This document shows, one piece after another, positions 1-64,000 of a stretch of 64,000 nucleotides of DNA. Numbering within the stretch: the first letter of the stretch is position 1; every line of letters starts with the position of its first letter. The position numbers and the translations under genes are program-made. This DNA is from Candidatus Dormiibacterota bacterium (GTDB lineage: Bacteria; Chloroflexota; Dormibacteria; Aeolococcales; Aeolococcaceae). The notes beneath the pieces are model-generated. The model made no database searches and was not told the DNA's origin. It worked only from the letters and a program-made list of their open reading frames with translations. Location: assembly GCA_963709585.1 (NCBI GenBank), contig CAVPXI010000005.1, positions 64,001 through 128,000 of the forward strand, given 5' to 3'.

Positions 1-1331
1 TTGACGGTGGTGGCGAAATCGCTGCCGCTGATAACGAGTTGGCTCGATTGCGCTGTTGCCGCCACAGCGGTGGACGCGACCGGCGGTGCAACATTCACGA
101 GTGTCGCGGCGACGAGCACAACCGCCGCGCCGATCACGACCTCCGTCGATCCGACCCGACGCAGTCCGCGCAGCACGGTCGACGAGTGGGGTACGTTGCC
201 GAAGCGATTGATCGCGCCGAGGCCGGCCAGTACAAGAAACAGCGCCACCTTCACCAACACCAGGACCCCGAAGGCGGTGCCGAACAGCTGGCCGATCGAT
301 CCGATTTCGATGACGGCGCGGAACGTGCCGGTCAGCGCGACGATCACGATGGCGATGCCTGCGATCGTTGAGAAACGGCGGACCCCCCGACCTTTGACGC
401 CCGACGGTTGGCCCCGTACAGCGAGGAGGAGGGTCAACAGCCCGCCAATCCAGGCCCCGCCCACCAGGGTGTGGGCCCACTGCGCAACGAGGTTGATCGC
501 CACCGGCGTCTGCGCTCCCGCGTGGCTCGCAGCGACATCCACCCACATCGAGGTCGCTGCGCCGAGGCCCGCCAGGGCGAGAGCGGCACGCGATGCGACC
601 GAAGGTGCAATCGACATGACGGCGACAGCCATGCCGGTTACCGCGATGGCCGCGACGCGCTCGACAGCGATCATCCCGAGCGACGTCGAGAACAGGGAGC
701 CGAAGCTCACGCCCGCAGCCTCGCGTTGCGCTTCGACGATGCCGGCGACCCCGAGTGCGCCTGCCAGCCACAATGCGCCGAGCGTTGAGGTGGCGAACTT
801 CGGGATGTCTCGCAGCGCAATCAGGCATGTCGATGCTACGCCCACGATCCCCATCACGCCGATGAAGAAGAGCCATCGCGCGACGACCGCCAGCACAGAC
901 GGCGGCGGCGAAACAACCGACTTGCTGGCGCGCGTGTTGGCGCTCGCGGCGGACTCGCCAACACCAAACGCGTATGCGCCGGTGGCGAGGTGACCATCAG
1001 TCTCAGACACAGTTTTCCATGTCACCGTGTACACACCGTTGCCGATCGGCCTGAGGGGGACCTCGAGCTCCAGCGGGTGACCCGGGACGACGACCGTCGG
1101 GCCGGCGTCGACGCTCACCCCTGAGCTGTTGATCACGGTGATGCTGGAAAGCTTCGGGTCTGGCGTTTCACCGAACGTGATCTCCACAACTTTCGGTGCG
1201 GTCTGGACCTCGGCGCCCTCGGGCGGAATCGCGCTCTGCGGCAGCGCATGAGCGGCCGCGGTCAGGGGCAGCGCAAGAGCTGCCCCGACCGCCATCGTCG
1301 CGGCGACGATGAACGACCGCCGTGCCCGCAT
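1..1331 (-). CDS. Copper resistance CopC/CopD-type fusion protein (partial, runs off window start)
   Basis: Manual translation from ATG 1331: MRARRSFIVAATMAVGAALALPLTAAA|HALPQSAIPPEG...ITFGETPDP...GVYTVTWKTVSETDGHLATGAYAFGVG, a CopC signature with His1 and DGH, followed by hydrophobic segments. Absent from the ORF track because it has no stop in the window. Confidence 0.85.
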   Translation of the reverse strand, partial: MRARRSFIVAATMAVGAALALPLTAAAHALPQSAIPPEGAEVQTAPKVVEITFGETPDPKLSSITVINSSGVSVDAGPTVVVPGHPLELEVPLRPIGNGVYTVTWKTVSETDGHLATGAYAFGVGESAASANTRASKSVVSPPPSVLAVVARWLFFIGVMGIVGVASTCLIALRDIPKFATSTLGALWLAGALGVAGIVEAQREAAGVSFGSLFSTSLGMIAVERVAAIAVTGMAVAVMSIAPSVASRAALALAGLGAATSMWVDVAASHAGAQTPVAINLVAQWAHTLVGGAWIGGLLTLLLAVRGQPSGVKGRGVRRFSTIAGIAIVIVALTGTFRAVIEIGSIGQLFGTAFGVLVLVKVALFLVLAGLGAINRFGNVPHSSTVLRGLRRVGSTEVVIGAAVVLVAATLVNVAPPVASTAVAATAQSSQLVISGSDFATTV

Positions 1332-1333
1332 CG

Positions 1334-2062
1334 CTACGGGCTCCTGCGGCGCAACCCTATCGCCAGATTGAGTGCGCTGAGGAGCACCGCCACGATGATC
1401 GCGATGATCGCGAGTGTTGTTGCCCCTGAGGCGCTCGTCTTCGCGTCGCCGGCCGTTGTTGACGCGGACTGTGCGCTCACCAGCGCACTCGCCGCGCGCT
1501 GGCTTACGGCGCTGACCTTGGTTGCAACGGCCGCGGCTGCCGGTATGACCACCGGGAACTGGACAGCGCTCGAATCCGCGATGGAGTCGAACGTCGTCGG
1601 GCCGGACGAAATTGTCTGGTTGACTGGGACGCCGTTGATGGTGCCGAAGACGCGAAAGGTGTACGTCCCGACCACGGTCGGGATGAGCGCGTAGTCGTAT
1701 TCGTCGCGCCTGCCGTTACCGGTATCAGAATCGTAGAGGGGCACCGGGCAGAACGGGCTACTCGTCGTGCTCCCCACCGTCACCGTGACCTGGAGATCGG
1801 GATGCGTGCAATCCTGGTTGAGCGTGCTGACGGGGGTCCCGATTGGGTTAGTGGCCGACGGGATGTCGACGAATACCTGGATCGCGTTTGGGGCGCCGAC
1901 GTAGGTGTCGGTGCCGCCGGCAGGCTCGAATTGCCATCCGATTGCAATCCGGTACTTCCCCGCCGTGAAGACGTAGTGCGCCGATGCGACTGCGAACGAT
2001 GTTGCCAGTGCGAGCAGCGCCGCGGCGACAACCGCGAGCGCTCGGAGGCTGGTTTTCCCCAC
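1334..2062 (-). CDS. Secreted, C-terminally membrane-anchored protein with His at mature position 1 (putative copper-binding, YcnI-like architecture)
   Basis: Signal peptide ending AVASA|HYVF, beta-rich core with two Cys, Ala/Ser linker, C-terminal TM helix plus RRR. SD GAGGAG at 2070-2075. Confidence 0.7.
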   Translation of the reverse strand: MGKTSLRALAVVAAALLALATSFAVASAHYVFTAGKYRIAIGWQFEPAGGTDTYVGAPNAIQVFVDIPSATNPIGTPVSTLNQDCTHPDLQVTVTVGSTTSSPFCPVPLYDSDTGNGRRDEYDYALIPTVVGTYTFRVFGTINGVPVNQTISSGPTTFDSIADSSAVQFPVVIPAAAAVATKVSAVSQRAASALVSAQSASTTAGDAKTSASGATTLAIIAIIVAVLLSALNLAIGLRRRSP

Positions 2063-2073
2063 GTGATATCTCC

Positions 2074-2109
2074 TCGTTGGTGAACGATCGAAGGTGAGCC
2101 GAAGCTCAC
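2074..2109 (-). promoter_or_regulatory. Two intergenic hairpins: a C(UUCG)G stem-loop and a stem overlapping the downstream SD
   Basis: Minus strand GTGAGC-TTCG-GCTCAC (2094-2109) and TCGTT-CACC-AACGA (2074-2087); the second overlaps GAGGAG. Confidence 0.55.
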
Positions 2110-2118
2110 GGACGTCGG

Positions 2119-2823
2119 TCAGATGCCGAGGAGCAGCGGCGGCGGCCTTCGCCAGAGATGCCGTCCCAGCCGGTCGAGTGGGGTGACGGCGAGAGCACGT
2201 GGACGGGGAACGACGACGGGTGCGCTCCGCCGGCGCCTGACGATGGCGCGCAGGAGTGCCTCCACCCGCTCGACGGCGACCTCGCGGCGGTGGAACAAAA
2301 CCTGGCAGATGCGGACCACGCAGGCGAGCAGCAGCGACACGTAGAGGTGGACGAGTGGGGCGGCCCAGTGGATCCCGCTGATCGCGCCCAATCCTGGCGC
2401 CGGCTGGGAGCGCGCCACCGCCTCCACGTTCTCCTGGACGAGGTACAGGGCGATCTGGGCGGCCGCGAGCGGCAGCCAGATGGCCGCCAGGCGAGTTCCC
2501 GGCGTCGATCGGGGCGAGCGCGCCCCGGCCCCGCTATCGGCTCGTCCGCGCCAGATGCGGCGCACGCCCGCCGCGGCGCGGTCGAGTCGGTCGTTCAGCG
2601 CCTGCCACGCTCGCGCCAGGCGGAACGCGAAGACGGCGCCGAGCACCACAAGGGCGCCGGCCACCGGGAGCATGTAGGCGTGGACCGGGTTGGTTATGGA
2701 CTCGACGATGCCGGCCAGCCCCCAGACCCGGAGGTACTCGACCGTGTGGCCGATGAACAGTCCAACCAGCGCGAGGAGCACGCCGCCTGATGCGGCAACC
2801 CTCGTCTGCCGATGTGCGATCAC
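2119..2823 (-). CDS. His-rich membrane protein with C-terminal RRPPP (putative regulatory leader)
   Basis: C-terminal half of ORF 2119..3501. GTG 2823 lies 6 nt after TATGCT. About 4 TM segments, with GHTVEY, HAYM, QENVE and HWAAPLVH. Confidence 0.7.
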   Translation of the reverse strand: MIAHRQTRVAASGGVLLALVGLFIGHTVEYLRVWGLAGIVESITNPVHAYMLPVAGALVVLGAVFAFRLARAWQALNDRLDRAAAGVRRIWRGRADSGAGARSPRSTPGTRLAAIWLPLAAAQIALYLVQENVEAVARSQPAPGLGAISGIHWAAPLVHLYVSLLLACVVRICQVLFHRREVAVERVEALLRAIVRRRRSAPVVVPRPRALAVTPLDRLGRHLWRRPPPLLLGI

Positions 2824-2950
2824 GCCGGGAGCATACGCTCGCCCAGGCGGGTCAAGCGAGCCATAATTGGCGCCGCGCCCGGCCGGCCGATGGTCGCCGG
2901 CGTGCGCGAATCTGCCGTCAAGCACCCGTTGCCGAGAGCGAGGATTGCGG

Positions 2951-3607
2951 ATGAAACCCTCGGGGAGCCTCGGAGCCCTCACTCGATCCAAGCGCGGGCA
3001 GGCGCTGATCGTTTCCCTCGCACTTGCGGGTGGGCTTGGCATCGGGGCGCTGATGTCCATGACGGTGCACCCGCGCGCCGCGACCACGAGTGCCCCATTG
3101 GAGATCACGCCCTCTGCGAACATCATCGGCTCGCCACTGACACGCCAGCCGACGCCTCCGCTGACGGGGCTCGTCGACCAGAACGGCCAGCCAGTTTCAC
3201 TGGCAGACGAGAAGGGCCACGTCGTGCTCGTGGCATTCATGGACCCGCTGTGCGTCAACCTCTGCCCGCTCCTCGGTCGTGACATCGTCGCCGTGGAGCA
3301 GGCACTGCCCAAGGGGATGAATCCAGTTCTGCTCATCGTCAGCGTCGTCGCCGACCGCACGTCGGCGGACGTGGCGCAGTTCATCCGCACGAACCTCACA
3401 ACCAAGTGGGATCCCGGCTGGCACTGGCTGCTCGGACCCGACGCCGAGCTGAAGATCACCTGGTTGAAATGGGGTGAGCCGATCGAACCGCCGCACACCA
3501 ATTACCTCGAGGTCATCGACCCACAGGGGTACGTCCGCGTGATCTACCCAGCGCCGCTCTTTGTGAGCGATGTCGTGCACGCGATCACGGTGGTAGCGCA
3601 CGAATAG
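2951..3607 (+). CDS. SCO1/SenC family copper chaperone
   Basis: N-terminal TM, LVDQNGQPVSL, CxxxC motif (DPLCVNLCP), distal His (PPHT), thioredoxin-like tail IDPQG. Confidence 0.85.
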   Translation: MKPSGSLGALTRSKRGQALIVSLALAGGLGIGALMSMTVHPRAATTSAPLEITPSANIIGSPLTRQPTPPLTGLVDQNGQPVSLADEKGHVVLVAFMDPLCVNLCPLLGRDIVAVEQALPKGMNPVLLIVSVVADRTSADVAQFIRTNLTTKWDPGWHWLLGPDAELKITWLKWGEPIEPPHTNYLEVIDPQGYVRVIYPAPLFVSDVVHAITVVAHE

Positions 3608-3677
3608 CCGCTGAGGCAAGCCGCAACAGCGAGGCACAGTTGAGAGGAAGGCCGCTTTTGCGCTAAGGTCGCGGCCT

Positions 3678-4097
3678 ATGCCGACGTACAAGATGGGTCA
3701 GGCCGCCGATCTCCTCGGCGTGAGCGTCGATACGGTTCGTCGCTGGGCCGACGCCGGACGCATCGATACGGTGCGCACCGAGGGCGGCCACCGGCTGGTC
3801 GACGGCGTCGCTCTGGCGAGGTTTGCCGTCAAGCTCGCCAGCAATCACCCGGCCGTGCCCGTGACCGAATCGGCGCGCAATCACTTCCTCGGGCTGGTCA
3901 CCGACGTTGCCACCGACGGCGTGATGGCGCACGTCAAGCTTCAGGCGGGGCCGTTCCGGGTCAGCTCATTGATCAGCAGCGAGGCGGTCGCCGAGCTCGG
4001 CCTCGAGCCCGGAATGCTCGCCGTCGCTTCCGTCAAAGCCACCAACGTGGTGATCGAGCTGCCTCCACCCGCAGAGCCACAACCGAGGAAGACGTGA
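3678..4097 (+). CDS. HTH (MerR/excisionase-like) plus TOBE molybdate-responsive regulator
   Basis: AADLLGVSVDTVRRW HTH followed by the SARN...VKATNV TOBE/Mop motif; directly upstream of modA. Confidence 0.88.
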   Translation: MPTYKMGQAADLLGVSVDTVRRWADAGRIDTVRTEGGHRLVDGVALARFAVKLASNHPAVPVTESARNHFLGLVTDVATDGVMAHVKLQAGPFRVSSLISSEAVAELGLEPGMLAVASVKATNVVIELPPPAEPQPRKT

Positions 4098-4876
4098 AGC
4101 TCAGAAGTCGCACGATCCTGCTTTCTGGCACCGCGGTAATCGCGCTTGCGGCGTGCGGCTCGAGTCCATCCAGCGGTCCGTCAGCCTCGCCCGATCCACT
4201 CAGCGGGTCGATCACCGTGTTCGCCGCGTCCTCACTGACCTCCACGTTCAACACGGCGGAGAAGGGTCTAGAACTCGATCATCCCGGCTTCGCGGCTCAG
4301 TATTCCTACGGCAGCTCGCAGACGCTGGTCACCCAGATCATCAACGGCGCGCCGGCCGACGTCATCGCGACAGCGAACACCACCACGATGCAGCAACTTG
4401 TCGCCAAGGGACTGGTCAACACCCCGCAGGCCTTCTGCAAGAACAAGCTCGAAATCATCGTCGCGCCAGGAAACCCAAAGAACATCAAGACCCTCGCCGA
4501 CCTCGCCACTCCAGGTCTCGCCGTCGTCCTCGCCGCGGCCGGCGTTCCTGTGGGCGACTATGCGGCCAAGGCCCTGAAGGCAGCGCACATCACGCTCACG
4601 CCGAAGTCACTCCAGCTCGACGACGCAGTCGTGGTCGAACAGGTCGAATCCGGTAATGCCGACGCGGGCCTGGTCTTCGTGACCGACGTCGTCAGCGCGG
4701 GCAGCAAGGTCACCGGCGTCCCGATACCCGATGCGCAGAACGTGATCGGCACGTATGAGATCGCCGCGCTGAAGGCGAGCACGAACGTGGCGGCAGCCGA
4801 GGCGTTTGCGACCTCGGCGGTGTCGGGCGACGTGCAGACCCAGCTGCTGGCTGACGGGTTCTTGAAGGCCTCATGA
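4094..4876 (+). CDS. modA: Molybdate ABC transporter substrate-binding lipoprotein
   Basis: Lipobox LAAC, VFAASSL, YGSSQTL, VPVGDYA. Confidence 0.93.
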   Translation: MKLRSRTILLSGTAVIALAACGSSPSSGPSASPDPLSGSITVFAASSLTSTFNTAEKGLELDHPGFAAQYSYGSSQTLVTQIINGAPADVIATANTTTMQQLVAKGLVNTPQAFCKNKLEIIVAPGNPKNIKTLADLATPGLAVVLAAAGVPVGDYAAKALKAAHITLTPKSLQLDDAVVVEQVESGNADAGLVFVTDVVSAGSKVTGVPIPDAQNVIGTYEIAALKASTNVAAAEAFATSAVSGDVQTQLLADGFLKAS

Positions 4877-5673
4877 CCCGGGGCGTCACGCGACGCCCCC
4901 TTGTCGGTCTCCTGATCCCGGCCGCGGTGGCGGTGCTGTTCATCGCGCTGCCGCTGATCGGACTGCTCGTCCACGTCGACTGGAGCAACCTCCCGTCGCA
5001 GCTGGTGTCAGCCGATGTGCTCACCGCCCTCCGGCTCTCCCTCGAGTGCTCGATCATCGCGGTGGCGATCTCGCTGGTGATCGGTGTCCCGCTGGCGTAT
5101 CTGCTGGCGCGCACATCGATTCCGGGACGCCGGTTGCTCCGCGGGCTGGTGACCCTGCCACTCGTGCTGCCACCAGTGGTCGGCGGGATCGCATTGCAGA
5201 CGGCCCTCGGCCGGACCACGCCCGTCGGGACGGTGCTGGACCACTTCGGGATCGTGCTTCCGTTCAGCACCGCTGGGGCGGCGATCGCCGAGGCGTTCGT
5301 CGGCTTTCCCTTCCTGGTGATCACCGTCGAGGCCGGGCTCCGGCAGCGCGACGACAGCTTCGAGGAGGTCGCCGCGACCCTCGGTGCCCGGCCATGGCGG
5401 CGGTTCTGGCGGGTGACCATGCCTCTGGCAGCGCCGTCGATCGCCGCCGGTGCCGCACTCTGCTGGGCCCGGGCATTGGGCGAGTTCGGTGCCACGATCA
5501 CGTTCGCGGGGAGTTTTCCGGGAACCACCGAAACGCTCCCGATCGCCGCCTACAGCTCGTTCGAAGGGTCGGGACAGATCGGCATGGCGATCACGCTGTC
5601 CCTCCTGCTGCTCGCGATCTCGGTCCTGGTGCTGGTTGTGCTGCGTGACCGCTGGCTCGGTGCCCTGCGGTGA
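4873..5673 (+). CDS. modB: Molybdate ABC transporter permease
   Basis: LPLVLPPVVGG, EAA-like loop EEVAATLGA, WARALGEFGAT. Confidence 0.93.
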   Translation: MTRGVTRRPLVGLLIPAAVAVLFIALPLIGLLVHVDWSNLPSQLVSADVLTALRLSLECSIIAVAISLVIGVPLAYLLARTSIPGRRLLRGLVTLPLVLPPVVGGIALQTALGRTTPVGTVLDHFGIVLPFSTAGAAIAEAFVGFPFLVITVEAGLRQRDDSFEEVAATLGARPWRRFWRVTMPLAAPSIAAGAALCWARALGEFGATITFAGSFPGTTETLPIAAYSSFEGSGQIGMAITLSLLLLAISVLVLVVLRDRWLGALR

Positions 5674-6723
5674 CCCTTCACGCGCGAAGTCCGCACCCAG
5701 CTTGGAACGCTCGGTCTCGATTGCGATCTCTCGGTCGACGCCGGGGTCACGGTCGCGGTGCTCGGACCAAACGGTGCCGGCAAGACGACCCTGCTCCGGG
5801 TGATCGCGGGGCTGGTGCCGGTCGACGAAGGACGGGTCGAGTGTGACGGAGCCGTGTTCGAGGACACCGCCACCGGCGCGTGGCTGACGCCTGAAGCGCG
5901 CCGGGTCGGATTCGTGTTCCAGGACCATGGACTGTTCCCGCACATCAGCGTGCTCGACAATGTCGCCTTCGGTCTGCGTGCCCGCGGCGTCGATCGGAAG
6001 ACGGCAAACGCGAAGGCGCACGAGTGGCTCGCGCGGGTGGAGCTCGCGACATACGCGACGAGCCGCCCGTCGGTGCTGAGCGGCGGCCAGTCGCAGCGGG
6101 CGGCGCTGGCGCGCGTCCTGGTCACCGAACCCCAGGCACTGCTGCTCGACGAACCGCTTGCCGCCGTCGACGCCTCGGGACGCCTCGAGCTTCGCCGCGC
6201 GCTTCGCGAGCACCTCTCCTCATTCGCCGGTGTGCGTCTGATCGTGACCCACGATCCGCTCGAGGCGGCGTCGCTCGCCGAGCGCGTCGTCGTCCTCGAG
6301 GATGGTCGCGTCACCCAGGAGGGAACGTTCGGCGAGGTGTCGGCGCGTCCGCAATCGGCATGGATCGCCCGGATGGCAGGGCTGAACCTGCTCCGCGGCG
6401 CAGTGTCGGACGGCACGATCCTCCTCGATGACGGTTCCCGTCTCACCGTGGCCATCGACATCCGGGGCCCCGCGCTGGCAACCATCCACCCTCGTGCCGT
6501 GGCCCTGTACCGCCAGGCCCCGGAGGGCAGCCCGCGCAACGTCCTGCGCTGCAAGGTCGCCGGGGTCGACCCGGAAGGTGACCGCTGGCGGATCCGCCTC
6601 GACGGCCCTTTCCCTCTCGTCGCTGAAGTGACTCCGGGGGCGGCCGCGGATCTGCGCCTCGCTGAGGGAGGCGAGGTGTTCGCGGTGGTCAAGGCAACCG
6701 AGATCGACGTCTATTCCCTGTGA
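5670..6723 (+). CDS. modC: Molybdate ABC transporter ATPase with TOBE domain (+1 frameshift near 5686-5691)
   Basis: GPNGAGKT, LSGGQ, LLLDEP and C-terminal VKATE. The GTG at 5670 overlapping the modB stop becomes in-frame if one base of GAAGTC is removed. Confidence 0.9.
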
Positions 6724-6783
6724 GCCTACGCGTGAGCTCGTCGCGGCTTGACCGCACTGCCGCGAACTCGTCACCCTGGGTGC

Positions 6784-7677
6784 ATGAGCGGACCGGCCGA
6801 TGCCGCGCAGCCGGCTTCGGTCGACGCGATCGTCGACCTGCTGGCGGCGAACGATTACCTGTGCGACCGGCGGCTGGCGACGGCAATCCTCGTGGCGATG
6901 CGCATCAACAAACCGCTCTTCCTCGAAGGCGAAGCCGGGGTGGGCAAGACCGAGGCGGCGCGGGCGCTGGCCGCCGGTCTCGGGGCCCGCCTGATCCGTC
7001 TGCAGTGCTACGAGGGCATCGACCTCGCCCACGCCGCGTACGAGTGGAACTACGCGCGCCAGTTGCTCCATATCCGGCTGGTCGGCGAGCGCGAGGATCG
7101 CGCCCGCGCCGAGCAGGACGTGTTCGGGCCGGAGTTCCTGCTCCGGCGTCCGCTGCTCGACGCCATCGACAACCACGACGCAGTCGCGCCGGTGCTGCTC
7201 ATCGACGAGATCGACAGGTCGGATGAGGAGTTCGAGGCCTTCCTCCTCGAGATCCTCGCCGACTTCGCGATCAGCATTCCCGAGCTGGGGACCATCCGCG
7301 CGGCGCATCCACCGCTGGTGATCCTCACCGGGAATCGCACACGCGAGGTCCACGACGCGCTCAAGCGACGCTGCCTGTACCACTGGATCGACTACCCGGA
7401 CCTCGAGCGTGAGGTTGCCATCGTGCGCGTCCGCGCACCCGAGGTCTCTGAACGGCTCGGCCGTCAGGTTGCGGAGGTCACCCAGCGACTGCGGGGACTC
7501 GATCTCTACAAAGTGCCAGGAGTGGCAGAAACGGTTGACTGGGCGCGCGCGCTCGCCGCTCTGGGGCACACCGATGCGACGCCCGCCGCGCTCCGGGAGA
7601 CCATGGGTGCGGCGATCAAGCACCAGGAGGACGTCGAGCGCAGCGAGGAGGCGATCGCGGAGCACGCGGGGCTGTGA
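6784..7677 (+). CDS. coxD: MoxR-family AAA+ ATPase, CoxD-like
   Basis: LEGEAGVGKT, RLQCYEGID, LLIDEIDR, DALKRRCLY. Confidence 0.88.
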   Translation: MSGPADAAQPASVDAIVDLLAANDYLCDRRLATAILVAMRINKPLFLEGEAGVGKTEAARALAAGLGARLIRLQCYEGIDLAHAAYEWNYARQLLHIRLVGEREDRARAEQDVFGPEFLLRRPLLDAIDNHDAVAPVLLIDEIDRSDEEFEAFLLEILADFAISIPELGTIRAAHPPLVILTGNRTREVHDALKRRCLYHWIDYPDLEREVAIVRVRAPEVSERLGRQVAEVTQRLRGLDLYKVPGVAETVDWARALAALGHTDATPAALRETMGAAIKHQEDVERSEEAIAEHAGL

Positions 7678-8885
7678 TCGGTCACGCTCCGGATCCAGTC
7701 GAGAGCGTGACGCTCTTCGCGCGTCTGCTCCGCGACGCGGGCCTCACCACCGGTCCGCAGCGCGTCCGCGACGCGTGCGAGGCCCTGCTCGCGATCGATC
7801 TGGAGCGGCCGGACGAGGTCCGCTATGCGCTGCGCGTGGTGTTCGTGACCCGGCGCGAGGAGGGTCCCGTGTTCGACGCGGCGTTCGATCTCTTCTTCTC
7901 CCGGCCGGGCGGCGAAGGCAAGGCCGGCTCCATCCCCGGACGCAGCCGCCCGCTGGCGCTGGATCCCAAACAGGCACTCGCCTGGATGAACGCCCTCGGT
8001 CTGTCGTCGCCCAGCGTTGCCCGTGAGATCGAGGGACCGCCGGCCTCGAGCACCGGGTACAGCGCCGAGGAGTTGCTCCGCCGGCGCGACTTTCGCGAGA
8101 TGAGCTGGGACGAGCTCGCGGCAGTGCGCCGGCTGCTCCGCCAGTCGCCGTGGCGAGTCGCGGAGCGACGGACCCGGCGCCTGCGCGCCGATCGTCGCGG
8201 CACCGTGGAGCTCCGCCGCACCATGCGAGCCGCGGCGCGCCAGGGAGGCGACGCGCATCGCCTCGCCCGCGCGAGCGCGCGGACCAAGCGCCGGCCGATC
8301 GTGATCCTCTGCGACGTCAGCGGTTCGATGGATCGGTACTCGCGTCACCTGCTCGTCTTCGCGCACGCGATCGGCAGGCGCGAGCGCGTCGAGACTTTCG
8401 CGTTTTCGACACATCTGACCAGAATCACGCATCTGCTCCGTCACGGCGACATCAACTCGGCGCTCGATCACGTCGCGAGCCAGGTGCACGACATTGGCGG
8501 CGGGACGCGCATCGCCGACGCCCTGCACACCTTCCAACGCGACCATGCGCGCCGCGTGCTCGGCCACGGCGCGGTGGTCCTGATCATCAGCGACGGCTGG
8601 GATCGGGGTGACCCCGATCAGCTCGGTCGCGAGATGGCCCGTCTCCGCCGCAGCTGCCACCGGCTGATCTGGCTCAACCCGCTGCTGGGCAGCTCGGCAT
8701 ACCTGCCCGAGACGCGTGGGATGGCGGCGGCGCTCCCCCACTGCGACGACTTCCTGAGCGCGCACAGCGTCGAAGCGCTCGACGCACTCGGAAAGTTGCT
8801 TGCTCAGCTCCCGCGACGCGTCAGCCGTTCGCCTCGCGGCGCCGGCGACGGGCTCGCCGGGCGCGACGGAACAGGAGCAGGCTGA
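7674..8885 (+). CDS. coxE: vWA-domain protein, CoxE-like
   Basis: MIDAS DVSGSM, GGGTRI, IISDGWDRG, LIWLNPL; overlaps the coxD stop. Confidence 0.88.
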   Translation: MIGHAPDPVESVTLFARLLRDAGLTTGPQRVRDACEALLAIDLERPDEVRYALRVVFVTRREEGPVFDAAFDLFFSRPGGEGKAGSIPGRSRPLALDPKQALAWMNALGLSSPSVAREIEGPPASSTGYSAEELLRRRDFREMSWDELAAVRRLLRQSPWRVAERRTRRLRADRRGTVELRRTMRAAARQGGDAHRLARASARTKRRPIVILCDVSGSMDRYSRHLLVFAHAIGRRERVETFAFSTHLTRITHLLRHGDINSALDHVASQVHDIGGGTRIADALHTFQRDHARRVLGHGAVVLIISDGWDRGDPDQLGREMARLRRSCHRLIWLNPLLGSSAYLPETRGMAAALPHCDDFLSAHSVEALDALGKLLAQLPRRVSRSPRGAGDGLAGRDGTGAG

Positions 8886-9585
8886 CCAATCCCGCGAACG
8901 CCATCGCGATCGTCTGAGGCCGCACCTTGATCCGGCTGATGCGCTCCTTGGCCACGGCGCGGCCGAGCGCCAACGCGTCGATCGCGGCGGGTGCGGATGC
9001 GGCCGGCGGCGGGGTGAATCCGGAACTGGATGCGGCCGGCGAGCGGGTGGGTCCGGCGGCGGAGGCGGACGACGAGGCGCTCGATCCCGCGCTCGATCCC
9101 GCCCCGGAGTCAGTGGCGGCCGGCGCCGCGCCGGGTGCCGGCGCCTCGAGCTTCGACTGGATGCACTCGGCAGCCTGTCCAACCAGGTGACGTGAGACGT
9201 CCTCCATGATGCCGCGTCCGAATTGAGCGACCCGCCCGACGACGGTGAAGTCGGTGGTCAGCGTCACCTTCGAGCTCTCGCCGTCGGCGGCGACCGCCAT
9301 GATCGTCGTGGCCTGGGCGGTGCCGGAGCCGGTGGTTTCGCGCCCTTCCGCCTCGAGGGTCGCCGTGCGCGTCGCGGAGTCGCGCGAGGTGATCCGGGCG
9401 GTGCCGTTGTAGTTCACCGTCACCGGTCCGACCTTGATCTTGACCTTGCCCTTGAAGGTGTTGGTGTCGACCACCTCGGAGAGCTCGGCGCCGGGAACGC
9501 AGCTCACGACGTTGTTGACGTCGAGCAGAAACTCGTACACGCGATCGGGCGCCGCCTTGACGGCGAAGGAGTTCTCGATTTGCAT
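8821..9585 (-). CDS. coxG: CoxG (SRPBCC) CODH membrane-anchoring protein
   Basis: MQIENSF...CVPGA...VKIKVGPV...GRVAQFGRG, Ala/Ser/Pro linker, C-terminal TM. Confidence 0.88.
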   Translation of the reverse strand: MQIENSFAVKAAPDRVYEFLLDVNNVVSCVPGAELSEVVDTNTFKGKVKIKVGPVTVNYNGTARITSRDSATRTATLEAEGRETTGSGTAQATTIMAVAADGESSKVTLTTDFTVVGRVAQFGRGIMEDVSRHLVGQAAECIQSKLEAPAPGAAPAATDSGAGSSAGSSASSSASAAGPTRSPAASSSGFTPPPAASAPAAIDALALGRAVAKERISRIKVRPQTIAMAFAGLVSLLLFRRARRARRRRREANG

Positions 9586-9656
9586 TCCCGGAATTGTGCG
9601 CCGCACGCAGGCATGCCGGCTTGTGGCCTTCGGCGGTGGAAGTGGATACTCATGTC

Positions 9657-10733
9657 ATGCGAGATCTGCTTCCGACGCTCGACGAATGGAGCGAGAGCGA
9701 CCCGCTGGTTGCGATCGCGACCGTCGTGGGCACCTCAGGTTCGACCCCACGGCCGATGGGCGCTCGCCTCCTGGTGAGCCGTGACGGTCGCATGGCCGGC
9801 TCGGTGAGTGGCGGGTGCCTCGAATCCGCCGTGGTGCTCGAGGCTCAGGCGACGATCGCGGGCGATGCCCCACCGCGCCTCCTCCACTACGGGATCAGCG
9901 ACGAGATGGGCTGGTCGGTCGGCCTGTCCTGCGGCGGCGAGGTTGACATCTTCGTCGAGACGCTCGAGGGCGACGGGTCGGATCCGGTGCTCGAGGAGGT
10001 CCGGCGGGCGATCGAGACCTCGCGACCGGTCGCTTTGCTCACCGCCCTCGACGGTGAGCACGCCGGCAACCGAGCCGCGGCCACCGCCGACGGCGGCCTG
10101 GTCGGCAGCCTCGGTGGCTCGTCGACGGTGACCGAGGCGGTTGCCGCGGCGCGACCGCGGATCGCGTCAGGCCTTCCCGGGGTCGAGGAGATCTCGGGCA
10201 CGCGGGTGTTCGTCGATCCGATCGTTCCCTCCCCGCAGCTGGTGGTCATCGGGGCGGTGCACATCGCCGTCGCACTCACCACCATGGCGCGCGCCGCGGG
10301 GTTCACGGTATCGGTGGTCGACCCTCGCACGGCCTTCAACAATCTCGAGCGCATTCCCGACGCCGACCGCCTGGTCACCGCGTGGCCGGACGAGGCGTTG
10401 CCCCACTTCGATCTCGGACCCCGTGACGCGGCTGTGTGCCTCGCCCACGATCCGAAATTCGAGGACCCGGCGCTCACGGCGCTGCTTCGCACCGAGACCG
10501 GGTATATCGGCGCGATCGGCAGCCGCGGAACGCACGCCAAGCGGGTGGCGCGGCTTCGCGAGGCGGGGTTCAGCGACACAGACATCGCGCGCATCCACAG
10601 TCCGGTCGGGCTCAACCTCGGAGCGGCGACGCCCGAGGAGATCGCCATCGCCATCCTCGCCGAGATCGTTGCGGTGCGGCGCGGCCGCAACGCGGGATCG
10701 CTGTCCGCGCTCCCCGCAGCGCCGGTCGGGTGA
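9657..10733 (+). CDS. XdhC/CoxI family Moco chaperone
   Basis: GSTPRPMGA, GSVSGGCLE, GLSCGG, HDPKFE, YIGAIGSR, SPVGLNLGA. Confidence 0.9.
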   Translation: MRDLLPTLDEWSESDPLVAIATVVGTSGSTPRPMGARLLVSRDGRMAGSVSGGCLESAVVLEAQATIAGDAPPRLLHYGISDEMGWSVGLSCGGEVDIFVETLEGDGSDPVLEEVRRAIETSRPVALLTALDGEHAGNRAAATADGGLVGSLGGSSTVTEAVAAARPRIASGLPGVEEISGTRVFVDPIVPSPQLVVIGAVHIAVALTTMARAAGFTVSVVDPRTAFNNLERIPDADRLVTAWPDEALPHFDLGPRDAAVCLAHDPKFEDPALTALLRTETGYIGAIGSRGTHAKRVARLREAGFSDTDIARIHSPVGLNLGAATPEEIAIAILAEIVAVRRGRNAGSLSALPAAPVG

Positions 10734-11785
10734 GACTGGAGGTCCTTCCCGGCTCCGCGGTCGACGGCCCCTCGGCGCGTTGGGCCGGAGCCGTCCTCTG
10801 CCGCGACGTCCTCGACGGCAGCGCCCACCCGGTGCTGAACAAGGGAGCCGTGCTCGCCTCCGGTGACGCGCAGGCCCTGCGCGACGCCCGTCCTGATGAA
10901 CTGCACGTGCTCTGGCTCGACGAGGGCGACGTCGGCGAGGACGCGGCCGCGACACGCATCGCCGCCGCCGTCGCCGGCTCCGGGACCGCGGCCCGGACGC
11001 CGGTCGAGTCCCAGGCGCGGTTGGTCGCGGCGTGGCGCGGGACCGTCGAAGTGGACGTCGAAGCGCTCGCAGCCGTGAATGGCATCGACGGCGTGACCGT
11101 CTTCACGGTGCCCGACGGCCTGCACGTCGACGCCGGCAGAACGCTGGCGGGGGTCAAGATCACGCCGCTCGCAATCGACGAACGGTCGCTCAAGCAGGCG
11201 GAGCGCGCGGCACTCTCGGCGGCCGGTGGTGCCGGCATCGTCCGCGTCCGCCCGTTCCTCCCGCTTCGGGTGGCGGCGATCGTGCGCCAGCAGCTGACCG
11301 ACGACGCCCGCGCTCGGTTCGAACGATCGCTCGGCATGCGTAGCGCATGGTTCGGCGGCACCACCGAACCCGCGAGGTATATCGGCGACGACCCCGAAGA
11401 GGTGCGCCAGGCCCTTGTCGATGCCGCCAGCTCGGCGGATATCGTCCTCGCCGTCGGCGTGGCCTCCGTCGACCCGCTGGACGTCACCTGGCAGAGCCTG
11501 CTCGCCGCCGGGGCGACATCGATCCGGCGTGGCCTGCCGATGCATCCAGGGAGCAGCTACTGGATCGCAGAGCTGCTCGGCCGGACCGTCATCGGGGTGG
11601 CCTCATGCGGAATGTTCTCGCGCCGGAGCGCGCTCGATCTGCTCATCGCCCGGCTCCACGCCGGTCTTCCCCTGGATGCGGAGTACCTGGCGTCGCTCGG
11701 CCACGGCGGCCTGCTCGGCAGGGAGGCCGCGTGGCGGATCCCTCCTTACGAGGTCGCCCTCGCCGACGATCCCGACGAGGACTGA
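10730..11785 (+). CDS. MoeA-related molybdopterin-binding protein
   Basis: GTG overlaps the xdhC stop. Motifs DVGEDAAATRIA, VKITPL, SVDPLD and GLPMHPGS, plus SLGHGGLL tail, resemble cox-associated MoCF-domain proteins. Confidence 0.7.
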   Translation: MRLEVLPGSAVDGPSARWAGAVLCRDVLDGSAHPVLNKGAVLASGDAQALRDARPDELHVLWLDEGDVGEDAAATRIAAAVAGSGTAARTPVESQARLVAAWRGTVEVDVEALAAVNGIDGVTVFTVPDGLHVDAGRTLAGVKITPLAIDERSLKQAERAALSAAGGAGIVRVRPFLPLRVAAIVRQQLTDDARARFERSLGMRSAWFGGTTEPARYIGDDPEEVRQALVDAASSADIVLAVGVASVDPLDVTWQSLLAAGATSIRRGLPMHPGSSYWIAELLGRTVIGVASCGMFSRRSALDLLIARLHAGLPLDAEYLASLGHGGLLGREAAWRIPPYEVALADDPDED

Positions 11786-13035
11786 GCAGCCGCAGAACGG
11801 CCCCGGAAGTCGCAGGCGACCCGGCCGTCCTTGATCACGAGGCGGATGTGGCGCGGTTCTGCGAGGCTGTCGATGTCGGCGAGCGGATCACCGCGGACCG
11901 CGACCACGTCGGCGAGCCTGTCGGCCTCGAGCACGCCGAGGTCGGGGCGTCGGAGCAGTTCCGCCGGCACGCTCGTCGAGGCCACGATCGCCTGCATCGG
12001 GGTCATGCCGCAGCGGACCATCTCGCTGACTTCGCGGAGGTTTCTTCCGTGCGGGCCGACCGCCGCGTCGGTTCCCATCGCGACCTTGACGCCTGCGGCG
12101 ATCGCCGCGGACACCGCTGCGCGGTGGAGCGCTCCGATCCGCTCGGACTTCGCGATCATCTCCGCCGGAAGCCCGCCACCGCCCTCCTTCGCGCCGGCGA
12201 TCACATCCCCGGGCGCGACCAGTGTCGGGACGAGGTACGCGCCTTTCTCCTTCATCAGCGCGATTCCCTCCTCGTCGAGCAGGCATCCGTGCTCGATGCT
12301 GGTGACGCCGGCAAGCAGCGCGTTGCGAATCCCGGCTGCGGACATGGCGTGCGCCATGACCCGCTTGCCGACCACGGCGGCCTCCTCGACCGCGACGCGG
12401 ATCTCCTCGACCGAGAACTGCGCGTGATCGGGCAGATCGCCGGGGCTCAGCACGCCGCCGCTGGTGCACAGCTTGATCCAGTCCGCACCCGCCTGGAGGA
12501 CCTCTCGGACCTTGCGTCGCATCCCGTCGACGCCGTCGACCACGCCATGGGGCACATCGACCTGCGCCGTGAGCCCGACTCGTGCGCCGCACGGCATGAG
12601 GTCGTCACCGTGGCCGCCGGTCTGGCTGAGCAGGCTGACCGCAAGTTCCATGCGGGGCGCCGGGAAATAACCGGCCTCTGCGGCAAGGCGGACGCCGACC
12701 GGGGTGTGGCCCGCGTCGCGCACGGTGGTCACGCCGGCGGCGAGGGTCCGAGCGCAGTTGGGGACCGAGTTGAGGAGGCCCAGCGACGGTGGCGTCATGA
12801 GAATGCGCACGAGATTGGTGCCCGCGGCAGCGAGGTGGACGTGCATGTCCATGAACCCGGGAAGCAGCGTGAGATCGTCGTCCTCGAGCACCTCCGCGTC
12901 GGCTGGGATGGTCAGCGACGAGCGGGCCCCTGCCGCGGTGATCCGCCGGTTCTCCATGACGACCGCGGCGCGCTCCACGGGGTCGCGCCCGCTGCCGTCG
13001 ATGAGTTGCTCGGCGACGATGACGAGTGCTGGCAA
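11746..13035 (-). CDS. Metal-dependent amidohydrolase (Xaa-Pro dipeptidase-like)
   Basis: PGFMDMHVH, GVTTVRDAG, IKLCTSGG, SIEHG, MGTDA. Confidence 0.88.
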   Translation of the reverse strand: MPALVIVAEQLIDGSGRDPVERAAVVMENRRITAAGARSSLTIPADAEVLEDDDLTLLPGFMDMHVHLAAAGTNLVRILMTPPSLGLLNSVPNCARTLAAGVTTVRDAGHTPVGVRLAAEAGYFPAPRMELAVSLLSQTGGHGDDLMPCGARVGLTAQVDVPHGVVDGVDGMRRKVREVLQAGADWIKLCTSGGVLSPGDLPDHAQFSVEEIRVAVEEAAVVGKRVMAHAMSAAGIRNALLAGVTSIEHGCLLDEEGIALMKEKGAYLVPTLVAPGDVIAGAKEGGGGLPAEMIAKSERIGALHRAAVSAAIAAGVKVAMGTDAAVGPHGRNLREVSEMVRCGMTPMQAIVASTSVPAELLRRPDLGVLEADRLADVVAVRGDPLADIDSLAEPRHIRLVIKDGRVACDFRGRSAAAQSSSGSSARATS

Positions 13036-13085
13036 CTCACCTACCTCCGGGATCGCGAACTGGACCGACCGAGGCTAGCAGAGCG

Positions 13086-13688
13086 TCAGCCGGGGTCAGC
13101 GGCGAGCCGCTCGTAGTCGTCGCGGGTGTCGATGTCGATCGGATGGCCGCCGGGGCGATCGGCCGCGAGCGCCGCCACGAGCTCCGGGTGCGCCCGCACC
13201 AGCGCCCGGCAGCCGACGTCTCCCTCGAGCGCGTCGATGTCGCCCCAGAGCTCGCGAGCGAGCACCACCGGCGGATGCAGCAACCCGTCGAAGCTGAGCG
13301 CCGCCGAGGGCAGCCCGGAGGCCGCCTGAGTCTCGAGGAGGCGGTCGACGAGCTCAGCGCTGACGTCCGGTTGATCGCCGAGGATGACGACAGCCCGCGA
13401 TACGTCGGCGCTCAGGCCAGCGATTCCGACCCGCAGCGAGGTGCTCATCCCCTCGGCATGCCGGGGATTGAGGATCACCCGCGCACGCCCGAACCGCACC
13501 GACTGCCGGATCTCATCGGCGTGCGCTCCGAGGACGACCACGACCTCGTCGAGCCGGGAGTCGCATGCCGCGGCAAGGGCCGCTTCGAGGAGCGGCCTGC
13601 CGTGCAGGCGCAGCAACTGCTTCGGCTCCCCCATCCGTCGCGAAGCCCCGGCGGCGAGGACCACCCCCGCCGACTTCGAGGCGGTCAC
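13086..13688 (-). CDS. mocA: Molybdenum cofactor cytidylyltransferase (MocA-like)
   Basis: LAAGASRRMGEPKQLL, GMSTSL, LGDQP, GDVG, DIDT; lies in the cox operon. Confidence 0.82.
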   Translation of the reverse strand: MTASKSAGVVLAAGASRRMGEPKQLLRLHGRPLLEAALAAACDSRLDEVVVVLGAHADEIRQSVRFGRARVILNPRHAEGMSTSLRVGIAGLSADVSRAVVILGDQPDVSAELVDRLLETQAASGLPSAALSFDGLLHPPVVLARELWGDIDALEGDVGCRALVRAHPELVAALAADRPGGHPIDIDTRDDYERLAADPG

Positions 13689-14663
13689 TCAGCCGGCAGT
13701 CGCGCGCAGGAACCGTGCCGGGTCTGCGACGAACTGCTCCCGGCATGCCGAGCAGCAGAAGAAGTACGTCTGCTCCTCGTGGGTCGCCTGGTGCGCGGCA
13801 TCCGCGGTGTCGACGGTCATGGCGCACACCGGGTCGACTGCGAACCCGGCGAGCGCGGCAGGCGCGGGAACAGGGTTCGCGGTCATGCGCTCGTGTCGGA
13901 GCGCGACGACTTCGGCGAGCGCGTGGAGCGCGATCTCCTCCTGCGCCCCGGCACGCCGTTCGCCGGCCGGGGCGCGCACCCTGGCCAGCTGCGCATCGGA
14001 CACGCCGCGCCCGCGGAGCGTGCCCACCACGGCGGCGGAGCGGCGAACGCTCGCCACCAGCGCGATGTCCGCGGCCGTCAGGCTCAATGCGGCCTCCAGG
14101 GCGTCATCGTCGTAGTGGCCCATGGTCGCGACCACCACCCAGCAGTCCTTCTCGTGAGCGAGCGAGCTGAGGTCGAGGCTGTCGACCACCCGGTCCGCCC
14201 CCGGAAAGTCCGCGGCGTGCGCCCCGGGATGGATGGCGCAGGTGCGGAAGCCGAGCACACGACCGAGCTCGATCAGCGTCCGGGCGGCCGGACTCCCGCC
14301 GATAACGGCGAGGAGCGGCCTCGGCAGGTGCGGGTCGATGAAGATGTCGAGCGTCCCGCCGCTCGGGCAGGTCGTCGCCACGGTCAGCTCACCACCCTCC
14401 CGTGTCTCGAGCGCCTCGACGTCCGGCCGGATGCGAACCATTCGCGGCAATCCGTCGCTCATCGAGACGAGCGCCTCGCGGCGCACCAGCGCGTCGGAGC
14501 AGCTGCCGCCGATCCACCCGTGCAGCTCGCCGTCGTCGGTGATCACCGCCTTGTCGCCGGGATGTGCCGACGTCGGCGACTTGGTGCGCACCACGGTTGC
14601 GAGCGCGCACGGACGCCCCGACGCGGCGTTCTCGGCGAGCAGGGTCAGGAGGCCGCCGTCTAT
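13689..14663 (-). CDS. coxF: XdhC/CoxF family protein with C-terminal YHS/TRASH domain (start uncertain)
   Basis: GWIGGSC, TCPSGG, VATMGHYD; C-terminal VDPVCAM...YFFCCSAC. Confidence 0.82.
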   Translation of the reverse strand: MDGGLLTLLAENAASGRPCALATVVRTKSPTSAHPGDKAVITDDGELHGWIGGSCSDALVRREALVSMSDGLPRMVRIRPDVEALETREGGELTVATTCPSGGTLDIFIDPHLPRPLLAVIGGSPAARTLIELGRVLGFRTCAIHPGAHAADFPGADRVVDSLDLSSLAHEKDCWVVVATMGHYDDDALEAALSLTAADIALVASVRRSAAVVGTLRGRGVSDAQLARVRAPAGERRAGAQEEIALHALAEVVALRHERMTANPVPAPAALAGFAVDPVCAMTVDTADAAHQATHEEQTYFFCCSACREQFVADPARFLRATAG

Positions 14664-17038
14664 TCGGTCACCCCCTTGCTGCGCAGCGCGGCCCACACCT
14701 TGTCGGAGGTGACCGGCATGTCGATGTTGGTGATACCGAGGTGCGACAGCGCGTCGATGACCGCGTTCACGTACGCGGCCGGCGACCCGACGGTTGCCGA
14801 TTCGCCGACGCCCTTGGCGCCGATCGGATGGTGCGGCGACGGTGTGACCGTCTCGCCCAGCTCGAAGCGGGGCGTCTCCCACGCGGTGGGGATCAGGTAG
14901 TCCATGAAGTTGGAGCCGATGCAGTTGCCCTCGTCGTCGAAGGTGATCAGCTCCATGAAGGCGATGCCGTAGCCCTCGGTGAGGCCACCGTGGATCTGTC
15001 CCTCGACGATCATCGGGTTGATGCGTACCCCGCAGTCGTCAACGGCAACCATGCGGCGCACCTTGACCTGACCGGTGCCCTTGTCGATGTCGACCACGAC
15101 CAGGTAGGTTCCGAACGGGAAGGTCATGTTCGGCGGGTCGTAGTAGGTCACCCCCTCGAGTCCCGCTTCGAGGCCCTCCGGGAGGTTGGTGTACGCGGCG
15201 AAGGCGATGTCCTGGATGGTCTTGATGTTGTCCGGTGAGCCCTTGACGTGGTACTTGCCGTGATCGAACTCGATGTCGGCCACGTCCGCCTCGAAGAGAT
15301 GCGCGGCGATCAGCTTGCCTTTGTCGCGCAGCTTGCGCGAGACCATCGCCGTGGCGGCGCCGCCCACCGGCGTGGACCGCGACGCGTATGTGCCCAAGCC
15401 GAACGGCGTGTTGTCGGTGTCGCCCTCGCGGACCTCGACGTCGGACGCAGGGATGCCGAGCTCTTCCGCAACGATCTGCGCGAAGGTCGTCTCGTGCCCC
15501 TGGCCCTGCGACTTCACCCCGAGCTTGAGGATCGCCTTGCCGGTGGGATGGACGCGCAGCTCGGCCGAGTCGAACATGCGCAACCCCGCGATGTCGTAGT
15601 CCTTGCCCTTGCCCGCACCGACAACCTCCGTGAAGCTGGCGACGCCGATGCCCATCAGCTCGCCCCGGGCGCGCTTCTCGGCCTGCTCCTTGCGAAGCTC
15701 GTCATAGCCGAGCATGTCGAGCGCGACCTGCATCGCCTTGGGGTAGTTGCCACTGTCGTACTCGAAGCCCGACGCCGACTGATACGGAAACGCCTCGGGC
15801 TGGATGAAATTGTTGAGGCGAGTGGTCACCGGGTCCTGACCCAGCTCGACGGCGGCGCTCTCGACCAGTCGCTCGATGAAGTACGACGCCTCGGTGACTC
15901 TGAAGGAGCATCGGTACGCGACCCCTCCGGGCGCCTTGTTCGTGTACGCGCCGTCCGCCACGATGTGCGCGGCCGGAATGTCGTAGGAGCCGGTCACGAT
16001 GTGAAAGAGGCCCGCCCGGAACTTGCTCGGCTGCGCGTCCGCGAAGAAGGCCCCGTTGTCGCTGAGCAGATGCACGCGGAGTCCGATGAACTTCCCGTTC
16101 TCATCGATGGCGATCGAGCCGTCCATGTGATAGTCGCGCGCAAACCCGGTTGAGATGAGGTTCTCTGTCCGGTCCTCCACCCACTTCACCGGACGTCCGA
16201 TCAGCAACGACGCCGCGGTCGCGACAACGTATCCCGGATAGATCGGCACCTTGTTGCCGAAGCCACCACCGAGGTCCGGGGAGATGATCCGGATCTTCTC
16301 CTCGGGCAGCCCGGCGACGATCGCGAAGAGGGTTCGATGCGCGTGCGGTGCCTGACTGGTCATGTAGATGGTCGCATTGCCGGTCACGGGGTCAAGGTCG
16401 GCGACGCACCCGCACGTCTCCAGCGGCGACGGGTGGCAGCGCGGGTAGAAGGTGGAGAGGCTCACGACCTTGGCGGCCCGCGCGAACGCCGCGTCGGTCG
16501 CGTCCTTGTCGCCGGCTTCCCAGTGATAGATCTTGTTGTCGGTTTGACCGTCCTTCTCATCGCGGATCACCGGAGCGCCCGGCGCGATTGCCTGCTGCGG
16601 CGTGGTCACCGCCTGGAGCGGCTCGTAGTCGACGCTGACCAGCGCCGCCGCGTCCTCGGCGATGTACTTGGTCTCGGCGATGACGCAGGCAACCTCCTGA
16701 CCCTGGAAGCGGACCTTGTCGGTGGCGAGCACGGCCTGGGTATCGCCCGACAGCGTGGGCATCCAGGCGAGCTTGTGCTGCGCAAGCAGCTCGCCGGTGA
16801 CCACCGCGATCACGCCGGGTATCGCCATGGCCGCGCTGGTGTCGATGCCGCGAATGCGCGCATGCGCATAGGGGCTTCGCACCACGACCATGTGGAGCAT
16901 CCCCGGCAGGACGACGTCGTCGACGTAGTGACCCTGACCGTGGATGAACCGCGCGTCCTCTTTGCGGGCGAGCGAGACGCCGATGCCTCCCATCGCCTGA
17001 CGCGCGGCTTCGATTGCTTCCTTGCTGTCGACTGCCAT
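14660..17038 (-). CDS. coxL: Aerobic CO dehydrogenase large subunit, form I
   Basis: RKEDARF, GGGFGNK, form I active-site loop VAYRCSFR, GAKGVGE. Confidence 0.97.
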   Translation of the reverse strand: MAVDSKEAIEAARQAMGGIGVSLARKEDARFIHGQGHYVDDVVLPGMLHMVVVRSPYAHARIRGIDTSAAMAIPGVIAVVTGELLAQHKLAWMPTLSGDTQAVLATDKVRFQGQEVACVIAETKYIAEDAAALVSVDYEPLQAVTTPQQAIAPGAPVIRDEKDGQTDNKIYHWEAGDKDATDAAFARAAKVVSLSTFYPRCHPSPLETCGCVADLDPVTGNATIYMTSQAPHAHRTLFAIVAGLPEEKIRIISPDLGGGFGNKVPIYPGYVVATAASLLIGRPVKWVEDRTENLISTGFARDYHMDGSIAIDENGKFIGLRVHLLSDNGAFFADAQPSKFRAGLFHIVTGSYDIPAAHIVADGAYTNKAPGGVAYRCSFRVTEASYFIERLVESAAVELGQDPVTTRLNNFIQPEAFPYQSASGFEYDSGNYPKAMQVALDMLGYDELRKEQAEKRARGELMGIGVASFTEVVGAGKGKDYDIAGLRMFDSAELRVHPTGKAILKLGVKSQGQGHETTFAQIVAEELGIPASDVEVREGDTDNTPFGLGTYASRSTPVGGAATAMVSRKLRDKGKLIAAHLFEADVADIEFDHGKYHVKGSPDNIKTIQDIAFAAYTNLPEGLEAGLEGVTYYDPPNMTFPFGTYLVVVDIDKGTGQVKVRRMVAVDDCGVRINPMIVEGQIHGGLTEGYGIAFMELITFDDEGNCIGSNFMDYLIPTAWETPRFELGETVTPSPHHPIGAKGVGESATVGSPAAYVNAVIDALSHLGITNIDMPVTSDKVWAALRSKGVTE

Positions 17039-17523
17039 CACGCTACTCCTGCGGTGTTCTCGGCAGCTTTCGCAGCCGCGGCATGCTGGATCGCCTTGAC
17101 GATATTCATGTAGCCGGTGCAACGACAGATGTTGCCGCTGATCCCCCAGCGGATCTCATCCTCGGTCGGATGAGGATTGCTCTCGATGAGCGCCGCACCG
17201 ACGAGCATCATCCCGGGCGTGCAGAAGCCGCATTGCAGGCCGTGCTCCGCGTGGAATCCCTCCTGGATCGCGTGCAGCTTGCCGCCCTGTGCAAGACCCT
17301 CGACCGTGGTGATGCTCCTGCCCTCGACTTGCGCGGCGAGCACCGTGCAGGATTTCACCGGGCGCCCGTCGAGCAGCACCGTGCAGGCACCGCAGTTGCT
17401 GGTGTCGCAGCCGATGTGCGTCCCGGTCATGCCCAGCCTGGTGCGAATGAAATCAACCAGCAGCGTTCGTGGCTCCGCCTCGGCGCTGCGCTCGGCCCCG
17501 TTCATGGTGACCGTGATCTTCAT
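17038..17523 (-). CDS. coxS: CO dehydrogenase small (2Fe-2S) subunit
   Basis: [28 protein letters not shown]. Confidence 0.96.
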
Positions 17524-18398
17524 GCCGCTGCTCCCTGCGCACGATTGATCGCGGTGTGCAGGCCGCGCTGCACGAAGACCCGTGCAACATCGCGCTTGTA
17601 CTCCGCACTGCCCCGGATATCTGCTTTTGGTTCGGCAGCCTCACCGGCAAGGCGGGAGGCTTCCGCGATCACCTCGTCAGACGGCGCCTGACCCACAAGC
17701 GCTGCCTCCGCCGCAGTCGCCTTGATGCTGTGCGCACCGACGGCGCACAGCCCGATACCGGCGGTCGCGATTCGACCCTCGGCGTCGAGCACGACGTGGA
17801 CGGCGGTGGCGACGCTGGCGAAATCGCCGACCTTGCGCTCGAGCTTCAGGTATGTCCCTCCCGACCGTCCCGCGACGACCGGGATCCGGATCTCGGTCAT
17901 CACCTCGTCGGCGTGCAGGCCGGTCGTGAACGGCCCCTCGAAGAAGCCGGCAGCCGGGAGAACGCGCTCACCGCTTGCCGCCCTGACCACGAATTCGGCG
18001 CCGACCGCGAGCATCACCGCGCCCCAGTCGCCGGCGGGATCGGCGTGGCAGATCGAGCCGCCGACTGTCCCCATGTTGCGGATGAGCGGATCGGAGATGA
18101 GCGGCGCCGCGTCCAGGAGCACGTCGAGCGTGCCGCGCAGGTCGGTGGCGCTCTCGACATCGCGATGACGGGTGCGCGCTCCGATACGCACGTGCCCGTT
18201 TTCCCGGCCAATTCCCTCGAGTTCATCGACTCTTCCGATATCGATGACGATGACTGGAGCCGCAAATCGCAGTTTCAATAATGGGATCAGGCTCTGCCCT
18301 CCGGCAAGCACCTTCGCGTCATCGCCGTGCTGGCTCAACAGGCTGAGCACTTCGTCCAGCGCCCCCGGCGCAATGTAGTCGAACGCGGCAGGGAACAT
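17520..18398 (-). CDS. coxM: CO dehydrogenase medium (FAD) subunit
   Basis: [33 protein letters not shown]; SD GGAGG upstream of ATG 18398. Confidence 0.95.
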
Positions 18399-18438
18399 CC
18401 AGAACCTCCGGGATTTGAACCCAATTACTCTCTCGATG

Positions 18439-18454
18439 TGTCCGCCAACGGACA
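18439..18454. promoter_or_regulatory. Palindromic operator candidate TGTCC-N6-GGACA in the divergent coxM/moeA gap
   Basis: Perfect inverted repeat TGTCCG-CCAA-CGGACA with CRP/FNR-type spacing. Confidence 0.5.
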
Positions 18455-18592
18455 GGGCACAGCGTACGCCTCGAAGGCAAGCCATCGAAATAGCCATGTG
18501 CTGCACCGCCGACAGCGGGAATACCCGCCCCGCAGCCGCGACTATGATGGTTGCCGGACTCCCGACGAGGGTGGAGGATGAGAACCCAAACG

Positions 18593-19825
18593 ATGTTGAC
18601 GCACGCCGTTTCCACCGACCTCGAATCAGTCGCCAGTGCGCAGCGGCGTCTGCTCGACCAGGTCGGCGTGCTTGCACCCGAGACAGTCAGCCTCGATAAG
18701 GCGCTGGGACGTGTCCTCGCCGAGCCGATCTCGTCGCGGTCCGAGCTCCCCGGGTTCGACAACTCGGCGATGGACGGATACGCGGTGCGCTCGCGCGACA
18801 TCGCGCAGGCGACGCCACGCGCGCCCGTCCGCCTTCCCGTCGCCGGGGAATCGCGGGCGGGGTCGGTGCCCGATGCGCACGTCGCGGGGACCGCGATGCG
18901 GATCATGACCGGCGCGCCGATGCCGGATGGTGCGGACACCGTGGTCCGCCAGGAGGACGCGTCACGAGACGGGGCGCTGGTGCTCATCGAGGTCGCGACC
19001 CCGCTCGGCACCAGCGTTCGCCCGCACGGCGCGGACATGCGCGCCGGAGACACGGTGATCCTGCCCGGGCAGCCACTGACCAGCATCGACATCGGGGTCG
19101 CCGCCGCACTGGGTCACGACCGTCTGCGTGTCGGGACGAGACCACGGGTCGCGCTGCTCGCGACCGGGGATGAGCTGGTCCCGGCGGGCACGCCCCCCGG
19201 GCCGGCACAGCTCGTCGACTCCAACTCCCCGATGCTCACCGCGGCCGTCCTCGAAGCCGGTGGTATTCCATCGTTCCTCGGCATCGCGCGCGACTCGAAG
19301 GACTCGGTGCGCGCGATGCTCGAAATCGCGTCGGCATCGGACCTCGTGGTGAGCAGCGCGGGCGTCAGCGTCGGGGACCATGACTGGGTCCGCGAAGTCG
19401 TCTCGGAGCTGGGAACCATCTCGACCTGGCGGGTCGCGATGCGACCGGGCAAACCGGTGCTGATCGGAACGCTCCGTGACGCCGTGTTCATCGGCCTTCC
19501 CGGGAACCCGGTCAGCAGCTCGGTGACGTTCGAGCTGTTCGCGCGTCCGGTCATCCGCCGGATGCAGGGTGCGAACGAGCTGCACCGGCGGCGCATGCTC
19601 GTCCGGGTTGGCGAGGAGATGAGCAAGCCCGCCGGACTGGAGACATACACACGCGCGGTGCTGCGCGTGACGTCAGACGAGGATCTGCCCCACGCGCACA
19701 GTTCGGGCGACCAGGGGTCGTCGATGCTCCGGTCGCTCACGCGCGCGGACTGCCTGCTCGTGCTGCCGGCGGAACTCGAGATCGTCAAAACCGGCACCGT
19801 CGTCGAGGCGATCCCCTTGCGATGA
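18593..19825 (+). CDS. moeA: Molybdopterin molybdotransferase
   Basis: FDNSAMDGYA, RIMTGAP, TGDEL, AGVSVGDHD, MRPGKP, GLPGNPVS. Alternative start at 18578. Confidence 0.94.
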   Translation: MLTHAVSTDLESVASAQRRLLDQVGVLAPETVSLDKALGRVLAEPISSRSELPGFDNSAMDGYAVRSRDIAQATPRAPVRLPVAGESRAGSVPDAHVAGTAMRIMTGAPMPDGADTVVRQEDASRDGALVLIEVATPLGTSVRPHGADMRAGDTVILPGQPLTSIDIGVAAALGHDRLRVGTRPRVALLATGDELVPAGTPPGPAQLVDSNSPMLTAAVLEAGGIPSFLGIARDSKDSVRAMLEIASASDLVVSSAGVSVGDHDWVREVVSELGTISTWRVAMRPGKPVLIGTLRDAVFIGLPGNPVSSSVTFELFARPVIRRMQGANELHRRRMLVRVGEEMSKPAGLETYTRAVLRVTSDEDLPHAHSSGDQGSSMLRSLTRADCLLVLPAELEIVKTGTVVEAIPLR

Positions 19826-20855
19826 CGACGGTGACTGCGTTGCCCGACGTGACCATCGGCACGGACCGGTTCAGCCGATCACTCCGCGACGTGCGTATCT
19901 CGGTCACCGATCGCTGCAACTTCCGCTGCCCGTACTGCATGCCCAAGGCGCGCTTCGGGCCTGGATATCGATTCCTGCCTCGCGCCGAGGCGCTCGAGGC
20001 GCGCGAGATCGTGCGGCTCGCAGGGGTGTTCGCGTCGCTCGGCGTGACCAAGATTCGCTTGACAGGCGGCGAACCGCTGCTTCGCACCGATCTCGCCGAG
20101 ATCGTCGAGGGCATTGCCGGCCTGGGCGTGGCGGATATCGCGCTGACCACCAACGGCGCGCTGCTCCGGCGCTGGGCGGTCCGCCTTCGCGAAGCCGGCC
20201 TGCATCGAGTCACGGTGAGCCTCGAACTCGCTCGACCCGGCCGTCTTCACCGCAATGAGTGATTCCCGAATCGAGGTGAGCGAGGTGCTCGACGGGATCG
20301 CCGCCGCACGCGACGCCGGCCTTGCGCCCGTCAAGCTCAACTGCGTGGTGCAGCGCGGGGTGAATGAGGACGGTCTGCTCGATCTCGTCGCCTTCGCCCG
20401 CCGCGAGGGCTTGGGCCTCCGCTGCATCGAATACATGGATGTGGGCGAGACCAACGGTTGGCGGATGGCGGACGTCGTGAGCGGCGAAGAGATCCTCGCG
20501 CGGGTGCGACGGGTTTATCCGCTCCTCGAGGAGGCGCCCGATCCGACCGCGGTCGCCCGGACGTATCGCTTCGCTGATGGCAACGGAGACCTCGGGGTGA
20601 TCACGTCGGTGAGCCGCCCGTTCTGCGGCGACTGCACGCGCGCTCGAACTCGGCGTCGACGGCAAGCTCTACACGTGCCTGTTCGCGACCGCCGGCGTCG
20701 ACCTGCGCGAACCCATGCGTTCGGGTGCCGACGACGACGCGCTCCGTCGCATCGTCGCCGAACGCTGGAAGCGGCGCGACGATCGTTACTCCGAGTTGCG
20801 CGGGCTCGGCATCGCCGAGGGCGAACGCATCGAGATGTCGTACATCGGCGGTTGA
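19822..20855 (+). CDS. moaA: GTP 3',8-cyclase (two +1 frameshifts at about 20226 and 20648)
   Basis: CNFRCPYC, LTGGEP, FCGDCTRAR, C-terminal EMSYIGG. Removing two bases gives 344 codons including the stop. Confidence 0.92.
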
Positions 20856-20858
20856 CCG

Positions 20859-21551
20859 ATGGATGACGTCACCGTGCTGGTCTTCGGTCCGCTGCGTGAG
20901 CGTGTCGGCGCCGCCGAGGTCCACGTCGCCGGTGCCACCGTGCAGGAGGTGTGGGACGAGCTGGTGCGCCGTCATCCCGCCGCCGCGGTCGACGCCGGGT
21001 CGGTCCGCGCGGCGCGCAATCTCGGCTACTGCGAGTGGAACACAGCGGTTCGCGGCGGTGACACCATCGCCTTCATCCCACCGGTTGCGGGCGGCAGCGA
21101 CGACGCGGCGTCGGTGCGGGTCTTGATCACCGACATTCCAATCGACATCGCGGCGGTGATCGCAACGGCGGGCACCTCGCGCGATGGTGCGGTCGCGACC
21201 TTCATCGGCAGGGTTCGTGATCACAGTGACGGCGTGGCCGTGGAGCGCATGGATTACGAGGCATACGCCGAGATGGCCGAAGCCGAGATGCACCGGATCG
21301 GCAGTGAGCTGCTCGCGCGCAGCGGGATCAGCACCATCACCATCGTGCACCGCACCGGTGCGCTGCTGGTCGGCGACGCGAGCGTGCTCGTGGTGGTGAC
21401 CGCGCCGCACCGGGACACTGCATTTCCAGCGTGCCAGGAGGCGTTGGAGCTCATCAAGATGACCGTACCGGTGTGGAAGCGGGAGCACCGTCCCGATGGC
21501 GCGCGCTGGGTGGATGCCCGCGATCGCACCGCAGACGAGGCGACCGTGTGA
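20859..21551 (+). CDS. Fused molybdopterin synthase MoaD-MoaE (MoaX-like)
   Basis: Ubiquitin-like domain ending IPPVAGG, then MoaE motifs GAVATFIGRVR, YEAY, HRTG, PVWKRE. Confidence 0.9.
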   Translation: MDDVTVLVFGPLRERVGAAEVHVAGATVQEVWDELVRRHPAAAVDAGSVRAARNLGYCEWNTAVRGGDTIAFIPPVAGGSDDAASVRVLITDIPIDIAAVIATAGTSRDGAVATFIGRVRDHSDGVAVERMDYEAYAEMAEAEMHRIGSELLARSGISTITIVHRTGALLVGDASVLVVVTAPHRDTAFPACQEALELIKMTVPVWKREHRPDGARWVDARDRTADEATV

Positions 21552-22042
21552 TGGTGCAACGCCTCTCCCACGTTGACGAGGCAGGTCGCGCGCGCATGGT
21601 CGACATCAGCGACAAGGCGGTGACCCAGCGCAGCGCGACCGCGCGGGGTCGGGTTCGATGCAGTTCGGAGGCGGTGCAGCGGATCGCCGCCAACGCGATC
21701 GCGAAAGGCAGCGTGCTCGACACCGCACGCATCGCGGGCATCATGGGTGCCAAGCGCACCTCGGACCTGATCCCCCTCTGCCATCCGCTTGCGCTCCGCC
21801 ACATCGACGTCGACCTGCGCGTCGACACATCCGACACTCCCGGCGTCCTGATTGAGGCGACCGCGCGTGTCGAGGGCGCGACCGGAGTCGAGATGGAGGC
21901 CCTGACCGCCGTTGCCATCGCGGCGCTCACGGTCATCGACATGATCAAGGCGGTGGACCACTGGGCATCGATCACCGACGTCACCCTGGTGCACAAGGAG
22001 GGCGGGCGAAGCGGGTCGCTCGACCGGCCCGAAAGGGGTTAG
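21551..22042 (+). CDS. moaC: Cyclic pyranopterin monophosphate synthase
   Basis: LSHVDEAGRARMVD, LIPLCHP, GVEMEALT, DMIKAVD, KEGGRSG. Confidence 0.95.
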   Translation: MVQRLSHVDEAGRARMVDISDKAVTQRSATARGRVRCSSEAVQRIAANAIAKGSVLDTARIAGIMGAKRTSDLIPLCHPLALRHIDVDLRVDTSDTPGVLIEATARVEGATGVEMEALTAVAIAALTVIDMIKAVDHWASITDVTLVHKEGGRSGSLDRPERG

Positions 22043-22593
22043 TTCGCGGGGCTTGCCTGAGCGGCGTGTCGCGTCTCGCCCGAGATGAGCGCGAGCGCGT
22101 GCGGCAGCGCCGGCCAGACCGCGTCGAGGCATTCGGCCACGGCGGTGGGACTCCCGGGCAGGGACAGGACCAGGCAGTTCCTGGTGACACCGACGACCTG
22201 GCGTGAGAGCATCGCGTGCGGCGTTGACTTGAGGCCCTGGTGGCGCATCACCTCGGCCATCCCCGGAACCTCATAGTCGAACAATGGGAGCAGCGCCTGC
22301 GGCGTCACGTCGCGAGGACCGAGACCAGTGCCACCGGTGAGAATGAGAATGTCCGACTTGCCGGCGCACTGCTCGACGGCGGCTCGGATCGCGTCGATGT
22401 CGTCGGTCACACTCTCGCGCCCGACGATATCCGCGGGGAGGAGCGCGAATCGCGCGACGATAACATCGCCGCTGCGATCGTCGGCATCGACGCCGCGACG
22501 GCTGTCGCTGACGGTGATCTCCGCCCCACGCCAGCGCTTGTCCTCGGTCAGATCACGCATCGCGAAGGATCCGCTCGTGTCCGGCGTAGACAT
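22039..22593 (-). CDS. moaB: MogA/MoaB molybdopterin adenylyltransferase
   Basis: ITVSD, DRSG, TGGTGLGPRDVTP, LPGSP. Confidence 0.9.
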   Translation of the reverse strand: MSTPDTSGSFAMRDLTEDKRWRGAEITVSDSRRGVDADDRSGDVIVARFALLPADIVGRESVTDDIDAIRAAVEQCAGKSDILILTGGTGLGPRDVTPQALLPLFDYEVPGMAEVMRHQGLKSTPHAMLSRQVVGVTRNCLVLSLPGSPTAVAECLDAVWPALPHALALISGETRHAAQASPAN

Positions 22594-23374
22594 TCATATG
22601 CTCACCGCGAAGAAAGCCTATCAAGGTCATCCCGGAGTCAGCCGCGAGCTCCACGGCGAGGCTCGACGGCGCCGAAACGGCCGCCAGTAAGGGGATCCCG
22701 GCCATCAACGACTTCTGTGTCAACTCAAAGCTGGCGCGCCCGGACGCGAGGATGATGTGCGAGCGGAGCGGAAGCCGTCCCTGCGTGGCCGCCCATCCGA
22801 TGACCTTGTCGAACGCATTGTGGCGACCGACATCTTCACGCAGGCAGAGCAGCCCACCGGCACGGTCGAACAGTGCCGCGGCATGCAATCCCCCGGTGCG
22901 CGAGAACTGCCGCTGCGCCGAACGCTGTATTGCGGGCAGGCCAAGCAGGAGTTCGGGCGAAACGCGCAGCGGGTCGCCGGCCACGTCGTACGCCGACTTG
23001 GTGCGCACAGCCTCGATGCTCGCCTTGCCGCACATGCCGCACGATGACGTCATGTAGAACGCGCGCGGCGTCATATCCCGGGAAGCCGCGGCGTCCGACA
23101 GCGTGACCTCGACGACGTTCAGCTCACCGGTGGCGGCCGCCGCGTCGGGACACATCCGCATCCCCGCGATCTCGCCCGCTCCACCGGCGATGCCCTCGGT
23201 GATCAGGAAGCCGGCAACCAGGTCGAAGTCGTCGCCGGGGGTGCGCATCGTCACCGAGAGCGAGACGCCCCCGACCCGGATCTCGAGCGGCTCCTCGGTG
23301 CTGATTTCGTCGCTCCGCCAGGTCACGCCTCCGCCGGCTGCAACCTCCATCACACGCCGGTGGCGCACGGTCAT
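22553..23374 (-). CDS. fdhD: Formate dehydrogenase accessory sulfurtransferase
   Basis: EEPLEIR, MRTPGDD, SSCGMCG, TGGLHAA, EDVGRHNAFDK. ATG 23374 lies 7 nt after TATCGT. Confidence 0.94.
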   Translation of the reverse strand: MTVRHRRVMEVAAGGGVTWRSDEISTEEPLEIRVGGVSLSVTMRTPGDDFDLVAGFLITEGIAGGAGEIAGMRMCPDAAAATGELNVVEVTLSDAAASRDMTPRAFYMTSSCGMCGKASIEAVRTKSAYDVAGDPLRVSPELLLGLPAIQRSAQRQFSRTGGLHAAALFDRAGGLLCLREDVGRHNAFDKVIGWAATQGRLPLRSHIILASGRASFELTQKSLMAGIPLLAAVSAPSSLAVELAADSGMTLIGFLRGEHMNVYAGHERILRDA

Positions 23375-23450
23375 GGCGACCACGATAGCGACCGCGTGTC
23401 GGGATGGCGGGTCCCGCGCCCCACGGCCATCCGCCAAGATCACCCGCGAC

Positions 23451-23741
23451 ATGACCAACGCACCCAATACAAACGATCTGCTCGCCAGGCTGGCGTCGGC
23501 ATTGAGCGCGGCTCGAGGCTCGGCCGGTGCCGTGCAACCGGTCGATCCCGCCGGACGCGCGCGGCTGCTCCGCATCGCCCGCGACGTCGCGCATGCGAGC
23601 GAGCGGCAGAACGCCCCGCTCGCAGCCTACCTGACCGGCCGGTTCGTCCAGGACGCCGTCCGCTCGGGCGTCTCCGAGGCCGACGCTCTCCAGCAGGCGG
23701 AGTTGGTGGTCCGTACCCTCATCGGGGATGGTGCCGGCTGA
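23451..23741 (+). CDS. Small DUF6457-like protein (Moco-gene associated)
   Basis: LLRIARDVAHASERQNAPLAAYLTG resembles the family core as recalled; sits next to mobA. Confidence 0.7.
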   Translation: MTNAPNTNDLLARLASALSAARGSAGAVQPVDPAGRARLLRIARDVAHASERQNAPLAAYLTGRFVQDAVRSGVSEADALQQAELVVRTLIGDGAG

Positions 23742-24348
23742 CCTCGGCGAGGTCCTGCGGAGTGTTGACATTGCGGGTGAAGCGGTCGGAGATGCCCGCG
23801 TCGCGCCACTCGCTCTCGGTGAGGCGCACCGCCTCCGACTTCTCGATCAGACGCCGCAGCGATCGATCCGACCCGGCGAGCGCGGCCTCCGCCGCGGCGA
23901 GCATGGACGTGGCGTAGACGGCATGGAGCGGCTCGATGCCGCGAGCCGTCTCGCACACCGCCACATCACCGTCGCCGATCCTCGCCGCCAGCATCCGGAT
24001 GAGACGCGGATCGATCCATGGGAGGTCGACGGCCACGACCGCGAGCAGCCGGTGCGGTGATGCGCGCAACGCCGCGACGAGCCCGCCGAGCGGCCCGGCT
24101 CCGGGCACAGGGTCAGCGACTGAGAGCCGCCCTGCGACGCGGCCGGGTGCATCCCCAGCGGCGATGAGCACGGGATCGCACACCGCATCGAGACGGGCGA
24201 GCGCGCGCTCCAGCAGCGTCGTTCCTTCGAAGGTGATGGTCGCCTTGTCGACGCCCATTCGCGCGCTGCGACCGCCGCACAGCACCACCCCGGCAAGCCC
24301 GGGGATCGCGAGGACACCGTCGCGCCGGCGCGCCTGGGGTGATTCCAC
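23719..24348 (-). CDS. mobA: Molybdenum cofactor guanylyltransferase
   Basis: LCGGRSARMGVDKA, GPLGGL, AVDLP, EPLHAVY, NVNTPQD. GTG 24348 lies 8 nt after TAAGGT. Confidence 0.9.
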   Translation of the reverse strand: MESPQARRRDGVLAIPGLAGVVLCGGRSARMGVDKATITFEGTTLLERALARLDAVCDPVLIAAGDAPGRVAGRLSVADPVPGAGPLGGLVAALRASPHRLLAVVAVDLPWIDPRLIRMLAARIGDGDVAVCETARGIEPLHAVYATSMLAAAEAALAGSDRSLRRLIEKSEAVRLTESEWRDAGISDRFTRNVNTPQDLAEVSRHHPR

Positions 24349-24433
24349 TGGGCGCAACCTTACGCAACGCCACCGTCCTGAATCTCACCGGGGGGAGGGG
24401 CGATATCTGCGCAGTCGCAGGATCGCCTTCGCC

Positions 24434-24646
24434 CTACGCGTTCAGGCCGTTGCTCACGTTCGAGAAGACGTTGTTCGTCTGGTGTCCGACGACGCCGACC
24501 ACGACGATCACGAAGATTGCGATCAGGACCAGGACGAGCGCGTACTCGACCAATCCCTGACCACGTTCGTCATCGCGCCGCCGGCTGGTGGGAACGGTCA
24601 TCGACCTCACCAGGGCTACCAACGCTGGGAAAAATGCCGGGATCAT
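24434..24646 (-). CDS. flp: Flp/type IVb pilin
   Basis: ERG|QGLVEYALVLVLIAI prepilin cleavage and Flp motif. Confidence 0.88.
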   Translation of the reverse strand: MIPAFFPALVALVRSMTVPTSRRRDDERGQGLVEYALVLVLIAIFVIVVVGVVGHQTNNVFSNVSNGLNA

Positions 24647-24731
24647 GTCGAAAGCATCATTCACGCGTGGCGGCCAGACGTTGTGATTGGGTGACGAGCT
24701 TGTTTCGGTGCTGGCCAACGAAATCGCGCTC

Positions 24732-24747
24732 GTTACGCCTGCGTTAC
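24732..24747. promoter_or_regulatory. GTTAC-N6-GTTAC direct repeat upstream of flp
   Basis: 11-bp-period direct repeat of the OmpR-family (MtrA/GlnR-like) box type. Confidence 0.35.
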
Positions 24748-24754
24748 CCCGAGA

Positions 24755-26335
24755 TCAGCGTGCGAGTTCGGCGCTCTTGATTGCCGCCCCGTAACCGTCG
24801 GGCAGCGGCCGCGGCGGCTGGGGACCCACGTACAGCGCGGAGGGACGGATCAGCCTGTTGTTGGCGGCCTGTTCGGCGATCGCCGCGGTCCAGCCGACGG
24901 TGCGGCTCGAGGCAAACGTGGGGGTGAACATGTCGGGCGGGATGCCGACGCTGTTCATCACCACCCCCGCGTAGAACTCCACATTCGTGTAGAGGCGCCG
25001 ACCGGGTTTCAACTCGTTGAGCACGCGCAGCGCGGTCCGCTCCACCTGGACGGCGAACTCCGCCTGCGGACCGCCCAGCTCGATCGCCACCTCGCGCAGG
25101 AGCGTCGAGCGCGGGTCGTCGGTCTTGTAGACGCGATGGCCGAAGCCCATCAGGCGCTCACCGGACGAGATCTCGTGGCGGAGGTACTCCTCGGCTTTGT
25201 CCGGGGTGCCGATCGCATCGAGCATGGCAAGCGCCCTCGATGGCGCACCCCCGTGGAGCGGGCCGGCCAGAGCACCGATCGCCCCGGTGAGCGCCGACCC
25301 GATGTCGGACCCCGTCGACGTGATCACGCGCGCCGTGAAGGTCGACGAGTTGAACCCGTGGTCCATCGTCAGGATCAGGTACTGCTCCAGCGCGCGGATC
25401 GCCCGGTCGTGGGGCCGTTCGCCGGTGAGCATCTGGATGTAGGCGCCCACGTAGCCGAGGTCCGGGTCCGGCTCAACGGGTTCGAGGCCGAGATGGTGGC
25501 GGTGCAGCCGCATCAGCAGCACCGGGACGATCGCCGCCATCTTCAGGCATTCCCGGCGGACCTCGTCCGCGGGGATGTCGAGCGTCGGCTTCTGCTCGAG
25601 GGCCGCCCCCGCGAGTGACACGGCGGAGCGAAGCGCCATCAGCGGCGTATACCCGGGCAGCGCCGCGATCGCGGGGAGCAGGTCCGCGACCGTGTCGGGA
25701 ACCGAGCGCGCCTCAACCGCGAGCTTGGTGAACTCCTTCAACTGGGCGTCGTCGGGCAGCTCACCTTCGACGAGCAGATGCCATACCTGCTCGAACGAAC
25801 ACCGGCGTGCCAGCTCGGTGGCGTTGTAGCCCCGGTAGTGGAAGAACCCCTCCTCGCCGCGAACGTCGCCGACCGAGGTCTCGGCTACAGCCACGCCCTC
25901 GAGGCCCCGGGGCGCGAGCCCGGGAGGGGCAGAGCCCGCCGGCTGCACCTCTTCGATATGCGCCACCCGGACCACATGGCGGATCGACAGGATTCCCGCG
26001 ACCCGGTCGCCGTCCATCACCGGCAGGTGGCGGAAGCGGCGCTCTCGGAAGAGCTCGAGGCCCTTCTCCACGGTGTCGGTCACCGACACCGTGATCGGGT
26101 CCTTGGTCATGACCTCTTCTACCTTGGCGGTGCCCGGGTCGACGCCGTGCCCGACCGAGCGGAGCAGGTCCCGCTCACTCAGCATCCCGCGCAACCGGTC
26201 CTGCTCGTCCAGGACGGCGGCGGCACCGACATTCGCGCGGTCAAGGATCACCGCAGCCTCCGCCAGGGTGATCGTGGTCGGCACGACCACCGCCGGCTTG
26301 TGCATCACGTCGGCGACGGTCAGCGAGGCGGTCAC
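24755..26335 (-). CDS. Citrate synthase with N-terminal CBS pair
   Basis: Residues about 1-125 form a CBS pair (VADVMHK, GMLSERDLL, FRHLPV). Then GLEGV, DHGFNSSTF, GPLHGGA, MGFGHRVYK, NVEFYAG. Confidence 0.92.
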   Translation of the reverse strand: MTASLTVADVMHKPAVVVPTTITLAEAAVILDRANVGAAAVLDEQDRLRGMLSERDLLRSVGHGVDPGTAKVEEVMTKDPITVSVTDTVEKGLELFRERRFRHLPVMDGDRVAGILSIRHVVRVAHIEEVQPAGSAPPGLAPRGLEGVAVAETSVGDVRGEEGFFHYRGYNATELARRCSFEQVWHLLVEGELPDDAQLKEFTKLAVEARSVPDTVADLLPAIAALPGYTPLMALRSAVSLAGAALEQKPTLDIPADEVRRECLKMAAIVPVLLMRLHRHHLGLEPVEPDPDLGYVGAYIQMLTGERPHDRAIRALEQYLILTMDHGFNSSTFTARVITSTGSDIGSALTGAIGALAGPLHGGAPSRALAMLDAIGTPDKAEEYLRHEISSGERLMGFGHRVYKTDDPRSTLLREVAIELGGPQAEFAVQVERTALRVLNELKPGRRLYTNVEFYAGVVMNSVGIPPDMFTPTFASSRTVGWTAAIAEQAANNRLIRPSALYVGPQPPRPLPDGYGAAIKSAELAR

Positions 26336-26432
26336 GCTGTCAGTCTAGCGCTGCGCGCCAGGGACCTCGGCGCCGTACGCGTCTCCGCGGCCCTGCGCGG
26401 CGAGGCGCCGGAGCGTCACGATCTGCGACCAC

Positions 26433-27894
26433 ATGACAGGCGCTCGACCCACTGGCGACATGGATCCGGTGGCGTACCGGCACGCAGCGCACCGCGTCGC
26501 CGATTGGACCGCCGACTACCTCCGGGACGTCGAGCGCTTCCCGGTGCTGAGTCCCACCCAGCCGGGAGCGGTGCGGCGTGAACTGCCCGTGGCGCCGCCC
26601 CCGAACGGCGAGCCGATCGAGACGGTGCTCGCCGACGTCGAGGAGCTGCTGATTCCCGCAACCACGCACTGGCAGTCCCCGGGGTTCATGGCGTACTTCG
26701 CGTCGAGCGGATCGGGGCCCGGGATCCTCGGCGAGACGCTTGCCGCGGCGTTCAACGTCAACGCGATGCTCTGGCGGACCGCCCCGGCAGCGACCGAGCT
26801 CGAGCAGGTGACCCTCGACTGGCTTCGCCAGATGGTGGGGCTGCCGCAACCCCGCTTCGGGGTTATCAACGACACCGCCTCGACGAGCACGCTCTACGCG
26901 CTGGCAGCAGCGCGCGAGGCCCAGACCGACCTGCGCATCCGCGAACTTGGCATGGCGGGACGTCCCGACATGCCGGCGCTGCGCTACTACGCATCCGCCG
27001 AGGCGCACTCATCGGTCGAGAAAGCCGGCATCGTGCTGGGCACCGGCACAGAAGGGCTGCGTCGGATCCCGGTCGACGAGCGATTCCGAATGGACCCCGT
27101 AGCGCTGCGCCAGGCGATTCACGAGGACATCGCCGCCGGGATCCGCCCGTTCGCGGTTGTCGCCACCGCGGGCACCACATCAACCACCAGTGTCGATCCG
27201 ATCCCGGCGATCGCGTCGCTCTGCGAGCAGCATGGATTGTGGCTCCATGTCGACGCGGCCTATGGCGGTGCGGCCGCGATCGCTCCCGAGCTGCGCTGGG
27301 TGCTCGACGGTGCCGACCGCGCCGAACTCGATCGTCGTCAACCCGCACAAGTGGCTCTTCACACCGATCGACTGCAGCGTCCTCTGGACGCGGCGTCCCG
27401 ACGTCCTGCGCGAAGCCTTCTCGCTCGTGCCGGAATACCTCACCACCACCGATGGGTCGGAGCAGAACGCCCCCAACCTCATGGATTACGGAACGTCACT
27501 CGGCCGCCGGATGCGGGCGCTCAAGCTGTGGATGGTCATCCGCCATTTCGGGACCGACGGGCTCGCTCAACGCATTCGCGAGCACTGCGAGTACGCGTCA
27601 ATGCTCGCGCGCTGGATCGAGGGTGAGCCCGACTTCGAGCTGCTCGCGCCCGCGCCACTGAGCGTCGTCTGCCTGCGCGCACATCCTCCCGGCCTCGACA
27701 ACCCGGGAACACTCGACGCGCTCAACCAGCGCATCGTCGAGCGCATCAACATCGGTGGACGGTTCTTCGTGAGCCACACAAAGCTGCGTGGCGAGTACGC
27801 AATCCGCGTCGCATTCGGCGGCGTGCGACAGGAGGAGCGTCACGCACGCGGAGTGATCGCGGCGTTGCGCGGCGCCATGGACGATGTAGGATGA
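26433..27894 (+). CDS. PLP-dependent aromatic-L-amino-acid decarboxylase family (+1 frameshift at about 27326)
   Basis: THWQSPGFMAYF, SAEAHSSVEKA, WLHVDAAYGG, (D)SIVVNPHKW, RALKLW. Confidence 0.88.
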
Positions 27895-27900
27895 GACGCG

Positions 27901-29047
27901 ATGTTCCGCGCCCTTGGGGCGAGACTCACCCTCGACCATAAGGGGGTGACCGGAGCTGCGCTTTTCGAAGCGGCAGCCCAGCGAATCTGGCTCTGGGCGA
28001 CGAGTGGTCTTAAGACTGCAGCGGATCATGTGAGCGAGGGCGAGCTCCAGGAAGGCGATCTGCACGTGACCGTGCTGCGCTGCGACAGCGGCAATCGATC
28101 GCTGTGCCGTGTCGCCGTCCAGCGGCCGGACGAGTGGGACCGGTCGATACTCTGGATCACCACTGTCGACGCCGTGCGCACCGGTGACACGGTGGCGGTC
28201 GGTGTCTCGGTCGAGCAGGACATGCGTTATATTCGCGTGCCACCGTCACCGCTTGTTCCACCGCTGGTTGCCTTGCTCCACGATTTCGTCAATGACGGAG
28301 CAACCGCTGGATCGCAACGGCTTCGCTCGACGCCGGAGGCGGTGCTGGGCTCCGAGCAGATCGACTCCTTCGTGCACTCGTGCCTCCTCGACCCGGGACG
28401 ACGCCTCCCGGTGGTGGTCTTCAGTGCCAAGAAAGAGGAGGACGGCGTGTATCCAACCGAGGCCGGCAATCCGTCGCTGACGGCCCGCGAACTCTGCGGG
28501 CTCGCGCACGTCTTCGTCATGCCACGAGTTCGAGGACTCACATCGCCTGACCAAGCGACTCGGGATGCTCTCGGTGTACGACGGTGCGGTGCGCATCTAC
28601 TGGCCGCGGTTCCGGTTGAGCGACCCGCCTCCGCGTCACCCGTTGCATCTCCGTCAACGGCTCAACACCGCGAGTGGGCCGGCCATCATTCGTCGGGTGG
28701 TCGAGGCGGGCGCACGTTCGTATCGCCCACCCGACGGCACCGCGACCCTGCTTGCGACGCGCTGGCGGGATCGAGAGCAGGAGCGCATCGCGGCGATCAT
28801 CGATGATCCCGACCTGGCCCGGCAGGCATCGCTGTTGCGCGACGAGCTGCTGCGTGTCATCGATGCCAAGGTTGCGCTCGAGCACGAGATGGAGACGCTG
28901 CGTCATCAGCTGGTCCGCTCCACGGAGCGCACCGACGAACTCGATACGCAGCTCACCGGTGTCCGGGCGGCGCCTGCGACGTCGACCGAGCTCACCGGCA
29001 AACCGGCGGCGCCGAGCCACGATGCGGTCACACCTGACGGCGGCTGA
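27901..29047 (+). CDS. Hypothetical protein with C-terminal coiled coil (+1 frameshift at about 28529)
   Basis: Two ORFs join after removing one base: RRLPVVVFS...LCGLAHVF...LSVYDGAVRIYWP...HPL, then a heptad-like tail. Confidence 0.6.
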
Positions 29048-29053
29048 CGGTCG

Positions 29054-29956
29054 TCAACGACTCGAGCGCGCGTTCGTCCGTGGCACTCGGCCGGAGACGA
29101 CGCGAGTGACCCCGAGCTCGTCCTTCGTCCAGCTCACGTCGACTAGTCCGGCGGCGCGCAGCGTCGCCTGAGTGCGCCGCGACAGGTAGGTACCGACCTC
29201 GACGAGCAGAACACCGCCCGGTTTGAGCCAGTCGTACGCGGCATCGGCGAGTTTGCGCACCAACCCGAGACCGTCATCGGAGCCGTCGGTGAGCGATTGG
29301 AGCGGCTCGAAGGCACGGATCTCTCGGGGCAGTTCCTTCAGGTCCCGGCGGAGCACATACGGCGGGTGGATGGTGAAGACATCGATCGCACCACACAGCC
29401 GGCGCGGGAGCGCGTCGAGGAGATCGCCGGCGCGGAAATGCGCATTGCCGAGACCGAGACGTCGGGCGTTGTCCCTTCCGAGCGCCGCGGCGTCCGGGGA
29501 GATGTCCACGCCCCAGACATCAGCGTTGCGCACCTCGTTGGCGACGGCGAGCGCAACCGGACCGGCACCGGTCGCCACGTCGACGGCGACCCGCGGCCCG
29601 CGCCGTCGGCGCAAGGCCCTGACCGCCTCCTCCGCAAGCAACTCGCTCGATGCTCGTGGCACGAACACGCCTTCTCTCACCAGCAGATCGAGTCCCCGGA
29701 ATGCGTAGTGCCCCTTGATGCGAGGAATCGGCTCGCCGTTGACACGACGCGCAACCATCGCCGCGTACCGCTTCTTCGACGTGCGGTCGAGCTCGCGATC
29801 GAGGAGCGCCCGCGTCAGCTTTCGCCCGAGCACCTCGGCCATCAACTCCTCGGCGTCGTAGCGGCCGAGGTTTCGGTCCCAATGGTCGATGGCCGTCGAC
29901 TTGTCAATCTTGCGTATGGCTTTGTCGATATGTTCGGTGACGGTCGTGGCGGGCAT
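29054..29956 (-). CDS. HemK/PrmC-like SAM methyltransferase (HPPY in place of NPPY)
   Basis: RRVNGEP, GVFVPR, DVATGAG, IHPPYV, FEP, DGLG. Confidence 0.85.
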   Translation of the reverse strand: MPATTVTEHIDKAIRKIDKSTAIDHWDRNLGRYDAEELMAEVLGRKLTRALLDRELDRTSKKRYAAMVARRVNGEPIPRIKGHYAFRGLDLLVREGVFVPRASSELLAEEAVRALRRRRGPRVAVDVATGAGPVALAVANEVRNADVWGVDISPDAAALGRDNARRLGLGNAHFRAGDLLDALPRRLCGAIDVFTIHPPYVLRRDLKELPREIRAFEPLQSLTDGSDDGLGLVRKLADAAYDWLKPGGVLLVEVGTYLSRRTQATLRAAGLVDVSWTKDELGVTRVVSGRVPRTNARSSR

Positions 29957-30006
29957 GGCCCGCGCATGGTAAGCGCTCGTATGGCCGGCACGCGCACCAT
30001 GGTCGA

Positions 30007-30201
30007 GTGCACGCGACGCCGCCCCCGCCCGCAGGCCTCTGCGCGTCGTGCATCAACGCGCGGCTGGTCACCGGCGCGCGCTCCGTCTTCGTGCGTTGTG
30101 GACTGGCCGACACCGACTCGCGGTTCCCGCGCTACCCGTCGCTCCCCGTGCGCCGGTGCGACGGGTACATCAGCGCACCTGCTCAGGCAACCCGCTGCTG
30201 A
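30007..30201 (+). CDS. Small four-Cys protein
   Basis: GLCASC...FVRC...FPRYPSLPVRRCDGY; fills the intergenic gap. Confidence 0.6.
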   Translation: MHATPPPPAGLCASCINARLVTGARSVFVRCGLADTDSRFPRYPSLPVRRCDGYISAPAQATRC

Positions 30202-31286
30202 CCACGACCCGGCGCGGGGCGCTCGCGATGGGGCAGGTACGAACGATCGCCGATCCAGGGCGCCGGCGGGACCCCGAGCCCCTTGGTCACATAGTTGAGC
30301 CAGGCGCCGTACTTGCTGCGCAGCGTGCTGAACTCCTGCCACGCCCTGTCCACGTTGTGCAGCTGATATCCCGCGTGCTCGAGGCGGCCGTACGCCTCCA
30401 CGAACTCCTCGCGCTCCACTCCCGGCACCGCCTCGCCTTCGTATCGAAAGTGATCGCGCATGTCGGCGACGAAATGCGCGCCGACCTTGTGCATGAGCCG
30501 CGCATGACCCACCGGTCCTCCATCCACGGTGGTGAGCACGAGTGTCGCGGCGTCCATCACCGCGCCGAAGGAGTTGGCCCACGCCTCGTTGTCGTGACTC
30601 GACCGGAAGTAGAAGAGCAACGGGTAGGAGAGATGGCTCTCGATGACGTCCACCGTCCACAGGCGCCACTCATCGAAGGTCGCGATCAGCTGCTCGGGCA
30701 TCGCGTCCTTGGCGCACGTCTCGAGAATTTGGACCCCGGAAGGCGGTGCGCCGGCGAGCGCGTCGAGCGCCACCACCGCCGTCTCGCGTCGCTGGAAGGA
30801 GCTGAAGAGCGAGAACAGCAGGCTGATCACCAGGGCGAACAATCCGAAGCCACTCGCCGCTTCGATGGCCGCGAAGGTTCGCGTCGCCACCCCGGTCGCC
30901 TCGATGCCGGCGACCGAGAACGCGAGCATCCGGCCCGTGGAGAAATAGAGCGTGGTGCCGAACGAGTCGGGCTGCGGCTGCAGGCCGTCATGAAGCCCGC
31001 TGAAGATGAGTGCAAACCCGAGGATGAGCGCGAAGCCCCAGAGCACGAGCAGCGCCACCAGCATCATGGGCGCGAAGGCGGCGAGTGCGGTCTCGCGAGT
31101 TTGGAGCTTGCCGGGGCGCTCCGCGACCTTGCGCCAGGCGCGCCACCCACCACGAATGAGCGTGAAGCTCAGACGCACCCGACCCACCGCCGGCCGCGGC
31201 ATCACCACCGACTGGAAGACGTCGTAGATGGTGACCAGCACGATCACGGCTCCGCCGCCGATCTCGAGGCCGTCGACGACGCTCAC
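30183..31286 (-). CDS. Potassium-channel-like membrane protein
   Basis: TM helices around TLYFS, then IESHLSYPLLFYFRS and AVMDAA. Confidence 0.75.
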   Translation of the reverse strand: MSVVDGLEIGGGAVIVLVTIYDVFQSVVMPRPAVGRVRLSFTLIRGGWRAWRKVAERPGKLQTRETALAAFAPMMLVALLVLWGFALILGFALIFSGLHDGLQPQPDSFGTTLYFSTGRMLAFSVAGIEATGVATRTFAAIEAASGFGLFALVISLLFSLFSSFQRRETAVVALDALAGAPPSGVQILETCAKDAMPEQLIATFDEWRLWTVDVIESHLSYPLLFYFRSSHDNEAWANSFGAVMDAATLVLTTVDGGPVGHARLMHKVGAHFVADMRDHFRYEGEAVPGVEREEFVEAYGRLEHAGYQLHNVDRAWQEFSTLRSKYGAWLNYVTKGLGVPPAPWIGDRSYLPHRERPAPGRGQQRVA

Positions 31287-31305
31287 CTGTACGCAGCCCG
31301 GGGGG

Positions 31306-31515
31306 TCACGGCTCGAGTTCGCGACGCATCTGGGCGATCTCGGCGCGCACTTCCTGCAGCGCCTCCTCGTCCTCGGAATCGACCGCAACCCGGCGCATCG
31401 CGGCGAGCTCCGCAATCGCCGTATCCATCGTTTCGATGGTATGCGGCGGGTCGTCCCATCGTCTCGAGAGCAATCGCAACGCGAGGCCCCTCGCCTGATC
31501 GGCGATCTGGCTCAC
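31306..31515 (-). CDS. Small helical hypothetical protein
   Basis: 69-aa amphipathic ORF filling the gap, co-oriented with its neighbours. Confidence 0.5.
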   Translation of the reverse strand: MSQIADQARGLALRLLSRRWDDPPHTIETMDTAIAELAAMRRVAVDSEDEEALQEVRAEIAQMRRELEP

Positions 31516-31578
31516 GCGGGACGTACGAAACGCAGCTGGGCTAAGTCCGCGGCCATTCGCCGGATGGTACGGCGGTGG

Positions 31579-32361
31579 TCACACGCCTCGTTTCGCCAGC
31601 ACCAGCACAGTCGAATAGTGGTACGTCATGGTGCCCCCGAGCGCGTCGACGGCCTCGCCAAGGGCGTCGAGGAGCGCACGCCGCTCGAGGTCAGGCAAGC
31701 GGACATGATCGCTGTGGGTGGCGATGAAGTCGAGCCAGCCTGCACGGCCGTAGACCGTCTCCCACGAGAAGGTGCGAGTCGCAATCTCCGTGAACACTCC
31801 GCTGTTTTCGAACTGCGTCATCCGATCCATCGGTTCGGCCGGCGGGTTCAGCGCGATGTTGGTCTTGGCGAGCCCTGGGGCGAGGCGCGTGTACACGGCG
31901 TCGAACGCCCGCGCGGCATCCTCGTCCGGCCGGCCGCGATTCCAGAACACGCCGAGGTATCCCCCCGGTCGCAGCAACGAACCCGCCTTGGCCACGCCCC
32001 GCACAGGGTCCACCCAGTGCCAGGCCTGCCCGGAGACGATTAGGTCGAAGACGCGGCCGCGGGGCTCCCAACGCTCGAAGGTCGCCTCCTCGACGGTGAT
32101 CCCGTGGCTCCTCGCGATTGCCGCCATCGCCGGATCGGGCTCGACCCCGAGGACGTCGCATCCGCGCTCGACCAGCAACCTCGCGGCCTTCCCGGTGCCG
32201 CAACCGACATCCAGGACAAGTCGCGGCGAGAGGTCCATCAGCGTGTCGATGAGTGCCGGCGGGTAGGACGGGCGGGCCTTGTCGTACAGCGCGGCCACGC
32301 CCCCGAATGACAGTGCGCGCGCCCGGTCCTCGTGGATGCGTTCAGACGGGTGCTCGGACAT
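31579..32361 (-). CDS. Class I SAM-dependent methyltransferase
   Basis: YDKARPSYP, VLDVGCGTG, GQAWHWVD. Confidence 0.9.
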   Translation of the reverse strand: MSEHPSERIHEDRARALSFGGVAALYDKARPSYPPALIDTLMDLSPRLVLDVGCGTGKAARLLVERGCDVLGVEPDPAMAAIARSHGITVEEATFERWEPRGRVFDLIVSGQAWHWVDPVRGVAKAGSLLRPGGYLGVFWNRGRPDEDAARAFDAVYTRLAPGLAKTNIALNPPAEPMDRMTQFENSGVFTEIATRTFSWETVYGRAGWLDFIATHSDHVRLPDLERRALLDALGEAVDALGGTMTYHYSTVLVLAKRGV

Positions 32362-32369
32362 CGCTCGGG

Positions 32370-33696
32370 TCAGCTGAGTCGCGACGGCCGCGGTGTCAGC
32401 GCCGCTTCGAGGTCGGCCGCGAAGCGTACTGCGTCATCGGGTTCGAGTCGCGACGTGGTGACCCGGATGCCTCGCTGGCTGGCGATCCGGAACCGGTCCC
32501 CGGCGAGCACGCCCCAGCCATGCTCCTGGAGGGCGGCAACAGTCGCGTCCTCGTGAGCCACCGGGACCCAGACGTTGAGGCCCGAGCGGCCGTGGGAACT
32601 CGATGCCGCGGGCGCCGAGCGCTTCGCGAAGCGCGTCGCGGCGGCGCGTGTAGGTGGCAGCGACCTGCTGCGCACGATCCGCCTCACGGGGGTCGCTCCA
32701 GATCCGAACGACCAGCCGTTGGAGGAGATGGGACACCCATCCGGCGGCAAGCAGGCGGCGACCTTCGACGCGCGCCACCGTGGTCGCGTCACCCGCCATG
32801 ATGGCGAGACGCAGGTCCGGTCCCAGCGACTTCGAAACCGACCGGAGATGCGCCCAGCGAGCCCGCCCCGGCTCACACAGCGAGTGGCATGGACGTTCTG
32901 TGATGTCGAAGGCGTGATCATCTTCGAGCACCAGCACCCCCGGATGGCGGGCGAGCACCGCACGGAGCTCGTCGGCTCGTTCGGCGTCGATCGCGGAACC
33001 GTAAGGGTTCTGAGCACGAGGTGTGAGAGCGCATGCGACGGCGCCGGCGCGCAGCGCCCGGGCGAGACCCTCGGCGGTCGGACCACGGTCATCGATCGCC
33101 ACCGGGAGCACGGTCAGACCGAGCGCGGACGCGAGATCGATCACTCCGGGGTAGCAGGGGTCCTCGACGGCGATCCGATCGCCGGGACGGAGGTGAGCGA
33201 GGAGCGCGAGTTGAATGCCATCGAGCGCACCCCCGACGACGGTCAGATGATCGCTCGGCACGCTGTCACGGTCGAGACGGGCCGACGCCAGGGCGAGCAG
33301 CTCGGAGTCGGAGCCCGCGGCCCCATACAGAACCGGCTCGTGGGGCAGCTCGACGAACGCGGACGCGAGATCGGGCAGAAGCGCCGGGTCCGGGTTGCCG
33401 GAGAGCAGGTCGACGACACCGGCAGGCACGATCGGCCGGCCGCGCGGCGACGGAGGGACACGCGGGGCAATGGTGGTGCCGAGCCGGCCGGCCCCGGCGA
33501 CGAGTCCACGACGGCGCAGCTCCCGGTACGCGGACGCGACGGTCGCGGTGCTGATCCCGCGATGGGAGGCGAGCGATCGGACGGTCGGCAGACGCGTCCC
33601 AGCGGTGAGCTCGCCGTCGCGGATGCCACGCTCGACGCTCTCCGCGATCTCAGACGCCCGTCGCCCGGTGATGTGATAACGTATCGGTACGTTCAT
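32370..33696 (-). CDS. MocR/GntR PLP-dependent transcriptional regulator (+1 frameshift at about 32598)
   Basis: wHTH RLPTVRSLA...TVASAY, aminotransferase domain EDPCY, EDDH, SVSKSLGPDLR; C-terminus continues in the other frame (GRSGLNVWVP). Confidence 0.9.
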
Positions 33697-33714
33697 CGTT
33701 TTGTATTATAACAA
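33697..33714. promoter_or_regulatory. 18-bp divergent gap with near-palindrome TTGTATTATAACAA and back-to-back -10 boxes
   Basis: TATAAT on the minus strand (33705-33710), TATTAT on the plus strand (33704-33709). Confidence 0.65.
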
Positions 33715-34665
33715 ATGACTTCGCGCGTGTCCACACCCCAGGCTTCTCGGGCCCAGATCGTGATCGCCTTTGCCGCGGTGTACGTCATCTGGGGTTCGAC
33801 GTACCTGACGATCCACATCGCCATCGAGACCATTCCCGCGTTGCTGATGTCGGGCGCGCGGTTCATCCTCGCCGGGCTGCTGCTGCTGGCGTTCTCGCAT
33901 CGCCCCGGAGCGCCCCGGGAGCGGCTCACGCCCATCCACTGGCGATCCGCGCTGATCATCGGCGGGTGTCTGCTGCTCTTCGGCAACGGCGGGGTCGCCT
34001 GGGGCGAGCAGTACCTGCCGAGTGGATTCGTCGCGCTCATCATCGCTACGGTCCCGCTCTGGATGGCGCTGTTCGCCCCGGCGTTCGGCGGGCGCTGGAT
34101 CAACTGGACGGCGGCGATCGGCATCGCGCTCGGGCTCGCCGGGATCGTCCTGCTCGTCCGTCCGGGCGGCGGCGCGGGGCACTGGCAGACGCTCGTGGTG
34201 CTGCTCGCGCCGCTCCTCTGGGCGCTCGGTTCGCTGTACGCGCGTGACGCACCGGCACCCCGCCAGCCGCTCACCGCGGTGGGGATGGAGATGATCGCCG
34301 GCGGTGCGCTGCTGAGCATCGCCGGTGTTGCGACCGGAGAGCTCGGCCACGTCCACCTCGGCAACGTGTCCTTCGCCTCCGTTGCCGCCTTCATCTACCT
34401 GGTGCTCATCGGTGCGCTCGTCGGCTACGTCGCGTACATCTGGCTCCTGCACCATGTTTCGGTCACCGCGGCATCCACGTACGCATTCGTCAACCCGGTC
34501 GTCGCGGTCGCGCTCGGAGCGATCGTGCTCGGCGAGGCGGTGACCCCGCTCACACTGGTCGCGGCGGCGCTCATCGTCGGCGCGGTCGTCCTGCTCCTGA
34601 TCGGTCAGAGTCGCAAATCCCAGCCCGCCATCGCACTCGAGGTGCCGGTCCGCGAGGTCGCCTGA
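33715..34665 (+). CDS. EamA/DMT (YedA-like) transporter
   Basis: VYVIWGSTYL, about 10 TM helices, YAFVNPVVAV. Confidence 0.92.
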   Translation: MTSRVSTPQASRAQIVIAFAAVYVIWGSTYLTIHIAIETIPALLMSGARFILAGLLLLAFSHRPGAPRERLTPIHWRSALIIGGCLLLFGNGGVAWGEQYLPSGFVALIIATVPLWMALFAPAFGGRWINWTAAIGIALGLAGIVLLVRPGGGAGHWQTLVVLLAPLLWALGSLYARDAPAPRQPLTAVGMEMIAGGALLSIAGVATGELGHVHLGNVSFASVAAFIYLVLIGALVGYVAYIWLLHHVSVTAASTYAFVNPVVAVALGAIVLGEAVTPLTLVAAALIVGAVVLLLIGQSRKSQPAIALEVPVREVA

Positions 34666-34700
34666 CCGCGTCCCCTCGAGACAGGGGTGACAATGGGCGC

Positions 34701-35402
34701 ATGGACAGCGAGACCGTGATCGTCGACGCCGCCGCGGAGCCGCGTCGACCGCGTCCTCGCATCGGCGTCAAGGACGTGCTCTGCGTCGGGCCGATCATCG
34801 CGAACACGATCTATTACTACGCGGGGCTGCCGCTGACACCACTCCTGCTTGGGCGCAACCCCGTGCTGCTCAGCGCGCTTCGCGGCAGCATCGCCTCCAT
34901 GGTGGCTGCGGGAGGATTCGCGCGGGTCGGCAGGGCGCCCATCCTGCTGGCGCTGATCGCGCCGATCCCGATCTCGATGATGACCGACCCATTCTTCTTC
35001 TGGGCGGGAAAACGATATGGCCGCGGCCTGATCAACTACCTGAGCGCGTCGGACCCCCGCTGGCGCAAACGAGCCGCGCGGGGGGAACGCTTCTTCAAGA
35101 AATACGGGGTGTGGACGATCGTGCTCGCGCCATTCCTGCCCGCGCCCTCGCCGCTCTTCTACATGGCGGCAGGCGAAGCTGGAATGCCATTCGCCATCTT
35201 CATCGCGGCTGACCTGATCGGCACCCTCGCGTACATCGGGCTGATCGTCGCCGCGGGCTGGGCCATCGGCCAGCCGGCCGTGACCGTCGCGCAGACGATC
35301 AGCAATTACGCGCTCTGGGTCATCGTGGGGACGGTGGTGCTCATCATCGCGTGGTCAACATGGTCGTCATGGCGCGTCCCTCGCGGAATGACGAGGCCCT
35401 GA
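34701..35402 (+). CDS. DedA/VTT-domain membrane protein
   Basis: DPFFFWAGKRYG, ERFFKKYG, AAGEAGMPFAIF. Confidence 0.75.
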   Translation: MDSETVIVDAAAEPRRPRPRIGVKDVLCVGPIIANTIYYYAGLPLTPLLLGRNPVLLSALRGSIASMVAAGGFARVGRAPILLALIAPIPISMMTDPFFFWAGKRYGRGLINYLSASDPRWRKRAARGERFFKKYGVWTIVLAPFLPAPSPLFYMAAGEAGMPFAIFIAADLIGTLAYIGLIVAAGWAIGQPAVTVAQTISNYALWVIVGTVVLIIAWSTWSSWRVPRGMTRP

Positions 35403-35905
35403 GCCCCGCCGCCGGGCCGGTCGCGACGCGGCGATGGCTGGTGGTCGTGGCCGCGGTGCTCGCGCCGATCGCGCTCGGAGCGCTCATCACGGTGGTGCTC
35501 TTCGCGACTCGCGCACAGCCTGTGGTCGCCCGGCCGGCGGCATCGGAGCCGGCCGGTGACATCCAACAACACGACGGGGCACTGCTGATAGTGCAGCCGA
35601 AGACGACCGCGCAGGTTCGCCTCCCGTTGGGCACCAGCGTTGAGATTGTGCTGCTGCCCGGCCTGGGCGAGACCGTCGAGTCCGCCAACCCCGACATCCT
35701 CACGGCAACCGCGAGTCCCCCGTGCCACCTCACAGCAATCTGCGGATTTCCGGGCGCCCAGGTCTGGACGTTCCGGGCGATACACGCCGGGGTGGGCTAC
35801 TTGAAGATCATCTTCGGGTTCAGGGTCTGCCAGCAGGACGGATGCACCACCACGCCCTACGTGTTCAAGCCGATCGCGGTGTACTCTCGACCTCAGGCTG
35901 GCTGA
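35369..35905 (+). CDS. Membrane-anchored secreted protein with two Cys pairs (start uncertain)
   Basis: N-terminal TM, beta-rich domain, PPCHLTAICG and RVCQQDGC. Confidence 0.5.
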   Translation: MARPSRNDEALSPAAGPVATRRWLVVVAAVLAPIALGALITVVLFATRAQPVVARPAASEPAGDIQQHDGALLIVQPKTTAQVRLPLGTSVEIVLLPGLGETVESANPDILTATASPPCHLTAICGFPGAQVWTFRAIHAGVGYLKIIFGFRVCQQDGCTTTPYVFKPIAVYSRPQAG

Positions 35906-35907
35906 GC

Positions 35908-37159
35908 TCAGGGAATCGCGACCTCCTCGCGATACTTCGGCAGCCGGCTGGTGCCGCTCTCGACGACCTCGGCGATTCGCTCGGCGGCATCCCACAGGTC
36001 GACAAACCGTGTGTAGAGGGGAGCGAGTCCGAAGCGACACATGTCCGGCGGCCGGAAGTCGCCGATCACACCGCGATCCGCGACCGCACGCACGACCGCG
36101 AGGCCGTCCGCGTGCCGCAGCGAGACCTGAGCGCCGCGGCGTTCGGGCGAGCCGGGAGTCGCGACCTCGAAACCGAGCGCGTCGAGGCGCGCGTGCGCGA
36201 GACGTATGAAGACCTCGGTGAGCATCGCCGCCTTGTCCCCGATGGCGCGGGATCCGGCCTCGAGCTGAAGGTCGACGCCGACGGCGAGCGCGCCGATCGC
36301 CAGCACCGGCGGTGATCCGCTCATCCAGCCCCGTATTCCGGGGGCGCGACGGTACTCGGAGTTGAACAGGAATGGGTTGTCGTGGCCCAGCCATCCCTGG
36401 ATCGGGTTGCGCAGCTCCTCCTGCAGCGCGGTCGCGACGTACAGGTACGCCGGTGATCCGGGGCCGCCGTTGAGGTATTTGTAGCCGCATCCCACCGCCA
36501 GGTCGACGCGGTGGTGATTGAGCCGGATCTCGACAGCACCCGCGGAGTGCGAGAGATCCCAGAGCACAAGCGCGCCGGCAGCGTGCGCGGCTTCGGTGAG
36601 CGCGCCCATGTCGTGGCGCGCGCCGGTCCGGAAGTCGACCTCGGTCAGGATGAGCAGCGCGGTATCACCGTCTAGCGCGTCACCGAGCTCGGAGCGGTCG
36701 ACCGCGCGAACCTCGCAGCCCAGCAGCTCGGCGACGCCGGCGGCTATGTAGAGATCGGTGGGGAAATTGCTCCGCTCGGTGACGATCACACGGCGCTGCG
36801 GCCGCGCCTGCACCACCGACGTCATCAGACGGAACAGCCCCACCGATGTCGTGTCCGCGACCAGCACTTCCCCGGGAGACGCGCCGATCAGCTCGCCGAT
36901 GCGGTCACCGACGCGCAGCGGCGACTCCATCCATCCCGAACTCGGTCCAGCCGCGGACGAGGATCGTTCCCCATTCGTGCTCGGCCATGTTCCGCAACCG
37001 CGACACCGCAGCCTTGGGCAAGCGTCCCATCGAGTTGCCGTCGAGGTAGATCGTGGTGCCGTCGTGGAGGAAGCGATCGCGGAACGCGGCGAGCGGGTCC
37101 TGGGCGTCGAGCGCGACGCACGAGTTGCGGTCGAGAGTGTCAGGAAGTTGAGTGATCAC
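35908..37159 (-). CDS. kynU: Kynureninase (+1 frameshift at about 36940)
   Basis: IYLDGNSMG, NFPTDLY, WDLSHSAG, GCGYKYLNGGPG, DFRPPD. Confidence 0.92.
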
Positions 37160-37929
37160 AGACGATTCCGTACCTCCCAGAGCTCGGGGAAGAATCGCAG
37201 CCCGATCGTGGTGTCGAGATAGGCCACTCCGCCGCCGCCGGTGCCGGGGCGGGATCCGATCTCACGCGCGGCCATGAGCGCGTGCTGAAAGCGCCAGCGG
37301 GAGATCGCCTCGTCGTGATCGAGGAGCAGCTCGCAGACATGATGGAGGACCGCCCGTTCCGCGCTCGCGTGGTCGCGATACAACCACGCGAGCGCGTCGA
37401 GGCGGCGCTCGCGAAGCTCGGTGCCGGCGCCGTCGGGAGCATCGAGACCGTGGGCGCGCAACGACGCGCAGAGTGCGGTGTACAGCGTCGGCGAGCCGGC
37501 ACGTCGCCGCAACTCCTCGCGGTCGTGCTCCGACAGTTGCGAGGCACCGGCCGGCAACGCCCCGTCGAGGCCCCCGAGGACCTCGATCGCTCGAAACTGT
37601 CCCGATTGCAGTCCGGAGGCAGGTTTGAGTGGATCGCGGAACTCGAGAAATCCCTCCGGCGTCAGCGTCTCGAGCACGCGCAATTGCAGGATCAGCAACT
37701 CGTCGATGCGGGTGCTTCGGTGCAACGGTGCCATCGCGCCCTGTGGGCGGCCGGCCTGCAGCTCCGCAACCGCGCGGTCGAGCTCGTGGAGGATGACCTT
37801 GAACCAGAGCTCATAGGCCTGATGAATGACCACGAACAGCAGCTCGTCGTGCGCGCCCTCGGTGAGCGGATGCTGGAGATCGAGCAGCTCGTCGATGCGC
37901 AGGTACGAGCTGTAGTCAGTACCGGCCAT
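37156..37929 (-). CDS. kynA: Tryptophan 2,3-dioxygenase
   Basis: YSSYL, HDELLFVVIHQAYELWFK, ASGLQS, GTGG, FFPELW. Confidence 0.93.
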   Translation of the reverse strand: MAGTDYSSYLRIDELLDLQHPLTEGAHDELLFVVIHQAYELWFKVILHELDRAVAELQAGRPQGAMAPLHRSTRIDELLILQLRVLETLTPEGFLEFRDPLKPASGLQSGQFRAIEVLGGLDGALPAGASQLSEHDREELRRRAGSPTLYTALCASLRAHGLDAPDGAGTELRERRLDALAWLYRDHASAERAVLHHVCELLLDHDEAISRWRFQHALMAAREIGSRPGTGGGGVAYLDTTIGLRFFPELWEVRNRL

Positions 37930-37991
37930 GACCGCGCCGGCACTCTACGCTCATTGCCGCCGCCCCCCGGCGGCGTGGCCGCATCTGAAAC

Positions 37992-39026
37992 TCATGACGC
38001 TCGGGTGACCAGGATGTCATCCAGCGAGAACTCCTCCGGTGGCGAGAGTTGATCGAAGTCGCAGGAGCGCGGAGCCTTGTCGGGTCGCCAGCGGAGGAAT
38101 CGCGAGGCGTGGCGGAAGCGGCCGCTCTGCAGGTGGTCGAACGACACCTCGCACACGAGCTCCGGGCTCACCGACGTCCACGCGCTGTCGGCGGAACGCT
38201 GCCAGCGGCTCGGACCTCCCGGGGTTCGCCCCTGACCAAAGCTGTCGCCGCCGACGAGCGGTTGGAGTTGCTCGAGAATCGCCCGTCGCTCGGCGGCGTC
38301 GAACGACGAAGTGTGTCCGACGTGATGGAGGGCGCCGTCGCCGTCGTACAGGCCGAGCAGCAACGAGCCGATGCCACGCCCGTCCTTGGCGAGCCGGTAC
38401 CCGCCGACCACGCAGTCGACGGTGCGCAGATGCTTGACCTTCACCCAGCGCCGCTCCCCCGGGCGGTACGTGCCGGCCGGGTCCTTCGCGACGACGCCGT
38501 CCAGCCCAGCCCCCTCGTAGCGCGTGAACCAGGTGGTCGCCTCATCCGGATCGGTGGTCTGCGGGGTGACGCCGACTGTTCGACTGCTCGCGATCGCCTG
38601 CATCAAAAGACCGCGCCGTTCCTCGAGCGGGCGCTCGCGCAGGTCGTCCACGTCGAACGCCAGCAGGTCGAAGAGGACCACCGACGCGGGCGTCTTCTCG
38701 GACAGCATCCGAACCCGGGACGCGGCGGGATGGATGCGCTGCTGGAGCGCGTCGAAGTCGAGTCCGTGCTCAGTTGCGATGACGATCTCGCCGTCGACGA
38801 TCGCGCGCTCGGGGAGGGCGACCTGGAGCGGTTGAATCAGCTCCGGGAAGTACCGTTCGAGTGCCAGCGCGTTCCGGCTCGCGATATGGACGCTGGGCCC
38901 GTCGCGAAACACGATGGCCCGGAATCCATCCCACTTCGGCTCGTAGAGCCACCCCCCCTCTCGGGGTATCTCTGGAGCGGCGCGGGCCAACATCGGCTCG
39001 AGCGGCGGGTCGAAGGGGAGCGACAC
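37992..39026 (-). CDS. ligC: ATP-dependent DNA ligase (LigC type)
   Basis: EPMLA, YEPKWDGFR, DGEIV, FDLL, DGVVAK, WVKVKH, RFRH. Confidence 0.92.
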   Translation of the reverse strand: MSLPFDPPLEPMLARAAPEIPREGGWLYEPKWDGFRAIVFRDGPSVHIASRNALALERYFPELIQPLQVALPERAIVDGEIVIATEHGLDFDALQQRIHPAASRVRMLSEKTPASVVLFDLLAFDVDDLRERPLEERRGLLMQAIASSRTVGVTPQTTDPDEATTWFTRYEGAGLDGVVAKDPAGTYRPGERRWVKVKHLRTVDCVVGGYRLAKDGRGIGSLLLGLYDGDGALHHVGHTSSFDAAERRAILEQLQPLVGGDSFGQGRTPGGPSRWQRSADSAWTSVSPELVCEVSFDHLQSGRFRHASRFLRWRPDKAPRSCDFDQLSPPEEFSLDDILVTRAS

Positions 39027-39059
39027 ACGCGGAGTGTCGCCGATTGCGTCGTGCCCCGG

Positions 39060-39485
39060 CTACGCGGAGAGGACGCGCGGTCGCGAGTCGCGGATACGAA
39101 GCCGGAGCAGGTTGTCGACGTCGGCGACATCGCCGAGCTCGCGGACGGCGGTCTCGAATCGTGTGATGTCGCTGAGCTCGTCGACCTCACCGCGAAGGGT
39201 GATCACACCGCGGCTTGCGCGGATCTCCAGCCCGGTGGCGAGGTCGCCGAAGCCCGTTGAGAGGGCAACGCGGACGCGGTTGGCGAGCGTCTCATCCCAG
39301 CTGGTTGCCCCGGCCCGGCGTGGACGCCTGTCGACCGCCGAGCCGACGAGGGAGGCGACCCCGGCGGTGGCGCGGCGGGCCGCCACGCGGCGGCGCGCTC
39401 CCGAGCGCGGATGCAGGAGAAATGCGGCGGCTGCGACGACTGCGGCGCCGGTGGCTGCTGCCGCGAGCTTGAGAACCCGGGTCAC
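39060..39485 (-). CDS. BON-domain protein
   Basis: N-terminal TM plus LLHPRSGARRR, then DETLANRVR...GVITLRGEV...VDNLL. Confidence 0.75.
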   Translation of the reverse strand: MTRVLKLAAAATGAAVVAAAAFLLHPRSGARRRVAARRATAGVASLVGSAVDRRPRRAGATSWDETLANRVRVALSTGFGDLATGLEIRASRGVITLRGEVDELSDITRFETAVRELGDVADVDNLLRLRIRDSRPRVLSA

Positions 39486-39563
39486 TGGGGGAACCCTCCG
39501 GTGGAGTGTGTGCAGGAGCGCTCGTTCAAACGTTCCGCGGGCCGGGTGGTTACGCGGGCCGGG

Positions 39564-39914
39564 CTAAGACGTCGGCGGTGGGAAATGACGGACATCCGTC
39601 CATCTGACGCCGTCCCACCAGCGCAGGGTTCCCGACCCGGCCTCCGGATACCAACCCGGCGGCGGCGGCGGCACTGAGCCCGCGCGGCGGAACACCTCGT
39701 CGCGCTTGGCGAAGCGCCACACCAGCGACCCGATGATGCCTCCGAGGATGACGATGAGCAGCCACACGATCTTCTCGCTGCCGGCTGCGCGGAACGGCGA
39801 GTCGGGGATCTTGGCCACCTCCACGATGACCACGATCCAGTACACGAATGCCGCGATCCAGATTGCAAGGAACACGATGGGGAACAAGAGGAACGCGGGA
39901 GAGACGATCACCAC
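39564..39914 (-). CDS. Small membrane protein with DUF2510-like C-terminus
   Basis: Two TM helices; PPGWYPE...LRWWDGVRWT. Confidence 0.75.
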   Translation of the reverse strand: MVIVSPAFLLFPIVFLAIWIAAFVYWIVVIVEVAKIPDSPFRAAGSEKIVWLLIVILGGIIGSLVWRFAKRDEVFRRAGSVPPPPPGWYPEAGSGTLRWWDGVRWTDVRHFPPPTS

Positions 39915-40012
39915 CGGCGGCGATCTCGCATCCGCCCAGCTTAGGAGGAATCAGGGGGCTTCGCTGAAACCGTTCCCGGGGCCCGGCGACTGCGGCTCAG
40001 CTTGAGGCTGGG

Positions 40013-41080
40013 CTAACGACGACGGATCGTCAACTCCCGGATTCGCGCGAACGCAGCGGCGGCGACCGTGCCCGCTGCCATCGGTGGAAAGGGCCACACC
40101 GCGCTGACGTTGATCTCGCACAGGACGTACGTGTTCTCCCCGGACGACGTTCTGGGTCCGTAGAGAAAGTCGGCGTCCCAGATGACGGGCAGCGACTCGC
40201 GATCGATGCCGAGGACACTGGTCATCCGCGGCACCCATTCGTTCTGCATGTGGTTTCGCAGTCGCTGATAGGCGGGGGCATCAGGACCCATCATCGGCGA
40301 TGATGCCGCGGCGGTGCGGAGGCTCTCGGGGTTGAGCAGGCCTTGGGGCCACTGATGGCAGAATCCCACCACCTCGTCGAGGGACAGATAACAGCGGATC
40401 ATCCCTTCGACCAACCGTTCCTGAAACGCTTGAGCCACGAGACAGCCGGACCATGCGAAGTACTCGTCGCAGCGGGCCATGAACGCACCGAGGCTCGTCT
40501 GCTCCGAAGATCCGTCCCGCGAGCGCGCGTCCTGGACGCGGACCTGAGCGTGCGGGTCTGACGCCGTGCGCGGGTCGATCAGCTGGATCTTCCACACGCC
40601 GTTGCCGCCGTTGCCTCTGCCCTGCTTCAGGACGGCTCGACCGCGTTCACCGAGCCAGGACGTGAAACGCTGGGCGAACTCTTCGGGCGTGCGGTAGAGA
40701 TCGACGTCGCCGCCGCAGCCGACGTTCCTGGTGCTGAACAGCACTTCCTTGGTCCCGAGCTTCAGGATGACGGCCGGATGGGCGGAGACCCAGACGCCTC
40801 GGGAAGCGACGTCGAGAAGCAGTGCGTCGAGGTTCCTTCGGTTGGCACCGTCCTGAATCGGATTGACCCAGACCAGGACCCCGTCGAGCGCGAGCAACTC
40901 GTCGCGAATCTCGTCGACGGCGCCGTCCTCGAACACCACCGGTCGCAGCTCCACAGGGAGCCGTGACAACGCCTCATAGAGCGGTGCGAGGCCGTGGCGT
41001 TCCTCAGGCTTCGACGGCCTGGCGCTTCGGTCGTCGCGCCACAGGATGCCGATGCGCAGTGGCGGTTTCGATTCGTTCAA
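40013..41080 (-). CDS. Cj0069-family ATP-grasp-like protein
   Basis: DGVLVWVNP, HPAVILKLGTKEVL, VLKQGRGNGG, LPVIWDADF, YVLCEINVS. Confidence 0.8.
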   Translation of the reverse strand: MNESKPPLRIGILWRDDRSARPSKPEERHGLAPLYEALSRLPVELRPVVFEDGAVDEIRDELLALDGVLVWVNPIQDGANRRNLDALLLDVASRGVWVSAHPAVILKLGTKEVLFSTRNVGCGGDVDLYRTPEEFAQRFTSWLGERGRAVLKQGRGNGGNGVWKIQLIDPRTASDPHAQVRVQDARSRDGSSEQTSLGAFMARCDEYFAWSGCLVAQAFQERLVEGMIRCYLSLDEVVGFCHQWPQGLLNPESLRTAAASSPMMGPDAPAYQRLRNHMQNEWVPRMTSVLGIDRESLPVIWDADFLYGPRTSSGENTYVLCEINVSAVWPFPPMAAGTVAAAAFARIRELTIRRR

Positions 41081-41108
41081 GCTAACCCTCGCCTCCGCCG
41101 GGAGCGGC

Positions 41109-41186
<78 letters not shown>

Positions 41187-41294
41187 GCGCCAGAGCCGTG
41201 ACTGTACCCCATGCGGCCTCAGCCAATACCGCACCACGCCGCATGGGCCGATCGCGGCATGATTCAAGCTCAGAGGCTCAACGGAGGTGGATCC

Positions 41295-43187
41295 ATGGCG
41301 GTCACCGGCAGCGTCGACCGACGCACCCTTCCCGCACTCGCGTTCGTCGGGGAGGTCGCTCAGCAGATCCGGGTCGATGGGATTCGAGCCAGCACCAAGG
41401 CCGGATCGGGACACCCGACCTCCAGCATGTCCGCCGCTGACCTGATCGCCGTCCTGGCCGCTCGCCATCTGCGCTACGACTTCGAGCACCCGGACCTGGC
41501 CAACAACGACCACCTCATCTTCTCGAAGGGCCACGCCTCGCCTCTCCTCTATGGGCTGTACAAGGCGGCCGGCGCCATCACCGATCAGGAGTTGATGACC
41601 TACCGCACCTTCGGCTCGAGGCTCCAGGGCCATCCGACGCCGATCATCCCCTGGGTCGACGTCGCCACCGGCTCACTCGGCCAGGGGCTGGCGATCGCTG
41701 TGGGAGTTGCCCTCGCCGGCAGGTATCTCGACCACCTTCCCTTCCATGTCTGGGTGCTGTGCGGTGACAGCGAGCTTGCCGAAGGGTCGATCTGGGAGGC
41801 GCTCGACAAGGCCGGTCACTACGGCCTCTCCAATCTCACAGCGATCTTCGACGTGAACCGCCTCGGACAGCGCGGGCCCACCGAGTACGAGTGGGACCTG
41901 GACATCTATCGCCGCCGCGTCGAGGCCTTCGGCTGCAGGGCCATCGTCATCGACGGTCACGACCTCGGCGAGATCGACGAGGCGCTGACCTCCGCGCGAG
42001 CGGACGGCGACCGCCCCAGCGTCGTGATCGCTCGCACCATCAAGGGCAAGGGGTTCAAGGAGATCGAGAACAAGGACGGATGGCACGGCAAGGCGCTGCC
42101 CCCCGACCTGGCCGAGAAGGCGATCGCGGAGCTCGGTGGCGAGCGCGACCTGCGCATCGACGTCCGGCCACCCGAGGCACTCGAGTCGGCATCCTCGAAG
42201 GCCGCGGACACGGCCGTCAACCTGCCGGCCTACGCACTCGGCGAGAAGGTCGCGACCCGCAAGGCATACGGCGACACGCTGCGCGCACTCGGCGCCCGTC
42301 ACGACATCGTGGCGCTCGACGGCGAGGTGAGCAACTCCACCCATGCCGACGAGTTCAAGAACGCGTACCCCGACCGATTCTTCGAGATGTTCATCGCGGA
42401 ACAGCAGATGGTCGCGAGCGCGGTCGGGCTCTCGGTCCGCGGCTACATCCCATTCGCCTCGACGTTTGCGGCCTTTCTCTCTCGCGCCTATGACTTCATC
42501 AGGATGGCGGGCGTTTCCCAAGTCAGCATCCGGCTCTCCGGCTCACACGCCGGCTGCGAGATCGGCGCCGACGGTCCATCACAGATGGCGCTCGAGGACA
42601 TCGCCTCGCTGCGCGCGGTGCACATGTCGACGGTGCTCTACCCGAGCGACGCCGTCTCGACGGCGAAGCTGGTCGCGCAGATGGCCGACCTTCGTGGCAT
42701 CAGCTACATCCGCACCACCCGGGGTGCGTACCCGGTCCTGTACGGGAACGACGAGCAATTCCCGATCGGCGGTTCGAAGGTGGTCCGTCAATCCCCCGGC
42801 GACGTGGTCACGCTGATCAGCGCCGGCGTGACGCTGCACGCCTGCATCGCCGCCGCCGAGCGGCTGTCGAAGAGCGATATCTCCTGCCGCGTCATCGATC
42901 TCTATTCGGTGAAGCCGATCGACATCGCGACCTTGCGCGCTGCCAGCGAAGCGACGGCCGGACGCCTTGTGGTCGTCGAAGACCATTACCCGGAGGGCGG
43001 GCTTGGCGCGGCAGTGATGGAGGCTCTCGCGCTCGAGGAGAATCCGCCACGCGTCACCCATCTCGCGGTACGCGATCTGCCCGGGTCGGCGAGCCCAGAG
43101 GAGTTGATGGCCGCCGCCGGGATCGACGCCGACGCGATCGTTGCGGCGGTGAACACACTGATAGGTGCTGCCGCGAAGGCCGGCTGA
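41295..43187 (+). CDS. tkt: Transketolase
   Basis: SGHPTSSMS, SKGHASP, TGSLGQG, GDSELAEG, DGPSQM, VEDHY. Confidence 0.95.
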   Translation: MAVTGSVDRRTLPALAFVGEVAQQIRVDGIRASTKAGSGHPTSSMSAADLIAVLAARHLRYDFEHPDLANNDHLIFSKGHASPLLYGLYKAAGAITDQELMTYRTFGSRLQGHPTPIIPWVDVATGSLGQGLAIAVGVALAGRYLDHLPFHVWVLCGDSELAEGSIWEALDKAGHYGLSNLTAIFDVNRLGQRGPTEYEWDLDIYRRRVEAFGCRAIVIDGHDLGEIDEALTSARADGDRPSVVIARTIKGKGFKEIENKDGWHGKALPPDLAEKAIAELGGERDLRIDVRPPEALESASSKAADTAVNLPAYALGEKVATRKAYGDTLRALGARHDIVALDGEVSNSTHADEFKNAYPDRFFEMFIAEQQMVASAVGLSVRGYIPFASTFAAFLSRAYDFIRMAGVSQVSIRLSGSHAGCEIGADGPSQMALEDIASLRAVHMSTVLYPSDAVSTAKLVAQMADLRGISYIRTTRGAYPVLYGNDEQFPIGGSKVVRQSPGDVVTLISAGVTLHACIAAAERLSKSDISCRVIDLYSVKPIDIATLRAASEATAGRLVVVEDHYPEGGLGAAVMEALALEENPPRVTHLAVRDLPGSASPEELMAAAGIDADAIVAAVNTLIGAAAKAG

Positions 43188-45999
43188 ATGACCGCACTGC
43201 AGCAGCTCGGCGAACACGGCCAGTCGGTGTGGCTCGACTTCATCAGCCGCGAGCTGGTGACCACGGGTCAGCTGCAGCGCCGCGTCGCCGACGAGAACGT
43301 GACCGGGTTGACCAGCAACCCCACGATCTTCCAGAAGGCGATCGCGGAGGGCTCGCTCTACGACGATCAGATCCGCGAGCTGATCGAGTCCGGGATCGAT
43401 GATCCCAACGACGTCTTCATCGAGCTCGCGATCACCGACATCCAGCACGCCGCAGACATCCTCCGCCCGGTGCACGAACGCACCTCGGGCGCGGACGGAT
43501 ATGTCAGCCTCGAGGTGCCGCCGTCGCTGTCGCATGACACCGACGCGACCATCGCGACCGCGAGAACCCTTTGGGAGCGGGTCGGCCGCCCCAACCTGAT
43601 GATCAAGATCCCGGCCACCCTCGAGGGAATGCCGGCGATCCATCGGACCATCGCGGACGGCCGCAACGTGAACATCACGCTCATCTTCGCGATCGCAATG
43701 CACGATCGTGTGATCGAGCAGTACGTCTCGGCGCTCGAGAGTCGTCACCGGGAAGGGCAGTCGCTCGACGTGCATTCGGTGGCGTCGTTCTTCGTGAGCC
43801 GCGTCGATACGCTCGTGGACAAGCTGCTCGAGGAGAAGCTCGCCGCCGACCCGGGGAACGCGCTCGTCGAGGGCCTGTTCGGCAAGGCGGCGATCGCCAA
43901 TGCGGTGCTCGCCTACGAGCTCTTCGAACAGCGATTCGGTGACGATCGCTTCGCGCCGCTGCGCGCCGCGGGCGCGCATGTGCAGCGTCCGCTCTGGGCG
44001 AGCACGAGTGCCAAGAATCCCAACTACCGCGACGTCGTCTACGCAGAAGCGTTGATCGGGCCCGACACCGTGGACACGATGCCGCCCGCAACCATTGAGG
44101 CATTCCTGGACCATGGCGTCGTGGCCGGTGACACCGTGAAAGCCGACTACGCAGGCGCCCACCGCGTGATGGATCAGCTCGCCGAAGCCGGGATCGACAT
44201 GGATGCGGTGACCCAGAAACTGCTCGATGACGGCGTCAAGCAGTTCGCGAACTCGTACGACGAGTTGATCCGAGGCATCGCCGAAAAGATCGACGCCATG
44301 GGCTCCGGGTACGCACGCCGCCAGCACATCGACACCGGTGGGGCGGCGATCCCGCTCGATACTCCCGCCGCGAGCGGGATCGCCACGCGGATCTGGCACC
44401 GCGACCCCAACCTCTGGAAACCGGGGGACAGCGCTCACGCAACCGTGATCAACAACCGACTCGGCTGGCTCGACGTCGTCGGCGCCATGCGCGAACGGCT
44501 CCCCGCGCTCAAGGCGCTGGCCGGCGAGGTGCGTGACGCCGGGTGGCACGACTGCGTACTGCTCGGCATGGGCGGTTCGAGCCTCTGCCCCGAGGTGCTG
44601 CGCAGCTCCTTCGGCAGCACTGACGGACAGCCGACACTCCACGTTTTGGATACCACCGATCCACTCGCCATCGCCAGGGTGACCGGGGCCATCGACCCGG
44701 AAGCGACCGGGTACATCGTCTCCAGCAAATCGGGCACGACCCTGGAGACGCTCTCCCACCTTGCCCACTTCTGGGAGGTGACCACCGCCGTCACCGACAA
44801 CCCCGGCTCGCACTTCGTCGCCGTGACCGATCCGGGCACGCCGCTTGCGACCATCGCGCGCGACCGAGGATTCCTGCACCTCTTCAAGAATCCGCCGGAC
44901 ATCGGCGGCCGCTACTCCGCCTTGAGCATGTTCGGCCTCGTCCCGGCAGCGATCATCGGGATCGACTGTGAGCTGCTCCTCGAGCGCGCCACCATGATGC
45001 GCAGGAACTGCGCAGCCGGCGTGCCGGGTGACCTCAACTGCGGCCTGAGCCTCGGTACCGTGATGGGCGCGCTCCACGACCAGGGACGTGACAAGGTGAC
45101 CATCCTCGCGCCCAAAGAGATCGAGGCCTACTCGTTGTGGGCGGAACAGCTCATCGCCGAGAGCACCGGTAAGGAGGGCAAGGGCATCATCCCGATCGGC
45201 GACGAGCCGATCGGAGACCCGGACGTGTACGCCGGCGACCGCCTCTTCGTCGCCCTGCGCATCGGCGATGACGCGGGATTCGATCGCTCCGTTGAAGCGT
45301 TGAAGGGCGCCGGGCATCCGGTCATCTCCTTCGACCTCGCCGACAAGTACGACCTCGCCGCCGAGTTCTTCCGGTGGGAGTTCGCAACCGCGGTCGCGGG
45401 AGCGCACCTCGCCATCGATCCTTTCGACGAGCCGAATGTGCAGGAGTTGAAGGACAACACCAAAGCGGTCCTGCAGCAGTATCACGACTCCGGCGCGCTG
45501 CCGGACGAGGCCGCAGCCGTCACCGACGGCGCCCTACGCGTGTATGGCGATGTCTCCGGATCCAGCGCGTCAGGCGCACTGGCCGCCCACCTCGATACCG
45601 CCAATCCAGGCGATTACATCGCGCTGATGGCATACGTCACACCCGACGACGCCAGTGAGCGGGCGCTCCAGGGTCTGCGTGTGGCCATTCGCGACTTCGC
45701 GCCGTCTCGCGACCACGCTCGGCTTCGGCCCTCGCTTTCTGCACAGCACCGGTCAGCTGCACAAGGGTGGACCGAACACCGGGGTCTACATCCAGATCAC
45801 CGCCGACGACGGGACCGATGTGCCGATCCCCGGTCAGCCGTTCACATTCTCGATCCTCAAGCGAGCCCAGGCCGCCGGCGACCTGCAGTCGCTGCGGTCC
45901 CACGGCCGGCGCGTCATCCGCGTCCACATCGCCGGCGACCTTGGTGCGGGACTCGCCAGCCTCACCGACGCAGTCAGCGCAATCACGGCGGCGCGCTGA
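43188..45999 (+). CDS. tal-pgi: Bifunctional transaldolase/glucose-6-phosphate isomerase (+1 frameshift at about 45696)
   Basis: Tal: WLD, GLTSNPTIF, MIKIPAT. Pgi: GMGGSSL, SKSGTT, GGRYS, QLIAESTGK. The tail GPRFLHSTGQLHKGG is in the shifted frame. Confidence 0.92.
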
Positions 46000-46031
46000 G
46001 CGCGGCCGTCACATCGAGGGAACTCACCACC

Positions 46032-46960
46032 ATGCAGATCGGCTTTGTCGGGCTTGGCAGGATGGGCGCCAACATGGTGCACCGGCTCCGTCGCGACGGT
46101 GACCACGCCGTTGTCGCTTTCGATCCCAATCCGGATGCGCGCGCAAGCGTCGAAGCCTTCGGGGCGACCACGACCGCGAGCATCGATGAGCTCATCGCCG
46201 CCCTCGACAAGCCTCGCGGCGTCTGGATCATGGTTCCATCGGGCAAGGTGACTGACGACACGGTGGCGGCGCTGCAGTCGCTGCTCGAGAAAGGCGACAC
46301 GATCATCGACGGCGGCAACAGCAACTATCACGACTTGATCGCGCGAGCGGCCAGGAGCGCCGAGCGCGGCATCAGCTTCATCGATGCCGGGACCAGCGGC
46401 GGCATCTGGGGCCTGCAGGTCGGATACTGCCTCATGGCCGGTGGCGAGCAGGCGACGATCGATCACTGGCGCCCGATCTTCACGACCCTGGCGCCGCCCG
46501 ACGGCTTCCTCCACGTTGGACCGCCCGGCTCCGGACATTTCGTGAAGATGGTGCACAACGGGATCGAGTACGGGATGCTCCAGGCGTACGCAGAGGGCTT
46601 CGCCATCCTCCAGGCGAAGCAGGACTTCGGCGAGCTCGACCTGCACGCCATAACGCACCTCTGGAACCAGGGGAGCGTGGTGCGCTCCTGGCTCCTCGAG
46701 CTCGCCGAGCGCGCATTCGAGCGGGATCCACAGCTGGACCAGTTGCGCGGCTGGGTCGACGACTCCGGCGAGGGACGCTGGACTCTCGAGGAAGCGATGC
46801 AGCTGTCGGTCCCGGCCCCCGTGCTCGCGCTGTCGCTGATCATGCGATATCAGTCGCGCCTGCCCGACGGTTTTGGCAACAAGGTGATCGCGGCGCTCCG
46901 CAACGAGTTCGGTGGGCATCCGGTGAAAGCCGAGACAGCGGCAGGGGCTGCAGCATCACA

Positions 46961-46964
<4 letters not shown>
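46032..46964 (+). CDS. gnd: 6-phosphogluconate dehydrogenase (short type)
   Basis: MQIGFVGLGRMG, IDGGNS, GHFVKMVHNGIEYG, ALRNEFGGH. Confidence 0.95.
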
Positions 46965-48520
<1,556 letters not shown>

Positions 48521-48521
48521 C

Positions 48522-49268
48522 GTGGCGGCGACGAGCGCTCTCGACAATCTCACCGGCCAGCGTGTCGTCAGCGAGACCGCTGCAGAGGTCGCCGACGCCG
48601 TCGCGAGCTGGGTCGCGGCGCAGGCGCTGCGCGCCTGTGGCGACCACGGCGGCTTCTCGATCGCCCTTTCGGGCGGGAGCACGCCGCGTCTCCTCAACCA
48701 GATGCTCGCCGGGCCGGACTGGCGGGACCGCATCGACTGGAGCTGTTGGAACGTCTATTTCGCTGACGAGCGTGCGGGCGCGCCGGATGACCCGGCGAGC
48801 AACTACCACTTTGCCGAGACGACCTTGCTGAGCCGCGTGCCGATCGACCCCGGACGGGTGCACCGCATGCGCGCGGAGCGTGCCGATCTCGACGCCGCGG
48901 CGGCGGAGTACTCGGATCTGCTCGCGAGCTCACTGCCTTCCGGAAACGGAGGCGCACCGCGGCTCGACGTGATCCTCCTCGGGCTGGGCGAGAACGGCCA
49001 CACAGCGTCGCTGTTTCCGGACACACCGGCGCTGATGGTCACCGACCGCTGGGCGACGCGGGGCCTCGCCGACTACGCGCCGTTCGACCGGATCACGCTG
49101 ACCTACCCGGCGATCAACGCCGCCGCAGCCGTCGGGTTCATGGTCACGGGCGCCGCGAAGCATGCGGCGCTTGCCGCGACCGCCAGAGGTGAGGTGCCCG
49201 CCTCGCGCGTCCGTCCCACCGACGGGACGCTCGCCTGGTTCATCGACGCCGCTGCTGCGGCAGGGTGA
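48522..49268 (+). CDS. pgl: 6-phosphogluconolactonase
   Basis: ALSGGSTP, ADER, LGLGENGHTASLFP, RITLT. Confidence 0.93.
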   Translation: MAATSALDNLTGQRVVSETAAEVADAVASWVAAQALRACGDHGGFSIALSGGSTPRLLNQMLAGPDWRDRIDWSCWNVYFADERAGAPDDPASNYHFAETTLLSRVPIDPGRVHRMRAERADLDAAAAEYSDLLASSLPSGNGGAPRLDVILLGLGENGHTASLFPDTPALMVTDRWATRGLADYAPFDRITLTYPAINAAAAVGFMVTGAAKHAALAATARGEVPASRVRPTDGTLAWFIDAAAAAG

Positions 49269-49321
49269 CGGCTGTGAGAATTCCGGCAGCCCGCTGACCC
49301 GCGTCTGCCAGAATCCGCGGG

Positions 49322-50030
49322 ATGCCGCGATCGACGTGGAAGCCCTGCCGAGACGCCATCCGGATCGCGCCGAGCTTGCTCGCCGCCGACTTCGGACACA
49401 TAGCGAAGGCTGCTCACGACCTGGAGGAGAGCGGCGCGGAGCGCATCCACGTCGACGTGATGGACGGCGTGTTCGTCCCCAACTTCACGTTCGGCACGGA
49501 TACGGTGCGCGTGCTCCGGCGGATTTCGTCGCTGCCCCTGGAGCTGCATCTCATGATCGTCAATCCCGACGCGCACCTGAGAACCTTCGCGACCGCAGGC
49601 GCCGACGCGATCACCGTGCACTACGAGGTATGTCCGAACCTGCACCGCACCCTGGCATCGATCCGCTCGCTCGACTGCCGCTCTGGCGCGGCGATCAATC
49701 CAGGCACGCCCGCGCAGATGCTCGACGACACTCTCGAGTTCATGCGACCTCGCGCTGGTCATGACCATCGATCCCGGGTTTGGCGGACAGTCACTGATAC
49801 CGCGCACGCTGCGCAAGGTCGAGCACATCCGTCGTGAGCTTGAACGTCAGGGCCTGGACACCGAGGTCGAGGTCGACGGTGGTGTCGACGCGAGCAACGC
49901 GAAGGCGTGTGTCGACGCCGGAGCCGACGTGCTCGTCGCCGGCACCGCGGTGTTCAAGCACGAGGGTGGGCCGAAGGCAGGCGTGGCCGCGCTGCAGCAG
50001 GCCCTGACCGAGGCCGGCGGCGCATCGTGA
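49322..50030 (+). CDS. rpe: Ribulose-phosphate 3-epimerase (+1 frameshift at about 49739)
   Basis: IAPSLLAADF, HVDVMDG, ELHLMI, MTIDPGFGGQ, EVDGGV. Confidence 0.93.
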
Positions 50031-52195
50031 CCGAGCTCGCAACCGCCACGCTTACCGACGGCAGCGAGGACGTCGACCGCGCCGCAGCGGATCTCGCGGC
50101 TCGGCTGCCGTCCCCACTCGAGGCGGTCGCTCGCCTCGCCTACAACTACGCTTGGTCGTGGTGGCCGGGCGGCGACGACGTGTTTCGGATGATCGATCCG
50201 GCGCGCTGGGAGGCAAGCAACCACAATCCGATTCGCCTGCTCGACGAGACGTCGTCCGCGACCCTCGAGCGCGCCGCCGCTGATGTCACCCTGCTGCACC
50301 GGCTTGCCGAGCTCATGCGTGGGCTCGACCGCGAGCTGGGGCGCCCGTCCATGGAGGGGAAGGCCACACCGGTCCACCCGGTGGCGTTTCTCTGCGCCGA
50401 GTTTGCCGTGCACCGGTCGCTGCCGATCTATGCGGGCGGCCTGGGCGTGCTCGCGGGGGACATCCTCAAGCAGGCCTCCGACATGGCGCTGCCGATGGTC
50501 GGCGTCGGTCTCCTCTACCGTCAGGGCTATTTCCAGCAGCGCATGGACCGGTCGGGGTACCAGATCGAGTACTGGCTCCAGGTCGACCCCGAGCGAGTTC
50601 CCGCCGCTCTTGTCTATAACGGTGGCGAGCCGCTGACCGTGACCGTGCCGCTGCGCGGGCGCGACGTCGTGGTCCAGGTGTGGCGCCTCGATATCGGCCG
50701 CACGCCGCTCTACCTCCTCGACGCGCAGCGTCCCGAGAACTCCCCCATCGATCAGTGGATCACCAGCCGTCTCTACGTCGCCGACCGGCCGACCCGGCTC
50801 GCCCAGTACGCACTCCTCGGGATCGGCTCGATGCGCGTCCTCGATGCGATGGGGCTGGAGCCGTGCGTCGTCCACCTCAACGAGGGGCACGCCGCGCTCG
50901 CGCCGCTCGAGATGGCCCGCCGCGAGATGGCCCTTGGCCGCTCGCGGCACGAGGCCTTCACGGCCGCGCGTGATCGCACCGTCTTCACAACTCATACGCC
51001 GGTGAGCGCCGGCAACGAGGGATACGACGTCAGCGAGATCGTCGAGGTCCTCGGTGACTACCCGGAGCAGGCCGGGCTCGACCTCGAGGGCTTTCTTCAC
51101 CTCGGCCGCACCCGGCCCGACAATCCCCACGAGCAGTTCGTCATGACCCCGCTCGGTATCAAGATGAGCCGCTCGCGCAATGGCGTGAGCCGTCGCCACG
51201 GCGAGGTCGCTCGTCAGATGTGGCAGGCGCTCTTCCCCGAACGACCCGCCGACACGGTCCCGATCGGGCACGTCACCAACGGCGTGCACGTGCCGACCTG
51301 GATGGCACCGCGGATGCGCGAGCTGCTCGATCGCTACCTCGGGGCGGGATGGGAGGCCCGCGCCGCCGATCCGGACACCTGGCGCGGCGTGGACGACATC
51401 CCGGATGCGGAGTTGTGGGAGGTGCGCAACGCGTTGCGAGCCGACTTCGTGCAGCACGTCCGGGTGCAGAGCGTCGCCAACCGGCTCGCTCGCGACGAGC
51501 CGCGCTGGTACGTGGAGGCCGCCGAGTACGGGTTCGACGAGCACGCCTTGACCTTTGGGTTCGCGCGCCGCCTTGCCGGATACAAGCGCATCCAGCTGCT
51601 GACCCTCGACACCCAGCGCGCCACGAGCGTGCTCGAGAACAGGGATCGACCGGCGCAGATGGTGTTCGCCGGCAAGTCACATCCTCAGGACGAGGAGGGC
51701 AAGCATGCAGCCCAGCGACTGTTCAGCTTCGAGCGGGAGCCTGCCGCGATGAGCCGGGTCTCGTTCCTCGATAACTACAGCCTCGCGACTGCCGACCAAA
51801 TGGTCGCCGGCTGCGACGTGTGGATCAACGTTCCCAGACCGCCCCTCGAGGCGAGCGGCACCAGCGGGATGAAAGCGGCGCTGAACGGCGGGCTCAACCT
51901 TTCCGTGCTCGACGGGTGGTGGGCCGAGGCGTACAACGGAACCAATGGGTGGGCCATCCCCGGCGACATCCTGTTCGACCATGGCATGCAGGACTCGCGC
52001 GACGCGGCGACGCTCTTCGACATCATCGAGCACGAGGTCGTGCCGCTCTTCTACCAGCGTGATGAGCACGGCGTACCGCGCGGCTGGGTGGAGCGGGTGC
52101 GCGCGTCGCTGCGCACCAACGGACCGCGATTCTCAGCGGCGCGGATGATGCGCGATTACGCAGACGACGTCTACGACCTCACCAGGTCGCGCTGA
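50027..52195 (+). CDS. glgP: Alpha-glucan phosphorylase
   Basis: YAGGLGVLAGD, HLNEGH, FTTHTPV, HVTNGVH, EASGTSGMK. Confidence 0.94.
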   Translation: MTELATATLTDGSEDVDRAAADLAARLPSPLEAVARLAYNYAWSWWPGGDDVFRMIDPARWEASNHNPIRLLDETSSATLERAAADVTLLHRLAELMRGLDRELGRPSMEGKATPVHPVAFLCAEFAVHRSLPIYAGGLGVLAGDILKQASDMALPMVGVGLLYRQGYFQQRMDRSGYQIEYWLQVDPERVPAALVYNGGEPLTVTVPLRGRDVVVQVWRLDIGRTPLYLLDAQRPENSPIDQWITSRLYVADRPTRLAQYALLGIGSMRVLDAMGLEPCVVHLNEGHAALAPLEMARREMALGRSRHEAFTAARDRTVFTTHTPVSAGNEGYDVSEIVEVLGDYPEQAGLDLEGFLHLGRTRPDNPHEQFVMTPLGIKMSRSRNGVSRRHGEVARQMWQALFPERPADTVPIGHVTNGVHVPTWMAPRMRELLDRYLGAGWEARAADPDTWRGVDDIPDAELWEVRNALRADFVQHVRVQSVANRLARDEPRWYVEAAEYGFDEHALTFGFARRLAGYKRIQLLTLDTQRATSVLENRDRPAQMVFAGKSHPQDEEGKHAAQRLFSFEREPAAMSRVSFLDNYSLATADQMVAGCDVWINVPRPPLEASGTSGMKAALNGGLNLSVLDGWWAEAYNGTNGWAIPGDILFDHGMQDSRDAATLFDIIEHEVVPLFYQRDEHGVPRGWVERVRASLRTNGPRFSAARMMRDYADDVYDLTRSR

Positions 52196-52207
52196 GAGCC
52201 GCCCCGC

Positions 52208-53539
52208 TCACGGCGACTTCGTCGGCTTCGGGGTCGGGGTCGGGGTCGGTGTGGAACTCGTGGCGGTGGGCGTCGGCGTTTGGACCGGGTTCGGCGCGAT
52301 CGTGATCGGCATCGTGTTGGGGGCCGCGGTTGGCGTGGGCGTGGCTGCCGGCTGCGGTGTCGAGGTTGGAAGCGCAGCGCCCGCGGTGTCGATGCTGGTC
52401 GGCAGGCCCGCGTCGGTCGGCCCGGCCGACGGCGTGAAGATCGAGCCCGGCGGCGGCGTCGGCGAGAACTGGACCCCCGGGCCGCCGAGTGCTCGCGCGG
52501 CGAAGATAACCATCACCACCAGCGCGATCACCGCCGCCGCGGCGACCGACCAGACCTTCCATCCGACGCCGCCTGGGCGCCGCTCGCCCGCGCCCGTATC
52601 GATGGCGAGGCCCGGCACGGGCAGGTCGTCGTCGTCATCGACAAGCTCGTCCGCCGGCGAGGCGGGGGCAGGGTCGGCGAGGCGATCCGCGACAGCGGCG
52701 GCGAGCCACGCACGGCCGTGCTCCCGCCACCCGGCTCCCAGGAACGCCACGCCCGCGGTCTCGACATCGCGGCGGAACAGCCCCGCGCTCGCGGGCCGGT
52801 CGCGCGGGTCTTTTGCGAGCCCGCGGATGACCAGCTCCCTCGCAAGCAGCGGTACCGCCTCGCTCGGCAGCGCGCCCTGCGTGTGCTGCACTCCGAGCCC
52901 GGTGAGGTCGGTGCCCAGGTACGGAGGGCGTCCGGTGAGGGAGCCGACCAGGACGCCGGTGGCGGCATAGATGTCGGTCGCGACGGTGTGCGGTCTGCCC
53001 GCCCACAGCTCCGGCGCCATGTACTTCGGGGTTCCGGCGCGCCAGCCGCGACGCAGCGGAGGCGCAGGCACACCCGCGTCACGGAGGATGCCGGTGCCGC
53101 CGGTGTCGAGGACGATCGAGCCCGGGGTCACGTCGCGATGGATGATGCCGGCCACGTGCAGCGCCTCGAGCGCCGCGAGCGAGTCGTCGAACACGACCAG
53201 TGCAGCGGCTGCCGCCAGACGGTCCAAGGTACCCAGCGTGATCCCGTCCACCCACTCATACACGATCGCGGCGTGCCTGTCGTCGAACGCGATCACGGAG
53301 AGCAGGTGCTGGTGGCGCAGCGCGCGGAGCACCCCCATGTCGTGGCGGACCTGACGGCGGTACGCGGCGTCGGCGGACAGCGCCGGGCTGAGCAGGCGGA
53401 TGACCACCCGCGAGCCGGTCGTTGAGTCGTGAGCGTCGACAAGCGCACCGGCGGGGTCGACGCTGATCCCCCGATCCAGTGTGTAGCCGGGAACGTACGC
53501 CCGCGAGCCCGCGCCCTCGCGGCTTCCAGCCTGGTCCAT
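52208..53539 (-). CDS. Ser/Thr kinase-like protein (degenerate) with TM and Pro/Thr-rich tail
   Basis: IHRDV, GTPKYMAPE and DIYA are present; the Gly loop, catalytic Lys and DFG are altered. Confidence 0.8.
   Translation of the reverse strand: MDQAGSREGAGSRAYVPGYTLDRGISVDPAGALVDAHDSTTGSRVVIRLLSPALSADAAYRRQVRHDMGVLRALRHQHLLSVIAFDDRHAAIVYEWVDGITLGTLDRLAAAAALVVFDDSLAALEALHVAGIIHRDVTPGSIVLDTGGTGILRDAGVPAPPLRRGWRAGTPKYMAPELWAGRPHTVATDIYAATGVLVGSLTGRPPYLGTDLTGLGVQHTQGALPSEAVPLLARELVIRGLAKDPRDRPASAGLFRRDVETAGVAFLGAGWREHGRAWLAAAVADRLADPAPASPADELVDDDDDLPVPGLAIDTGAGERRPGGVGWKVWSVAAAAVIALVVMVIFAARALGGPGVQFSPTPPPGSIFTPSAGPTDAGLPTSIDTAGAALPTSTPQPAATPTPTAAPNTMPITIAPNPVQTPTPTATSSTPTPTPTPKPTKSP
52211..52345 (-). 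repeat. Low-complexity (Thr-Pro)n coding repeat
   Basis: GGGGTC tandem units encoding TPTPTPTPKPTKSP. Confidence 0.6.
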
Positions 53540-53626
53540 TCGTTCTCAGTATGCCGCCACAAAAGCGCGGCTTACACGAATTACCGCATCGGAACGGCCA
53601 TCATCGGGCACTAGAATGACCGGGAA

Positions 53627-54997
53627 GTGGAGTACGTCGAGAGCATCCTCGACCTGGTCGGCAACACCCCGTTGGTCCGGCTGAGCAAGGTCACCGAGGG
53701 GCTCCGCCCTCTCATCCTGGCCAAGCTCGAGCAGCTCAACCCGGGCGGGAGTGTCAAGGACCGTATCGGCCTGTCGATGCTCGAGGATGCGGAGCGGAGC
53801 GGACTGCTCCGGCCGGGTGGCACCGTCGTCGAGCCCACCTCGGGCAACACCGGCCACGGACTCGCGATGGCGGCGGCGATCAAGGGCTACAAGATGATCT
53901 TCGTCATGCCCGACAAGATGTCGTCGGAGAAGATCAGCCTGCTGCGCGCGTACGGCGCCGAGGTGGTCATCTGTCCCACCAACGTCGAACGGGAGTCGGC
54001 GCAGTCGTACTACTCGGTCGCGGACCGGATCACCCGCGAGGTGCCCGGGGCATTCCAGCCGAACCAGTACTTCAATCCGCGAAACCCGGAGGCGCACTAC
54101 CGAACCACCGGACCCGAGATCTGGCGGCAGACCGACGGCCGCATCACGACGTTCGTAGCCGGCGTCGGCACCGGGGGCACGATCACCGGCGTCGGCAAGT
54201 ACCTCAAGGAGCAGAACCCGGCGGTTCGGGTGATCGGCGCGGATCCCGAGGGCTCGATCTACAGCGGCGAGATCGCCCCGTACAAGGTCGAAGGCGTCGG
54301 CGAGGACTTCTGGCCCGGCACCTTCGACCGCGACGTCGTCGACGAGTTCATCCAGGTCACCGATCGCGAGTGCTTCGTGGCGGCGCGGAAGCTTGCGCGC
54401 CAGGAAGGCATCCTCGTCGGCGGGTCGGCCGGCCTTGCGCTCCACGCGGCGATACAGGTCGCTGTCGATTCCAAGCCGGACGACGTCATCGTCGTGCTTC
54501 TCCCCGACACCGGCCGCAACTATCTGAGCAAGTTCTTCTCAGACGAGTGGATGCGGCAGAACGGCTATCTCCAGCGGCTCGTGCCTGCGCGCGTTCGCGA
54601 GGTCATCGATTCGCAGTCCGACGGCGTCCCGGAGCTGGTCAGCGTCGGCGCCGGCAAATCCGTCGGCGAGGCGATCGACCTCATGCAGCAGTACGGCATC
54701 TCCCAGCTGCTCGTGACCGAGAACGGGACCAGCGCGGGCGGCGGCGTGGTCGGCAGCATCCAGGAGCGAACGCTGCTGGATCGCGTCTACCGCGACCCGG
54801 CCGTGGTCACCACGTCGGTGTCGACGGCGATGGACCCACCCTTCGCGCGCGTTGCCTCGGGCGCGCCGATCGAGGAGGCCTTCGAGGCATTGCTCGGTGG
54901 CGAGCCCGCCCTGATGATCGTCGAAGGTGACGTCCCGGTCGGGGTGATCACCAGGAGCGACCTGCTCGAGTTCGTCGCCCGCCGCGGACGCGGCTGA
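53627..54997 (+). CDS. cbs: Cystathionine beta-synthase with C-terminal CBS domains
   Basis: NPGGSVKDR, EPTSGNTG, GVGTGGT, C-terminal CBS pair. Confidence 0.93.
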   Translation: MEYVESILDLVGNTPLVRLSKVTEGLRPLILAKLEQLNPGGSVKDRIGLSMLEDAERSGLLRPGGTVVEPTSGNTGHGLAMAAAIKGYKMIFVMPDKMSSEKISLLRAYGAEVVICPTNVERESAQSYYSVADRITREVPGAFQPNQYFNPRNPEAHYRTTGPEIWRQTDGRITTFVAGVGTGGTITGVGKYLKEQNPAVRVIGADPEGSIYSGEIAPYKVEGVGEDFWPGTFDRDVVDEFIQVTDRECFVAARKLARQEGILVGGSAGLALHAAIQVAVDSKPDDVIVVLLPDTGRNYLSKFFSDEWMRQNGYLQRLVPARVREVIDSQSDGVPELVSVGAGKSVGEAIDLMQQYGISQLLVTENGTSAGGGVVGSIQERTLLDRVYRDPAVVTTSVSTAMDPPFARVASGAPIEEAFEALLGGEPALMIVEGDVPVGVITRSDLLEFVARRGRG

Positions 54998-55002
54998 TCG
55001 GC

Positions 55003-56154
55003 GTGCAGCACAAACCGCACGGTCTGGCGACGCGCGCCCTCCACGTCGGGCAAGGACCCGATCCGTCCACCGGCGCGGTGGTGGTCCCGATTCATCTGGC
55101 GACCACGTTCGCGCAGGAGTTGCCTGGCCGGCACACGGGATTCGAGTATTCGCGCTCGGGCAATCCGACCCGCGCCAACCTCGAGGAGTGCCTCGCGTCG
55201 CTCGAAGGGGCGACCCACGGCCTCGCCTTCTCGTCGGGCCTGGCCGCAACCACGACCGTGATGCTGCTTCTCGATCCTGGAGACCACGTGGTCTTCACCG
55301 AGGACGTCTATGGCGGCACCTTCCGGCTCTTCGACAAGGTCTTCCGGCGCTACGGCCTGACCTTCACGGCGGTCGACCCAACCGATCCGGATGCCGTCGC
55401 CGCGGCGATGACCGATCGGACGCGCCTGGTCTGGCTCGAGTTCCCGACCAATCCGCTGCTCCGGGTCGTGGACATCGACGCTGTGAGCGAGCTCATCCAT
55501 GGCGCCGGCGCGCTGATGGCGGTCGACAGCACGTTCGCGAGCCCGGTGCTGCAGCTACCCCTCGAGCTGGGCGCCGACCTGGTCGTGCACAGCTCGACGA
55601 AATTTCTCGGGGGCCACAGCGATGTGCTCGGCGGCGCGGTGCTCACCTCCAGTGAGGCGCTCGCGGAGCGAATGCGCTTCCACCAGAATGCCGTCGGCGC
55701 CGTGCCCTCGCCATTCGATTGCTGGTTGCTGCTCCGCGGGTTGAAGACGTTACAGCTCCGGGTGCTCCGTCAATGTGAGAACGCCCTGGCGATAGCCCGG
55801 TGGCTCGAGGGTCAGGATGCCGTGACCCAGGTGTACTACCCGGGGCTCGAGAGCAATCCGGGTCATGCGCTCGCCCGGCGTCAGATGGGCGGCCGCTACG
55901 GGGGAGTGGTGTCCTTCGAAGTCTCGTCGGGCGACGCCGCGCGTTCGTTCCTCGAGCGGTTGCGGGTGTTCACGCTCGCCGAGTCACTGGGCGCTGTGGA
56001 GTCGCTCGCCGAAAGCCCGGCGATGATGACCCACGCGTCGATACCGGAGGAGACGCGGACGCGGGTCGGCGTCAGCGACGGGCTGCTGCGCCTGTCCGTC
56101 GGTATTGAGGACGTCGACGACTTGCTGGCCGACCTGGAGCAGGCCCTGGCGTAG
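55003..56154 (+). CDS. metB: Cystathionine gamma-synthase/lyase
   Basis: YSRSGNPT, DVYGGT, HSSTKFLGGHSD, AESLG, RLSVGIE. Confidence 0.9.
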   Translation: MQHKPHGLATRALHVGQGPDPSTGAVVVPIHLATTFAQELPGRHTGFEYSRSGNPTRANLEECLASLEGATHGLAFSSGLAATTTVMLLLDPGDHVVFTEDVYGGTFRLFDKVFRRYGLTFTAVDPTDPDAVAAAMTDRTRLVWLEFPTNPLLRVVDIDAVSELIHGAGALMAVDSTFASPVLQLPLELGADLVVHSSTKFLGGHSDVLGGAVLTSSEALAERMRFHQNAVGAVPSPFDCWLLLRGLKTLQLRVLRQCENALAIARWLEGQDAVTQVYYPGLESNPGHALARRQMGGRYGGVVSFEVSSGDAARSFLERLRVFTLAESLGAVESLAESPAMMTHASIPEETRTRVGVSDGLLRLSVGIEDVDDLLADLEQALA

Positions 56155-57326
56155 TCTCACGCGGCGGCGCACCCAGCTTCCACTCCCCGGTGGTGAGCAG
56201 GAGCGTGCCGTCGATCTCCGGCAGCGCCGGAGCACCGAGGCGGCGCAGCTTGCGCCACTGTTCGCCGTCCTCCTCGCTGAGAAACGTGATCGCCTTGCCC
56301 TCGTTGCCGTTGCGCGCGGTGCGGCCGATCCGATGGGTGAGCCACTGCGGGGTCTCGGGCAGCTCGAAGTTGACGACCAGGCCGACGTTCACGACGTCGA
56401 TGCCTCGGGCCGCGACGTTGGTTGCGACCAGCACCTCGGTACGGTTGGCGCGAAACGAGTCGAGGGCGCGATCACGGGCGTTCTGCGACAGGTTGCCCTG
56501 CAGCTCGCCCGCGGTGTGGCCCATGCGAAGCAGGTCGCGAACCAGCTTCTTGGCTCCGTGCTTGGTGCGATGAAAGACGATCGTCTGGTTGAGCTCGGTG
56601 GCGCGCTGGCGGCGCAGCAGCCGTGACAGCGCATCGATCTTCTGCGACTTGACGACGCTCATGACCCCGTGCTCGACTGCGGGAACCTGTTCGTTGACGA
56701 CGCGCACCCGGGCCGGTGCAGTACAGGTGCTTGGTGATCATCCGCTGCACCCAGTCGGGCATCGTCGCCGAGGCGAGCACAGTCTGCCGGCGCGCGCTGC
56801 TGCTGAAGCTCGGACACATCGAGATGATCTTCTCGACATCCTTCGCGAAGCCCTGGTCGAGCATCTCGTCGGCCTCGTCGAGCACGAGGTATTCGATGTC
56901 GCGGAGTCGTGCGAGCCCAGTGCTCGCGAGGTCGAGGAGCCGTCCCGGACAGCCGACGATCACGTCCGGAGCGTTGCGCAGCCCACCGGTCTGGGGTCCG
57001 TAGCCGACCCCGCCGATGCAGATCACCGTGCGCAGCGCCGGGTCGACCTTGCGGATCACCGCGTTGACCTGGGTCGCCAGCTCGCGGGTTGGAGTCACGA
57101 TCAGCGCCCTTGCGCCGTGACTCTGGTGCCCGGCGAGCCGCTCGACCAATGGCACCACGAATGCCAGGGTCTTGCCGGAGCCGGTGGGTGCCTCGATCAC
57201 GCAGTCGTGGCCTGCGAGCAGGGGCGGGATCGCCTCCTGCTGCACTGTGTTCGGCTCTGTGAAACCGCCTCGGCTGAGAGCGGCGGACGTGCGCGGACGC
57301 ACGCCGATGGATTCAAACGTTGTCAC
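56072..57326 (-). CDS. DEAD-box RNA helicase (+1 frameshift at about 56718)
   Basis: APTGSGKT, PTREL, DEAD, SAT, ARGID, HRIGRTAR. Confidence 0.9.
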
Positions 57327-57554
57327 CGTGTTACCTCGGGACCCGGGTCGTTCCCGTCATCCCAGAATCCCCTCGCTGGACTGTCGTGTGCCGGATTCTT
57401 GAGACCCGCCGGTTACCGGCGGAGAGAGGGTTCACCAAGAGGCATGGCTCGCCGATGCGCGAGCACTTGCCAAGACAGTACCACAGGTTGGTGCAAAGAC
57501 CGCAAACGGTGACAGAGGCTGTTTCCGGCCCCTGGGTGTATATCCTCGCTTCGA

Positions 57555-60236
57555 ATGACGTTCGACGCCTTCCTCCATCAGCTTCCCGACGCGGATGCCG
57601 CGGAGACCGGCGAGTGGCTCGAGTTCCTCGATACGCTGGTTGCCTCCGAAGGTACCGTTCGTGCCCGTTTTGTGATCGGCAAGCTGCTGGAACGCGCCCG
57701 ACGGCTGCAGGTGCCGGTGCCGTCGCTGGTCTCGACGCCGTACATCAACACCATTCCCCCGGACGAGGAGCCGTGGTTCCCGGGCGACGAGGAGATGGAG
57801 CGGCGCATCCGCCGCATCGTCCGCTGGAATGCCGCCGCGATGGTAACCAGGGCAAACAAGAGAAGCGATGGCATCGGCGGTCATCTGTCGACGTACGCGT
57901 CTGCCGCCTCGCTGTACGAGGTGGGGTTCAACCACTTCTTCCGCGGCAAGGATGATGGCAACTCCGGCGACCAGATCTACTACCAGGGACATGCGGCACC
58001 GGGGATGTACTCGCACGCGTACCTCGAGGGTCGGATCACCGAGGCGCAGATGGACAACTTCCGTCAGGAGACGGGGGGCAACGGTCTCAGCTCGTATCCG
58101 CATCCCCGCTTGATGCCCGACTTCTGGGAGTTCCCGACGGTTTCCATGGGCCTCGGGCCGCTCAACGCGATCTACCAGGCACGGTTCAACCGCTACCTCT
58201 ACAACCGCCATATCGTGGACACGAGCGAGAGCCGCGTCTGGTGTTTCCTCGGCGACGGCGAGTGCGACGAACCGGAGACGCTCGGCGCGCTGTCGCTCGC
58301 TGCGCGCGAGCAGCTCGACAACCTCACCTTCGTCGTCAACTGCAATCTGCAGCGTCTCGACGGACCGGTGCGCGGCAACGGCAAGGTGATCCAGGAGCTC
58401 GAGGGAATCTTCCGCGGTGCGGGCTGGAACGTCATCAAGGTCATCTGGGCGCGGGAGTGGGACGAGCTGCTCGCGCGCGATGTGTCCGGTGTGCTCGTCG
58501 ACCAGATGAACCGCGTTCCTGATGGCGAGTTTCAGAAGTACACGACAGAAAGTGGCGCTTACATCCGCGAGCACTTCTTCGGGCCGGATCCGCGCCTGCG
58601 CAGGATGGTTGAGCACCTGTCAGACGACGATCTCCGCCACCTCCGCCGCGGAGGCCACGACTATCGCAAGGTGTACTCCGCCTACAAGCTCGCGCTGGAG
58701 CAACGCGGAGCACCGACGGTGATCCTTGCGCACACCGTCAAGGGATGGACCCTCGGCGTCGGCTTCGAAGGACGCAACTCCACGCACCAGATCAAGAAGA
58801 TCGGTGAAGCCGAGCTGCGCGCGTTCCGCGATCTGCTCGAGCTGCCCATCAGCGACAAGCAACTCACGGAGGCCAAGCCTCCCTACTACCATCCTGGTGC
58901 GGATTCCGACGAGGTCGAGTATCTGTTGATGCGCCGGCGCGCGCTGGGCGGGATGTTGCCGCGAAGGGTCGTGCGCTCCAAGCCGCTCGACCTCCCCGGC
59001 GACGCCCCGTACGCGGAGTTCCTGAGCGGCAGCGGCACCCGTGCGGCGTCAACGACCATGGTGTTCGCCGGACTGCTGCGCAACCTGCTCCGCGATCCGG
59101 GCATCGGCAACCGCATCGTCCCGATCATCCCCGACGAGGCGCGCACCTTCGGCATGGACGCGCTCTTCAGCGAGGTCAAGATCTACGCGCCGTTCGGGCA
59201 GAGCTACGAGCCGGTGGACGCGGGGATGGTGCTCTCGTACCGCGAGGCAGTCGACGGGCAGATCCTCGAAGAGGGCATCACCGAAGCCGGCTCGATGGGC
59301 AGCTTCACCGCGGCCGGCACCGCGTACGCGACCCACGGTCAGGCGGTCATTCCCTTCTACATCTACTACTCGATGTTCGGATACCAGCGGGTCGGGGACC
59401 TCATCTGGGCATTCGGCAACTCACGTGGTCGCGGCTTCATGCTCGGCGGCACTGCGGGTCGCACCACGCTCAACGGCGAGGGCCTTCAACACGAGGATGG
59501 GCATTCGCCGCTGCTCTTCAGTGCGATCCCGAACGTGCGCATCTACGACCCCGCCTTCGCATTCGAGCTTGCGACCGTCATTCGCGACGGCATGCGCCGC
59601 ATGTACGTCGACGGCGAGGACATCTTCTACTACATCACGCTGTACAACGAGAACTACCCGATGCCGCCGATGCCCGAGGGCAGCGAGGAGGGCATTCTCC
59701 GCGGTCTCTACCTGTACAAACCTGCGGGCGCCGCGCGCACCCATCACGCCCGGATTCTCGCCAGCGGCAGCGCCGTCCAGGCGGCGGTCGAGGCGCAGGC
59801 GATGTTGCTCGACCAGCACGACGTCGCCGCCGAAGTGTGGAGCGCCCCGAGCTTCCAGCTGCTGCGCCAGGACGCGCTCGAAGTCGAGCGCTGGAACCGG
59901 TTGCATCCCGACGCCGAGCCGCGCGTCTCGTACGTCGAGGAGCAGTTGGGCGGCGACGACGGACCGATCGTCGCGGTGACCGACTACATGAAGGCGGTCC
60001 CCGATCAGATCGGGCGTTTCGTCAGCGCCCCGTTCATCCCGCTCGGCACGGATGGCTACGGACGCAGCGACACACGGGTCGCGCTGCGCCGGCACTTCGA
60101 GGTCGACGCAGCGTCGATCTCCGTGGCCGTGCTCGACGGGCTGGCGCAGCAGGACCGCCTCCCGCGTCATGTCGTGGCAGCCGCCATCGAGCACTACGAG
60201 CTCGACACCGAGCTCTCCGACCCCCGCTACCGCTGA
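57555..60236 (+). CDS. aceE: Pyruvate dehydrogenase E1, homodimeric type
   Basis: GGHLSTYAS, FPTVSMGLG, GDGECDE, NLQRLDGPV, EGLQHEDG. Confidence 0.96.
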   Translation: MTFDAFLHQLPDADAAETGEWLEFLDTLVASEGTVRARFVIGKLLERARRLQVPVPSLVSTPYINTIPPDEEPWFPGDEEMERRIRRIVRWNAAAMVTRANKRSDGIGGHLSTYASAASLYEVGFNHFFRGKDDGNSGDQIYYQGHAAPGMYSHAYLEGRITEAQMDNFRQETGGNGLSSYPHPRLMPDFWEFPTVSMGLGPLNAIYQARFNRYLYNRHIVDTSESRVWCFLGDGECDEPETLGALSLAAREQLDNLTFVVNCNLQRLDGPVRGNGKVIQELEGIFRGAGWNVIKVIWAREWDELLARDVSGVLVDQMNRVPDGEFQKYTTESGAYIREHFFGPDPRLRRMVEHLSDDDLRHLRRGGHDYRKVYSAYKLALEQRGAPTVILAHTVKGWTLGVGFEGRNSTHQIKKIGEAELRAFRDLLELPISDKQLTEAKPPYYHPGADSDEVEYLLMRRRALGGMLPRRVVRSKPLDLPGDAPYAEFLSGSGTRAASTTMVFAGLLRNLLRDPGIGNRIVPIIPDEARTFGMDALFSEVKIYAPFGQSYEPVDAGMVLSYREAVDGQILEEGITEAGSMGSFTAAGTAYATHGQAVIPFYIYYSMFGYQRVGDLIWAFGNSRGRGFMLGGTAGRTTLNGEGLQHEDGHSPLLFSAIPNVRIYDPAFAFELATVIRDGMRRMYVDGEDIFYYITLYNENYPMPPMPEGSEEGILRGLYLYKPAGAARTHHARILASGSAVQAAVEAQAMLLDQHDVAAEVWSAPSFQLLRQDALEVERWNRLHPDAEPRVSYVEEQLGGDDGPIVAVTDYMKAVPDQIGRFVSAPFIPLGTDGYGRSDTRVALRRHFEVDAASISVAVLDGLAQQDRLPRHVVAAAIEHYELDTELSDPRYR

Positions 60237-60244
60237 CCCACCGG

Positions 60245-60811
60245 TCAGCGTGAGTTGAAGGTCATCGAGGAGCGCTCGCTGTACACCGCGCCTCCTGGCG
60301 CGGGTCGCAACTCGTACAGCACCAGCCGCGACGCGATGAAGCGGATCGCCGTCCGATCCGCAGCAGCCGCCGCGGCCCACGCTGTACGTGCACCGTCACT
60401 CCAGGGCAGGCGCGGCCGGCCGAGCGTGCAGTGTGCGTGGTACGGGCGTTCCTCGACGTCGAAGCCGGCGGCGCCGAGCACGATGCGACATTCGAGCGCG
60501 AGCGCGGTGAGCGGAGCCATATCGCGCGTCGGGCCGAGCCAGAGAACACGCGGCGCCCTTCGGGATGGGAACGCGCCCAGCCGGTCGAGCTCAACGTCGA
60601 ACGGTGCTGTACCGAGCGCGACCGGCGCAACGAGCTCGAGCGCCTCCGCGGCCCGTTCCTCCTCGATCGATCCAAAGAAGTGAACGGTCAGATGGAGCGT
60701 CTCCGGGCGCACCCAGCGAACATCCGGAACGCGCTCCCGGAGCTCGCCCTGCACCCGCTGCGCCGCCCCGAGCCCGGGGTCGGCGAGCGGAACGGCGAGG
60801 AAGCACCTCAC
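60245..60811 (-). CDS. thpR: RNA 2',3'-cyclic phosphodiesterase
   Basis: RCFLAV, two 2H motifs (HLTV, HCTL); GTG overlaps the upstream stop. Confidence 0.9.
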   Translation of the reverse strand: MRCFLAVPLADPGLGAAQRVQGELRERVPDVRWVRPETLHLTVHFFGSIEEERAAEALELVAPVALGTAPFDVELDRLGAFPSRRAPRVLWLGPTRDMAPLTALALECRIVLGAAGFDVEERPYHAHCTLGRPRLPWSDGARTAWAAAAAADRTAIRFIASRLVLYELRPAPGGAVYSERSSMTFNSR

Positions 60812-61770
60812 CCAGCCGGTGTCGCCGTGGGCGTGGCCCTGAGGCTCGGGCTCGCGGGCGAAGGACTGGGACGTGCTGCGGCGCACGGGTTGCCGCCGGC
60901 GTTGGTCAGCGAGACCTCGATCTGGTTGGTCGCGCAGAGCTGACCGACCTGGTTGAACAGCTCCTCGGTGAACCAGCCGGGCCGGTCGGTCACGTTGTAC
61001 GGATTGCCGGCATAGATCAGGGTGTGGCGGACCCCCCAGCCCTTCGCCGTTTTCGAGTACACCATCACGATGTCGTAGCCGCCCGCGTCGTGGACCGGTG
61101 TCGTGGTGTACGCGCCCACGGCGAGCGATGTGACCGCGGCAGCGAACGCGGGATCGTAGGCCTTGAGCTGCGCGGCGGTCAGGACACCGAGATCGCCGCC
61201 TTTGGCCGCCGTCCCGGTCGTCCCGGAGTCGTCGGAGTAGGTCTTGGCGGTGGCGCTGAAGCTCGCTCCGGTGGCGAGGATCTGCTCGATCTGGGCAGCG
61301 CGTTGCTGTGCAAAGACGTCCTCGACACGCTGCTCGTTGATGCTCGAGCTGATCTCGTCCTCGAGCTGCGCGATCGACCCGCCGGCGCCGGCGAGCTCGG
61401 TCTCGAGCGCGTTCGTCCCCCCGGCCTGCTGCGCGTCGGTGGCGACTTCAGCCGCAACCTCCTTCTGGGTCGCCGCCAGCCCGAGCCGGGTTGCCTCCTC
61501 GCGAATCACCGTGTCGGTGATCAGGCTGCGCAGGACCGCGGCCCGCACCTGGGTGACCGCGGCGCCACCCGAGCAGTCTCCACCGCCCTGTTTGATACTG
61601 GTGCACGCGCTCTGGTAGCGAACATTGAACTCCGCGAGGGTGATCGCATCCGAGCCGACCCGCGCGATCACCGGCGACGGCGCGACCGGTGCCGGTGTGT
61701 TCGAGGCGCACGCCGTGATGATCACTGCGCACAGAGCTACGATCGCCGCCCCGCCCCGTCGATGCACCAT
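60808..61770 (-). CDS. PrsA/SurA-like peptidylprolyl isomerase lipoprotein
   Basis: Lipobox ITAC, SurA-like N-terminal helices, parvulin motifs AKTYSDD and KGGDLG. Confidence 0.8.
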   Translation of the reverse strand: MVHRRGGAAIVALCAVIITACASNTPAPVAPSPVIARVGSDAITLAEFNVRYQSACTSIKQGGGDCSGGAAVTQVRAAVLRSLITDTVIREEATRLGLAATQKEVAAEVATDAQQAGGTNALETELAGAGGSIAQLEDEISSSINEQRVEDVFAQQRAAQIEQILATGASFSATAKTYSDDSGTTGTAAKGGDLGVLTAAQLKAYDPAFAAAVTSLAVGAYTTTPVHDAGGYDIVMVYSKTAKGWGVRHTLIYAGNPYNVTDRPGWFTEELFNQVGQLCATNQIEVSLTNAGGNPCAAARPSPSPASPSLRATPTATPAG

Positions 61771-63070
61771 CCTCAGGCCAGTGTATCGGGGGCTGCCGCC
61801 GGCCGGGCAGGCCCAGGCTGAGACCGCTGACCCGAGCCCTGAACGACGGCGTGACCACGACGGCCACCGTCGTCGCGCCGACCAGCAGCGCGCCGACGCC
61901 GACCGCGTTGAACAGCCCGACCGAGTGCGCCATCACGCCGTACGCGACCGTGCCGAGTGGTTGCAGTCCCGCGAAGATCGTTGCGTAGATGCCCAGCAGC
62001 CGGCCGCGCAGGGCGGGGTCGGTATCGGTCTGCAGCAGGGTCGTCATCGACGTGCTCACCGCCACGAACGCGAAGCTGATCCCGACCAGAGCCGGCAGCG
62101 TGAAGCCGAGCAGCGCGCTGTGGGCGACCACGAACAGGCTCGCGGCGTACACCACCCCACCGACGAGCATGAGCTGGAGGCGCCCCGCCCCGCGTCCCAT
62201 CGAGGCGATCGCCAGCCCACCGACGAGACCACCAATTCCTCCCACGCTGTACATGATCCCCAGCGCCTCCGGACCGACGTGCAGCTGCGTTCTCGCCAGA
62301 ACCGGCAGGAACGGCATGTAGGACACGCCGAAGAACGCGAGCACGGACGCGACGATAACAACCCCACGGATGAGCGGATCGGCGACGGCAATCCGTAGGC
62401 CGGCGACGAGCTCGCCCCAGGCGGTCACGCCTGCCTGTCTCGGCAGCGGGGCGACGTCCGGGATCACCATCACCAGCACGACGATCGGTGCCAGATAGGC
62501 GACCGCGAGGAATCCGAAGCAGACGGCCGGACCCGCGAGCCCGATCAGGAGCCCCGCCACGGACGGTCCGACGATCCGGGTCGCGCTCATCGCCGCGGCG
62601 CCGAGGGCGACCGCGTTGACAACCAGGTGGCGTTCGACCAGGTCGGCGACCAGCGCCTGGCGCGTCGGCAGGTCCGCGGCGTCGGTGGCGCCGAACACGA
62701 TCGCCACCACGATGATTGCAGCGAAGCTCGCGTGATGGGTTGCCACCAGAATCGCGAGCGACCCGGCGCTCAGGCCGAGCAGCGATTGCGTGACCAGCAG
62801 GATCCGCCGCCGCGGCAGCCGGTCGGCGAGAACGCCCCCCGCCAGCGAGAGGATCACCGATGGGATGCCGTCCGCGGCGGCCACCGCGGCCACGGCGGTG
62901 GTGCTGCCGGTCTGCTGGTAGACGAGATAGCCGAGAGCGACGATCTGCATCCACGTCCCGAGCAGGGTCGGCCACTGCGCCGCCCAGTACCAGCGGAACG
63001 GCCGGACCCGCAGCGCCGGAGGAGGCCAGCGGCGTTCCGGGGTCGCGACCGGCTCAGGCGTCGGCGTCAC
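61448..63070 (-). CDS. MFS transporter (C-terminal end uncertain)
   Basis: GVLADRLPRRRIL, DLPTRQAL, LRGRLLG, about 12 TM. The last ~110 codons overlap prsA. Confidence 0.85.
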   Translation of the reverse strand: MTPTPEPVATPERRWPPPALRVRPFRWYWAAQWPTLLGTWMQIVALGYLVYQQTGSTTAVAAVAAADGIPSVILSLAGGVLADRLPRRRILLVTQSLLGLSAGSLAILVATHHASFAAIIVVAIVFGATDAADLPTRQALVADLVERHLVVNAVALGAAAMSATRIVGPSVAGLLIGLAGPAVCFGFLAVAYLAPIVVLVMVIPDVAPLPRQAGVTAWGELVAGLRIAVADPLIRGVVIVASVLAFFGVSYMPFLPVLARTQLHVGPEALGIMYSVGGIGGLVGGLAIASMGRGAGRLQLMLVGGVVYAASLFVVAHSALLGFTLPALVGISFAFVAVSTSMTTLLQTDTDPALRGRLLGIYATIFAGLQPLGTVAYGVMAHSVGLFNAVGVGALLVGATTVAVVVTPSFRARVSGLSLGLPGRRQPPIHWPEDGASTGRGGDRSSVRSDHHGVRLEHTGTGRAVAGDRAGRLGCDHPRGVQCSLPERVHQYQTGRWRLLGWRRGHPGAGRGPAQPDHRHGDSRGGNPARAGGDPEGGCG

Positions 63071-63843
63071 CCCTCCAACGATAGGTGCACGCTCGTCGAC
63101 GTCCGCCGGAATCCCGCGTTTCGGTAGGCGCCGTCGGCGCCTTGGGCGGCCTCGAGGAAGACCGCCGTCAGACCGGCGTCGAGGCTCTGCCGCGAGAGCG
63201 CCGCCACCATCGCCGCGGCAAGCCCGCGGCGTCGATGCGACGGCGCCACCACGACGCCGACAACCTCGGTGGCCCCGCCCGCGGGCGCACCGGACTGGGC
63301 CGCTCCGACCAGCCGCCGCGTCTCGGCGTCGCGGGCGATCAGGGCGCGCCCGCCACGGCTCAGCGAGCCGAGCAGCCGAGCGACGGTGCGGTCATCGGCC
63401 GGCTCCGGGTCGTCGAAGATCTCGTGTTGCAAGCGGGCCATCTCGAGCAGCATTCCGTCGTCGGACGGCGTGTCGATGACGATGCCGTCCGGCGCGCGCG
63501 TTTCGCGGAGCGTCCTCGTCGTGCAGGTCATCAGCGGAAGGCGTGCCTCGAGCCTCCATCCGTGCGCCATCAGCCGCGATTCGAGCGCCGGTGCCACAGA
63601 TGGCAGAAACTCGACGCGCGGCATGCGCGCAGCCGTCCGAAAGGCCGTGACCAGTGCTGCCAGCTCCACGTCATCAGGATCGGCGCCGTCGTCGGGGATC
63701 GCGTAGTTCAGGAAACGCAGCGTGGTCGCGGCGGTGAGCAGGAGCGCGAACGGCCCGACGCGCGGAAGTTCGTGTGCCTTCCGCGACTCTCGGATGAACG
63801 CCATGATCGCGCGGTCGGCCTCGACATCGACGCCGGCGTCCAC
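63067..63843 (-). CDS. GNAT-family acetyltransferase
   Basis: VVVAPSHRRRGLA and AYRNAGF. Confidence 0.85.
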   Translation of the reverse strand: MDAGVDVEADRAIMAFIRESRKAHELPRVGPFALLLTAATTLRFLNYAIPDDGADPDDVELAALVTAFRTAARMPRVEFLPSVAPALESRLMAHGWRLEARLPLMTCTTRTLRETRAPDGIVIDTPSDDGMLLEMARLQHEIFDDPEPADDRTVARLLGSLSRGGRALIARDAETRRLVGAAQSGAPAGGATEVVGVVVAPSHRRRGLAAAMVAALSRQSLDAGLTAVFLEAAQGADGAYRNAGFRRTSTSVHLSLEG

Positions 63844-63852
63844 GTCCGCAGT

Positions 63853-64000
63853 TCAGGCGGCGGCGACAGCGGCGCTCTCGGCGCGCGGCAGTGGCTGATC
63901 GTCGAGGAATGCCGCGATCAGCACCCGCTGGCGGCGCGAGAGCTCCGGGCTCCACGCGTGGCCCGCCCGCCGGATGACGTCGAAGGACACGTCGGGCGCA
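63853..64000 (-). CDS. C-terminal fragment, probably an alpha/beta hydrolase
   Basis: Manual translation ...PDVSFDVIRRAGHAWSPE...IAAFLD...* resembles the catalytic-His region. Confidence 0.5.
   Translation of the reverse strand, partial: APDVSFDVIRRAGHAWSPELSRRQRVLIAAFLDDQPLPRAESAAVAAA

Follow-up and report, generated by a model that had tools for sequence, protein, structure and literature searches.

The gene that heads the minus-strand copper operon (gene 1) at the start of the window, the 64,000-nucleotide stretch of contig CAVPXI010000005.1 of an uncultured soil Candidatus Dormiibacterota bacterium analysed here, probably acts as a nascent-chain, arrest-based translational switch, for which we infer both the stalling of ribosomes and the response to copper. 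A copper-sensing arrest leader had been proposed in the initial annotation of this region; the C-terminal motif, candidate ligands, stem-loop and synteny belonging to that proposal are all conserved, while the precedents and family details given for it required correction.

Gene 1 and its genomic neighbourhood

The translated product of gene 1 contains four hydrophobic spans, for which K+R charge counts predict an N-in/C-in topology, and its AlphaFold2 model (mean pLDDT: 88) consists of four long helices. The roughly four TM helices and the motifs GHTVEY (residues 25-30), HAYM (48-51), QENVE (130-134) and HWAAPLVH (152-159) noted initially are confirmed by the sequence, the hydrophobic spans and the model. 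The upstream boundary given at the time, 2835, falls on a TAT triplet, which is no start codon; the gene starts at GTG 2823, where most 234-aa homologues begin (Table 1). No family was found for gene 1 in Pfam or NCBIfam, the sole Pfam row at E ≤0.1 being a sub-threshold holin, and there is no Pfam match to DUF2946, the family of CruR and CutF, at E up to 0.1. Cysteine is absent from the invariant and near-invariant (at least 90%) columns of an alignment of 101 sequences (A1), and with it the CXXC or CXXXC motif of the DUF2946 type. A Foldseek comparison of the model with the PDB returned nothing with E ≤1e-3, the fold being that of a generic helical bundle.

The candidate metal ligands are situated at the predicted outer ends of TM1 to TM4, where the topology is derived from the charge pattern. 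Q130, E131 and E134 are invariant in the 101 sequences, while the histidines are found in 96/96 (H26) and 99/99 (H48) non-gap rows and in 91/101 sequences (H152), and M51 in 76/101. The His, Met and Glu residues originally proposed as ligands are as such retained across the alignment.

Table 1. Coordinates of the features discussed, numbered from the first nucleotide of the window
Feature	Position	Strand	Remarks
Gene 3, CopC-CopD fusion	3..1331	-	Runs off window; starts 2 nt past gene 2 stop
Gene 2	1334..2062	-	Exported; mature N-terminal His, beta-sandwich, C-terminal TM anchor; usually found with gene 1
SD region CGAGGAG of gene 2	2076..2070	-	7 nt 5′ of GTG 2062-2060; GAGGAG invariant in 29 loci
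Three-part stem-loop	2133..2070	-	Basal anti-SD:SD; middle helix; apical GUGAGC-UUCG-GCUCAC 2109-2094
Anti-SD CUCCUCG	2133..2127	-	Codons L231-L232-G233; +10 to +16 from first base of predicted P-site codon
Predicted stall site R226-P227-P228-P229 (AGG CCG CCG CCG)	2148..2137	-	Predicted from conservation; register by analogy
Gene 1	2823..2119	-	GTG 2823-2821 to TGA 2121-2119 (stop included), 234 aa; heads copper operon
Candidate ligand span	2368..2748	-	H26 (2748-2746), H48 (2682-2680), M51 (2673-2671), Q130-E134 (2436-2422), H152 (2370-2368)
Divergent gene, thioredoxin fold, CxxxC motif	2951..3607	+	Weak SCO1/SenC match (E 5.9e-4), below Pfam cut-off

The genes downstream had been described as coding for a secreted protein with His at position 1 and for CopC/CopD, which holds for both. 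The signal peptide of the gene 2 product ends in ASA, directly followed by His, and H29 is invariant. Its structure model (pLDDT: 70) gives weak Foldseek matches to the copper-binding proteins CrdA, FetP, P19 and HftA (E 1.6e-3 and weaker). None of 27 members of the gene 2 family has a Pfam match and none was found in NCBIfam, the DUF1775/YcnI model included, and a profile search against PDB sequences yielded coiled-coil noise only. We take the architecture of the protein to resemble that of YcnI, with its N-terminal His, beta-sandwich and C-terminal TM anchor. Gene 3 contains both CopC (PF04234; e-value: 3.7e-16) and CopD (PF05425; e-value: 1e-17) domains at scores over the Pfam cut-offs, and the operon resembles CopC-CopD uptake modules of the YcnJ type.

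This synteny with copper genes is maintained elsewhere. A gene 2-like protein is encoded downstream of gene 1 homologues in 84/108 loci, and a scan of 13 other downstream proteins identified CopC (7), cupredoxin (2), SCO1 (1), thioredoxin-like (1) and periplasmic binding (1) proteins and one without a match. To judge from these sequence matches, the genes downstream of gene 1 homologues are almost always copper-handling genes.

The C-terminal R-x-P-P motif

The C-terminus of gene 1 is HLWRRPPPLLLGI. Direct reading confirms the HLWRRPPP tail noted at 2137-2151: from H222 the protein ends H-L-W-R-R-P-P-P-L-L-L-G-I, with the RRPPP codons (2151-2137) five codons from the stop. Gene 1 shares with the RxPP arrest-peptide class both this motif, RPPP five residues from the stop, and the small size (234 aa, where the class is <300 aa), signal peptide or TM segments (here four TM) and same-strand downstream gene (gene 2, 56 nt away) of its members.

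The tail is widely conserved. Among the matches listed, 119/120 close homologues end in RPPP followed by 5-6 residues. RxPP is located in the last 30 residues of 121 of the 149 representatives clustered at 50% identity (RPPP: 108; RAPP: 9; RGPP: 2; RSPP: 2); in 27 of the other 28 the match stops at query residue 211 or earlier, and the remaining one (P0171) has QPPP. Where the match of a distant representative spans the tail, R-[PAGS]-P-P is kept in 121/122 cases, down to ~30% identity, and in the loci retrieved from genomes RxPP falls within the last 18 residues in 113/120 complete C-termini. Distant actinobacterial relatives end in RAPP or RGPP; a search for homologues of P0184 yielded 17 proteins with uninformative names. 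In alignment A1 the invariance of R226, P228 and P229 is circular, as its members were picked for carrying the motif. Across the homologues R-x-P-P lies 2-11 residues from the stop, the residues that follow it vary, and the linker before it changes in sequence while keeping its length, the distance from H152 to R226 being 73.3 +/- 1.5 residues. Furthermore, among loci that do not belong to the WRRPPP clade, CCU accounts for 35% of the 102 Pro codons of the motif, compared with 10% of 566 Pro codons in the body of the gene.

P, A, G and S, the residues found at the second position, are those for which arrest competence is reported in the available part of Fujiwara et al. (EMBO J 2025; PMC12992588, citing Tanner 2009 and Woolstenhulme 2013). 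The same text describes A or G as the core residues at x of R-x-P-P, with S, D and P partly permissive, and reports that Ala-to-Pro replacement in the motif only partly retains arrest in ApdA and ApdP. EF-P is encoded in the genome analysed here, so that a pause at PPP would be tunable.

An Arg/Pro-rich tail could also arise by chance in a genome of 67% G+C, beside an incidental hairpin, and the crude ORF set of the genome does contain 48 instances of RPPP and 172 of RxPP (x = P, A, G, S). A crude genome-wide scan for C-terminal RxPP gave 16 ORFs. Two were inspected and rejected: the longest is alcohol-dehydrogenase-like with a tail that looks frame-shifted, and the second, rich in Ala, Ser and Arg, looks like a non-coding frame. 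On this sequence reading of two of the 16 ORFs gene 1 is the only credible candidate of the scan, which, together with retention of the motif in 121/122 tail-reaching representatives to ~30% identity, speaks against coincidence. Judged by sequence comparison, the tail motif is not due to chance. Programmed frameshifting at CCGCCGCCG was rejected as the main reading, as only L037, L054, L057 and P0099 shift the frame of the tail, the indels lie upstream, and the zero-frame tail is conserved as protein.

Spacer RNA and the SD region of gene 2

The spacer between genes 1 and 2 (2118-2063) carries the C(UUCG)G hairpin reported for it, GUGAGC-UUCG-GCUCAC at 2109-2094. A second stem overlapping the SD of gene 2 had also been described; the SD is indeed paired, but its partner lies in gene 1 codons 231-233 and not in the spacer, and the stop codon is paired as well, with UGA 2121-2119 opposite UCA 2083-2081 in the middle helix. 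Pairing of the anti-SD (2133-2127) with the SD (2076-2070) is observed in both the MFE fold and the RNAalifold consensus. By computational pairing, the SD of gene 2 is thus bound to mRNA that would lie under a ribosome stalled on the gene 1 tail.

The stem-loop is kept in 29 Dormibacteria loci, in which 98.4% of 609 cells are paired, versus 31.5-48.5% when the partners are slid. Compensatory double changes were found at 0/21 pairs within these 29 loci, and the helix is therefore conserved rather than covariation-proven. The single-sequence fold is no better than that of shuffled sequences (z = -1.11), and the case for the structure as such rests on sequence conservation, not on fold energy. 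Although this z-score would suit an incidental hairpin, the spacer shows 83% mean column identity over the 29 loci, and a chance origin of tail and hairpin, already contradicted by the comparative sequence data, is hardly credible. Synonymous sites in codons 229-233 are also conserved (0.88-1.00; the 66 columns average 0.61).

Beyond the Dormibacteria loci, the 108 loci were grouped at 60% identity into 44 clusters. When the windows of each gene are ranked by pairing with the downstream SD region, the 30-nt window covered by the stalled ribosome comes within the top 10% in 20 of these (4.4 expected; binomial p 1.6e-9, which is overstated because the clusters are related) and is the best of all windows in 12/44. 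For gene 1 of the present operon, 6/213 control windows equal the tail window in pairing to the SD region, and Pro codons, being C-rich, are in any case prone to complement a G-rich SD. Another 12/44 clusters have no special tail:SD complementarity (rank above 0.5), and SD unmasking is accordingly not universal in the family.

Plain translational coupling offers a different account of the stem-loop. As stop codon and anti-SD both lie inside it, each ribosome finishing gene 1 would unwind it, and gene 2 would initiate in fixed proportion, with no regulated pause; RPPP would then be kept for a reason at the protein level, for example docking or turnover in the cytoplasm, in a working membrane protein that partners gene 2. 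The position of the stop codon and last codons within the helix agrees with this, and a well-folded, conserved four-TM protein beside gene 2-like proteins in 84/108 loci fits a functional pair. In a docking motif, however, one would hardly expect an invariant Arg to be followed by just these four residues, P, A, G or S, or the motif to sit 2-11 residues from the stop between variable flanks; conservation of the length but not the sequence of the tether is also at odds with it, and arrest by motifs of this class has been proven (PMC12992588, in its available part). We consider coupling of this kind unlikely.

The arrest switch could alternatively have an output other than SD unmasking, namely transcription termination or mRNA fate, the stalled ribosome blocking Rho loading and its release exposing the spacer. 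CruR works in this manner (PMC9426467, in its available part), and the 12/44 clusters lacking tail:SD complementarity, several with gaps of 100-300 nt ahead of the next gene, would be compatible with such an output. In the operon described here the spacer is just 56 nt long and highly structured, the SD is directly paired, and a promoter and terminator scan of 1900-3100 found none, leaving no terminator-like site in that interval; for this operon a termination output is quite improbable. No Rfam family was found in 1-4200 at E up to 1.

Proposed switch and related arrest leaders

In the preferred reading, arrest with SD unmasking, gene 1 would be a four-TM membrane protein whose own translation acts as a switch. 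At R226-P-P-P, an RxPP arrest motif, peptide-bond formation would be slow, and by analogy with the CruR toeprint (PMC12992588, available part) P228 is predicted to occupy the P site, and P229 the A site, of the stalled ribosome. A ribosome paused in this register would cover the next ~15 nt, including CUCCUCG at 2133-2127; for the duration of the pause the SD of gene 2 would be free and gene 2 translated, as would the CopC-CopD gene through the 2-nt junction. After a short pause the stem-loop 2133..2070 would reform and mask the SD. All four TM helices would be outside the ribosome at the stall, so that the outer-face cluster of H26, H48, M51, Q130, E131, E134 and H152 would be assembled, with a tether whose length is conserved running from TM4 to the peptidyl-transferase centre. 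Copper binding may then alter how the bundle folds or packs, and with it the pulling force on the tether and the duration of the pause. Since the operon looks like an uptake module, stalling that turns it on in low copper, with copper as the releasing signal as in CruR, is slightly favoured over the opposite, CutF-like direction. Two points count against the switch: RPPP, unlike RAPP and RGPP, is expected to be relieved by EF-P, and the product of gene 1, 234 aa long with a confidently predicted fold, may itself be a functional protein.

SecM, MifM and VemP are familiar cases of upstream ORFs in which translation arrests close to the C-terminus in a force-sensitive manner and the stalled ribosome unmasks a downstream SD. 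What they monitor is the activity of Sec or YidC rather than a metal, and their arrest sequences are different.

Copper-linked precedents had been given as RAPP/RGPP motifs in the DUF2946 leaders CruR and CutF acting through a stem-loop. According to the available parts of the two reports this is correct for the RAPP of CruR, whereas CutF carries PPP and CruR acts by Rho-dependent termination (PMC9426467; 10.1101/2025.02.05.636593). In CruR of Bordetella pertussis (Roy et al., mBio 2022), an upstream ORF which, like gene 1, heads a copper operon and has a C-terminal arrest motif, the nascent protein senses copper, and copper relieves the RAPP arrest and turns the operon off; it differs from gene 1 in its Rho-dependent output instead of SD masking, its CXXC ligand motif, its single-pass secreted product and its family (PMC9426467). 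CutF of Rhodobacter capsulatus (Ozturk et al.; 10.1101/2025.02.05.636593) combines its C-terminal PPP motif with an SD-masking stem-loop, but is small and secreted, carrying a signal peptide and CXXXC, whereas gene 1 has four TM helices, His/Met/Glu candidates and no DUF2946 match. CutF also turns on a detoxifying oxidase at high copper, in contrast to the apparent uptake or chaperone module downstream of gene 1.

The closest counterpart invalidates the initial statement that no polytopic leader of this kind was known to be characterised. In the available text of PMC12992588, most of the RAPP/RGPP proteins encoded upstream of YcnI-family genes have TM segments, and arrest has already been demonstrated for one with four TM helices, SLIV_18480 of S. 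lividans, in which it is Arg-dependent in vitro and in vivo (R273A lifts the reporter ~10-fold) and in which three His and one Met form a predicted site proposed to bind copper. Gene 1 and the SLIV_18480 class have in common a length <300 aa, four TM helices, R-x-P-P near the stop, a copper-related gene downstream on the same strand and conserved His and Met. They differ, as compared by description, in the position of the Arg (residue 273 versus 226) and in Cys40 and Cys127, conserved in SLIV_18480 and absent from the gene 1 family. As arrest by four-TM RAPP/RGPP proteins upstream of copper genes precedes it (PMC12992588), the proposed gene 1 switch is not categorically new. The gene does belong to an unnamed family, set apart from SLIV_18480 by description, which is mostly RPPP and would be missed by mining that, in the text available, took RAPP and RGPP only (PMC12992588).

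A more specific reading, which we hold tentatively and with some doubt, is that the whole family consists of ligand-gated force sensors, in which a four-TM bundle with an outer-face His3-Met-Glu copper site would pull, through metal-dependent packing and a fixed tether, on an EF-P-tunable RPPP pause, after which the protein would stay in the membrane as working partner of the His1 protein. The RPPP form would then represent a large clade hidden from RAPP/RGPP mining that spans Dormibacteria, other Chloroflexota and Actinomycetota. If so, sensor, timer and subunit would be united in one polypeptide.

Arrest-peptide switches outside protein secretion have been recognised only in 2022-2025, and for polytopic copper-linked leaders the arrest itself is the sole part demonstrated so far in the available part of PMC12992588. 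The gene 1 family offers a large, alignable set of natural variants (P, A, G and S at the motif position), a candidate ligand site that is conserved, a tether that keeps its length and a simple SD/anti-SD read-out, which are the ingredients for asking how an extracellular ligand sets the length of a ribosomal pause. Mining for RAPP and RGPP alone undercounts such leaders. For annotation, the present analysis provides a functional reading for a pair of hypothetical genes that is widespread in soil Dormibacteria and Actinomycetota.

Gene 1 and its C-terminal tail

In the locus, gene 1 (the putative leader) precedes the genes for a His1 exported protein (gene 2) and a CopC-CopD fusion (gene 3). 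The RRPPP codons lie where the initial annotation placed them; its gene 1 start at 2835 falls on a TAT codon and is replaced by GTG 2823, a position used as the start in most 234-aa homologues.

Features of the gene 1 locus (window coordinates unless residues are stated)
Feature	Position	Strand	Detail
Gene 1 ORF	GTG 2823-2821 to TGA 2121-2119	minus	234 aa
Gene 1 motifs	residues 25-30; 48-51; 130-134; 152-159		GHTVEY; HAYM; QENVE; HWAAPLVH
Gene 1 C-terminus	RRPPP codons 2151-2137	minus	H-L-W-R-R-P-P-P-L-L-L-G-I
Gene 1-gene 2 spacer	2118-2063	minus	56 nt
Apical hairpin	2109-2094	minus	GUGAGC-UUCG-GCUCAC, inside spacer
Gene 2 SD	2075-2070	minus	GAGGAG, 7 nt ahead of GTG 2062
Gene 2	2062-1334	minus	exported protein, mature N-terminus His29, C-terminal TM anchor
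Gene 3	begins 2 nt past gene 2 stop	minus	CopC-CopD fusion
Divergent gene	2951-3607	plus	weak SCO1-like

Searches of Pfam and NCBIfam placed gene 1 in no family, a DUF2946 match in particular being absent. Its four hydrophobic spans and its Lys plus Arg counts (N-terminus 2, loop 2 8, C-terminal tail 14, loops 1 and 3 one each) give a predicted N-in/C-in topology. The AlphaFold2 model, built with 101 sequences (mean pLDDT 88), consists of four long helices, and Foldseek found no solved relative for it. Q130, E131 and E134 are invariant in the 101-row alignment, H26, H48, Y50, Q123, Y127, N132 and H152 reach 90% conservation or more, and M51 is present in 76 rows. By the predicted topology, all of these residues would lie at outer helix ends, where they may cluster. 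The H152-to-R226 spacing is 73.3 +/- 1.5 residues (range 69-77; 101 sequences of 24-78% identity), and both the approximately 15 residues ahead of the P-x-[ED]-R-[LFW]-G-x-x-L-W-x-R-P-P-P block and the post-motif residues are variable.

Close homologues numbered 264, from Candidatus Dormibacterota where named, and 119 of the 120 listed end in RPPP followed by 5-6 residues; the sole exception among those listed, P0099, has its tail in another frame. An exhaustive library at 50% identity contains R-x-P-P within the last 30 residues of 121/149 representatives (RPPP 108, RAPP 9, RGPP 2, RSPP 2). The matches of 27 of the other 28 end at or before query residue 211 (fragments or shifted frames), and one full-length protein (P0171) has QPPP. 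Among the fetched loci, RxPP occurs in the last 18 residues of 113/120 complete C-termini. These three sets supply the unbiased counts, as the alignment was built from motif-selected sequences and its invariant R226, P228 and P229 are therefore circular. The tail singled out in the initial annotation thus recurs in the collected homologues and, judged from these sequences, is more than chance.

A minority of Dormibacteria assemblies (L037, L054, L057 and that of P0099) have the tail of gene 1 in a different frame, running through the spacer, which suggests that indels ahead of the motif arose from assembly errors or in decayed copies. An alcohol-dehydrogenase-like ORF ending ...IRAPPALSGP in the window's own genome (G000 C4:254711-255661) was rejected as an arrest candidate; its tail looks frame-shifted, with an ending that resembles a C-terminus present shortly afterwards in a different frame.

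Between gene 1 and the divergent gene, the 128 nt of intergenic DNA (2824-2950) contain TTGAC-type and TATGCT hexamers that end 6 nt short of GTG 2823, as well as a 14-codon out-of-frame ORF (ATG 2864) whose TGA overlaps the gene 1 GTG, and homologue annotations read it in differing frames (MARL... extensions). Together these suggest that the stretch is conserved as DNA, for instance as a promoter, and not as protein; its transcript may be leaderless or have a very short leader. A consensus promoter scan around the gene 1 start (1900-3100) found no promoter. At 3678-6723, a MerR-HTH and TOBE regulator (ModE-like) is followed by three transport ORFs whose translations resemble a periplasmic binding protein, a permease and an ABC ATPase, and which probably encode a molybdate transporter.

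RNA structure and complementarity at the gene 1-gene 2 junction

An anti-SD, CUCCUCG (2133-2127, codons 231-233), pairs with CGAGGAG (2076-2070) in the MFE fold and also in the consensus that RNAalifold gives for 29 Dormibacteria junctions; in both, the UGA stop codon pairs with UCA 2083-2081 and the apical UUCG hairpin is kept. Pairing is retained in 98.4% of 609 cells, versus 31.5-48.5% with slid partners. No double compensatory change was found at any pair of the consensus fold in the 29 junctions, so that the evidence for the helix is conservation, not covariation; the energy of the single-sequence fold does not stand out (z = -1.11). RNA-level selection is indicated by a spacer whose conservation matches that of coding sequence (83% mean column identity) and by synonymous sites in codons 229-233, which are 0.88-1.00 conserved versus a mean of 0.61 (66 comparable columns), while P227 and P228 show free codon variation. 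In L002 and L056, which belong to the next clade, the helix is formed by ACUCCUCU with AGAGGAGU, a U-A replacing the window's G2127-C2076 pair.

Across the family, every 30-nt window of each gene was scored for the energy of its duplex with the SD region downstream, and the window covered by the stalled ribosome was ranked among the rest; downstream starts were set automatically (highest GC3 ORF, best SD) and blind to the tail. Grouping the 108 analysable loci at 60% identity gave 44 clusters. In 20 of them (4.4 expected) the stall window falls within the top 10%; it comes first in 12, and its rank is above 0.5 in 12. The binomial p of 1.6e-9 is only indicative, given the relatedness of the clusters and the C-richness of Pro codons. 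An earlier version with manually placed starts had 9 of 13 loci in the top 10%. The source genome (G145) of one best-rank cluster, L009, is flagged unpublished. Outside the WRRPPP clade, CCU accounts for 35% of 102 motif Pro codons versus 10% of 566 elsewhere in the gene, thereby forming CCUCC, whereas within that clade the bias is absent (9% vs 8%) and the anti-SD lies in Leu codons instead.

Downstream partners and distant relatives

The proposed synteny with copper genes is evident: a gene 2-like protein, with the signature H-x-x-...-G-x-Y-x-[IL]-x-[VI]-G-W-x-x-E-P after its signal peptide, lies downstream in 84/108 loci, and 13 other downstream proteins have CopC (7), cupredoxin (2), SCO1/SenC (1), AhpC/thioredoxin-like (1), a periplasmic binding protein (1) or nothing (1). 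Gene 2 has no match in Pfam, NCBIfam or PDB sequences. The gene 2 model (pLDDT 70) shows a beta-sandwich at residues 29-152 and has weak Foldseek matches to copper-binding CrdA, FetP, P19 and HftA (E 1.6e-3 and weaker). In a 484-aa downstream protein (L062:3266-4717), the N-terminal domain is gene 2-like and is fused to CopC, which physically links the His1 family to CopC. Downstream of some RSPP, RGPP and RPPP leaders (L008, L110, L119), a polytopic membrane family (N-terminus ...AHAFGKRYDLPVPLWLF...) that lacks a Pfam match takes the place of the gene 2-like protein.

Homologues of gene 1 occur in 17/151 sampled genomes of the window's GTDB phylum and in 17/301 of the phylum of a Microthrixaceae locus. 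In the second sample, 13 of 15 ORFs examined end in RxPP (RAPP 10, RGPP 2, RPPP 1) and the ORFs sit upstream of gene 2-like, CopC-CopD or YcnI-like genes; distant matches are full length (HMM E-values 1e-8 to 1e-12). By these tails, neighbours and matches, the RPPP Dormibacteria and RAPP/RGPP actinobacterial proteins are one distant family at the sequence level. One RGPP-ending distant relative (L139, genome G296) lies directly upstream of a protein patterned H-A-R-V-S-P ... P-T-E-K at its N-terminus, which by eye resembles classical YcnI/DUF1775.

Proposed mechanism and known arrest peptides

By analogy with CruR, whose toeprint has the P site on the third motif codon and the A site on the fourth (PMC12992588), a ribosome would pause with P228 and P229 in these sites. 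Its mRNA channel would then contain 2133-2127 (+10 to +16 from the first P-site base), freeing the gene 2 SD, and release of the pause would let the stem-loop reform. All four TM helices would already be outside the ribosome, so ligand-dependent packing of the bundle could alter tension in the fixed-length tether and so determine how long the pause lasts. The window's genome encodes EF-P, which would render the RPPP pause tunable, as described for CutF. We lean towards copper relieving the pause and turning the operon OFF, because CopC-CopD with its His1 partner looks like an uptake module by comparison with B. subtilis ycnJ. For the nascent-chain copper sensor proposed in the initial annotation, the observations stand and the interpretation is largely favoured at the comparative level.

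This kind of switch is already known from CruR, CutF and the arrest peptides of Fujiwara et al. 2025. CruR is described with RAPP, a CXXC motif and Rho-dependent termination (PMC9426467), whereas gene 1 has RPPP and predicted SD/anti-SD pairing; CutF is described with PPP, an SD-masking stem-loop and EF-P involvement (10.1101/2025.02.05.636593), compared with RPPP and a predicted SD-pairing stem-loop at gene 1. Fujiwara et al. 2025 report an enrichment of RAPP/RGPP proteins ahead of YcnI-family, PCu(A)C and PepSY genes, those preceding YcnI being mostly TM, and seven S. lividans arrest peptides, among them SLIV_18480, which is 4-TM like gene 1, has three His and one Met, and for which R273A reporter data are reported (PMC12992588). 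What is new is an unnamed non-DUF2946 protein family, to which SLIV_18480 may or may not belong; the predominance of RPPP, which the RAPP/RGPP extraction described in that paper would miss; and an explicit, predicted SD/anti-SD geometry with a fixed tether.
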